Shown here: one piece after another, positions 1 to 64,000 of the stretch
Numbering within the stretch: position 1 is the first letter of the stretch
Layout: each line of letters begins with the position of its first letter
Origin: Vitrella brassicaformis CCMP3155
Taxonomy: Eukaryota > Protista > Chromerida
Length of the DNA: 64,000 nt
Direction: 5' to 3'
NCBI GenBank assembly: GCA_001179505.1
Contig: CDMY01000398.1
Location: 1 to 64,000, forward strand
Made by a program: the position numbers and the translations under genes
The notes under the pieces: model-generated
Databases searched by the model: none
What the model was told of the DNA's origin: nothing
What the model saw: only the letters and a program-made list of their open reading frames with translations

Positions 1-414
1 GGATTGATTCCTCCTCCCCTTGAGCCTGTTTGACTCTGCGTGCTGATGGGACTGTATTTGTATGAGTATCACGGACACACAGACGAGTGTTACGGTTAAT
101 GACAGTTTCCCCCCCCTGTCATTGACACAACAGGCAGGCAGGCAGGCACGCACGATCAGCTGCCACACACTCACTCACACGCACTCTCCTTCCTTCCCGT
201 ACGTACGTACATAATAAGTACCGCCCCTACATTGTAGCTATACTACTCAATCAGTGGGCGGACATCGATTCGACTCACCACCCCACACGAAGCAGCCAAG
301 TATTCTTCGCCCGGATAGACAGACAACACATACGACATAGGAGGGAGGGGTGAAAGGGGGACGACTGTAGGAGACGTTCGTTGCGATGTCTCTGCTCATT
401 CGTTCTCCACTCAG

Positions 415-467
<53 letters not shown>

Positions 468-1268
468 TGGCCGCTCTTGGTGACACTCACTCACATGCGT
501 GCACCTGCCAAGCTCACACCACCCACCACAGATCCATCCATCCAAAACTTCACTTCACTTCGCTTCTTTCTTTTGTCCATCCATCCATCGATTCAAAACG
601 GCCAGCCACAGGCAGAGAGCAAGGCATGCAGGCAGCAAAAGACGGGAAATAAACCTTTCCGTCAACCGACACGCGGGCAGACAGACAGGCAGGGAGGGAG
701 ACAGCAAGGAGGGCACACTGACATCATCGCTGTGTGTGGATGAACGGCAAAGAAACGAATTATCCCATCACTCTCTCAAACGGCTCGCAACGGCAAAACT
801 CGGCAACCACCCACCTTACCCTTTAAAACGCCCCACCCCACCCCCCCTCCCTCCCAGCAAGGAAACCATCGAAAAAGTGTCTGCCCTCTGAGGTGTGTGT
901 GCATGCATGTGAAGAGCGGTGCGAGGGTGGAAGTGGATGGATGGGCGTAGGGTATGTGTGTGGTGTGGGCTGGGGTGCAGACGTACCGATAGGTAAAATG
1001 ACAGTCAGGCCAGAGCAGGTCGGTCACAGTGTGTGTATGTATGTGTGTTTACGATACGTACCTACCGATGTCAGGGTCAATGATCAAAAATAGGTCTCAC
1101 AGACGGACGTAGGTAGCGTAGCAAGCGGGTGGGTGTGTAGGTACTTAGACAAGATATAAACACCAGGAGAAAGCGAGAACGCCACGCCCGACAGTTCGTT
1201 GCACTTCATACCGCCACTGCTGATGAATGGAATGGTGGTACGGATGGTGCGGGTCAGATGGTGCGTGA

Positions 1269-1380
1269 ATGATCAAGAGCTTGAAGATGTCGCCAGAGGA
1301 CCAGGAGTTGTGGGCCGCAGCCGACTGCAAGGAGTGGGACTCATTCGCCAAGCACAACACGTACAAGTGGGTGCTGGAGA
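1269..1380 (+). mobile_element. Short Ty1/copia-like pol fragment (segment just upstream of the RT domain), degenerate
   Basis: Translation MIKSLKMSPEDQELWAAADCKEWDSFAKHNTYKWV fits the copia pattern W..A...E..S...N.T(W/Y).(L/W)V. An in-frame TGA lies immediately upstream, and no other pol domains or LTRs are visible. Confidence 0.5.
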
Positions 1381-1418
1381 ATGAATCCCACTTCTTGCGG
1401 TCGGCTGCGGCCCACAAC
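1307..1418. repeat. Long imperfect inverted repeat (fold-back hairpin, about 48-bp stem, 15-nt loop)
   Basis: Arm 1307-1355 (gttgtgggccgcagccgactgcaaggagtgggactcattcgccaagcac) is nearly the reverse complement of arm 1371-1418 (gtgctggagaatgaatcccacttcttgcggtcggctgcggcccacaac). The outer 40 bp have one mismatch and two G-T wobbles. Both strands therefore give similar peptides (LWAAAD.K.WDSF). Confidence 0.9.
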
Positions 1419-1670
1419 AAACAGGTCAGTCAGCCATCTGGCAAGCCGCTTACACACAGACTTACACACACATCCATACGCCATCACATCACGCGCTCGC
1501 ACTACCGCCCGCCGCCCGGGCCCCACCGACAAAAAGGTTGGCTGGCGCAAACAAAATACATCGCCTGCCAGCGTCGAGAGAGCTGGCTGGCAGTCGGCAA
1601 CGCAGCTGGCAAGAGACACGAACACCTTTCCCTCTGACCCCTCCCTCCCTAAGTGTGTGGGACGGTGGGC

Positions 1671-7549
<5,879 letters not shown>

Positions 7550-7856
7550 CTCGACGCTCTGCTCAATGACAATGAAAGCTGCTTCTCACTATCTCTCCCA
7601 CGCTGCGCTGCTACCCTCTCTTTGCTCCCGTTTCCTTGCCGTCGCAGGATGATGTCGCAGATCTGAGCGCGCAACTTTGCCCCGATCGCGCAAGAAATCT
7701 GACGATGGCTGCCGTGCGAAGGGTGTGCGGAGGGATGAGAGCAGCCCGATGAGGTAGAATTCGGAGCTTGCTGAAGATGGCACGTTCTCGGAGTCGCCCC
7801 GACATCCACTGGCAGGAGTCAGTGCAAGCGCCGCGTGAGTGAGTCCGTCATCTGGG

Positions 7857-10800
7857 ATGGCGTCATCAGCGTCCTCATCTCGAGCGGCGCCGCACCACGA
7901 GAAGGTCTTCATCGACGACCTCGCCCTGTCCGACCTCACCGACGCGCAGCAGCGGCAGCTGGCGAGCCTCGCGCCCCGCAAGGCATCCCAGCGGATCCAG
8001 CGCACCAACAGCAGGCACGCACATGAGCTGGTGCTCGAGCGGGTGGACGACCCTGCCGACGCTTCGCTCGTCGTCTGTGCGACCTTCCATCCCGGGGCAG
8101 AGGGCTTCCAGAACTATATCCAGTGGCGACAGCGGTGCCCCACAGCCAAGTTCTGCCGTGTTCAGTATCTCGCCCGACTCATCGACCACAAGAAATGGAT
8201 CCCGCCACCGCACTGGGCGGCTATTGGTGGTGGTGGTGCTGGTGATGTGTTGCCCAAGTACCACAGCCTCATCGACCTCATCCTGCCCACATCAGATGAC
8301 GACTCCGTGCGGCCATTCATCCTGGCGAGTGCGTCGGACGAGCGGACTCAGGCCAAGCACCTGGTGATGCTGCTGGGCGGGCGGCCGCTGATGGACACCG
8401 ACATGGATGCCGACGTGGGGAGTGCGACACACTTGGTGTGCAATAGCGTGATGATGCCGCCGGCTGCCGGGGCGGAGGTGTATGCGGGTGCGAGGGAGAG
8501 GGGGCTGCCCATCGTGAGCAGTGGGTGGCTGGAAGACATGGTCAAGAAGGAATGGTATATGTGTGAGCCAGAAGAAACAAACCACTTGGCGACATGGTCA
8601 TGTTCCCTTGTTTGATTGCTGTCGTTGAAACCGTGTGCAGCTATCTTCCTGACATTTCGCCGTATCGCCTGCCGCCGTTCAAGGGCCTGTCGATAGCCAT
8701 CCTCCCATCAGCCATCCGCAACCAACAGACCCGCCGCGAGTGCGAGAGGGCCATCACGGACAATGGCGGCCGCGTGCTGGACAAGCTGTCGCCCAACGAC
8801 CTGGCCAGCCGCGTATCGTGTGTGGTGGTGGACTGCACCGACAACCCCATTCTGGAGGCCCTCAGGCACCCGAGGCACTCGCATCTGCGAACGGTCGGTG
8901 TGCGGTGGGTGAAGGCCAGCGTGGAGGCCGGCTACCCCATGAGCTACGACGGTGAGGGCATGGGTGTGGCTGAGCCGGCGTGGAAGAGATACCAGGAGGA
9001 CGCCGAGGTCATGATACCCACAGACGACCAGGAATGCGGCACGTGGCTCATCAGTCAGTGAGTGCACGCCACACAAAACGCCACGGTGTTTCCTCTCACC
9101 GTTCTATGTGTCTGATGGATGGCACATGCACTCAGGTACGGTGGTGTGTCTGACTCACCTTCCGCCGGCGGTGCAGCACTACCACAAGATCCTGGTACAC
9201 AAGGGCGGCGGCATGCTCGCCTTCGGATACGACGACCCCGCCATCACACACGTCCTCGTCGACCCATCCCAGCCCTCCAACTCCCTCCCATCCACTCTCA
9301 CAGCAGGCTCCACCGGCCTCCTGCCGCCCTACTTCGTCACGCCCTCATGGCTGGACACCTCGAACGATCAAAAGCAGGCGGCAGACGTGGGGCTCTTCGC
9401 AGCCAAGGTGGATCGCGGCAGGAGCGTCCCGCAGCCGCCGGCGACGCCATCGCAGCCCCCCGCCCCATTCTTCATGCTGACGAATGGCAACGCCGGTGCG
9501 CCGCCGCCCGCGCCGGCGTTCCCCCAGAACCACCCAGCCCCTCCCCCCTCCCTGAGTCGACAACCGACAGACATGAATGACGGTGGCCAGCCTGACGCCC
9601 CCTTGGCCCCGCCCGCTCCCTTTCCGTTCCCCCCTCCCGTCCCGCCGTTGACCAACCCCAGCAACAACCACAACGCCAATCGCAACAGGAAGCGCAAGAA
9701 CGACACGCGCCAGAAGCCGCCCACGCGGGGATGGGGACAGCAGAATGACAGCAGGTACAAGAAGCTGGACGTCTTCTCACAGAGGAACACCGGCAACCAG
9801 CCGCAGCCACCACCACCACCACCTGGACCACCGCCACAACGATCGGCCGCTCCCCATCCGTCCCGTCGCCCCCCCGCCCTGCCGCCCCTCAACTTGAGGG
9901 TCAAGCAAGAGACCGGCCAGCCGGCAGCGGCAGCAGCGGCTGTCCCGCCGCCTGCTTTTGAGCCGATCGTTCATGTGAAGAGGGAGGACGAGAGCGAGAT
10001 GGGCCAGGAGGACGCATACAGCATGCACGCAGAGGCGGCGGCCGGCATGCAGGAGGGGTATGAGGGCTATGCGGACCAGGGAGGCATGGGAGAGGGGGCG
10101 GTTGAGGGTGAGGGTGAAATGGCCGCTGCCGATGGTGACGGTGGTGGTGTGGGTGAGGACGGCATGCCGTCAGGGGAGCGGGTGTGCACCAAGAAGATCG
10201 GCGGGCTGCTGCAGGGCAAGTGGCTCGCCTTCCTGGGATTCAGTGACGACAAGACGGAGAACCTCGCTAACTGCATAACAACAGCTGAACGGGTGAGCAC
10301 AGCACTGGATGGAACAGCAGCAGCCCAAGCAACCCCTAATCTCTCTCTCTTTGTCTGTGCGTGTGGTTGTGTCAGTTGGGGGCGTCGATGGTGTGGGGCG
10401 AGGCGGTGGCCCGTCGGGATCCGTCTGATATAGCCTACTACGTGCTGCGTCACGATCAGGGCTACCGCGCCATGGACCGCTACGGCATCCCCGAGATGCC
10501 CGAGAAGCAGGTGACCCTCCTGTTCCTCTACACGTGCTGGACCCACAGGCGACTGCTCGACCTCAACATCTCGCCCATCTTCAGCCCCAACCGCTACTTC
10601 ACCCCTGGGGGCGACAACGGCCCCCTGCGAGGCCTCCGCGTGTCGATATCGGGGTTCGGATGGCGGCCAGAGGGGGCCAGTATGGACCAGGTCCCCCTCA
10701 AGAAGGGCGACCGTGAGTTGGTGCGCATGATGGTGAAGGGCATGGGAGCGAAGGAGGTGGAGCTGAGCAGTGGCGGGGACAAGCCGTATGCCTTGGTGGT

Positions 10801-11257
10801 GGGCGACGAGCGGCCCAACCCCGCCAAGATGCTGTCGGCCAAGAGGAGGGACATTCTTGTGCTCAAGTATGAGTGGCTAGAGGAGTGCTGGACATATGTA
10901 AGCCTGCCTGCCATAGGGGACAACGGCGGGTGGGTCGCAGACACATGGGCTGTGTTTTTGTGTTCATGGTGTGGGCTGGGCTGGCAGGGTCGTTTGGTGG
11001 TGGGAATCGGCCGCACCCCTGGTCACTTGGGCGAGGTGGTGTGTGATGCCTGCGCGGAAGCCGAGGACGACACAAGTGAGGCGGACGACCCGAGCAGTGA
11101 CGATGAGGAGAGAGCAGTGACCAGGAGGGCGAGGGCAGCGACGGTGAGAAGGCATGTGTGTGTATCGCTGCCTACATTTTATATTTCATGGCGGTTGGAT
11201 TGGATTGCTGGTATGATGGGCTGGTTTATGCGGGGGCGAGAGAGACACGGCGTATGA
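7857..11257 (+). CDS. Multi-BRCT-domain protein (TopBP1/Dpb11/Rad4-like), about six BRCT repeats with a central Pro-rich region
   Basis: Repeated BRCT signatures: LVMLLGG...THLVC...PIVSSGWLEDM; PPFKGLSI...DNGG...VGVRWVKAS; HKGGG...THVLV...FVTPSWLDTS; LLQGKWLAFLGF; PLRGLRVSISGF...LKYEWLEECW. Exons join in frame (e.g. KEC|YLPD). The 3' end is uncertain. Confidence 0.8.
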
Positions 11258-11715
11258 TAGTGCAACCTTGCCTTCGGCTGGTGGAAAAAATTGATGAATC
11301 AATTCGTCCGTCTGTCCCGCGTAGCACCAAGACGCTCACCATTCTCACACGTACACACACAGACACAGACAGACAGACAGACAGAGGAACAACGAAAGTC
11401 ACATCAGCGGAGTGAGAGAGGATGGGTGGGTGGGTGGATGGATGGATGCCTTCCATGAATCGGTCGTCTACTCACTCACTCGCTCGCCTGTCCTTTGTGT
11501 GTATGTATGGAGTCGACGACGTGTCGTCGACATAATGCTCCCATACCCAGGCGCATGCACGCACACAGACACACAGACACACAGACACAGACACACCACT
11601 GGCCGATTGTGTGTGGGTGTGGGTGCATGCGCTTCGTTATCCAAAGAACCCGATTATACACCCTCCCTCACCACCCTCGCCACGCAGAAACGAAACTCGA
11701 GACACGACCAGCCAG

Positions 11716-13333
11716 CTAGGCCACGTTCTCCTCTGCCTCTGGCTGCTCGGCCTCATTGTCCGTCTCGCCATCACCATGCTCCCCCTCTCCCTGCTGCTGC
11801 TGCTGCTGCTGGCCGTGCCCGTGCACACCCAAGGGCAGGACACTGGCGAGTATCTCCTGGATGAATGCCTGGATGGCCCTCTCCACGTCAGACAGGTGGA
11901 AGAGCAGGTACACCCCGTCCTTGCTGCTCACGGCCTCCTCCAGCAGCGTGTCGATGGACTCGATCACGTCCTCAGCGTCGGAAGAGCCGTCAGCGTCGGT
12001 GCCTTCTGCTGCTGCCTCGTCTCCTGTTGCCGCCGCCGCTGCTGCCGCTGCTGGTGCTTGTGGTGGTGGTGGTGCGGTCGTTGGCTCAGGCTTCGTGAGG
12101 TTCTTGCGCAGCTGCTCGAGTGTCTTTGGGGCATCGAAGCGGAAGAGCTTGAGCGCCCTGTCGGGCGTCTCCGCCACGGGCTGCCCCGCTGTCTTGCAGG
12201 CCCTCATGAGGCGGTCTGTCGCCCTGGAGAGGCAGCGGCTGGCCTTGAGCTCGGTCTGCGTGACCGTCACCAGTGGGAGCCCTTTCTCCTCCTCGTCGAA
12301 GAAGGCCTCGATGGCCTCCCACGCCTGCTCCGACCGGCCATAGAGATACGACAGCTTCCTCGCGAAGCACATCCTTCGGTACCTACATGGTTGAGTCATG
12401 AACACACACACACACAGAAGGGGTGAATGGATGAGCTGTCTGTCGATGGTGTGCTGTGCAGGGGCTTGTCTGTTACAGTGTTGCGGTTCTGGGTTTCTCC
12501 TTTTCCGGCTGCACGTCAAGAATGTCGAGCTCCTCCGACCTCCAAAAGCAATACTCATTGGAGGTGAGCATGTGAGCGTACGGGTGCAGCATCTTGCACG
12601 TCTCGGAGAGGCAGAGCATTGACGGCGTGTCGAGGAGGGGCAGGATGGCCGTCAGCGTGTCGCCGTACAGTGGGGTGTCGCCGAGCGACTTGTTGGGGGT
12701 CCGATGGTCCCGCAGCTTGCAGCTCACGTGAGCCTCGAACCTGCAGCACACACACGCAGATCCATCGGGGGAACGACACTTGGACAATTATCAACTACAG
12801 GGTGCGTGTGGGTGGCTGTGGGTGCGGTGCGCACCTGTTGAGTCCCCTGTATGTGATCCTGGCCTGTGGCAGCGGCGTGCGCAGCACCAGCCGACCGTCA
12901 ACGACGGCAGCTGACATGTCGAAGGCGTGGCTGAAGATCACCCACTCGGGTAGCGCGTCAGGCTGCTCCTTGAGCACGGACAGCACATCCACCGTGGGGC
13001 CGTTGTCCCACTCAGGGATGTCCTCCTCCTCGTCCTCCTCGTCGTCATCATCCGCTGATCCAGCCTGCAGGGTGGCATTCTCGACGAGCGACCTCACCCA
13101 AACGCTCTCGATGCTCTCGACACTATCGGGATCTCTGCACACAGACGCGTACACATCAACACAGCAGCCGTCCGTTGTTTGTGCGTACGGGGGCTTCCGT
13201 GAGTATGATTGTGTGAGCGTGAGTGTTGGCTCACTCACTCGAGCAGGTGCTCTATGAGCGCCTCCTCCAGGCCTTTCGGTGCGGTGCTGGCCTTGAGCAC
13301 CTGCACCAGCTGGAGGGGATAGGTGAAGCTCAT
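11716..13333 (-). CDS. Hypothetical protein with an internal F-box-like motif, 4 exons
   Basis: Exons splice in frame: MSFTYPLQ...EHLLE|DPDSVES...|FEAHVSCK...PRTATL|YRRMCFARK...EENVA*. The segment PLYGDTLTAILPLLDTPSMLCLSETCKMLH resembles the F-box consensus. Acidic and Ala/Gln-rich tracts are present. Confidence 0.6.
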
Positions 13334-13602
13334 GGACTCACTGGCGACCGATGTTGGTGCGGCAAGCACACAGCCAACCGCCTGAATCACACAGCAACCA
13401 CCACGAATGATGCACATCTGCGTGTTTCCGCGTGGGGTCGTGTCAGCGTCCGTACCGATCAGAATGCGCCTTTCAAAGGGCGGTGCCTGCTTCCCATTCT
13501 CAAAGAAAACCCGAGAAGACTCTGCGCAGGCTTAGCTCGCAGATCTTTCGTAGCTCGCCTTGACCGTTCGTTCCTACATAAGGGGACAGCGGCCTCAGCA
13601 GC

Positions 13603-13925
13603 ATGGAATTGCAAGTGAGCAAAGAGAAAACAAGGAGGAAAAGAAGTGAAGTGATCTGCGTGTGTTTGTCGGTCAGGTGACATGGATAGTGGCGGCGCTG
13701 ATTGCGGTTGCCCTGCTGGTCATTGCGGTGATGGCAACAGCCACCAAGGGAGCGGCCAAGGCCAAGGACAAATCATCCTCTGGGCAGAGAAAGGCTAAAG
13801 CAGGGTCAGTCAGCGGAGTGGCTGGACGGGTGTGGTGTGCTGTGTGGGCACCATGAGCTGGTTTGTGTCTGTGCGTTGGATGCATCAGGCCGCCCAGCTT
13901 CTCCCGGCGGAACAAATTCGATTGA
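13603..13925 (+). CDS. 58-aa single-pass membrane microprotein, 3 exons
   Basis: Exons 13603-13614, 13677-13804 and 13889-13925 with GTGAGC..CAG and GTCAGT..CAG introns give MELQVTWIVAALIAVALLVIAVMATATKGAAKAKDKSSSGQRKAKAGPPSFSRRNKFD*. Confidence 0.7.
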
Positions 13926-14677
13926 CGCAGGCATTGGGCTGGCTACCGACGAAGGTGTCTGACCGGCAAGCGGCAATGTGTTCATGTGGCTGCTTTCTGT
14001 CTAATCCCATCCCATCCCGCCCCCTCTCCGCTTCCCTTCCCCTTCCCCTGTGTGCATAGCTAAGACGAGATGAGTGCGTGAGTGCCCCTCCCTCCCTCCC
14101 TCCCTCCGTGTCCGTCCCTTTATGAGTCAATCAATTACTGAATGGTGACCCCTGACTGACTGACTGATTCATTGATCCATGTGACTGTCAAACCGTTATG
14201 TGTGCCCTTGGATGGGCTGAATGGCGAGATGCAATTGGACTGACACGTTCATACGTAGCGAGTAAGTGAATGGCGCCTGGCACGTGGCGTCAACCAATCG
14301 GGTCTACAGACCACACACAAACACATGGCCAGCCAGCCAGCCAGCCATCACTGCACTGCCGGCCTACCTACTCCTCTATAGTGTCCTAGCTACCTCGCCG
14401 CGCTGCCTGTCGACAGCAGACAGGCACTCGATCAATGAGTCAATCAATCAGTGAGTGGATAAATGCAATCAATGCACGGACGGACGGACGCTTAAATGAC
14501 TCCCTCTCTCTCTCACACGCATCCCCTCCATGTGCATCCATCGCATACATCGAATCGATCTGCCTTTAAAGACCACCACAAACCAAACCACCCACCATCC
14601 ATGCCATCCATGTACACGCAACACGACACACCACACCCTGCCTGCCTGCCCGCATGGCATGGCATGGATCTGCTCGC

Positions 14678-16557
14678 TCATGATTTGCCGGTCTGCATTG
14701 GTATTCTCTTGAGCTTCTTGTCCTGGAAGTCCCGCACAAACTGCCGCACGCTCGAAGCGTCCACGGGCTGAGTCGCCACGTAATAGGCCTCGTCTGGGAT
14801 GTCCAGGATGATCATGTTGGGGGCCTCCTTGCTGGCCGCTGCATCTGCAGCAGATGCCTTGCCGGCACGGTCCAACACCACCTCCAGCTTGCACAGATTG
14901 CGGAGGGCAACCGACCTGGCAGACAATAAATATTGCACAGCACGCCCAGATGATGTGTATCTGAGTTTGGTACGTGGCGCTGCTCGGTGGGTCGAGTACC
15001 TCGGGCTGACATTGGTGGCAGTGAATATGGCCACTTGCTGCTCCTTCGGCAGTGCCTCCTGCTCCTTCGCAAGAGCCTCGAGGGACGACTCCAGCTGCAA
15101 CACACACACGTCCAGCCCAGCCCAATCATATCACGGACCGATGAATCGATGACTGACTGCACAATCCTCCCTGCCTGGCTGTTTGTTCGCGTGTGTATCC
15201 GTCACTCGATCACCTCTCGTTGCTTCTTGGGTTCTGACGCCTCCATGAAGACGACGAGCGACGGGTAGTCGGTCATCTTCTCGGTGTTTTCTGCCAGGTC
15301 TGTGACAGGTTTGGGCCGCCAGGGGAACTTCTTGCCCTGTGGGTCGCTGGCCAGCAGTGCCCTGCCCTGTTTGGTGATGATCTGCCGGTTCTCGTCCAGC
15401 AGCACCAGTGTGGGCAGCGAGGCCACCTCTAGCTCGCTCTGCAGCAGCGAGCGGCGCTTCGAGTCGCCGTATGGGATGGCCAGCCACGGCATGGAGCTGC
15501 CGAAGTACTCGTAGAACTTGCTGGCGTCCTCGTCATTCGACACGAAGATGACCTCGAAGTCCTTGCCCTCCTCCTTGAACCGCTTGTAGGCCTCGGCCAG
15601 GACGGGCGTGAACTGCTTGCAGGGCGGGCACCAGTTGGCTGAGAAGTAGAGCCCCACCACCTTGCCGCTGAGTTGGTTGGCCGACACCGTCCTGTTGCTT
15701 GGGTCGATGAAGTCGGTTCCCACAAGCTGGGAGAGCGGCTTGGGCTCCCATGGGAAGCCCTCAGGGTCCATGAGCATGGCGTTGTAGCCCCGCTTGTTGA
15801 TGACCTGTCCGGCCTCGTCGATGAGTACCACCGATGGCATCTGCCGCAGCCGGAACTTCTGCATGAGCTTCTTGGGCGTCACCCGGTCGTCGAAGGGCAG
15901 GGCGTACCATGGCATGGAGGCGAAGTGCTCCCGGCGGGCGGTGCGGTCGCTGTCCATGGGGACATAGACCACCTCGAACTCCCGCCCCTGCTCCTGGCAC
16001 TGACGGTAGATGCGCTGCAGACGCGGACGGAACACCGCGTAGTTGCCGCTCGCCAGCAGGTCCTCCAGACCTTTCCCGTCGAAGTAAAGGGCCACCACCT
16101 TGTTGCTCAGCACATCGCCCGCCGCAACCTTCTTGATGCGCGGCATCCGACCACCTTCAGCTCGCCCCTCCCCTCCCTTGTCGTTCTTGTACAGCACGTG
16201 CCCGAGCAGATCTGTCACTGGGGTCGCCGGCCGCTCGAACTGCTTCATTGCGCGATACCTCAGCCACCTTCTCAGCCGCCGCACGCCATAGGTGCCCGCC
16301 ACGATGACGGTGCCGCCGCCCACCACCTTTGCCGCGTCAGAGGTAAGCACGTCGCTGAGTGCGTCACGGACGGACCACTTTTCCTCCTCATCTCGCTGCT
16401 GTCTGCGGGGAGCGCGGGATGATTTGCCGATGCCGCGCTTCGGCACGTCGCTGCCGTTGACTCGCGCGCATGACACGATGTCCAGAGTGAGAACAGCAAT
16501 CACCAACACCTTCAGCCATTCCACCCATCTCAGGGGCACCCACCGTCTGTTGTCCAT
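14678..16557 (-). CDS. Nucleoredoxin/tryparedoxin-like protein with three thioredoxin-fold units and an N-terminal hydrophobic leader
   Basis: GKVVGLYFSANWCPPCKQFTPVL...FEVIFVS...MPWLAIPY...FPW motifs. A preceding paralogous domain lacks the CxxC. The C-terminal PDI-b'-like domain is completed by two further exons ending QTGKS*. Confidence 0.88.
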
Positions 16558-16821
16558 GAGTAGATCTGGCGCTCTGGAGAGATTCTCCGGAGATTGCGAG
16601 CTGGACCTTTGCGTTACACGGAACTATACTCGTCGCAGTATCCACCTTATTTGCGCGCACACATGTAGACAGACACAGAGACACAACCACAAGCCAGCAA
16701 ACGATCAGTTCAGAAGCCGCGCCGTCATCGTCCATCCATCCATCCATCCAAAAAGACAAAGAAAAATGCCCTTGGACGGTCGATCGATCATGCATTCCAT
16801 CGCCGCTATATAGCCTTCGCG

Positions 16822-18912
16822 TCATACGGCACTGGCACTCCCGGCCAGCGCCTGCGTGTCGCGCGCATCGACGCCCTTCACCTCCCCGCCTTGCTGCTGC
16901 TCCATCCCCTTGTTAATTGCAGCGTACCAGCTGGATCGGCCGATGACTCGTATGTCGCAGGGCGGCAGCTGATCTGCCTGGGCGTCGTCGGCTGTCTTGC
17001 TGCCCTCAGACATTGCCGTCCCCTCCGATACTTTTCTTGGCGGCTTTGCTGCGCTCCTGTGTGCGGGGATGTTCATGTCGCAGTGCATGTCGTGCAGCGT
17101 GTCGTAGAAGGGCTTGCCCAGCGTGTCGGGCAGCCCAATGAAACCTGCAATAAATCGAAAGAGACACATATGACTTCCTTGGTGCTGCACGTTCCCCCCA
17201 TGCACCTGTGACGCCAGCAATCGTCGCCGTGAGGCCGAATATGAGGCTGGGAAGGCCGGGCGAAGCCACGCCTAGCGAGATGACTTGCGGGGCGGCAATG
17301 CCTGCACGCAACCAAACCAACAAGGGGACACACATGCAAGAGACACAAGGACATGCACAGGCAGGTTGTAAGTCTGAACCTAAGGATGCCCACCCACCTG
17401 CGACACGCGCTGCCGTGCTCATCATGCCCGTGGCCGTGCTCCTCACTGCACCAACACATATTTTGAATGGATAGGCTTGTCCATTGCTTCGATCGGTCGT
17501 TGCTTACATGAGGCTGGGAACATCTCGGCGGCATACAGGTAAATGCCGGCAAACGTCATGGACACGGAAAACCGCCCAAGCAGCGCCACGACCATAAGTC
17601 CCCATCCCCCGGGGCCCGCCAGCATGGCGCATCCCAGACAAAGGAGCCCCCCGAGGAGCAGTGAGCCGTTGACCACACCTTTTCTGCCGCCCAGTCGCCT
17701 CCAAGCCACGGCTTTCACGCCGAGTATGACGGCGGGCACCTCACACGCGCCGTTGATGAATGTGGTTATCTGGCTGGTGGGTCCGATTCTGCCCGCAGAA
17801 AGTGAGAGCCCGTAGTAGGCCATCGAGGTTGCGAACCAGGTCAGTAAGCTGACGTAGAGCCGCTCGGCGACGGGCTGCACCGTCAAAAGGCTCCAGACAG
17901 ATGATTCGCGGCCGGAGGGACGGGTGGGATGGGTGGAAGATGGCTCGCCTAGCGATGACGCTGTGGTGGCGTGGGCAATGGTGGTGGTGGTGCTGCTGCT
18001 GCGGCGGATACTGCTGCCCCTGGTGTTGTTGAGAAGGGAGGGCAGTGAAGCTGGCGAGACATGGGGCGGGAGGGATGTGCCGTTAATGCGGGCCATCGTG
18101 CAGAGGGCATCATACGCTTTGGCGTATCTCTTGGTCGCCGCCGCCCATCTGGGTGACTCCACAAACAGCGGACAAAGCAGCAACAGAGCCAGCAGGAACC
18201 CCGGCAAAGAGACAGCCAGTGTGAGCCACCGCCAAGACAATATGAAGTAGGACATCACCGCGACCAGGCAGCCCCCGACAGCGAATCCACAGTGGGTGAG
18301 AATGGTGATGAATAGCCGCTTGTCCGCACACACAACCTCGCTGTTGAGGATATAGACGCTCAAGCCGAGCCCGCCGATGCCAATCCCAGTCCCGGCACGC
18401 AGGACGACGTAAGCGACGAAGGACCGGGCGACGGCAGATCCGACCCCACAGAAGGTGACGAAGGCCAGCGACACGATATACGCGGGTTTTCTTCCCAGAT
18501 GGTCCGCGAGGTATCCTATGGCCAGCACGCCGATAAGGAATCCGAGGAAAAATGCGGAGGACGCCATCTGTGCGTCGTAGAACACGGAGCCCCTCCTGCT
18601 GCAGTAGCCGAGGTCCCACTCTGAGACCACAGTGGAGCGGTCCTCTGACCCATACCTGAGACACACACACAGAAAGGAGACCGCCCAGACGAGTGCATGG
18701 CGCATGCCGATCTTCTTGGTGGCTGTGCATTCCACTCTTCCAGTCACGTGAAGGTATGAGCGCAATCTGTCTGCTCGAGGATCTCTCCATGGCGACATCC
18801 CGCCGGATCGTTGGATGGATTGTGGCAGATTCTGGGCGGCTCTTCGGCCATGAATACGAGGCTGATGGCCTGTGCCCCCACCAGAATCCATGGTGGCGTG
18901 TCGATTACCCAT
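16822..18912 (-). CDS. MFS transporter, organic cation/sugar porter-like (SLC22 type)
   Basis: TVVSEWDL, motif A (GYLADHLGRK), SEVV...R, ESPRW, GRFSVSMTFAGIYLYAAEMFP, and C-terminal FIGLPDTLGKPF (LPET-like). The start codon is uncertain. Confidence 0.9.
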
Positions 18913-19080
18913 GAGAACCCCCGCTGGAACGCGCCGTACGAACCTGATCGGCCACGAAGATCCAAAGTGACAGCAATTGTGAATGGTTTCTGCATACCAA
19001 TCGCCTCAATGATGGCCTCCATCGGAAAGAGAGAGCGGTTTCTTGGCTGCGAGCTGGTCGAGACCGTCAAGAAGGTTTGG

Positions 19081-19093
19081 GGTTTCAGGGTTT
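19081..19093 (-). promoter_or_regulatory. Telo-box-like motif (AAACCCTGAAACC on the minus strand) between the divergent MFS and hydrolase genes
   Basis: ggtttcagggttt is also found at 40762-40774 in another divergent promoter. Function is inferred. Confidence 0.3.
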
Positions 19094-19167
19094 GAGACCC
19101 AACAAACCGTTACCCTTACCCTCCCCTCCTGTTTTTCGAAGATCAGCTTGGCTATGATGAGGCTTGA

Positions 19168-20872
<1,705 letters not shown>

Positions 20873-21408
20873 TGATCGACGCAGGCAGTGCAGTGCAGTC
20901 GCTGGCGGCCAGTGAGCTCACCCTGCGTGGTGGGTGGATGGATGGATGGATTCATTCACTCACGGCATGCATGCCCGCAAGTAACATAACCCTTCTGGGT
21001 GCATTTGATGATATGACGCATTTAAGCGGATACACCGATGCGTCCGTCCAATGCATCAAGAGTCCTCCTTCCTACCCCAAACATACGACAAAATAAGTAA
21101 TGCAAAACGTCTCGCCAAGACCCGGCCGGCTGTAACAAACACGTGGAAACATGGCTGGCTGCACGAAAGCATGCAGGGGTCATTCATCTACAGGACAACG
21201 TACGTCAACACGACAGGTGGGGGGGATGGCTACATACAATGAGTGTGTGGATGGATGGATGGAGCACACAACAGAGCGACAACAAACAACACGAGAGCAT
21301 AGGACAGGACAGACACAATCAAGTCATGAACGTACACGTACACTCATTCAATCCAGCCCCATCCCTCTCCCGCCTCTGTCCCTCATTCCCTGCCTGCCTG
21401 TCTGTCTG

Positions 21409-23024
<1,616 letters not shown>

Positions 23025-23834
23025 TTCTCTCACGATGCAAGAGGCGCCGCAGTGATCCGGATGCCTTCAAAACTTGCACTCCTCCTCCAATCGAGCGCTG
23101 CCTTCAACAGAAATGGCCTTGCCACCCGTCTGATTCACTCTGGCAGCGGTCGGTCGGTCGGTTAAGGGTTTGACGAGACACCTGTCCCTAAGCGCGGCGG
23201 CTCACGTGTCCTTTCAGATCTCGTCATCCCCACAGCATCGAGGTGAGGAAGCACCCACAGACCCATGGGTCATCGAGGAAAGATGCTTTCTTTCATCTTG
23301 TTCTGGATCGCATGCCTTTCATTCATTGCAGCTCGTCTGTCGGAACCGCCCACAGCAGGCCCAACCAGAAGGCGATGGCCGGCAGCCTCACTCACGAGTG
23401 TGCTGGGATGATGCATGGATTTCTGCAGCGTTTCCGTGTTGCTGGGCTGCGGCAGACACACACACTCCTGACCCCTATAAGTATAAGTGCTTAACACACA
23501 CACAAAGACACACACAAGTCTCCCAAGAGTCTGTCATGAAGAATGAAAAATCCTCAGCACACATACGGACATGCACAGCACACATACGTAGTGCTCCCGA
23601 GCAGGCTGAAAGGCCGGCAGTGTCTAGCAGATAGTACAGATAGATACACGTCTTATCTCATGAATTAAACGCCTTACAGTACGCACATGCCCACCCGTCT
23701 CACGCCAGCCCCCCGGACACTCACTCTTGCGGAAAAGAATCCATAAAAAAGCGCTTGATTGAGTGTATGTTATGTGCCATCGGACCATTCGCCCGTACAC
23801 ACTCTCAGCAAGCCAGCCAGCCACGTGGGTAGGT

Positions 23835-26800
23835 TCATTTGGTGGGTGGTGTGGTGAGTTTCTTGGCCTCTTGTATGAGTGTGTGGACCACCTGGTCGCC
23901 CCCCTCGCCAAGAGTCGACAGGTCACCCAGACTGTCGGTCTCGGAGGCGGCTATTTTGCGCAGCAACCGACGGATTATCTTGCCGCTGCGCGTCTTGGGC
24001 AATGTGGGCGTGATCAATCTGAACATGCACACACACACACACACACAAAACACAGAGAGAGAAAGAGAGAGAGAGATCCGTGTGTGTGGTCTGGGGGAAG
24101 GTGCAAGTACATGTAGTCAGGTGTGGCGATTGGTCCGATCTCTTTGCGCACGATGTCGCGCAGCTCCTTGGTCGTCCCGGCGTGCACCTCATAGTCACCC
24201 TGATGCACACACACACAAAAGGCATCCATCCATCCATCCATCGGGCCCGCCCGCCCTCCCCCTTGTCGGTGCGTACGTTCATGGTGACGAAGCAGAAGAG
24301 TCCGGTGCCCTTGACGCTGTGTGGGTAGCCGACGACGGCAGCCTCTGAGCAGCCCTTGTGCTGCACCAGTGCGTGTTCGACCTCTGCACTGCCCAGCCGG
24401 TGGCCGCTGACATTGATGGTGTCGTCCACACGGCCGGTGATCCAGTAGTAGCCGTCCTTGTCGCGCACACACCCGTCGCCCGTGAAGTAGTAGCCCGGGT
24501 AGGGGCGCAGGTACACGTTCAGCAGCCGCTCGTGGTCGCCATACACCGTCCGCATCATACCTATACACACGCACACACACAGAAAGAACAAACAGACAGA
24601 GAGAGAGAGCGTGTGTGTAGGGGCAGGGGGGAGGGTGTTCCTTCCCCCCTGGCTCGCTCACCAGGCCAGGGCCTTCTGAAGCAGAGGACGCCGTTGACGT
24701 TGTTGCCATGCAGCGGCTTGCCGGTCTTACTGTCCAGGATCACCGGCTCCACACCGAAAAACGGACGCTGGGGCACCGACCAATTATCCACACACACACA
24801 CACACAGTGACGATTCTTACACGAGTGCAGGACGCGTCTGTGTGTTGTGTTGTGTGTGTGCCTACCGTTGCCGAGCCTGGTTTGCATTTGATGGCGCCGG
24901 GCAGAGGCGTCAGCATGTGACCACCTGAGGATACACACACAAAGGGTTTAGGAGCTGTCCGTCTGGTGTGTCTGTTGGAAACTGTTTTCCCACACCCTCG
25001 CACACGTACCTGTTTCGGTTTGCCAGTATGTGTCGACGATGTCACAGCGACTCTTGCCAACCACCTCGTAGTACCTGCGCGTGTGGGCGCACACACACAC
25101 ACACACACCACAGACAGATGGCCATTCTCGCAATGGATTCGAGTGTGTGTGTGTGTGTGTATGTGTGTGTGTGTATGTGTGTGTATGTGCGTACCACCTC
25201 CACGCTTCGGGACTGTCGGCGATGATACACACACACACACACACAAATGACGGCACACATTGGAATGAGGTGGGTTGCCATGAGGCACATATAGGCACAT
25301 CACACGTGGGTACTTGATGGGCTCTCCGACGGTGCCCAGGACCCGCAGGCTCGACAGGTCATGGTTCTCCACCCACTCAGTGCCGTGAATCATCAACGCC
25401 CTGCACAGACAGACACCACACCATAGCAACAGCAACAGCACCAAACATCCGTCGACACACACATGAGCAGACGAGCAGACCGCTTCAGGTCACCCACCTG
25501 ATGGCCGTCGGTGCCGTGTAGAACTGAGACACACGCCACCGCTCACACAACTGCCTGCACCCATGCACACGACATGTCCACAGCAACATGACACACAAAA
25601 ATCCCCCACACACGTGTGCAATACCTCACCAGTATCTCGATGGGTTCGGGTGCATGGGCACACTCTCGAACACCACGGTGGTGGCGCCGTTGCAGAGCGG
25701 CCCGTACACGATGTAGGAGTGCCCCGTGATCCACCCGACGTCAGCCACACAGGCGTGGATGTCGCCAGGGTGGAAGTCAAACACTGATGGATGGACCACA
25801 CACATATACACCTCACAGTCGTCCATCCATGAGTGTTTGGCATGTGTGTCGGTGTGCAGACAGACAGAGACAGAGACAGACGTAGGTACCTACCTACCGT
25901 ATTTGAACGTGAGTGCCGTGTAGAGGAGGTAGCCGGCCGACGAGTGAGCGATACCCTGGTCACATACACGGGATGTGTGTTGTGTCAGCACACATGGACG
26001 GATGCCGTGCGTGTGCACCACCGCCCACCCAACCTGGGTACCCACCTTGGGTTTGCCAGTGGAGCCCGACGTGTACAGCTGATCGAAGCAATCCATCCAC
26101 ACACACACAGNNNNNNNNNNNNNNNNNNNNNNNNNNNNNNNNNNNNNNNNNNNNNNNNNNNNNNNNNNNNNNNNNNNNNNNNNNNNNNNNNNNNNNNNNN
26201 NNNNNNNNNNNNNNNNNNNNNNNNNNNNNNNNNNNNNNNNNNNNNNNNNNNNNNNNNNNNNNNNNNNNNNNNNNNNNNNNNNNNNNNNNNNNNNNNNNNN
26301 NNNNNNNNNNNNNNNNNNNNNNNNNNNNNNNNNNNNNNNNNNNNNNNNNNNNNNNNNNNNNNNNNNNNNNNNNNNNNNNNNNNNNNNNNNNNNNNNNNNN
26401 NNNNNNNNNNCCCCCCCCCCCCCCCCCAAACAGCCCTTGAACTGAATGTCAGTTGGCCCGATACCCATCCATCCATCCATCCGTCTGTGTGTGTGTGCTG
26501 ACCATGAAGAGAAGGTCTTCGCTGTCCATGATCTCCAGCGGGCAGTACGGCCGCATGCCGTCCTGCACCACATCGCACGTATGACATGACATGAACGAAT
26601 GGATCTGTGTGTGGGTGACTCCCTCCCTCCCTCCCTCCTTCGTGTCGGCTGGATGCATCTGTCTGTCTGCGTGCCCACCAGCATCTCGTGACCCCACACG
26701 TCACGGCCCTCGATCCAGTTGATGGCCTGACCTGCACAACATGACACAACACAACACAACACACCCATGGAGGCGTTGCAATGCACCGGATGGCCGCCTG

Positions 26801-28276
26801 TCCTTCGTTCGTTCGTCCGCTCACCTTGGTGCTGGAAGACGACACACGTATCGACGAGTGGGCATTCCTTGAGGGCCTCGTCCATGATGTTCTTGAGGGG
26901 GATGATCTTGCCGCCACGGATGCCCTGGTCAGCAGTTATCACCTACACACCACACACACCAACACAACACATCAATTACACCACACAAGAATCCATCTCT
27001 CTCTCTCTCTCTCTGCGTGTGTGTCCGTGTGTGGATTGCGTACGATTTTGCAGTGTGCGTCGATGAGTCTGTCTCTAAGATTGGGTGCAGAGAAGCCGGC
27101 AAACACGACGCTGTGGATGGCGCCCAGCCGCGCACACGCGAGCATGGCGTAGATGGTCTCGGGGATCATGGGCATGTAAATGCCGACGGTGTCGTAACGA
27201 CGCACCCCTGACAGACAAACAAACGAACCAACGACCCACACATGTCTGTCTTGTGTGGATGTGTCACACAGGGTGGTGTGGTGTGGGTGCAGTGCACCGA
27301 CCGAGTCGTTTGAGCATGTTAGCGAATTTGCAGACCCTGTTGAGGAGGGCCTTGTAGGTGATGGTCTGTGTGTGTTGGGGGTCGTCCCCCTCCCAAATGA
27401 TGGCGATGCGCTCGGGAGCCACCTCTGCCCAGCGGTCCACACAGTTGTCGCATACCTGACAGACAGGCAAAGCATAATTCATGGGATGGATGGGACGGAC
27501 GGCAGCACAGCGAGCACAACAACACAACACAACACAGCTGCATGTGAATCTATCTGTGTGTGGGGTCGCGCCTGTCTGCATATATTTGTGTGTCTGTTTG
27601 TGGAATGTTGGTTTACACACGTTGAGTTTTCCGTTGATGAACCAGCTCACGTCGCCCTCCGGGTGCATGTCGCTGCACCACACACACACACATGCACACA
27701 TGTACACCACACTGTGTGTGTGTTGGACTGCGTGTTGGTCTGTCTGCTTTGCTTTGCTTTGCTTGAGGGTATGGATCTTTACCCGCCCTGGACTTTAGTA
27801 AATGGGTGTAGCCATCTGAGTGTGCTCATGGCGATGTCCCGCCAGAAGTTGTCGCTGTCCTTGATGCTGCGGTGGTACATCTGCTCGTAACACTCCTGCA
27901 ATGCAGTAAATAGATGCGCACACACGGCCACAGACATGCACTCAGAACACACACGTGCATCTGTGTGAGCGTGTGTGGTGTGTGTGTATGTGGGAGAGAA
28001 ACCGAGAGTTGACTGACCATGCTGTAGATGTGGCAACGCTCCTTGTTCTGCAGGCCAACCAACAGCCCAGCCATATGGGCAATCAATCAAATCAAAACAC
28101 AGACAGACAGACCTTCTGCGCTGCGCATCCTGACTGACCTGCAGCGATATGTTGTAGACTTCGTCCACAGGCAGCGCCGCTGCCGCCTGTGCAATGGTGT
28201 CGACGTGCTCGATGGAGGGCGGCGGGCTGCGCTCCCGAGTCACAGACGGACTGCCGGAGTGCTCCGTTCGCGGCAT
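23835..28276 (-). CDS. acs: Acetyl-CoA synthetase (AMP-forming), multi-exon, spans an assembly gap inside an intron
   Basis: [128 protein letters not shown]. Confidence 0.96.
26111..26410. other. Assembly gap (300 N) followed by a poly-C run, within an acs intron
   Basis: Run of N. The flanking exons EDLLFM|LYTSGSTGK join without missing coding sequence. Confidence 0.98.
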
Positions 28277-28501
28277 CTTTATTTCCTTGTTTCCCTTTCT
28301 CTCTGTCTGCCTCCGAGCCGCACAGAGATGAGATGCCGAGATGGAATAGAGGACAGTGATGGAAACCCGCCCAACTCAGTCACAGAGGCTGAGCGAGACT
28401 CAGATCACCGGATGGGATGCGCCTGCTCCCCGTCAGGCCGTCACACAACACACTGCGAGCCGGAGATCTCCGCAAGCTCGCCATTGAGGAAGAGCACAGC
28501 G

Positions 28502-29520
28502 ATGGGGGATTCCAGGTATCACACGCGCCTCTCGGTGCACTGCATTGCACTGCACTGCATCTGTGATGCACTCACTGATGTGTTTGTTTGCGTTGTATTG
28601 CTTCGTCAGTTTGTCGGAGCAGATAGTGAAGGAGTCGGCTGAGTGTCTGAATGAGAGCAGCAGCCACCCCCTGTCGATGATATGGGGCGAGAAGAGCCAG
28701 TACCTGGAGAGCGAAGATGACCCAAACCTCCTCATCAAGCTGCCTTTCAGGTCGGTCAATGCGCTGCACAGCCCTCCATCTCTTTGTGCACTGCAAGAGG
28801 GTCTGTCTGTCTGTTTGTCTGTCTGTCTGCCTGTCTGTCTGCCTGTCTGTGTGCCGTGCGTGGCGGTGCGTGGCGGTGCGTTGTGTGTGTGTGTGCAGGC
28901 AGCCGGTGCGCATCACGGGCATTCGAATCGACGCAGATGCTGAGGACGGCACGGCGCCACAGACGTAAGAAAGACACACAAGAGTGTGCTTATGCGCTAC
29001 AGATAATTAAGTGTGTGTGCGTGCAGCATCAAGATCTTTCGTGACCAGCCGAGCCTGGGGTTCATCGAGGCCGAGTCGGACACGCCCACCGAGCAACTCG
29101 CCCTCACGACAGAACAACTCGGCACCGTGGTCAGTCGGAACGGCATACACACAAAGCCATCCGGGTGCGGTGAACGTGTGTTTTCTGTGTGTGTGTGTGT
29201 GTCCGTGTGTATGTGTGTGGTGTGTGTGTTTGCTCAGCGTCCTTTGCGTGCGCCTCGCTTCACCAACGTGACGCAGATCTGTGTGTTCGTCGAGGACAAC
29301 CACGGCGCAGACACCACACGCATCAACAAGCTAGAGCTCCTCGGTCAGACAGACAGACAGATAGACAGACAGAGAGTCAACCGGCCCCCATGACGGATAC
29401 ACCGTGTGTGTGTGTTTGTGTGCATGTGTCGTGTGTGCAGGCAGTGTGCCTAAGGACATGGACATGAAGGAGTGGACGCCCAAGCCGAAAGAGGGCGAGC
29501 AGATCGCACCCGGACACTGA
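28502..29520 (+). CDS. PITH-domain protein (PITHD1/TXNL1 C-terminal-like), 6 exons
   Basis: MGDSS|LSEQIVKESAECLNES...YLESEDDPNLLIKLPFR|QPVRITGIRI...APQT|IKIF...SLGFIEAES...|RFTNVTQICVFVEDNHGADTTRINKLELLG|SVPKDMDMKEW...PGH*. Confidence 0.9.
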
Positions 29521-30523
29521 CTGATATGACGGAGCCAGCCAGCCAGAAACACACACACAGGCAGTCCGTGTAGGAGAGCGCCAGAGGGACGACTGCTGTT
29601 GGTCTGACGCTGCATGAATGCCTCGCCGTGCCGTGCCGTGCCGTGTGCGGTTTTGTCGGTGATCATGATGAGTGTATTTAAGTGACGGCTTCCTTCCACG
29701 CGATCTTCCTTCACTGCTGATTGATTGATTGATTGACTGACTTATCGCTTGCAACACGAACAGACGTCCATTGCTGTCCACACACAGATACACACACACA
29801 TGCACACACATACTACACAGACAGACAGAGATGCTACGTGCCCACATACATCGGCCTACAGAGATGGGATCGACGAGCCACTCACTCACTGCCTTACTTA
29901 TGATTGATTAAATTTGCCTCAATCAATGCTCTCGCTTAGCTGCCACGCTCACAGAGCACTGCTGACTACAAACATAGGTATCTAGGTGTGTGTATTCTAC
30001 AGAGAGATGATATAATAGACACCCACCAAAAACTGTTGACACACATGAACGAACGAAGCGATGGAGGGATGGACAACAAACACAAACAAACACAACTGCT
30101 GGCTCCTCCCCTTGGCCTCCGCTCTCCTCTGCTGTGCGACTCTTTGTCACATAAATGTGCGCACACATTCAGACATACATACACACAGCTCCCTCCCTCC
30201 CTCTTCGATTGCTCTCATACACAGAGGCCGCCCCATCACATCACTCACGCCCTCTTACTCAATTGCGGCCATGCCATGCAGAGCAAAGCTATCCCCTCCT
30301 TATCAATGGCGTCACTCACTCACTCACTTATTGCGCATCGGTATCTCAGGGCTGAAACACACTCACAGAGAGAGAGAGCACAGCACATCAACAGGAAACT
30401 GCATGCGGCAACAGGCTGCCTGTCCGTCGTCAGTCTGTCGAGATGCTCACCCGTATTTCAGTGCATTCTCTGCATGGATGGAATGGATGGATGGATGGAT
30501 GGACCACATAACACAACAGGAAG

Positions 30524-30776
30524 TCAGTGTGTGGGATGATTCATGGCCTTCCTTTGTTGTCTCCCGTCGTGTTGCCTACCGATGGCCGAGATGGCAGCCA
30601 TGGCCATGGCGCACGCCACCATGCCGCCGCCCGAGTACCAGGCCATCTTCCCCGCCAGGCGGGACGCACCGATGATGCCCAGCAACACACCCACACGCAG
30701 ATATCCTTTCAACGAACTACACACACACACATACACACACACACAAGCAGGTCCGCACGAGACAGCCGCCCGCATC

Positions 30777-30807
<31 letters not shown>

Positions 30808-33163
30808 CGGGTTACTTCATGGTTTTGAGGGCTTTGAGGCATTGTGTGCAGTGTATGATGTGGCTGTCCACGTGGTTCAGCAACTCGCTGCGAGGCGTGA
30901 GCCTGCACACACCACACATGGACGATACACGTACACACGTGCGGCACGGATTCGTGTGTGCGTCGTCTCGATGGTGTGTCATGTGTGTGTGACTCTACTG
31001 ACTTGGTGAGTCCTTCGAGCGGCTCGAAGCCCCACGGACCGTTAGACCCCCACTTCTTGACCCACTGATGGATGGATGGATACATCAGTGGGCTTTCCCG
31101 ATTGCCTGCTCACCGTTCTGAATTGTGCGACGTACAGGTCGGTGGCTGTGGGCAGGTAGTAGTTCTGCGGCAGCTTCCCCGGACCACCCGCGGCGGCGAT
31201 GCGGCGATCCTGACACAACAGTGACATCAGCAGCACCAGCAGCATCAACCATTTCTGCCATTCTTTCTTGACGCTGCTCTACCCCTCCCCACACCAGCCC
31301 AGCCCACCCATTCAGTTCGTCACTCATTCACTCACCTGCACATGCAGAAAGATGTTGTCATCGTCGAGCGATCGCAGCGCCTAAACACATACAGGGACAC
31401 ATGGAAGAGCACATGCATCCATCCCTCCATTCGCACACACACGCGCACATGGAGATGTATTGTTGGCTAGATCGATGGATCAGTGTTGTTGTTGTATATC
31501 GGCTCAACGTGTGTGTGCAGCAGCGGCTGTATGCCTCAGCCCTATCATCGGTCACATCATCTCTCACTATCTCTCTCTCCGGTCTATACCACATGTGCAT
31601 GCGTGTGTGTGTGTCTCACGAATAGGTGGACGAGCCAGAGGGGCACTCGCCGCAGCAAACCCACCACCGGGCCGCCGTTGTCAAACTGTGTCCACAGATG
31701 GACATAAGAGAGAGAGAGAGACCGTCTTTCATCCATCCCTGCCATCATGGCCTGTGAAGGTCTGGCTGCACATGCGCACCTTGACAGTGATTCGTCCGAT
31801 GATCCTGGCGCGTCCCGGCTCCATCGGCACACAGTAGTGTAGCGCCGTCAGGGAGTACCCCTTACGCGTGGCGTTGTGGTGCTGATACATCGGACTGCAC
31901 ACAAAACCCACAGACAGACACACACACACAAACAACCATCTTTCCACTCCCCCCACCCTCCCATTGCAAACACACATGCCTACGCGCGGAAGACCGTCTC
32001 GACTCGCTCCTCGCTGTCCTCATAGACGCCCTCAAAGCCGCGCTCGGATGCGGGCCTTGTCATCCGCAGTGGCAAATGTTTGGCCTTCTTTCGACTCGAC
32101 GCACTCCCGTGGTGCGTAATGGGTACGTGGCTCTGATCGATGAGGTTTTCAAACAGCGTCGCGTAGTCATACGGCACGTCGCGGAACGAGTCGAATGTCA
32201 CGGCGTTGGGCTGCTCGCTGTCCACCGTCTCGCTCGTCAACATGGCCGGCCATCCTGCCTCTGCCCCTCCCCCGTGCTGCTGCTGTGTGTCGGGTGTGGG
32301 CCTCACCCAGACGAGCCCCTGCTGCTCCTGGCAGGGGAAGATGGTGGCGCACGCACGAGTGCCGATGGGCAGGGGGGTGTCTGGCTGGGCCTGGGGGATG
32401 GCCGTGCAGCCGCCGGTAGAGCCCTCGAAGCGCCAGCCGTGATATGGACACCTGCACACATCCACCCACACACACACAGGGAGGGTCGTGCCTGCCTCCT
32501 AGGCAGCCTGCTGTCTCTGTTGGCTTACTCTACGTTGCCCTCGACGATTCGTCCCTCGCTGAGGGGCGCCATGCGATGCGGGCACCGATCCAATGCACAT
32601 CGCCACTGCACTCACGCCACACCACAGCCAGGGGGGTATTCATCAACACACCCATGTTTGGCCCACGGTCTGTGTGTGTGAGAATACCTCTTGTTTTGGT
32701 TCGTCCCACCAGATGACCAGTGGTTGGTTTAGCAGAGTGAAGCTGAAAGGCCGCTCCTTGTCAGTACACGACACCGGCGCGATGGGATACCTATGTCAAA
32801 CAACACACACACACGCACTCCTCCAGCAGGATGCAAATGTCCTTTTGAGACTCTGCGGCTGACCGACCAGTGTGCCATCCAGTCGAACGACGGTGCCGCC
32901 CTGCCACTGTCAGGCACATCTACCACCTCGTGGAGCTGGATGCCGCCCGTCGGCACACCCACATCCACCACGCTCGACGCCACGGAAGCAGATGCACTCG
33001 CATCCAGCGGCCCGCTGACTCCATAGCGATGCCTCATGCCTTTCAAGAGCCCACCGCCTGTCTTTGATGGTGACGGCGAAGGGAACAGGCGGCCGTGCGG
33101 CTGCAGCGCCCGCAGACGGGCGCACAGAATGCATGACAGCACCACTGCCAAACAGAGCCTCAT
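30524..33163 (-). CDS. Plastid-targeted Rieske non-heme iron oxygenase, PAO/Tic55/PTC52 family
   Basis: Signal peptide MRLCLAVVLSCILCARLRA plus transit-like region; FDWMAHWYPI; Rieske motif DRCPHRMAPLSEG...ECPYHGW; mononuclear iron site ENLIDQSHVPITHH; C-terminal HIIHCTQC and TM helices. The last exon is uncertain. Confidence 0.88.
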
Positions 33164-34019
33164 GGCTGGCTGCCAAACTCAGCTTTGCGGGCAGCTTGAT
33201 GCGACTGAGTGGACGTGTGAGCGGTTGTGAAGCACGTCAACAGATAGATCTATTCAGCGGAACGTGGCAGGACGGGGGAAGATTCGCACATATGAGCTCG
33301 CAAGCGATCAAATGGTGGCTCATGATAATTCATTGCAGGTCATTCGTGTGTATGCAGCAGACGATACACGAGATATATGCACCCGTCTGTCTGTCTGTCT
33401 GTCTGTCTGTTGTTATGTCTGTCTGTCTGTCTCCCACCAGACACACCAGCCGTGATGAAACTCATCAATCTCCATCTGAATGAGCACGGTGCTCTTTGAG
33501 TCTTGAAGTGGTACAAAAGGTCTTACACGTCATACATGCACAAAAGCACGAATAAGCACGAGTCACAGAACAGGCCATGCACGTCAACGCAGGCGGCAGG
33601 ACACGCAGATAGGGACATACATCGAGGCAGTCATTACAGTACCCTTTCTCCCTCCCCCAAAGCACTAGATGGATGAGTACACGATGACATATAGCATGCA
33701 CACACGGCTTTATCTACACAGTATCAACACAAAGCCTCACAGTGCAGGCATTCACATCCATGTGTATAAGGCAAGGTGTACACCTTCACACCAGTGCAAA
33801 AGCATGTATCGTGTGCAGATACGATTCTTAAAGGCACACCAGCACGCAAAAGCCTCCCAGACACAGCCGCACATCGAACTACGTGTGACACCCAAGTACA
33901 GGATTGCATGTTATACGACAGACACAAATTGCACGTACACGACAGACGACACAAGCATGCACATCAACAGCGTCCCACCGCCAATTTGGGCCACAGCAAT
34001 GCCCTACGTCTGCACCACT

Positions 34020-37000
34020 TCAAGAGGAAGGCTCGATGTATCCCTGTTCGTAGACTGGCCCGGAGAACTCCTCCCTGTACTTTTGGCGGCAGGTGGGGCA
34101 CTTACTGTCCCCCCGCTTGAAACGCTCGAAACAAACTACGACACCACACGCAAACACACACCCATATCTTCATTCCCTGAGACAGTACTCCTTCCATCCC
34201 TACCTCTGCAAAAGTATTTGTGTCTGCAGGGTATGAGCACCACTTCAGTGGGACGATCGTAACAAATTTGACATTTGGGAGGCGCAGCGGACTTGTTCTT
34301 CTTCTTCTCCTCCTCGTGCCTCGCTCTCTCCTCCTCCATTTCCGTCTGCATGGCATCGATAACGGCTGCCGACTCCTCCGCCTGCCTGCAAAGCTTCTCG
34401 TCCGCTGCCCCAAGCTGGCCCTTCACCGCCTCAAACTCGAGTTTGAGGAGGTGAAGGGCTCTCCCTTCCTCGCTGAGCCAGGCCGCATCCACAGTGGGGT
34501 CGGGAAGCACCGTAGAAGCCCACTTGCTTGCCTCATCAGCAACTAGGGGTAGGATTTCCTGGGTGGCACCGCCGCAACACTCGTGAAAGGCAGTCTGGAG
34601 GCCCTCCTTGGCGTCCTCGAGGTCACGAATCTCACGGGTCAGCTGAAGGCGAACAAGACGCAAGTGACAGTATTTCGTTACTCCTCGCTATCTGCATACC
34701 CGTTTCTCAACGTCCGCCGCGGTCTCAGAGGACGAGTCATGCCTATCACCCTGCAGAATCTTCATATGAGACACCGATCGAAAGGCAATTCTTCGTACAA
34801 GCGGGTATTTTTAGAGAAGCCTTATGCTTACGGCTCGGTTTTTGTCTGCAATTGCGTTGTCGATCTCCAGTATTTGCTGCTCCAGCAATGCCCGTCCGCG
34901 TGCACAATCCTCGAACAGGACTGAAGGATAGAGACGTCTTGTATTCCTTCTTGCATCCGTTTACTCTCCTTACTTTCTGAGAGCCGTTTCACGCCTTTCT
35001 CGACGTGCTTCTCCAGATAGCACAAGAGGGCTTGAAGCTGCCTGTTGTACTTCTCCTGCAAATCGATGTGTACGAGTATTCTTGACAGGGGTGGTATTCT
35101 TGACTGTACATGTCGCACCGCTTCGGCAGTTGCGGCGTTCCAGAAGGTGCGATGGCTGTCATACTCTGCGCGCCAATCCTGGAAGGACAAGAGGGATAGC
35201 AGCTTCGTACAAATGTGCTTGCTTCCAGCTCACATTGACGCGGGCGAGAATCTCTGTAAGCGGCGCATTTGCGGCAGCAACAGCGGCTTCAGCACGCAGA
35301 CGCTCGATTCGCGCTTGCACCTCCTCCTCCTGCATACGATGCTCAAGACACAGCCTACATCCATGAGCCACTTATTCTTGCCCCTGCCCACCTTTGCTGC
35401 GATGAGTGCTTTGTATTGTATGTTCCCCTCGCGGATCATGGATTCCTCTGTGGCTTTGTTGCGCTTCTGCAGCCTGCAAACCACGGACGACTAGGCATTG
35501 AGACACGCAAAAGGCTCAGAGGTCACCTACTCCTTCTCGTGTGTCTTGGAATCAGCTTCAGCGCTTGTGAGACTCCGTTGATAGTCTGCCAGTGGTGGAT
35601 TCAGACACACACAATGTGGTAGAAAGCACAGAAAACAAATTGCGTGTTACCAGTGATGTGCTTTGTGCGGGTATCAAGCTGCCTGATACGTGACATCCAC
35701 TGAACTGCGTGCTGTCGCCATTCGCCAATCTTCTCCTGCATCAAGCAAAGCAAAGGGCCATTCCTGGAACAAGAGAAGTTGGTTTCTCTGTAATGACATT
35801 GTGGCGCTTGATGAAGACTTCCTTCTGTGCTTTGAAGCAGCCGAGAACGTCTGATTGAAGTGCCTTGTCGATCGCGACGAGCTGCAGGACCAACATTGAT
35901 ACAGGGGGGAAGATTGTACTCGCGTCATGTTACCTTGTCCTTGAGGAGCCGAAAAAACCCTTCCACTGCGTGAATTCGTTCCTTCCGCTTCTCCTCACGC
36001 TCAACTGGGCGGAAACCAGACCTGCAAGCGTACAAGAGACATGCCTGCCTGCCTGCCTGGCTGCTGGTTCTAGAATCTCAACCTTTTACTGCAGCAGATA
36101 AGGTTCAATTTGGTGTTCCACGAATGAGTTCAGCGCAGATGTGTGACGCGCTAACGTGAAGGATGCTGCGAACAGACAAGAAAACACGTGCCAGTGTGAT
36201 GTCATGATGGCCGTCTATATGCACGCGTGGCTCACGGTGGCTCTTTTTGGCTGTCTGCATGAAGTGGCCGAGGCCCTCGTAAACCGACATGAGCTCGAGA
36301 TGAACCATTTGGGCGCCACTAGGTTCGAATCCCTTAAGAACTGGTTCCAATAGGTAAGGGAGTCTGGTTTGTGATGTCCCTAGGCACAATGCTCACCTGC
36401 TGCTCGGTTGATAGGGAGTATCGCAGCTGTCACCAATTTATAAGTGTCAGGCTGTGGATAAGTGCATCAAGCTTCTCAGCCGCCGACGAAGAGTCGTGAA
36501 ACAGGTCTGAGAAGACGCCCGTAATCAATGCAGAGTAGTCGATGCCCGCCTTCTGCATACGAATGACATCCGAATGGCCTATGAAATGCCAACCTTCCCT
36601 TGATTACTCACCTGAAGCCTCTCGCTGATAGAGCTGGCCTCCGGCTGATAGGAACTTGATGCTTGTTCGAGAGCATATACCTCCTACAGGCAAGAAGGCA
36701 TCGAGAAGATCAAAAACCAGCGTCATCTACCAGGCAAGCCCACCGAGGGAGTCAACTGGCGCCTTGGCACAGCCTTGACCAACGAAACATCCCACTGCCC
36801 CTTAGCGATCCTGCCCTGTGAGAGGGACACGGAGAGAAATCGCTCAACACCACACTCAGCACATCTCCCTCTGACCCTGATCATCTCATCGGCATCTGCC
36901 TTGAAATCGTCAACTCTCATGGCATCCCGACGGGCGCCAATATCCCTGTAACCAAAGCATCAACGATGGTGTCGTCATGTCGCTATGTCTTCTCACTTGA

Positions 37001-37584
37001 GATCCTGAATGAGCGCTGTGACCATCTCGATGATATCGCCGGCTGCTGCCGCTCGAGCCGACGCCTGATGTACACACATAACAAAGGCGCAGGTCGAGCG
37101 TGTCTTTTTCCATCCGCGTGGCTGCATGAAACAACGTACCTGTGACGGGGGTCTCCTTGTCTTGTTAAGGTCCTGATCCTGATCCTGATCCTGTCGACGT
37201 CCAGAACGGCCGAGCAAAGACAGCGTCGACTCCTGCGCATGAGCCGAGAGAACGAAAGGTGATTGCGTAGGCTGGCATCATCGTGTGTGTCGCTCAGTCG
37301 CTGACCCTCTGAATGTTGTAGTCCTGCAGGGTGTGGCCGGCGTCGAGCGGCTTCCCACCATAGATCAGCAGCTGCTGGGTGGACGGTATGCCCTCTTTCT
37401 CCTCAATCTTCGCCATGACGTCCGCAACCAGGGATAGAAGCTCGACGTCGAGCGTGCGCGTCTTGCCTGCATGAATAACACAACACAGCCAAAGAAGCAG
37501 GCGTGTGTTGTGTGTGTGGTGTGTCCGTGTGTGAGTCTGTATTGCGCAATGCGCACCACTGAAGTTCTTGTAGAAGATCTGCAT
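34020..37584 (-). CDS. Ubiquitin-like domain, long coiled-coil and C-terminal C3HC4 RING (putative E3 ligase), about 23 exons
   Basis: A continuous in-frame splice path was reconstructed: MQIFYKNFS|GKTRTLDVE...LQDYNIQR|ESTLSLLGRSGR...through helical exons...CQICYDRPTEVVLIPCRHKYFCR|VCFERFKRGDSKCPTCRQKY...EPSS*. Confidence 0.8.
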
Positions 37585-38427
37585 ACTTGGCGGGGTACCC
37601 GACGGAAACCTAGTGCCGTCCTCCTCCCTCACGAAAGCAAGCCAACACCGGAAAACAAGGACAAGAAAAGGGAACAACGGGAACGAAAAGGAAGGTAAGA
37701 CAAAGAAAAGGCTCAAAAAGGAGGCTGAGGGAAAGACAGATGCCCGATCGTCGAGACTGCGAGCTTGAACGTGCGTACGGTGCTCAGATCAAGGGGATAG
37801 ACTCCCGAGGTTCTTCATCGACAAGTCAGTATGGTGCTTCCTCTCCCTGTCCCCCTCTGCGTTGTGAGCCTCCCCTATGCACCGCCAGAGTCTGACGTGG
37901 AGCTATGCGAGGAGCTCTGGTGGATCTGGTGCCCGCTTCGTCGGGGGCCTTCCTGTATCTAAGTGATGAACCACGCCACTGACGATGATGCTGGTCGGGT
38001 GGACGTGGCAAGAGTGCATCCCGCCGTCCCAAGGCCGTTTTACTGTCTGTTTCGCCTGGCTGTTTGTTCATCGCTCTTTGCTGTGTCTGGCTATGTTGCC
38101 GTGTGTGTGCGCCAGAGGAACGATGACTGGTCTGACTGTGTAGTGGGCTGTCGTCTGCTCTTTCCGTAAGTACTGTCCGGAGGGATCAATATTCAATGTA
38201 ATTCTGCGTCTATGATCTGCCTCTGTGTGCTACGGGAGCCGGTTTGGCAGGAGTTCTGACTTAGCAGTCAGTAAAGGATGGATCTGGAAGACCAATGTGT
38301 GCCAGACACCCATTCAAAAACGTGCACAAACCACATCCCAGGCTAGCCAGCCATCCGAAGGCACACCCCGCATCCACCCCCCTCTCTCATCCACCCCCGA
38401 CCACAAACACATGGATCATGGAAGTGC

Positions 38428-39245
38428 TCACTTGCTGCTGCTGGCCGTGGGTTTGGCTCTGCTTTCGGCCTCCCCCTTCTTGAACGCGCTAACAAACTCC
38501 TTGCCAGCATCCAGACTCACATACTCCTCACCTACACACACAACCACGCAAGCACACACGCACCACGCCAGGTGTGCCATGTCGGTGTGTCGTTTTGTGT
38601 AGTGTACGCACCCTGCATGCCCTGCTCGCTGTAGTTGATGTCGTCGGCGGCCGCCTCGCCCATCAGCTTGGTCACCAGCGCCTTGAGCTCCTGCAGGAAT
38701 AGCTGGTCTGCACACAACACACGCGGCACACAGCCATCCCGGCACGGTGTCTTACCAAGCCACACATCAAGCTCCCTGTCTGTCTGCCTATCCATCCATC
38801 CATCCATCCATCTCTCGCGCACCGACCCACTCACCCGTGTAGATGAGGCCGTATTCTTCAACCTGCCAGGAGCCAGTCTTGCCTGCAGGAATTACATATA
38901 CACAACACACCACGTGCAGAGCACCACATAAGTGCGTGTGTGCATACCCTTCTGCGTTTCGAATACGACCCACAGCTCGCCGAACTCGTCCACGCCCTCC
39001 TCGTCGCCACCAAACGTGTCTGCAGATCAGATCAGATGACGCTCGTACCACATCGCACCGTCTGCTTGTCAGATGTGACCGCTTACTCAGGTCGAGGCTG
39101 ATGACGCGGACGGCCTTCATCTTGGCGCTCCCTGCGACGAACAAACAACCGGCACGCACCGACCGTGTGTATGTTCGTGCTGTGGTACATCCTTACAGAA
39201 GCCACTGCCATCGGTATGAAGCGTCACGACTTTCTCCAGCTTCAT
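38428..39245 (-). CDS. 137-aa intron-containing protein resembling a bacteriophage hypothetical-protein family
   Basis: Six exons joined by five phase-1 GT-AG introns: MKLEKVVTLHTDGSGF|WSAKMKAVRVISLDL|NTFGGDEEGVDEFGELWVVFETQK|GKTGSWQVEEYGLIYT|DQLFLQELKALVTKLMGEAAADDINYSEQGMQ|GEEYVSLDAGKEFVSAFKKGEAESRAKPTASSSK*. The phage similarity is from recall, not from a search. Confidence 0.75.
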
Positions 39246-39460
39246 CCTCACACACCGAGATGGAGATGGCCGGCAATCAGAGGGAGATCTTTGTTGCGAC
39301 AGGGACGTCAAGCCGGCGCGTCACGTCAGTTGAGATCTCAAAAGTGGAGGGAAGGTAAATTCACGAGCCATTGCAGTCCCCTCCAGTCCTCCGTGGCCGC
39401 ACAGCGCCTGTCATCCTGTCTGTCTACCTGCTTGTCTGTCTGTCAGTCTGTGTCTGTGTG

Positions 39461-40688
39461 TCATGATGCGAGTCCGAGCATAGTCAGCACTTGCACAAAC
39501 AGCTCGGAGGAAAACACAGACAGAGACCAAACCTCACCCGCAGCCTGCACGGTGGATGGACACACATACGCATCCATCCGTCACACAGAGGCATCTTTTG
39601 TGTCCCAGCCAGGGGGGCTGTGCGTGTGCCTGTGTGGCCTGCCTGACCCAGTAAGTGAGTGATAGTATTCTGAGTCGCTTGAGTATGATGTAGCAGCACA
39701 CGGCCACGAAGAACAGAAAGGCGTACCAAATGAAGGTGCTGTCCATCTCAGTCCTGCACACACCACACACACACACACTTATCAGCATGCGCTCGCCTGT
39801 CTTGTCGGATGGCTCACTTTCGTTTCAGTTTGCTGAGCAGCGCCCCGGCCTTTTGCAGGCGCTGCCCATACGCTGCACTCAAGACAGACAGGGCAACCCA
39901 CCAGCCATCATCACGCCACACGCCCTTCAGCGGCCATTGCATGCAGCTCCAAACGCATCCCTACCTGAGTAGGCCTCATCTGTGTTGCCGATGGTCGTCG
40001 AGCCATGATCTGTGACACATATAACACACACACACACAGCAGAGATCACGATACACACCAACAGCAAGTGTGTCGGTCGGTCATATGCTGGCTTGCTCAC
40101 CGAGTGCCTCTGTGACCTGGTGCATTCTCTGCAGTTCCGTCTGCATCATCTGGCGGGTCTCACGCAGCCCACTCCTCAACTCCTCATCCCCACCACCGAT
40201 GCGCTGACGGGGCGCCCCCGATGCTGATGCCGATGCTGATGCTGACGCCGACCCGCCGCTGCCCGCCAGCAAATTGGTCCGCCGGCTCTCCGACAGGTGC
40301 TGCTGCACCATGCCGTACCAACGACGAAGCTGATCCTCATACCTGTGCATGGCAACACACGAGCACATTGGATCAGGGCATTATCCCATCGAACGCGCCT
40401 ACCTGGCGATTTGCTTCGCTGCCCTCTCGTGCTCTTCTGGCGTGGCGCCGTGCTCCCTCGCCAAGGCCCTCTGTAGCTGCGCAATCTGCTCCCGCAGGCT
40501 CCTGCAAACAAACAGATAACACACACAAGGGTCAGCCTCTGTCTTCACCTGATGGATTGCATATCCGTTGCGTACTGTCGTGTGGCCTCTGCGACATCTG
40601 GAGCGACGGCTGCGGGCGAGGGGAGGGCAGAGAGCGCCTCAAACAGGCTCTGGTCCAACGATGCGACACTCTGCATCGATGTCAACAT
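39461..40688 (-). CDS. SEC20: Sec20/BNIP1-like Qb-SNARE
   Basis: N-terminal helices, SNARE coil (LRETRQMMQTELQRMHQVTEALDHGSTTIGNTDEAYSAYGQRLQKAGALLSKLKRKTEMD) and a C-terminal TM (FIWYAFLFFVAVCCYIILKRL). Confidence 0.8.
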
Positions 40689-40750
40689 GTCGGGATGGCA
40701 GATCCGGGGAGCCGAACAGATGGACGGCTGGAACAGATGGCATGCAAGCG

Positions 40751-40778
40751 ATTAGGGTTCGGGTTTCAGGGTTTTGGG
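40751..40778 (-). promoter_or_regulatory. Degenerate telomere-repeat/telo-box cluster in the Sec20 bidirectional promoter
   Basis: ttagggttcgggtttcagggttttggg parses as TTAGGG TTCGGG TTTCAGGG TTTTGGG, 65-90 nt upstream of the Sec20 ATG. Confidence 0.35.
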
Positions 40779-40906
40779 CAAGGTTCGAGGTTTTCGCGAG
40801 AAAAGCAAAAGAATCCCCAGCGGTCTATCAGCACGTGCGGCATGTTTGCATCTGCATCATTAGCCGCTGAGGGCCTCACAGGTGCGCAGACATCAAATGA
40901 GATCTC

Positions 40907-43900
40907 ATGATGCCTGCACGCCCTGACGCAGCTGACCTCCACGGTGCTTTGCTGTATGTGGTGTGGTGTGGTATAGAGGAGGTCACTCATCCGCAGCGTC
41001 GTGCAATGGACCACGACGATCGCGATGACCGCGGGGCTCGTCCACAGGTCAGCCAATCAGTCATCATCATGACACTCACGGTTCTCCAATTCCCTGCTGC
41101 ATCTGTGTGGTCTTGGTGGTGTAACAGTCGGCGGCAAGTGTGGATGATGCCCTTGATCAGCTTGGGAAGGAGAAGCACCGCATCGACACACTCTACCGCA
41201 CCATACAATCACAAGTGAGTTGAGTAAGTGAGGGTAGACCTGGCCGTGATAGGCGCGTGATGGCATGTGTGTATCGTGATGTTTGTGTGTTGTCAGTTGG
41301 CGGCTCAGCGTGCCTCCCTGACGGCCGGCGATGTGGGTGAGGTGCTGGGCCACATCACGCGAGGCGGTGATTGTCTGAAGGAGGCCGCCGAATATCTGAG
41401 CGGGCTGACTGACACTGACGCACAAGGCGGAGTGACAGAGGTGCGTGAAGACGAGTGGTCTCCATCGACCACACACACGTCAATGTGTGTGTGTGTGTTT
41501 GTGTTGTGTGTGCATCGATCAGGGTGACGGCAGTGGGCGTACAGCAGTGGCGGCCGTCGAGGGGCCTCACAATGCAGCTCATGGAGCGTCCATGGCGGTA
41601 TGTGTGTGCATCGAGGCCAGCGGCTTGGAATGAGTTCCGTTTATCAGATGCTCGCTCTGTGTGATTGATCAGGTAGCAGTTGTGTCGGATAGCAAGCGGG
41701 CCCGATTGGATGGTCACTCAGACCATCCTGCTGCTGCTGCTGCAAGTGGAGGTGGGGGGCGACACAGAGCATGGACCACACAGATCAGACGCACTCAATG
41801 CCCTCTCTGTTTGATTCTTGTCAGGTGGTGTGTCGGGCGTCTCTGAGCAAGATGAGCAAAGCCAAAACGAGCAGCACCACAACCACCAGCAGCAGGTCAG
41901 GCAGACAGCACACGGGGCCGGCCCAGGCAGCAACCAATGAACGGCAGGCTCGTTGACGGCCTTATGTTTTCTGTCCATCTTTGTGTGTACGTGTGTGTCA
42001 GGTTGTGTGTGGGGCGTGTTTGTGTAGCCTTGAGGGCCCGTTGGTGTGCGAGATGGCCTATTTCCTCACCACCATCGAGGCCACCGTCCTCTGTCTTCTC
42101 AACAAGGACATTAACAGCAAGGCCGACTACACCGCCAACACGTCCACCACCACCGAGGGCAAGACCGACGACGCTCCATTCGGCATATACCGCAACCTGA
42201 CAATCGCAAAGGAGGAGTGCGAGACGTGGGCGAACCTCAACCAGCCCACACGCGCACGCCTGCAGAACAAACTGGTGAGGCACAGTGTGCGGTCATTGTG
42301 TCGCCTCACATTCACCCGTTTGTCTGTCGATGTGGTGTCTGTGTGGTCGTTCAGGGCAACGTCACGACGGCTCGCATCGCGTGGCCCATCGACGACCTCC
42401 CCCGGCGCGGGCGGTCCTCAGGCAGGAGCGGCGGGCGGCTGGTGGTCGGGTGTCTGGCGGCATCAAAGTCGTCCCTGGAGGAATTGCACATCACAGGATC
42501 GGGGCGTTACGGCAGCAACCCCGATCGGCTGCCTGATGTCGTGTTCCCCAAGCTGAGGCTGCTCGACACATCATTCGGATGCCGCAGCTACTTCAGGTGA
42601 GAGGGAGTAGGGCTGATGATCGATTTGAAATGTCCGTCGGGACGTTCTGTCCATCTCGCCATCTGTCTGCTTTGCCTATCCGTCACTCAGGGAGTCAAAC
42701 TGGACCTTTCCGAGCCTCGTCGACTTGCGGGTCAGCACCACGACGGACAGATCCCTTCCCGACGTCACCCACATCGTGCGGTCGGCCCCCCAGCTGCGCA
42801 CACTCACAACGGCCAACAACAGCTGGGACAAGATCGACGGCAGGGGCAGCGACTGGTGTGAGTTCGCCAGTGCCCTTGGGCAGTGCCCTCACTTGACGAC
42901 CATCCGCGGGCTGGCCATCGGGGGCATCCGCGGGCTGCCTGATTTGCAGAAGGCCCTCGACACCCACTGGGGCAAAGAGGAGAACCGAGGTAGGCAGGTG
43001 GGCTCAGATGGGCAGACAGCCAGCCAGGCAATGCACGTCCTGCGCTCCTCTTCCTGCTTTCATGTTGCATCCCTGCCTCCCATCGTGTAGGTGTCAAGAA
43101 GACCATCGAGTTCCAGTACGACAACCCCACCATCAGCTGCACCTTCGGCGACGAAACCCGTCCCCTGCACACCTTCCTCACATGGGCGCGACGAGTCGGC
43201 GTGTCCATCGAGTGGCGGCACGGCGGGAACGGCACGGTGGGCTGCATCAGGATGGATTGCAGCAAGGGTGCGTCGAGCTCTATGGCCCCTCCTGCCGTGC
43301 GTGGCCCCGTGGCTGACGTGGTCAAGCAGATGGCGTCCCAGACAGAGATAGTAAGTCGGATGACAGTGAGTAGCATCCTTCCACCCATCTATCTATCGTG
43401 TTGTACACGCCATGGCTGCCTGTGTGCCTCAGGTGGACTTGTATTTGGGCGGGAGCCGACTCCACGACTCATGGAAGGACCTCCTCCATTTTCCTGCCGC
43501 AGACATGCTCTCAATCGTGGACACCGCAGACCCGCAGGAGGTCATCGAGAGCATCCCCAAATGGCTGCTGGAGGTCGATGAGGCCGGCAACAACGTGCGC
43601 TTACCCAAGATAGACTACCTCGATACCTCGATGGGGTTTGTGGGCGATGAGGATGCCCCGCCTGCAGAGGCCTGGCACTTGCCGGCCGCCCCCAACGCAC
43701 TCACTACACTGCTAGGCAGCCTGCGGATGGTCACCTCAGTCTGCTTCAACACGTCTAGTTTGTCCGCCGTGTGTGAGAGCCTGCCACACATAAGCGTCGA
43801 CAAACTAGATACGTTGGAGGTCCGTGTGGGCTCGCATCTCACTGCACTGCCTGCCCCCACCCCCCAGTACACACTGCCGTCTGTGCACCGCCTTGTCGTC

Positions 43901-44347
43901 TCGACAAATAATGACGTGGTGTGGCCTGCAATGAGCAAGGCAGCTGCGTTGTCGTGTATGCGTTTTGCCTCACTCACTCATGCACACAAGGCAGAGTTTG
44001 AGTTTCACATAGCGTCAGACCAGTTTGACTTCTACCGGGACTATGGGGAGCTAGAGGGAGGGGCGGGAGATGAAGATGAGGATGACGATGAGGATGCTGC
44101 ATGGGAGCGAGAGATGGAGCTGCGCCGGGCCATGGAGCAGCATGGCAAGGGTTGCATGCGCGCGTTGGCCACTGAGTGCTATGAGGTAGTCAAGGGAGGA
44201 TACCAGCTGACTGACGTAGACGTCGGCTGTGACGTGGAATACAGCGAGACCACGATGCAGCTGGTGTCCTACGGCCGTTTGCAGCTGAAGGTGTTAGCCA
44301 AGGGTGCCATAGCAGGGGGCGAGGACAGAGGGGTCATGACCGACTAA
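40907..44347 (+). CDS. Large multi-exon hypothetical protein, F-box-like segment followed by degenerate LRR-like repeats (likely lineage-expanded family)
   Basis: In-frame exons from MMPARPDAADLH through a short coil, LEGPLVCEMAYFLTTIEATVLCLLNK, SSLEELHITG, VVFPKLRLL, WTFPSLVDLRV, APQLRTL, CPHLTTIRGL, to EDRGVMTD*. The family assignment is inference. Confidence 0.65.
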
Positions 44348-45014
44348 CTCGGTCCACGCTCACTGACTGACTGGCTGACTGGCTGACTGACTCACTCACT
44401 CGCTGCTGACTTCTACTACAGACTCACTCATGTGGATCTGTCTGGCTGTGGATGAAATGTCCGTGTGCATGCAATGTGCACTCGAGTGGAATCTGTGCAT
44501 GCGAGGTGTGTGGTTGCTCGGCTGCAATGATGAATGGACCTCTCTCGCAGTGGCGTGCGCGCACGTACTCCGTCGTTTGTTGATGGACTGTTCATAGGCC
44601 TGTGTGACGATGGCCATTGGCGGCTCCCACGCACTCACACACGTCTGATTTATTGTCCTACCAGGAGAACCATCCAATGACCTCACTCCCTTACAACGTG
44701 ACGCCTACGAGAAACCACACGGCTGGCCGGGCAGGTCGAGATGGATGCGGCTTCCACCTGCGCACACCGATTGTGCACATGATGAACAAGAGCTGCCCAG
44801 CAAAGTGTTGCCAGGAAGTAAATTTCCATTTCGGCGAGAATTTGAGACGGAGACGGCAAACACGCGGAGATGGGATTCTCTCTGTTCTTCGCTTCGGCCG
44901 AGTCAGCACACAGCAGAACGTTCTCTTTTCTCTCTGCTGGTTGCTTCATTTGCGCTTCGCAAAGTCTTTCTCACATCGATTCCGTCTCATCGTGCTGTGC
45001 CTGCCGGTGCGAAG

Positions 45015-45655
45015 ATGGCAGTGGCCGCGGTGACGAGCATCGACTGGCTGTTCGACGAGGTGGCGGAGGAGAGGGCGAGGGAGTGCCTGGAGGAGGAGGG
45101 ACTGTTCGCGTGCTGGGGCCGCGGGCACCCGACCTGCGACACCTGCATGGCCAAGCAGAGGGTGAGCTTAATATAAGATGCCAGAATAGGCAGGCCCTTG
45201 AAATGCTCTCTGCCTCCTCTCATTCGTCGGCCCTGTGGTTGCTACTGTGTGGTGTGCAACAGGCCGCGTGGCACCGCCGGCAGATGCTGGAGCAGTTGGA
45301 GGTTGAGGTCTCGTACGCCAAGCCAGCCAAGGAGCACAAGTTCAACAACGCCCTGCCTGCCATGCCGGTCGGCAACCTCCACTACCCCCCAAGTGCCCCC
45401 ACCACGAGCACACACAAGACGACCACCCACCACACGGCCGGCAGCAACCGCACGTCAGACGAGACGGGCAGCGAGGGCTCGGCCACGTGGGTGTCCATCA
45501 ACCTCAACGAGAACGATGGCACGAGTGCCACTGACCAGACAAGCAGCGCATGCCCGCTGCTGCAGGACGCCTGGCTGGCCGTCAAGGGCGCGTGGGAAGG
45601 GGTGACCAAGATGGTGGCCGGCTGCTGCTGCACCAACCTCACCAACGTGGCATAG
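45015..45655 (+). CDS. Small hypothetical protein (about 180 aa, 2 exons) with a C-terminal CCC cluster
   Basis: MAVAAVTSIDWLFDEVAEE...CMAKQR|AAWHRRQ...KMVAGCCCTNLTNVA*. GTGAGC..CAG intron 45162-45262. Confidence 0.55.
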
Positions 45656-46600
45656 ACAGTCCGGCGTGGGGGTGGGTAGTGGGCCGTAGACCAGTAGACA
45701 GACAGAGTGATAAGGAGGGATGGATGGAGTAGCGCCGCGGTGGACAAAGTGATAAGGATGGAGGGAAGGGGGGTGGACAGACAGAGTGATAAGGATGGAG
45801 GGGGTGGATGGGCTCTTCTTCGTTTCTTTCTCTCTCTCTGTCTCTCTGTCTCTCTGTCTCTCTGTCTCTCTGTTTCTGTATGTGTGTGTGGTCCTGCCGA
45901 CCGACAAGGGCCTTGGCCATTTCTCGCTCCACTGTCGTCTCTTTGGGCTGTTTGGGTTGGCGTCTCGTCTTTGTACCTCTCTGTCTCGTCTCTCTCTCTA
46001 CGTGTGTGGTGGTGGTTGTCTGGTGGAGGGGGGGAGTTTTGAGTGGGTCCTGTCTGCTGCTGCCTCTCCTCTACACCTCTCTCTGTCTCCCCTGGTCTGT
46101 GTGTCTGTTTTTTCCCAGTGTCTGCCCTGTGTGTGTGCACTGTGAGTCCTAAGGGGCCTGTGGTGGTGGGGGGGGAGAGTTCACTGGACGGCAGCCATTC
46201 TTCGCCGACACTCCATACCTGGTAAGTGAAACACAGCGAATGGATCTTGGGTGGATGCATGGGTACATCTGTCTGTCTGTCTGTCTGTGTGCGATGTGTT
46301 TGTGAATGAATGCATTCAGGTTGTGTGAGCCGTCACGTCTACGACCACCTGGCAGACACCCCAATGTCACGGACTGACTGACTGACACACCACTACATGT
46401 AACCCCGGGCGCACCACAGACAGGTGAGTGAGTGGGTACAGTAGGTGGGGGAGACAGACAAGGAAGGCACCGACCAACACACACTGTCCGAGAGGGCAAA
46501 TGGATGGATGGACGGCCGCTTCCCTTGGTGGTGTGTGGTCCCATTAGGTGGACGTCCGCATAATACATACTGAGCTCTACAGCCGTGACCCAGACAGGTC

Positions 46601-47030
46601 AACCGAACGGCTTCATCTAGCTGTCCTGGTGGGCAGTAAACACATACATAGCACACCAGGGAGGGAGGCCTTCATGTCTGCATCTCTCAAGATTGTGTCT
46701 CTGCTCACTTACAGGCGTGACGCCAATTGTCCACCCACTGCCCTGACCAACCGAACGGCTTCATCTAGCTGTCCTGGTGGGCAGTAAACACATACATAGC
46801 ACACCAGGGAGGGAGGCCTTCATGTCTGCATCTCTCAAGATTGTGTCTCTGCTCACTTACAGGCGTGACGCCAATTGTCCACCCACTGCCCTGACCAACC
46901 GAACGGCTTCATCTAGCTGTCCTGGTGGGCAGTAAACACACAGCACACAGTACAGAGGCCTTCATGTCTGTCTGTCTGTCTGTGTGTCTCGCTCTTTTCT
47001 GTCCTTGCTTGCTCACAGGCATGACACCCA
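46601..47030. repeat. 148-bp tandem repeat: two identical units plus a diverged third
   Basis: aaccgaacggcttcatctag starts at 46601, 46749 and 46897 (period 148). The third unit diverges after about 46940. Confidence 0.92.
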
Positions 47031-47103
47031 TTCGCCATTTCTCGCTCCACTGTCGTCTCTTCTGGTTACTTGGGTCACCTGGTCGTCTCTCTGTCTTTCT
47101 ATC

Positions 47104-47138
<35 letters not shown>

Positions 47139-48124
47139 ACGTGTGTGTATGAGGGAGCTGTTGGGCTGACTGACTGACTGGCGGACCGGTACTTGTTTTT
47201 GAATGTGAATGTGTACACTACCCATGGCAGCTGAGCTGTATGTAATGATATTACACCCACACCGAACTAATGTCATGCCGCCCCATGAGCACTGGAGCAC
47301 AGCCATCCCATCAACACGTAGATTGAATCCCACACGTGTGCACACGGGCCACTCAGTCAGTTAGTCGTCCATATACAACTCTATCTGGCCGCCTCCGCTG
47401 CCCATCTCCCTCCCGTCTCACCCTCCACTAACTACATGCTGCCCCTCTCTGGTGCCTCAGGTCCATGGGCAAGAGGCCTCTGACCGCCGGCCTCCGCGAG
47501 GCGGCACCACCGTGGGCTGGCACCAACACTACTCGACGCCCAACCACCCCCACCAACAGCTACATGCTCTCCACTCGCAGCCCCGCCTGATCAACCAAAC
47601 CAACCAAAACGAGACAAACACATGGGACGCGTGGTTGTGTTTGCTCGTCGCGGATGCAAGCATAGCCTACCGGGCTGCCTGCCGCCGTTCTCGGCATCGC
47701 ATCGCCAAGCCTCTCTGCGATTTTGTCATTGAGCCCGTTCTGACATGTGAGGTCCATGACGGATGGCGAGTTGACGGCGAGGGACGGCGGCGGGGGCCGG
47801 AGGGAGGGAGGAGGGACTGGGATGGGTGGCTGTTGGCGTGGGGGAGTGCGGGGGCCGATGGGAAGCGCTGTGCCGTCTGCCCTGTAACCGCTGCTGGCTC
47901 ACGAGATCCCTGACACATACACACACAAACACACAAACACACAAACACACACACACAGCCAGCTGATCTACTTGTGCAACCATCGTGCTGTGTATGTCAG
48001 TTGCTCACAGTTTTGTTTTTCAGCGACAGCGAGATTTGTGCCGTTCTTTCTCGATGTCCTTCTTGAGCGACGCCTCGCGCGGCGCCTCTACCACACGCTT
48101 CTCACACTGACCATAACCACACAC

Positions 48125-48580
<456 letters not shown>

Positions 48581-48883
48581 GGTTTCGACCAGGAGCGGGT
48601 CTTTGTGCGACCGTTAGCCGAGCTTGAGTTTTCGTCGTGCCCTTAACCACCACGCACAATGCGTTAACACAATGACCAACCAACCATCCATGCAGTATTA
48701 GTTTTCTGCCAACCCGTCAACAAATCGCACCTCTCTGCCTGCCCGCCCGCCTCCCTGCCTGCCTGCCTCCCTGTCTGTCTGTCTGTCGACCAACGTCTGA
48801 TCTGATCACACCCCAGGCTCTGCCTCGTCCCCGCTCTTGCAGACGAGCTGAGGGTCACATCCGGTGTCGCTCGCCGGCTGCGA

Positions 48884-50543
48884 ATGTCCTGCAGCCCTAT
48901 CAGCGGTAGGAACGAGAAGATAGACACAGGGGCATCGTTGATCTCTGTCTGGGTGCATGTGTTCTGCCTGTGCAGGCGTTTTTCATCCACGTCCGTCGCC
49001 GGCATGACTAGCACTAGGTTCCTGTCTGAAAGGGAACTGCGGACGTTCCGCACGATCAAATGCTCGCGGCTGGCAAAGGGGCGGTGCGACCTTGTGGCGG
49101 ACGAGTGCTGCAAGTACTCGCACTCCACCGAGTGGACGAGACGGCGTGTGTTCTGCCACAGCAGCACCGACGCCATCAAGTACTGCCATATGCAGTGCCC
49201 AGACGTCCAGATCGACTTCAGGAACGAGGCCATTCTGTCCAACACGTCCATTCTGTCCAATACCTGCAAGCTGCGCGCCAAATGCCCGTACTCGCACTCG
49301 GCCGGTGAGCAAGGGGACACACATGGCGGGGGCGGGAGGAAGGTGGGATGACATATGTGGATGTGCGAGTGTGTGTGTCTGCGTGCTGCAGAGGAGATAT
49401 TCTATCACCCGCTGTTTTACAAGACTCGTCCGTGCCCGTCGTACCAACTCACACGCCGCTGCACAAGGCCCTACTGCCCATTCGTCCACAGCCGCGCAGA
49501 GGACCGCACACGTGAGTTGTCGACAAACCGACAGACACGTGACAAACCACATCACCACTCACTCTTGCGGGCATCTCTGTGCGTGTGTGTGTGTGTGTGT
49601 GCAGACCACCCCGATCGCCAGTACAAGATGTACCTCCAGTACCACCGCAAAGACGGCATCGAGCTGCCCCCCATCGAGGGCGTCATTCGGGTCGAGGGGG
49701 GCCCCCCCACCAAACTTAAAGGCAGCAGCAACCGACAGGTGCCACCCATCCCGCAGCCCGCGACCACCACCAGACCCAGTGTGCCCCCGCCACCCGTCGC
49801 CCTCCCCATCGCACGCCAGCCCGACGACCAACTCACCAAGATACTCGACGCCCTTCGCAGCCTGCCCGACAGCGATCGTGCCGACGTGCTGCAGAACCTG
49901 GCCAATGTGGGCCACTTACTGGAGGAGGCCACACCGGCGTCAACCCACGCGTCTCCTGCCACCCCCATGTCACTCGCAGACACTGAGCTGGTTCCTCTGG
50001 AGTCGACGGCGCGCCCCCCCTTGGTGGTCAGCAACATTGAGGAGGCGACGGCGGCGCTGCACGCCCTGTTGCGATACTTCGAACACGCCGACGACCAGAG
50101 CACCAAGGCCCTGCAACCCACCATCCTCGAGACGGCCCTGCCCATCGTGTTGGACTCGCTGAGCAAGCACCCGATACCCACGGCCGGTCGCACCAGCAGC
50201 CAGGGCGGCTTCACACCCCCGCCCCCACCGCCTCCCGCCGCACTGCCATCGCCGACACACATCGTGACCGTGCCCAGCCCGCATGACGAGGTGAACAGCG
50301 GTCGTGTGCAGATGGGCATGGGAAGGGGAGTGGGCTTCACCATCAGCAGCGACCTCTCTGCCGTCGTGCAGGGTGAGCAGGGGGGATGCGTGGGGTTGAA
50401 GAGGCCGGTGTAATGTGTGTTTTGTTGGTGTGATGGATGGCTCAGCTTCGTCCAGCTGGTCTCGTTCTGGCTTGTCGGCGCCGTCATTCTGCTTCCCACA
50501 GGCAGCGCCCAGGGGTCTGCTCGACGAGGAGGGGGGGCTCTGA
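48884..50543 (+). CDS. Unkempt-like CCCH zinc-finger protein with a Pro-rich C-terminal region
   Basis: LRTFRTIKCSRLAKGRCDLVADECCKYSH; CKLRAKCPYSH|AEEIFYHPLFYKTRPCPSYQLTRRCTRPYCPFVH. The start (48884 or the later MTSTRFL) and the stop (50413, or 50543 via a last intron) are uncertain. Confidence 0.8.
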
Positions 50544-52238
50544 GAGAAAGGCCAAGGACGCAATAAACGACATGGGAGACGGAGGAGGGTGGGGATCCTG
50601 ACTGACCTGCATGCTTGCACACATACAACACACTGACTGACTCAGTGCAGACCTCTACGGCGCGTGAGTCTTTTGATTAGGGGGGAGAGAGCGGAAAGGG
50701 TCGGTGGGTGGACCGACTTACTCCTTGGTGACTTATTCCTTGGCTGCCGTGTCGTACCTTTGTTGTATGTGCCGTGTTGTGCTGTGTCGCCTCTTCGCAC
50801 CGCCATACCTCTATTTAAGCGACGTATATGGGAGGGCGGGGGCGGCGACTTTGATGCATGTGTATGCGGGATTTGTGCTTTCTTTTTCGCCGCCGCACCC
50901 GCGCAGCCAGCCGGTTGATTCATCAACGGCATTCGGTGTGCTAGTCAATGTAATGCATGTGTGGGTGCGTATGTCTGACTCGCGTCTGGCCATGTGTGTC
51001 CGTGTGTCTATGTATGTATGTGTGTGTGTGTCCCTGCGAGCGCTTCAGGGCGAAACGGGGGAAGACAGAGGGGGAAGACAGCCTTCTTTGGGCCTTTCCC
51101 TTCTGCCCTCCTTGTCTGTCCTTCGCGTGGGCTGAAGAGCTAAAGAGGAGGGTTGGTTTCCGACACAAGAAGCGACACGCAAAGAAAGAGACTCGCCAAA
51201 CTACCGAATCGCGTCCGCATCTGTCGTTTTGTGAGTGCCGAATTCTCTCTGTAGTCCATCCATGCCGTGTGTGTGCAAGAGAGTTACCGACTCAGTGACC
51301 TACTAGTTGCCTTCCAGCCGTCTTACTGCCTTACTGTCTTGCCATGCCTTACCTGGTCTTGCGCTCTCTAGGGTGTCTGGGTGCGTGTCGCCTCCCTGCC
51401 TGCCTGCCTGCCTGCCTTGTGACTGATTGATTGCTGCTGCCCATTGTGTGAGGCTGCCTGAGAGATGTGTCGTACGACAGTGACATAGCAGATACACGTG
51501 TGTGTGTCGGCATGAAGCTTCTTGGTCTCTTCTCGTCTCCCTCCCCACACTCGTCTCCCTCCCAGTAATGTTCGCCGTACGCTCCCTCCCTCCCTCCCTC
51601 TCTCTCTCTCCCTTCGCCATCCACACCTGCGCATGCTCTTCCGTCTCCCCCTGGTGTCCTCTCTCTCTTGTCTGTGTGTGTGTCCATGAAGTGACAGAGA
51701 CCTGAGAGAGCCCACCCGTCCCCCCGTGTGGGTGCATGCATAGGATTTAGCCACCCCGCGCCAACCCCCCGCCACTCACTGACTACTCGCTACTCACAAC
51801 CACGGAAGCAATTCGTCCTCTCTCTCCCCCTTTGTGGCGATCAATTGTTTGTTTGTCGGCCGCAGCAGGAGGACTGATGTCTTTCTGCAGAGAGACACGT
51901 AAGAGTGATACGGACTTAGTAGAGGTGGGTATGAAAGCCGTGAGATATTCGGCATGCACCGTATTACAATGAGAATTGCTTCCTGTACTACTCTTAATGA
52001 CATTAGCCATTAGCCCTGAATCCTTCGTCTGCCTGCCTGCCTGCCTGGCTGCCTGTCTTACCAGATTTTCAAGCCGTATGCGACCAACTCACCAGATTTT
52101 TGCAACACCACAGCGAGCGGGCAATTTGCCAGTCCCTATGCGCGCGCGCGTGTGTAAGGTTGGCCGTGTGACGTCGTGCCCAGCCTCGTTTACTGTTGCA
52201 TGAGAAAGTGCCCTTCGCAGTCTGCATGTCTCTCTCTC

Positions 52239-52269
<31 letters not shown>

Positions 52270-52793
52270 CCTCCTCCCTGTTGGATGATATGCGTCGAGT
52301 GAAGGGGAAGGGTGACGAAACGAGCCCAAGACAAGACAAGACAAGACCAGCAGAGGTGATGCTTTACGTGGATGCCCCTGCCCCCTACAGAGAAGGTGTC
52401 TCTCGACTTTGTATGACGGCAGTGTTTTGTCGGACAAACAGGCAGGTAGAGACAGTTAGGAGATCTCGGTCGGCCAACGGACATGCCGCAGCAGAGACAC
52501 TGGAGACATAAACATCCTGGACAGGTGCAGAAAAACTAATCGACGTGAACATTCAGCCGCGTTCGTCCAACGTATGCATTCACACACCCCTACACACATC
52601 TGATTCACAAGTAGACGTCTTCCTCGTATGTTCACATTCGAGTAGACATAGCATTGTACGGGCGCGAGGGCCTTAACTCAAAATCGGCTTCGATTCATCT
52701 TCTGCCCCGAGGATCTACTGGATGGCAGATATCTGCCGCACAAAGCGCGTGTAGGCGAATGAAGGCAGGATAGTCCTCCAGGGCCACGTTGAA

Positions 52794-54800
52794 ATGGCTG
52801 ATGAAGGCAGTGATGATGACCACACCAACGGAGAGCGGCTGATAGAGAACACACCGATCTCCATCGGCAGGAGAGTCCGCAGCCACCCCCTGTTCCGATC
52901 CCACAACTGGCGCAGCATGCTTCTGACACCGTGGAGAAGGCGAAAGGACCTCGCGAGAAGCGAGGCTCCCTCACCAGACATCTCACGGCAGCCCTCGTCA
53001 GGATCCGGCTCGTGGACAGCTCTGTCCGAATCGGTGCCGCACGCGGCGAGCCAGAGCACCGTGGCGAGTAGGATGGCGGCTGGCCGTGGGCGTGGTCGGA
53101 GGGAAGGGGACAGACACATGCATGTGTGTGCGCGGCCGGGAAACGTGCTGGAGGCTGCCAAGCGGGGGGAGGCCGAGTGGGTGGCGGCGCTGATTGAGGC
53201 GGGAGCCGACACCAACCAGCTGGACAATGTATGTAGACAAACACGTAACCACGATACACACACACACACACACGCGTGCATACACGCACACACAGAGAGA
53301 GAGAGAGACCGTGGACGGCTGTGCCTGCTTGTCTTGTATGTGTATGCGTGTGTGTGTGTGTGATCGATCCCGTAGAGCGGGTGGACGCCGCTGATGTGGG
53401 CGTGCGTCCGGCGGCACATCAATGTGGGGTTCCTACTCATCCGAGCGGGGGCCCACCTCGCCCACAGGGCAGACGTACGTACGCCACGCCCACACACATA
53501 CACATACACAGACAGACAGATAGACAGATAGATGTCCACGCACAGCCAGACAAGTTCGCTGCATGCCTGCCTGCCTGCCTGCCTGCCTGGCTGCCTGGCT
53601 GGCTGGCTGGCCTTGTTGTGGCTTTGTTGTGGGTGGCTTTGTAGTCTGGTTGGACGGCCCTCCACACAGCTGCTTACGTACGTGGCAAAGATACACACAC
53701 ACACACACACACACACAGTCGACACACGCCACACAACGTTCACGCTCAGAGCACAGGCGGTGTGCGTCAGTCACTGTATACGTGGCTGCGCCGTGCAGAG
53801 TGGATCGCTGGAGCTGATACGGCTGCTCGTCACGTCAGGGGCGTCTGTGCATGCTACCGAGAAGGTCCGAAGGAATGCAATCGATGGATGGATGGATGGC
53901 CTTGCACTCACACCACTGGTCTGGTCTGGTCTGGTGTATGATATGATTTCCTCTGTCAGCGTCGGCGCACCCCACTGCACTTGGCGGCTTCCTCTGGCCA
54001 GGGCAATGCCGTCCGCCAGCTCGTCAGATTCGGCGCGAGACCACACGCCCGAGATGATGTAGGCACACACACACGTGAGATGCGCAGCTGGATGGATGGA
54101 TGGATTGACGCGGCTTTGTTGCATTCGACGTGTCTGTGTGTCAATCAGAACGGGTGGACGCCTCTGCACCTGGCTGTGCACCGGCAGCGAGTCGACGCGG
54201 CCACAGCGCTGCTGGACAGCGGAGCCGATGCAAATGCCGTCACAAATGTGGGCGAGCGCATCCGTCACGCATTCGCATGGAACGCGCGACATGCTGCTCC
54301 TGTCTCTCTCTGTGTGTGTGTGTGCAGCACCAGCTCACGGCTCTCCACACTGCCGCCAGCCTTGAGAATGACGAGCTCGTCGACCTGCTGCTGGCACATG
54401 GGGCCAGGATTGACGTCAACAACGCGGTGGGCGAGTGAGATGCCTGCATGTCGGTCGGCACATCTGTGTGTGTGTCGGTGGATGTCTGCCTGCCTGTCTG
54501 TGTCAACTCACAGGATCTGAAGACGCCCGTCGACACCGCCGGCAATCTCACGCTGAGACGGCGGCTGATCGTGAGCACACAGTCAACAAACAGCATTCAT
54601 TTCCACACATCAATCCACACACAGCGATCTGTGCAATCAATGGCCCCCTATGTGTGTGTGTGTGTCAGACGGCAGGTCGGTACCAGCGCCGCGAGGTGCT
54701 GTTTTGGGTCATGGCCAAGGGCGACCCATCACACCCCTTGGTCGCCTTCATGGCCGACAACGCACAGTGGCTTAGGCAGCGAGTGGCCGCCTTCTTGTAA
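52794..54800 (+). CDS. Ankyrin-repeat protein (about 6 repeats, roughly one per exon)
   Basis: LEAAKRG...LIEAGADTNQLDN|SGWTPLMWAC; GWTALHTAAY; RTPLHLAASSGQ; NGWTPLHLAV; LTALHTAA; ends QRVAAFL*. Confidence 0.9.
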
Positions 54801-55179
54801 CATATGAACGTGTGTGAGTGTGTGGGATGAGGAGGTCTTTGTCGGTGAATGAATGAGCCGCTGAATGAATGAATGGATGGAGAGCTCCATCGGGCAATGC
54901 AATCAAGGGTCCTTGTTTTGTTTTCCGATGACTGACACATGTCAGTCAGTCATTGCCTGGTTGGTTGTGGTTTGGTTGTGTTGTGCCTGCCTGCCTGCCT
55001 GCCTGGCCGACTGTTTGTTTGGCAACACGCCATGGAGGAATGAACGGACGAATGTATGTCGTATGCGTTTGTTTGCCTATGTATGGCCGCGTGACAAACA
55101 GTTGACGCTTGTGGATGATGTTCGACCGTGCCTGCGAGCTCAAATGCTGTGTCGATCACAGATCTGATTCATTCATTCA

Positions 55180-57813
55180 ATGTCGTCCATCTACCCACCA
55201 TCGTTCCCTCGACGCCTCGTCGGCAACTTCGGCCGCGTTGTCGGACTTGCAGGCATCACTCTCGGCGCGACCTGCACAGGTGTGGGGATTGTGGCCTACA
55301 CGGACCAGGGAGCGAGGCGCAACGCCTACTTCTGGGCCAGGGCCTTCCCTGTCTACATACACTACAGGTCAGTAAGAGCGTGTGTGTGTGTGTGGATCTG
55401 TGCTGGTGGGTGTGAATGTTGACTGGGTGTCACACAGGTGGACGGAGTGGCTGGTCAAGGACCTGTCAGAGGAGGAGCAAAATCGACGATACGATGCGCT
55501 GCACGAGGTACCAGGGGTGGCTGGACACACACACAGTGTCACACCTTCCCCCGCACCACAGCAGATCTCACTCTCTGTGCGTGTACTGCAGCTGCACGCG
55601 CCGAGGATGGAGGGTATAGCTCGTCACCTGAAGGGCTTCTACATCAAGCTCGGCCAGCTCGGCAGCACACGAACAGACTTCCTCGCAGAGTACCTGCCTA
55701 CTCGTACCCTGCCCTCGCACCCACCCACTCTCTCTCTCTCTCTGTGTGTGTGTGCAGGCCTTATCTGAAGGTATGTGAGCGGCTGCAGGACGACTGCCCC
55801 ACCGAGCCGTTCGAGCGGATCGTGGACATCATCGAGAACAGCCTCGGTCGGACACACACTGATTGGTTGGCTCATCTCCATATGCAATGCCCTCTCCCTC
55901 CCTGTTTCTGTGTGTGTGTGCAGGCAAGAAGGTTGGTGAGGTGTTCCGTCACGTTGACCACAAGCCGCTGGGGTCAGCGTCGATCGGCCAGGTCCATAAG
56001 TAAGGACACACTTGCACACCAGACAGACATCCGCTGAAGGCAGACAGACATGTGCATATCGATGGTGTGTGTGTGTCTGTGTGGTGCGCAGGGCGGAATT
56101 GCTTGACGGTACCCCGGTTGTGGTCAAGGTGCAGTTCCCCGATGCTGAGAGGATGTTCCGCATCGACATCAAGACTGCCCAGGACTTCTGCAGGCTCGTG
56201 CAGCCCGACCACCTGCCCTTCCTCAAAGGTGCATGGCCTGGCTGCCGAGCGTACGACACACCAGCCACACTACACATCACATACACACCTGTCTGTCTGT
56301 CTGTCTGTTTAGAGGTGGAGAAGCAGTTCATGACAGAGTTCGACTACCGTCGAGAGGCCGAGAACCTGGATGAGATCGCCGACAACGTGCTGCCTGTGTG
56401 GGGGAGGAAGGTGGTTATTCCCAGGCCGTTCAAACACCTCTGCACACGGTACGGTGCGGGGCGGTGGGCAGGACACAACACTTGCGTGCGCACATACCCC
56501 CAGCTGTGTGTCTATGATACTTTTACGTGTCCAGGGAGGTGCTGGTGATGGAATACGTCCCTGGCACGAAACTTGCCGACGCCATCAAAAGGTCCACACG
56601 CGATGCGACACACACTCAACCATCCTAGACACATACAGGTGTATGTGCGTGTGTGTGTGTGTGTGTGCGTGTGTGTGTGCGTGTGTGCGTGTGTGTGTGC
56701 GTGTGTGCGTGTGTGCGTGTGTGTGCGTGTGTGTGTGTGTGCGTGTGTGTGTGTGCGTGTGCGTGTGTGTGCGTGTGCGTGTGTGTGTGTGTGTGCGTGT
56801 GTGTGTGTGTGTGCGTGTGTGTGTGTCAGGCAGTACACACACATAGCTGCTTCGCGCAACATGACGCTGCAAGAACTGATCGAGGAGCAGGACCGTATCG
56901 ACAGGCAAGCAGGGCAGGCGCCACACACGTGTGGACCCACATGGATACGTCTGTCTGTACCATGCTCTCTCTCAGGGAGCGTGAGTCGAAGGGCCTGGAG
57001 AGAGAGGTCGGCCCAAGTGCCCTTCAATACGCCCTCTGGCAAACACAGGTTGGTACACCCACCCCCACTTTATGCCATCGTCTCTCTCTCTGTGTCTGTA
57101 TGTGTGTGTGTGTGTCAGGTTGTGTTGCGCAACGCGGCGATGGGTGTGTGTGTGGCGGCCTACAACTGGACCGTCGGCTGGGTGCTGTCGGCCCTCACGC
57201 CCTCTTCTTGGGGGTTTGAGGGGATTGCCAAGATACCTCCCGCAATCAGCGGATTCCATGTGTGTAACTAACTGGCTGACACGACGAAGAGAGAGAGAGA
57301 GAGAGATCGTCCCGTCGTAGCACTGGTGTCGACTCGACTCGTGTGTGTGTACGTGTGTGGCTTAGAGGGAGGAGATGCCGATAAACATCCCTCAGATATT
57401 GGATGTGCTGATGAAGGTCCATGGACACGAGCTCTTCCACGACGGGGCATTCAACGGAGGTCAGCACAACATTGCAGTGCATCCATATGTATGTCTGTGC
57501 CATGCATCTGCACTGCCTATGGCGTCTTTGGACGGACGGTGTGATTGTGTTGTATGTGTCGCAGATCCGCACCCTGGCAACATTCTGCTGACGCCTGACG
57601 GCAAGCTGGGCCTCATCGACTACGGACAAGTCCGCACACGCGCATACGAATGGATGGATGGCTGCATCGCGCTCGCCCACACAGGTTGTGTTGTGTTGTG
57701 TGTGTGTGTGTGAATATGTGCAGGTCAAGCACATCACTCGCGAGCAGCGTCTGAACCTGGCCCACCTCGTTGTCGCCCTTGCCGAGAAGAACTACCCACA
57801 GGCGGCAAAGGTG

Positions 57814-57844
<31 letters not shown>

Positions 57845-58342
57845 CATGAATGACGCACTTGGGCGCCGAAGCTGATGCATGCATTACCTCATCAGGTGTT
57901 GACCGAGAAGGTAGGTCTGAAGACCAAGAACAGCGATGAGCGTACACTTGCCCTCCGGGCGCGGATGCTCTTCGACCGAGACGACAAAACCGTCACCGGC
58001 GGAATGAACGCTCAGGCATGTACCCACACACACGCACACACACACATTGAAGAGTATCTGTCCTATCTATGCCCCGTTTGTGTGGTGTGTGGCCAACCAA
58101 CCGACCACCAGGCGTTCTTCGAGTCTCTCGAGAGGGAAGACCCCCTGGTACACATGCCCGACGACTACGTCATGGCGTGGCGTCTGTCGCTGCTGATGCG
58201 TGGGATGGGGTGGGCGCTGCGGTACCCCATCTCGACGGCTGAGGGATGGTACCCCATCGCCAAACGGCTCATCGAAGACCAAGACAGAGAGGGGAAGGGC
58301 AAAGGCAGAGGCAAAAGGAAGAAGGCCAAGACGAAGACGTGA
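55180..58342 (+). CDS. ABC1/UbiB/ADCK atypical protein kinase
   Basis: [71 protein letters not shown]...GLIDYGQVK. Confidence 0.92.
56639..56826. repeat. 188-nt uninterrupted alternating purine-pyrimidine (GT/GC) microsatellite in an ABC1 intron
   Basis: Strict RY alternation of GT with interspersed GC from 56639 to 56826, ending at the 3' splice site. Confidence 0.95.
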
Positions 58343-58711
58343 CGCCGGATGACAGACAGACGACAGTCAGCCGAGATGAGTGTGTGGTTGTGTGCGGGTG
58401 GGTGGGTCAGCTGAGCTCAGCAGCGAAGACGATCGAGGTCATTTTATCTGTGGGTGTGTTGGCCTGTGGTGTGTGATTTATGAGGTGCTTGCTTTGCTGA
58501 TGTCGATAATGCAGAGATAGAGAGAGACGTCCGCCATGTTATGTACACACACAGTCATTTGTCCGTCCGTCCGACTCGATTAGAGGTATACTTAGGGCTC
58601 GGATGAGCCGGAGGAGGACAAGCTGACGCCTCATCTGTGCGAAATCCAACAGGAAAAACGGCAAATTTACAGACCTGTACGGTCGCGCGAAGGGTCCTCT
58701 TTGGAGATGAC

Positions 58712-61583
58712 ATGACACCTCATCTGGCATCGGAGGCGCGTGCACGTTGGCCTTTCCTGCCCAATTTTCGGCTTCTGCGAGCAGTGCTCATCATGGCGGT
58801 CGGCATCTCTGCCGTCATGGCCAGCGGTGACGAAGACACACACACGAACAGGGGACAGACGAAGGGGGTGGAGAACGATACTCTGAGCTCTGGTAGGCAC
58901 CATTCTGACGCCCACCTCCTCCCGTCACCCTGTGTGTGATGGCGTGTCTGTCAGGGAAGCACACCATGGACGACCGGTCCACGTATGCGCAGCTGATGGA
59001 GGCCCTGTCAGCCGGCCAGCGTCACGTCAACGCGTCGACGTATGCGCAGCTGGTGGACGCCGTCAAGGAGCGTCGTTCGCTGCAGGCCGCCTTCGATGGC
59101 TTCGACGACCTCCCCGAGCTCGACTTAGTCTCGTTAGCTCGGGTGATATTCCAAGACCAGGGCTTCATCAACGTCGCCGCAGATGGGCCTTACAGGGTAT
59201 GTGCAACGCGGGAGGCCGACATAAGACGCAGGAGGGCTCGTAGTACACGTATACGTGTGGGTGCCGGGTGTTTGGTTCATTCAGATCATCGACGTGCTGA
59301 ATGACAAGCTGTTCCGGGAGGGAGTGCGGCTGAGGGATGCACGCACTGACCTGGGCGAGGACCTGCTCGGGCCCATCACTGGTGTGCTGGACCGGGCCAT
59401 CGAGTCACAGAACATACTCCTCAACGGTCGGCAGACACTTCACTCACACACACAGAGGAGAGGGATGTGTGGGTTGGGCTCATGCAGGGACGAAGCAGGC
59501 CAAGACTGATGCGCTGGTAGAGTTCTTCAACCCTGCCCGTCCAGCCCCACCACCAGAAGAACCAGAGGAGCCGACGTTCCCTTTTACTTCCCGACCACCC
59601 GCAACCACACCCGAGCCAACAACCCCAACACCCGACGATGGAGCTGTTGAATTTGAATTCCCAGGTACGTACGCGGACCACACACAGAGAGAACTGGATG
59701 ATCGCTGCTTCGTATCAAATAATCAGAGTGCGTCATCGTGACGAAGGTGTCTCGCTCGTGCTCCGACAAGTACTACGAGTGCTTCGCGGGCTACGACCCA
59801 TTCGGCTACCGTTCGTACGACTTCGACGGCGGCCTGGGGCTGGCGGGGGAAGGGGAGCTCATGCAGCCTGGCATCGACGCAGAGCTCTGCTTGCCAAAGG
59901 AGTTTGGGCCGGACGACGACAAGGACGTTTTCTTGCCACCGGTGAGGAGGAACGCACAGACAGCTCCAGATACATATAGTGTATACTCATGAGAGGTGGG
60001 GGATGGGTATTGGTACGTATGTGTGTGTGTGTAGGATGGGGTGGGGCGGATTCTGCGATTGGTGAGGTTCGACGAGGAGACCGACAGCGACGACGACGGC
60101 ATCAAGGAATGCGATGAGTCCTTCCGTTCTTCAGCAGATCCGGAGGGCAACGAGACGCTTGCGTGCCAGGAGAAGTTTCCCATCTACGGCGGCTCGTCGC
60201 TGTTCAACGACCCCCTGTTCGGCCTCACCAACACCTTCAGGACGTTCCTCTACCTCACCAAACAGGAAGTGCCCACCATGCTCGAGGAGGCAAGTCTACA
60301 CACACACCCACGTAAACACATACGCACACGGATACACACGTGCCTGTGTGTGTGTGTGTGTGTGTGTCTGGATGGATGGCTGGATGGATAGCTTCTGGGT
60401 ATTGCGATCGAGAAGGGCGTCCTGACGGTCTTCCTGGAGCTGATAGAGAAGGCCAAGGAGCTCGACTTTATGAAGAAGTGGGAGGGCATCGACTGGAAGA
60501 AGGATAAGAAGGGCAAGGACAAGGGCAAGGGCAAAGACAAGGGCGACAGGGGGGGAGGAGACGACGATAAGGCAGACGATGACCTGGATGACGACGACAC
60601 AGACGATGGTGACGATGATAGCGACGACGACGAGGACGTGCCTGAGGGCGGCCACGTTGTCGATCCCTTCGGCTCGTACTTCATCATGGTTTTTGAATTC
60701 CCCAACTTCACCGTAAGCCTGCACACGCAGCGCACACGCACCACAGGAAATGGATACCACATCAAGGCCCAATAATGTGTGTGTGTGCAGGGGCCGGCAG
60801 GCGAGAATAAGTCTGGGCGCAACACGTCGTTTCTCTTTTCGCTGGGCGACGCGCCGCCCGGCCTGTGCACCGAGAATGCCGAGGGCATCCCCGGCAGGCC
60901 CGAGACACGATACCCCGAGTGCGCATCCACCAGCAAGGGCGCGAAATGGGCGCTTGCGAGAAGGCTGGCCACCGATCAGCCTATCGCCTGCAATGGTCCG
61001 TCTGTCTCTCTGTCCGTGAGGGGGCGTGTGCGATGTGTGGTACCATCATGATGGGTTCTTCTCTCTCTCTGTGTGTGTGTGTGCCTATATGCAGGCTTCA
61101 TGGTGGACGAGAACCTCTGCATCTTCGACATTGAGATAGAGGCAAGCAGAGGACGAGGCGGCAGCAGCACACACACGGGAGAACCAATGCCGAGCATGTC
61201 TCTCTGTTTGGGTGTGTGTGTGCAGTTTACGGCTTTCCCGAAGGGAGTGGAGTGTCTGGATAACTGCGAGGATTTGGTGCTGACGGACATCGCCATCTTG
61301 ACGCGCACATCCATCCAGGAGGGCGACACCGAAGGTGTCTTCGACCAAGCCGCCATAGCAACAGGGGGCGGAGATGATGAACCACAACCACCTAGCGGCG
61401 GCGGCGAGTACGCACAGGCACCACACGCACACAAATTACCCGTGTTTCTCTCTCTGTATGTCTGTCGTCAGAGCGCCGCCGACGTCAGACTCTCGGGGAG
61501 CGAGGCGGTCTCATTCGTCGCCCTCGTCTGCTGCAAGTTGGGAGCCGACCCTGGCAGTCAGCTCGTTGGGCGGCGTCAAGTGA
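58712..61583 (+). CDS. Predicted secreted/surface protein of unknown function with Cys-containing blocks, a Pro/Thr linker and Lys/Asp low-complexity tracts
   Basis: Leader ...FRLLRAVLIMAVGISAVMASG; duplicated STYAQL helix; PATTPEPTTPTP; Cys blocks; KKDKKGKDKGKGKDKG followed by poly-Asp. Exons join in frame, and two junctions need GC donors. Confidence 0.65.
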
Positions 61584-62330
61584 CCGAGAATTCACACACA
61601 CACATGCTAGCTAGAGGGGTATGTGCGTGTGGACATGCAAACCCACACCAGTGCGTGTGTGGGTGTGGTGTGGTGTGCCATACGTAAAGTAGCTGTTAAT
61701 ACAGGTAATGAGGTTTGCTTACTCTGTGGGGTGGGATGGGTGGGGTGGGTGCGTAGCTGCTGCAATCAATGTGTTGTGCGTATCTGCACACGAAACGATG
61801 GCCAGATGCTCTCTCTTTATTTGTCTGCGAAATTGATTGGTCGATGCGGACAGACAGACATCGATGGATGCATGGATGGATGAGACTCAACTGAGTGAGT
61901 GAGTACTCTGTGTCTGCGGCATACATATATATATATTTATTCACCCACAATGCAATCTATGCCTCTGTCTGTCTCGTTCTTTCTCGACCACTCTCACTCT
62001 GTCTGATGCAGACAGAGTTCACTCGCTGCCCTTAAGTGTTCATCAGACACTCGGCACTGACGTGCCAATGGGATGACTCCCGTCAGCCATCCATCGAAAC
62101 GTCAGACAGGAGTGTGCGATGGACACTGAAGCCGAGACGTGCCAGCTACCACGAGCGATACCATCACGTCACTCAGGGAGCCATGAATCGACCCACAAAC
62201 TACCGACGCTGCTGACGAACATGTAGGTATCTCTCTCTTGTGTCTAGTGCCGACACAGCTGATCTGATCTATACACACTCTCACACACTCGCCCAGCCGC
62301 CCAACCACCTTCACCCGTGCCTGTGTGCTA

Positions 62331-62688
62331 TCAGCCGCCATCACTTTGCTGTTTGTCGTTGGTCTCTCGTGGTGGCGGTGGTGGCGGTGGCTGCCTGACG
62401 CGCACCACCTCCAGGTCCAGCACCACCTGCCCTGCCACATCAATGCCCAACGCCTGACTCTCCCTGTCCAGCCACATACCACACACATAAAGACACACAC
62501 GCGTATGACAGCACTGACTGCCAATCCAATCCAATATATTCATTGGTGCATCGGCAATTCAATCCGTGTTGACCTGTCGACCCTGACGGCGTTGAAGACG
62601 GTCGAGTAGAGGCGCCTCCTCTGGCTGTCAGAACTGGGGAACGGACCCACATTCTCACTCGTGTAGCTGATCAGACCGGCAGACCAGG

Positions 62689-62724
<36 letters not shown>

Positions 62725-63546
62725 CATGCATCACATCAACCACAACCCCGCTGATGACTTGCCCCAGGTAGGAAGGTATGATGAGTCTCCTCTTGCCGCC
62801 CTGCCGCATCCCCAGCAGCCCCTCCTCGAGACCCTTGATGATCGGGCTCTCGCCCAGGGTAATCCGATAAGGCTCACGCTGATCCCGCGCACTCTCAAAC
62901 ACATACCCCTGACGACCTGCAAGTACACACGCCACGCCCAGACAGCCAGACAGACAATGGACAGGACGGGCTCTCATCTGACTGGACAGTGCAGGGCAGG
63001 GCAGGAATCCCCCCGACCTGCGAGCCGTCCTGTCCAGTAGAAGTTGACTCTGCTGCCCATGGTCACCTCCGGCCCGTCACCCAGGTCATAATCCGCGTAC
63101 TGCAGACCCGACATCGTCTGCACCATTCCAACCACCGACACAAACCACACACAGACACGGACACATACAGAAGCTTCTTGCAAGCTGCCACAATCGCTGC
63201 AGAGCATCCAAACGTATGTCACCTTCCTGAACTCGGGTTTCTTTTCCCAGTGCGGCTGTTCTGCAAGGGCCGGTCGCCGCACAAACACAGGTGAGCTGGC
63301 AGTGACAATCGCCCACAGCAGCAAGGAATGCCACGATGATGCGGACGTGTGATGGTACTGCCTGCGGTCGGCTGCAGAGGGTGCCCGCAGGCCATCGTGA
63401 CGGCCTGCATCTGGTGCATCTGGCTCATGGCAGTAGGTCTCCTGCACGCGCAAGATCAGCCGCGAAGTGGCGCTGTGATGAATTGGGGGTGGCAGAAACG
63501 CCATTGGTGGCTGAGGGTGCATCCATAGAGGGGCTCCGCACGTCAT
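62331..63546 (-). CDS. FKBP-type peptidyl-prolyl isomerase with a plastid/thylakoid-lumen-type leader
   Basis: TMSGLQYADYDLGDG, VNFYWTGRL, YVFES, IKGLEEGLLGMRQGGKRRLIIPSYLG|YTSENVGP. The leader has AFL, a twin-Arg DRRQ, a hydrophobic stretch and an ALA|E cleavage site. The extreme 5' exon is uncertain. Confidence 0.85.
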
Positions 63547-64000
63547 TTCGCGTCTTCTTTGTCGGGGAAGCGATCAGGCTGCAAGCTCAGCGCGCAGGAA
63601 GAGAGAAGGAGGCGCCCCTGATGCAGCTGTCGGCTGAAGCAAGTATAGCGGGTGCATATTTGGTGTCATGCTGCGTGTTCCAGCTCCTGACAACCATCAT
63701 CTTCCCGTAGGCAGAGGCAAAGATGATGCATTCGCGCATTCTCCTCTCTCATTGGCGTCCTTCCTGCTTTGGCATGGCTCTCTCTTTCAGACTGCTTCCC
63801 CTGTTTGCGTCACCTTCTCATATGGGCGGCTCTCTGCTGGTGTCATGCGACAGTGTGACGAGCCTTCTCTCCGCCTTATGCGTGGGCACGCGTGGCCGCA
63901 GCGTCGCTGCGGACGACGTGCATCGGCTGTGGGGAGTCTACTTTGCAGTGCTATCCGTCCGTAGGACACGGAGATAGGCAGGGGAACCGACACACGAACA

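What the first reader, a model, noticed from the sequence alone, without database searches (positions are those of the whole stretch)
38428..39245. Spliceosomal-intron-containing gene encoding a bacteriophage-like protein (candidate domesticated phage gene)
Seen: six short exons that splice exactly in frame through five canonical GT-AG introns, all phase 1, into a compact 137-aa protein. No single ORF in the track shows it. Recall and inference: the pattern TL(H)TDG.G.WS...KAV.V..L.L ... FGEL.V.F ... W.V...GLIYTD..F..EL ... D..YSEQGMQG..YVS.D.G..F matches, as I remember it, a family of uncharacterised proteins from uncultured tailed phages, and it resembles no standard eukaryotic family I know. 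An intact, intron-acquired copy in an algal nuclear genome would imply an old phage-to-eukaryote transfer kept under selection, with an unknown function.
Basis: partly seen in the sequence, partly recalled or inferred. Interest (0 to 1): 0.85.

Follow-up and report, generated by a model that had tools for sequence, protein, structure and literature searches.

The report
Phage-family gene domesticated in Vitrella
An expressed, intron-bearing nuclear gene of the alga Vitrella brassicaformis encodes a small protein whose thousands of other known relatives are nearly all found on bacteriophage DNA. It is a clean example of a phage gene adopted by a eukaryote, and what the protein does is unknown.

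Summary
There are six exons on the minus strand (39245-38428) and five GT-AG introns, all phase 1, giving a 137-aa product. Three transcript assemblies match the window at 100% with exactly these introns removed.

The window is Vitrella brassicaformis CCMP3155 nuclear DNA, and the neighbouring genes are eukaryotic (Sec20, ubiquitin-RING, Rieske/PaO).

The protein belongs to a large family with motifs TDGxGxWS, GLIYTD and YSEQGMQG. The family has 675 clusters at 50% identity and about 5,600 at 90%. Pfam, PHROGs, NCBIfam and PADLOC do not contain it.

Members sit on tailed-phage contigs: 311 IMG/VR loci against 4 in 185,579 bacterial and archaeal genomes. Two cultured Xanthomonas jumbo phages also carry it.

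The Vitrella protein keeps every conserved residue and scores like a typical phage member. Its codon composition is host-like.

The AlphaFold model is confident (pLDDT 93) and resembles no solved structure, so function stays unknown. I infer a ligand-binding or catalytic pocket formed by the three conserved loops.

The donor lineage, the age of the transfer and the presence of the gene in other eukaryotes are unresolved. A truncated pseudogene copy lies elsewhere in the genome.

The scan noted this same stretch once before (s1-218444), not on other DNA.

The parts
39197..39245 (-). Exon 1 (ATG at 39245). Encodes M1 to the first base of W17 and carries the invariant TDGSG motif.
   Evidence: The transcript block ends at 39196/39197.
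39132..39196 (-). Intron 1: 65 nt, GT-AG, phase 1.
39087..39131 (-). Exon 2.
39020..39086 (-). Intron 2: 67 nt, GT-AG, phase 1.
38948..39019 (-). Exon 3.
38883..38947 (-). Intron 3: 65 nt, GT-AG, phase 1.
38835..38882 (-). Exon 4. Carries the invariant W61 and the GLIYT part of the second motif.
38708..38834 (-). Intron 4: 127 nt, GT-AG, phase 1. Contains a (GGAT)n run.
38612..38707 (-). Exon 5. Carries D72 and the NYSEQGMQ motif.
38532..38611 (-). Intron 5: 80 nt, GT-AG, phase 1.
38428..38531 (-). Coding part of exon 6. The stop codon TGA is at 38430-38428.
37783..38427 (-). 3' UTR (645 nt) as found in transcript assemblies L220 and L222.
38284..38431 (-). Optional sixth intron used only by the GenBank model CEM09960.1 (141 aa, tail ...K-SILY). 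The three transcript assemblies do not splice it.
39246..39460 (-). 215-nt spacer between the Sec20 stop codon and this gene's ATG. It is present without a break in transcript assemblies L220 and L221. L222 starts at 39460.
39461..40747 (-). Upstream Sec20-domain gene, as far as the transcripts cover it. It lies on the same transcript contigs as the phage-like gene.

Best explanation
This is a real, transcribed nuclear gene of Vitrella brassicaformis. It descends from a gene of the tailed-phage gene pool, acquired by horizontal transfer either from a phage directly or from a prophage in a bacterium.

After integration it gained five spliceosomal introns, with an optional sixth, and took on the host's GC-rich codon composition. 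It kept every residue that the phage family conserves, which points to continued purifying selection.

The product is a compact, single-domain alpha/beta protein of 137 aa. It starts at residue 1 of the family alignment, as several phage members do, with no N-terminal extension, so it is most likely cytosolic.

The domain belongs to a very large phage family that no domain library has catalogued. I infer that the three invariant loops (TDGxGxWS, GLIYTD, YSEQGMQG), with two invariant Trp, one Asp and one Glu, form a binding or catalytic pocket for a small ligand such as a nucleotide, base or sugar. I also infer that the protein acts on its own rather than with a fixed partner.

Shown here: the gene structure, its transcription, family membership, the phage distribution of the family and the confident fold. 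Inferred: the direction and route of transfer, selection, cellular location and the biochemical role.

The confidence of 0.75 applies to the origin and domestication. The pocket mechanism alone I put at about 0.4.
For: **Gene and transcripts**

**Host genome context**
- The gene lies on contig CDMY01000398.1 of GCA_001179505.1, between Sec20 and ubiquitin-RING, Rieske/PaO, PITH and acetyl-CoA synthetase genes.

**Family size**
- 675 representative clusters at E<=1e-3, of which 277 are at E<=1e-10.
- 5,605 clusters at 90% identity with E<=1e-5.

**Phage setting**
- 311 confirmed IMG/VR loci against 4 loci in 185,579 GTDB species genomes. The two search patterns have similar sensitivity, 88% and 81% of unbiased hits.
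- Neighbouring genes include tail fibre and baseplate connector (L026), virion protein (L038), sheath, gp19 and T4 baseplate (L094), GP88, RNR, ligase, exonuclease, and MoxR/VWA families with strong PHROG hits.
- Cultured members are Xanthomonas phages BUDD (USV40928.1) and X1.

**Conservation**
- All 6 invariant and 20 nearly invariant family positions are present in the Vitrella protein.
- Against an HMM built without the eukaryotic rows it scores 139.2 bits. The median of 38 held-out members is 138.7.

**Amelioration**
- GC3 is 0.82 for this gene and 0.70 for the neighbouring Sec20 ORF. The phage homologues have a median of 0.50.

**Fold**
- The AF2 model has pLDDT 93.2 and pTM 0.85.
- It matches a BFVD model of an uncultured Caudovirales protein at TM 0.73/0.84.

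**No fixed partner**
- No neighbour family holds a constant position next to the gene across loci.
Against: - The sister group of the Vitrella sequence is unresolved. Support is 40-85% and the neighbours change between trees. A constrained alternative is not rejected. So 'nested within phages' rests on distribution, not on a supported branch.
- The root of the family is unknown.
- Most of the thousands of metagenomic members have no examined context.
- Two ESM Atlas clusters of the same shape are labelled Bacteria. One isolate bacterial genome (Rapidithrix thailandica) has a fused copy in a chromosomal-looking setting.
- Two unnamed BFVD matches (M1HTR4, A0A1J0F9Z3) could belong to viruses of eukaryotes. 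I could not check this.
- There is no direct measure of selection such as dN/dS, because no intact orthologue was retrievable.
- Nothing tests the proposed pocket or any activity.
- No protein-level evidence of translation exists.
Confidence: 0.75

Rival explanations
1. The origin in the phage gene pool is the same, but the immediate donor was not a phage particle. The gene reached Vitrella through a bacterial genome carrying a prophage (prey or symbiont), or through a giant virus of algae that had itself picked up the phage gene.
For: Four prokaryotic genome loci carry the family, one of them in an isolate genome. ESM Atlas look-alike clusters are labelled Bacteria. Two good BFVD matches (M1HTR4, 37% identity; A0A1J0F9Z3) have no name in the tool. 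They are absent from the 50,697 GenBank phage records searched by tblastn, which found only the two Xanthomonas phages. They may therefore come from non-phage viruses. From memory only, their accession ranges include chloroviruses.
Against: Three of the four prokaryotic loci look like phage or prophage DNA: short co-directional ORFs, RNR, MoxR/VWA. No contig examined showed giant-virus hallmarks. Genes on the large contigs are short (about 0.5 kb) and co-directional, as in phages.
Confidence: 0.25
2. The gene is a transcribed relic. It was acquired from a phage but no longer serves the alga, and it is carried along on read-through transcripts of the Sec20 gene.
For: Two of the three transcript assemblies join it to the upstream Sec20 ORF. 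A second genomic copy is clearly decaying. No function is known.
Against: The ORF is intact across six exons. All 26 conserved positions are kept and the family HMM score is at the median. GC3 is fully host-like, which implies long residence without decay. The pseudogene copy shows what decay looks like here: a 14-nt deletion of the TDGSG motif and a W-to-C change in the GELW segment.
Confidence: 0.07
3. The family is an old cellular family also native to eukaryotes, and the phage copies are the acquired ones.
For: An AlphaFold DB cluster representative, A0A0G4ET91 (136 aa, 56% identity), shows at least one further diverged copy in a chromerid proteome.
Against: Among the hits whose source or context I could see, the only eukaryotic ones are Vitrella entries and MMETSP transcripts. 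There is no Pfam or eukaryotic family. Phage members span GC 0.34-0.62 and many phage types.
Confidence: 0.04
4. The gene is an artefact: bacterial or phage contamination in the assembly, or a chance splice model.
For: None found.
Against: There are five spliceosomal introns, removed exactly in three transcript assemblies. The gene sits in an 87-kb contig among eukaryotic genes. Its codon composition is host-like.
Confidence: 0.01

Closest known systems
USV40928.1, hypothetical protein of Xanthomonas phage BUDD (ON758385.1), and its counterpart in Xanthomonas phage X1 (OQ427096.1)
   Same: It is a member of the same family (tblastn E 5e-7 with the Vitrella protein, 9e-12 with a metagenomic member) with the same motifs and a similar length of 129 aa. 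These two are the only cultured-virus members found among 50,697 GenBank phage records.
   Different: It is intronless, only about 32% identical, and encoded in a block of small hypothetical genes of a 199-kb tailed phage next to baseplate genes. Its function is unknown too.
A0A6J5TA95, uncharacterised protein of an uncultured Caudovirales phage (BFVD model)
   Same: It is 44% identical, with the same predicted fold (TM 0.73 by query, 0.84 by target, rmsd 2.4 over 125 columns).
   Different: It is 118 aa and lacks the Vitrella C-terminal low-complexity tail. It has no annotation.
Known phage-to-eukaryote gene transfers, for example GH25 lysozymes in several eukaryotes and the T-odd-phage-type mitochondrial RNA polymerase and Twinkle helicase (from my own knowledge, not tested here)
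   Same: A gene of phage origin is fixed in a eukaryotic nuclear genome, has acquired introns and is expressed.
   Different: Those genes have known enzymatic roles and, for the mitochondrial ones, a pan-eukaryotic distribution. This one is an ORFan-type phage accessory protein of unknown function, so far seen in one algal lineage.
Solved folds with the best, weak structural scores: PilZ domains, LAGLIDADG half-domains, the Cas9 PI domain
   Same: Only a loosely similar arrangement of strands and helices.
   Different: VIA-align Z is at most 4.2, where unrelated models typically reach 7-8. Foldseek PDB E is at least 0.2 with TM at most 0.35. Swiss-Prot AFDB TM is at most 0.39. I do not consider any of these related.

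Membership tests
Uncatalogued phage family with motifs TDGxGxWS / GLIYTD / YSEQGMQG (defined here from alignment A2) | All three conserved motifs and the invariant residues G13, W17, W61, D72, E99 and G101 are present. | tested here: met
   The invariant and nearly invariant columns are all occupied by the consensus residue in the Vitrella protein.
Uncatalogued phage family with motifs TDGxGxWS / GLIYTD / YSEQGMQG (defined here from alignment A2) | The profile score is in the range of accepted members when the profile is built without the candidate. | tested here: met
   The score is 139.2 bits against a median of 138.7 (range 53.7-149.5) for 38 held-out members, which puts it at rank 18 of 39.
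Uncatalogued phage family with motifs TDGxGxWS / GLIYTD / YSEQGMQG (defined here from alignment A2) | The predicted fold is the same as that of a phage member. | tested here: met
   The match to A0A6J5TA95 has TM 0.73/0.84 and E 2e-9. The model is confident.
Uncatalogued phage family with motifs TDGxGxWS / GLIYTD / YSEQGMQG (defined here from alignment A2) | The family is carried by tailed phages. | tested here: met
   See for structural and PHROG-specific neighbours and the two cultured Caudoviricetes. Only a sample of contexts was examined.
Any family of Pfam-A, PHROGs v4, NCBIfam 20 or PADLOC-DB 2 | A significant match to a library profile. | tested here: not met
   Neither the Vitrella protein nor up to ten phage members gave a match below E 0.1.
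Spliceosomal-intron-containing nuclear gene | GT-AG boundaries and removal of the introns in mature transcripts. | tested here: met
Domesticated (functional) horizontally acquired gene | Purifying selection and production of a protein in the host. | tested here: inconclusive
   The ORF is intact, all conserved residues are kept, composition is host-like and the gene is transcribed. No dN/dS could be computed and no proteomic evidence was available.
Known solved folds (PDB) | Structural similarity above noise. | tested here: not met
   The profile-sequence search gave E>0.7, Foldseek gave E>=0.2, and the VIA-align wide search gave Z<=4.2.

The most novel reading that the evidence does not exclude
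The family is a new fold whose three invariant loops form a pocket for a nucleotide-like or sugar-like small molecule. Phages of many kinds would use it as a free-standing accessory or counter-defence factor. Vitrella would have co-opted it for its own biology, and the promoter-less phage gene would have become expressed by landing in the 3' region of the Sec20 gene and riding on a dicistronic-looking transcript.
Probability: 0.15. Interest if true: 0.8.

Novelty: new member of a known kind. Interest (0 to 1): 0.55.

Why it matters
Transfers from bacteriophages to eukaryotic nuclei that end in an intact, spliced, expressed gene are rare, and most documented cases involve enzymes of known function.

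Here the adopted gene is a typical phage 'dark matter' protein. Its family has thousands of members and a confidently predicted structure unlike any solved one, yet no domain library contains it.

An alga has kept every conserved residue through intron gain and full compositional amelioration. That argues the domain has a self-contained activity that works in both a bacterial and a eukaryotic cell. The family is therefore a good target for structural and biochemical work.

The locus also offers a small model for how a foreign, promoter-less gene becomes expressed, through its link to the Sec20 transcript.

Tried and rejected
**Function by library**
- Pfam, PHROGs, NCBIfam and PADLOC gave nothing.

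**Function by structure**
- Nothing rose above noise in Foldseek PDB, VIA-align wide, AFDB clusters, AFDB Swiss-Prot, ESM Atlas or a PDB profile search. The language-model search was weak too, with a best score of 0.66.

**Function by neighbourhood**
- I clustered 2,820 ORFs from 92 loci. No neighbour family keeps a fixed position next to the gene.
- The annotated neighbours are heterogeneous: MoxR ATPase, VWA/metallopeptidase, ClpP, cell-wall hydrolase, GP88, DNA methylase, ligase, RNR.

**A DNA-repair or ADP-ribose link**
- One member overlaps the start of a WGR-PARP gene beside Ku, PolX and UvrD. Another is fused to a BRCT-containing 1,013-aa protein.
- I rejected this as a general clue. 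tblastn found these partners only in those single lineages among 219 loci.

**Donor lineage**
- The quick 208-row tree, the careful 70-row tree and an AU test gave no supported sister group.
- A 9-residue loop between F51 and W61 first looked Vitrella-specific and tied to intron 3. It is shared with several IMG/VR members, so I dropped that idea.

**Other checks that gave nothing**
- Intron secondary structure is not beyond shuffled controls.
- There are no plasmid homologues.
- Literature searches on the accessions and on Vitrella phage transfer found nothing relevant.
- I could not retrieve A0A0G4ET91, M1HTR4 or A0A1J0F9Z3 as sequences or names.

Full report
**1. The observation**

Reading the minus strand of 38300-39400 and assembling the exons by script gives six exons:
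- 39245-39197
- 39131-39087
- 39019-38948
- 38882-38835
- 38707-38612
- 38531-38428

They are separated by five introns of 65, 67, 65, 127 and 80 nt. Every intron starts with GT and ends with AG, and every one interrupts a codon after its first base (phase 1). The joined CDS is 414 nt and encodes 137 residues plus a stop. GC is 0.59 and GC3 is 0.82.

I could not hand in a spliced sequence by reference. I therefore searched with a window ORF that happens to contain exon 5, restricted to that region. This returned two proteins from MMETSP transcriptomes. One of them, P0002, is identical over all 137 residues to the spliced model.

Looking up where P0002 is encoded returned three transcript-like contigs: two JGI assemblies and one Logan assembly of SRR646408. 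All three align to the window at 100% identity, in blocks whose ends lie at these five junctions (adjacent blastn blocks overlap by 0-4 nt).

**2. Where the window comes from**

Cluster look-up names the organism as Vitrella brassicaformis CCMP3155. The GenBank protein is CEM09960.1 / A0A0G4FBF1, an 'unnamed protein product' of 141 aa.

The gene lies on contig CDMY01000398.1 (87 kb) of GCA_001179505.1. A Sec20-domain gene is upstream. Downstream are a ubiquitin-RING gene, a Rieske/PaO gene, a PITH gene and an acetyl-CoA synthetase gene. This is ordinary nuclear DNA, not a contaminant.

It uses a sixth intron whose GT donor (38431) overlaps the stop codon and whose acceptor ends at 38284, giving the tail K-SILY. 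None of the three transcript assemblies splices it. Their last exon runs unbroken from 38532 to 37783 or 37948. The 137-aa product is therefore the one with transcript support here.

**3. The protein family**

Pfam gives nothing, and PHROGs gives nothing significant, for the Vitrella protein. NCBIfam, PADLOC and PHROGs also give nothing for up to ten family members.

An exhaustive phmmer search of 1.84 billion cluster representatives found 675 proteins at E<=1e-3 and 277 at E<=1e-10. Nearly all are 100-170 aa and 40-54% identical. A profile search of the 5.8-billion-protein collection found 5,605 clusters at 90% identity with E<=1e-5. Where these carry a name it is almost always 'hypothetical protein'.

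An alignment of 115 members (A2) shows six invariant positions: G13, W17, W61, D72, E99 and G101. Twenty more are nearly invariant. They are grouped in three loop motifs, TDGxGxWS, GLIYTD and YSEQGMQG, plus VSxD and F116.

**4. Are the relatives phage proteins?**

Yes, as far as I sampled.

*Distribution.* A scan of IMG/VR with the peptide YSEQGMQ gave 319 stretches, of which 311 were confirmed as relatives. A scan of one genome for each of 185,579 bacterial and archaeal species with EQGMQGxx[YF]V gave 4. Among the pattern-independent hits, the two patterns are present in 88% and 81% of members. The contrast is therefore real.

*Neighbourhoods.* The ORFs are dense, short and mostly co-directional. 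Their products match phage-specific PHROGs:
- phrog_1987, phrog_1250, phrog_1297 (ATPase) and phrog_1314
- ligase, exonuclease and ribonucleotide reductase
- tail fibre and baseplate-wedge connector on L026
- a virion structural protein on L038

One member sits between a tail sheath gene and gp19 tail tube / T4 baseplate genes.

*Cultured phages.* Among 50,697 GenBank phage records, two Caudoviricetes of about 200 kb carry the gene: Xanthomonas phages BUDD and X1. In BUDD it is USV40928.1, a hypothetical protein in a block of small genes next to the baseplate module. No plasmid carries it.

*The four prokaryotic loci.* Three look like phage or prophage DNA (RNR; MoxR plus VWA/metallopeptidase; SprT-like with many small ORFs). 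One, in the isolate Rapidithrix thailandica, is a 247-aa fused form beside a DUF3686 ATPase in a chromosomal-looking setting.

**5. How the Vitrella protein compares**

It keeps the consensus residue at all 26 conserved positions.

Against an HMM built without the two eukaryotic rows it scores 139.2 bits. Thirty-eight held-out members have a median of 138.7, which puts it at rank 18 of 39.

Its GC3 (0.82) is like that of the neighbouring Sec20 ORF (0.70). The phage genes have a median of 0.50.

It starts at residue 1 of the family alignment, as several phage members do, with no N-terminal extension. It adds only a short low-complexity C-terminal tail.

Together with the five introns, this describes a gene that has resided in the nucleus long enough to be fully naturalised while staying under constraint. 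That is an inference. I could not compute dN/dS, because the only other genomic copy is a pseudogene.

**6. Phylogeny**

A 208-row tree (126 columns) places the Vitrella pair inside the family on a stem of 0.53 changes per site, similar to ordinary terminal branches. Its neighbours have only 62-85% support.

A careful 70-row tree gives different neighbours with 40/17 support.

Holding Vitrella together with the best-scoring IMG/VR group (L013, L014, L016, L018, L019) is not rejected, and that tree even has a higher likelihood than the free quick tree. Those members share with Vitrella a 9-residue loop between F51 and W61, where 184 of 208 members have 4 residues. This is a hint at the donor group, not a proof.

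The donor lineage is therefore unresolved. The direction of transfer rests on distribution: one algal lineage against thousands of phage-associated clusters spanning GC 0.34-0.62 and several phage types.

**7. Structure and function**

AlphaFold2 with the 115-row alignment gives a confident model (pLDDT 93.2, pTM 0.85). It has three long strands (2-10, 23-34, 44-51), helices at 63-66, 73-87 and 89-93, strands at 95-97 and 107-112, and a final helix at 114-129.

The model matches phage family members in BFVD, an AFDB cluster representative at 56% identity and two ESM Atlas clusters. It matches nothing with a known structure or function:
- Foldseek against PDB gives E>=0.2 and TM<=0.35.
- VIA-align against 48,161 chains gives Z<=4.2.
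- Swiss-Prot models give TM<=0.39.
- The PDB profile search gives E>0.7.

Gene neighbourhood gives no consistent partner.

Two isolated contexts hinted at DNA repair. One member is translationally coupled to a WGR-PARP gene beside Ku, PolX and UvrD. Another is fused to a BRCT-containing protein. These are confined to single lineages, so I do not generalise from them.

My working mechanism is an inference from the conservation pattern alone. I propose a free-standing domain whose three invariant loops, with two Trp, one Asp and one Glu, form a small-ligand binding or catalytic site. I put this at about 40%.

**8. Other copies**

The second Vitrella hit, CEM27206.1 (P0009, 289 aa, 'Sec20 C-terminal domain-containing protein'), lies on contig CDMY01000632.1. 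It comes from a 3.3-kb segmental duplication of the Sec20 gene plus the 5' part of this gene, at 82.5% nucleotide identity overall.

In that copy a 14-nt deletion removes the TDGSG motif, a Trp in the GELW segment has become Cys, and the homology stops inside exon 5. It is a pseudogene fragment that the annotation fused to Sec20.

A further MMETSP ORF (P0001, 135 aa) is identical for about the first 114 residues and then only 59% identical over the last exon. No matching exon exists in the window or in the paralogous locus. Its origin, whether another strain or a third copy, is open.

**9. Verdict**

This is a spliceosomal-intron-bearing, transcribed nuclear gene of a chromerid alga that belongs to a large, uncatalogued family of tailed-phage proteins.

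It is a new example of a known kind of event, phage-to-eukaryote gene transfer followed by domestication. Its added interest is that the family is 'dark matter' with a confidently predicted structure that resembles no solved one.

Still open are the donor, the age, the distribution in other eukaryotes, translation, and the function.

Noticed in passing
window 39196-40747 (minus strand): Transcript assemblies L220 and L221 carry the spliced Sec20 ORF and the phage-like ORF on one contig. The two ORFs are joined through an unspliced 350-nt block containing the Sec20 stop (39463-39461), a 215-nt spacer and exon 1. A third assembly (L222) begins at 39460, the first base after the Sec20 stop. This is either a dicistronic or read-through mRNA, or an assembler merging overlapping UTRs. 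It suggests how a promoter-less foreign gene could have become expressed.
   Followed up: partly
window 38284-38431: The GenBank model CEM09960.1 uses a sixth intron whose donor overlaps the stop codon, giving 141 aa ending in SILY. The three transcript assemblies leave it unspliced, giving 137 aa. It is either an alternative 3' end or an annotation artefact.
   Followed up: partly
L093:6800-7400 (Vitrella contig CDMY01000632.1): A 3.3-kb segmental duplication of the Sec20 gene plus the 5' part of this gene. The copy has a 14-nt deletion of the TDGSG motif and ends inside exon 5. It is annotated as a chimeric 289-aa 'Sec20' protein (CEM27206.1).
   Followed up: yes
P0001 (MMETSP Transcript_49232): This variant is identical to the window's protein for about the first 114 residues but only 59% identical over the last exon. 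No matching exon was found in the window or in L093. It may come from another strain or a third copy.
   Followed up: partly
AFDB cluster representative A0A0G4ET91: A 136-aa protein, 56% identical, with the same fold (TM 0.81). Its accession lies in the block of the chromerid proteomes. It could be a diverged Vitrella paralogue or a Chromera orthologue, and I could not retrieve it.
   Followed up: no
L099:1400-18300 and L100 (138-174 kb metagenomic phage-like contigs): A large phage-like contig encodes a eukaryote-type WGR-PARP_reg-PARP protein directly after, and overlapping, the family member. Ku, a PolX-type polymerase, NT5C, HNH and UvrD lie nearby. This repair-like gene cluster is unusual for a phage.
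   Followed up: partly
L094:8001-11042 (T4-like contig, 143 kb): A 1,013-aa fusion protein has a BRCT domain at residues 198-268 and the family domain at 707-814. It is encoded between the tail sheath and tail tube genes.
   Followed up: partly
L011:7971-8714 (Rapidithrix thailandica JCM 23209): This is the only isolate bacterial genome found with the family. It is a 247-aa form with a C-terminal extension, beside a DUF3686 'DNA repair ATPase' / DUF7902 gene and a YqiJ-like gene. It may be a chromosomal rather than a prophage setting.
   Followed up: partly
window 38532-39196 (introns 1, 3, 5): These introns have AC-rich 5' halves and GT-rich 3' halves, as another note on this genome describes. 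Their predicted folding energy is not beyond dinucleotide shuffles (z from -1.96 to +1.3).
   Followed up: yes
window 38780-38815: A (GGAT)n microsatellite lies inside intron 4 and is conserved in the paralogous locus.
   Followed up: no
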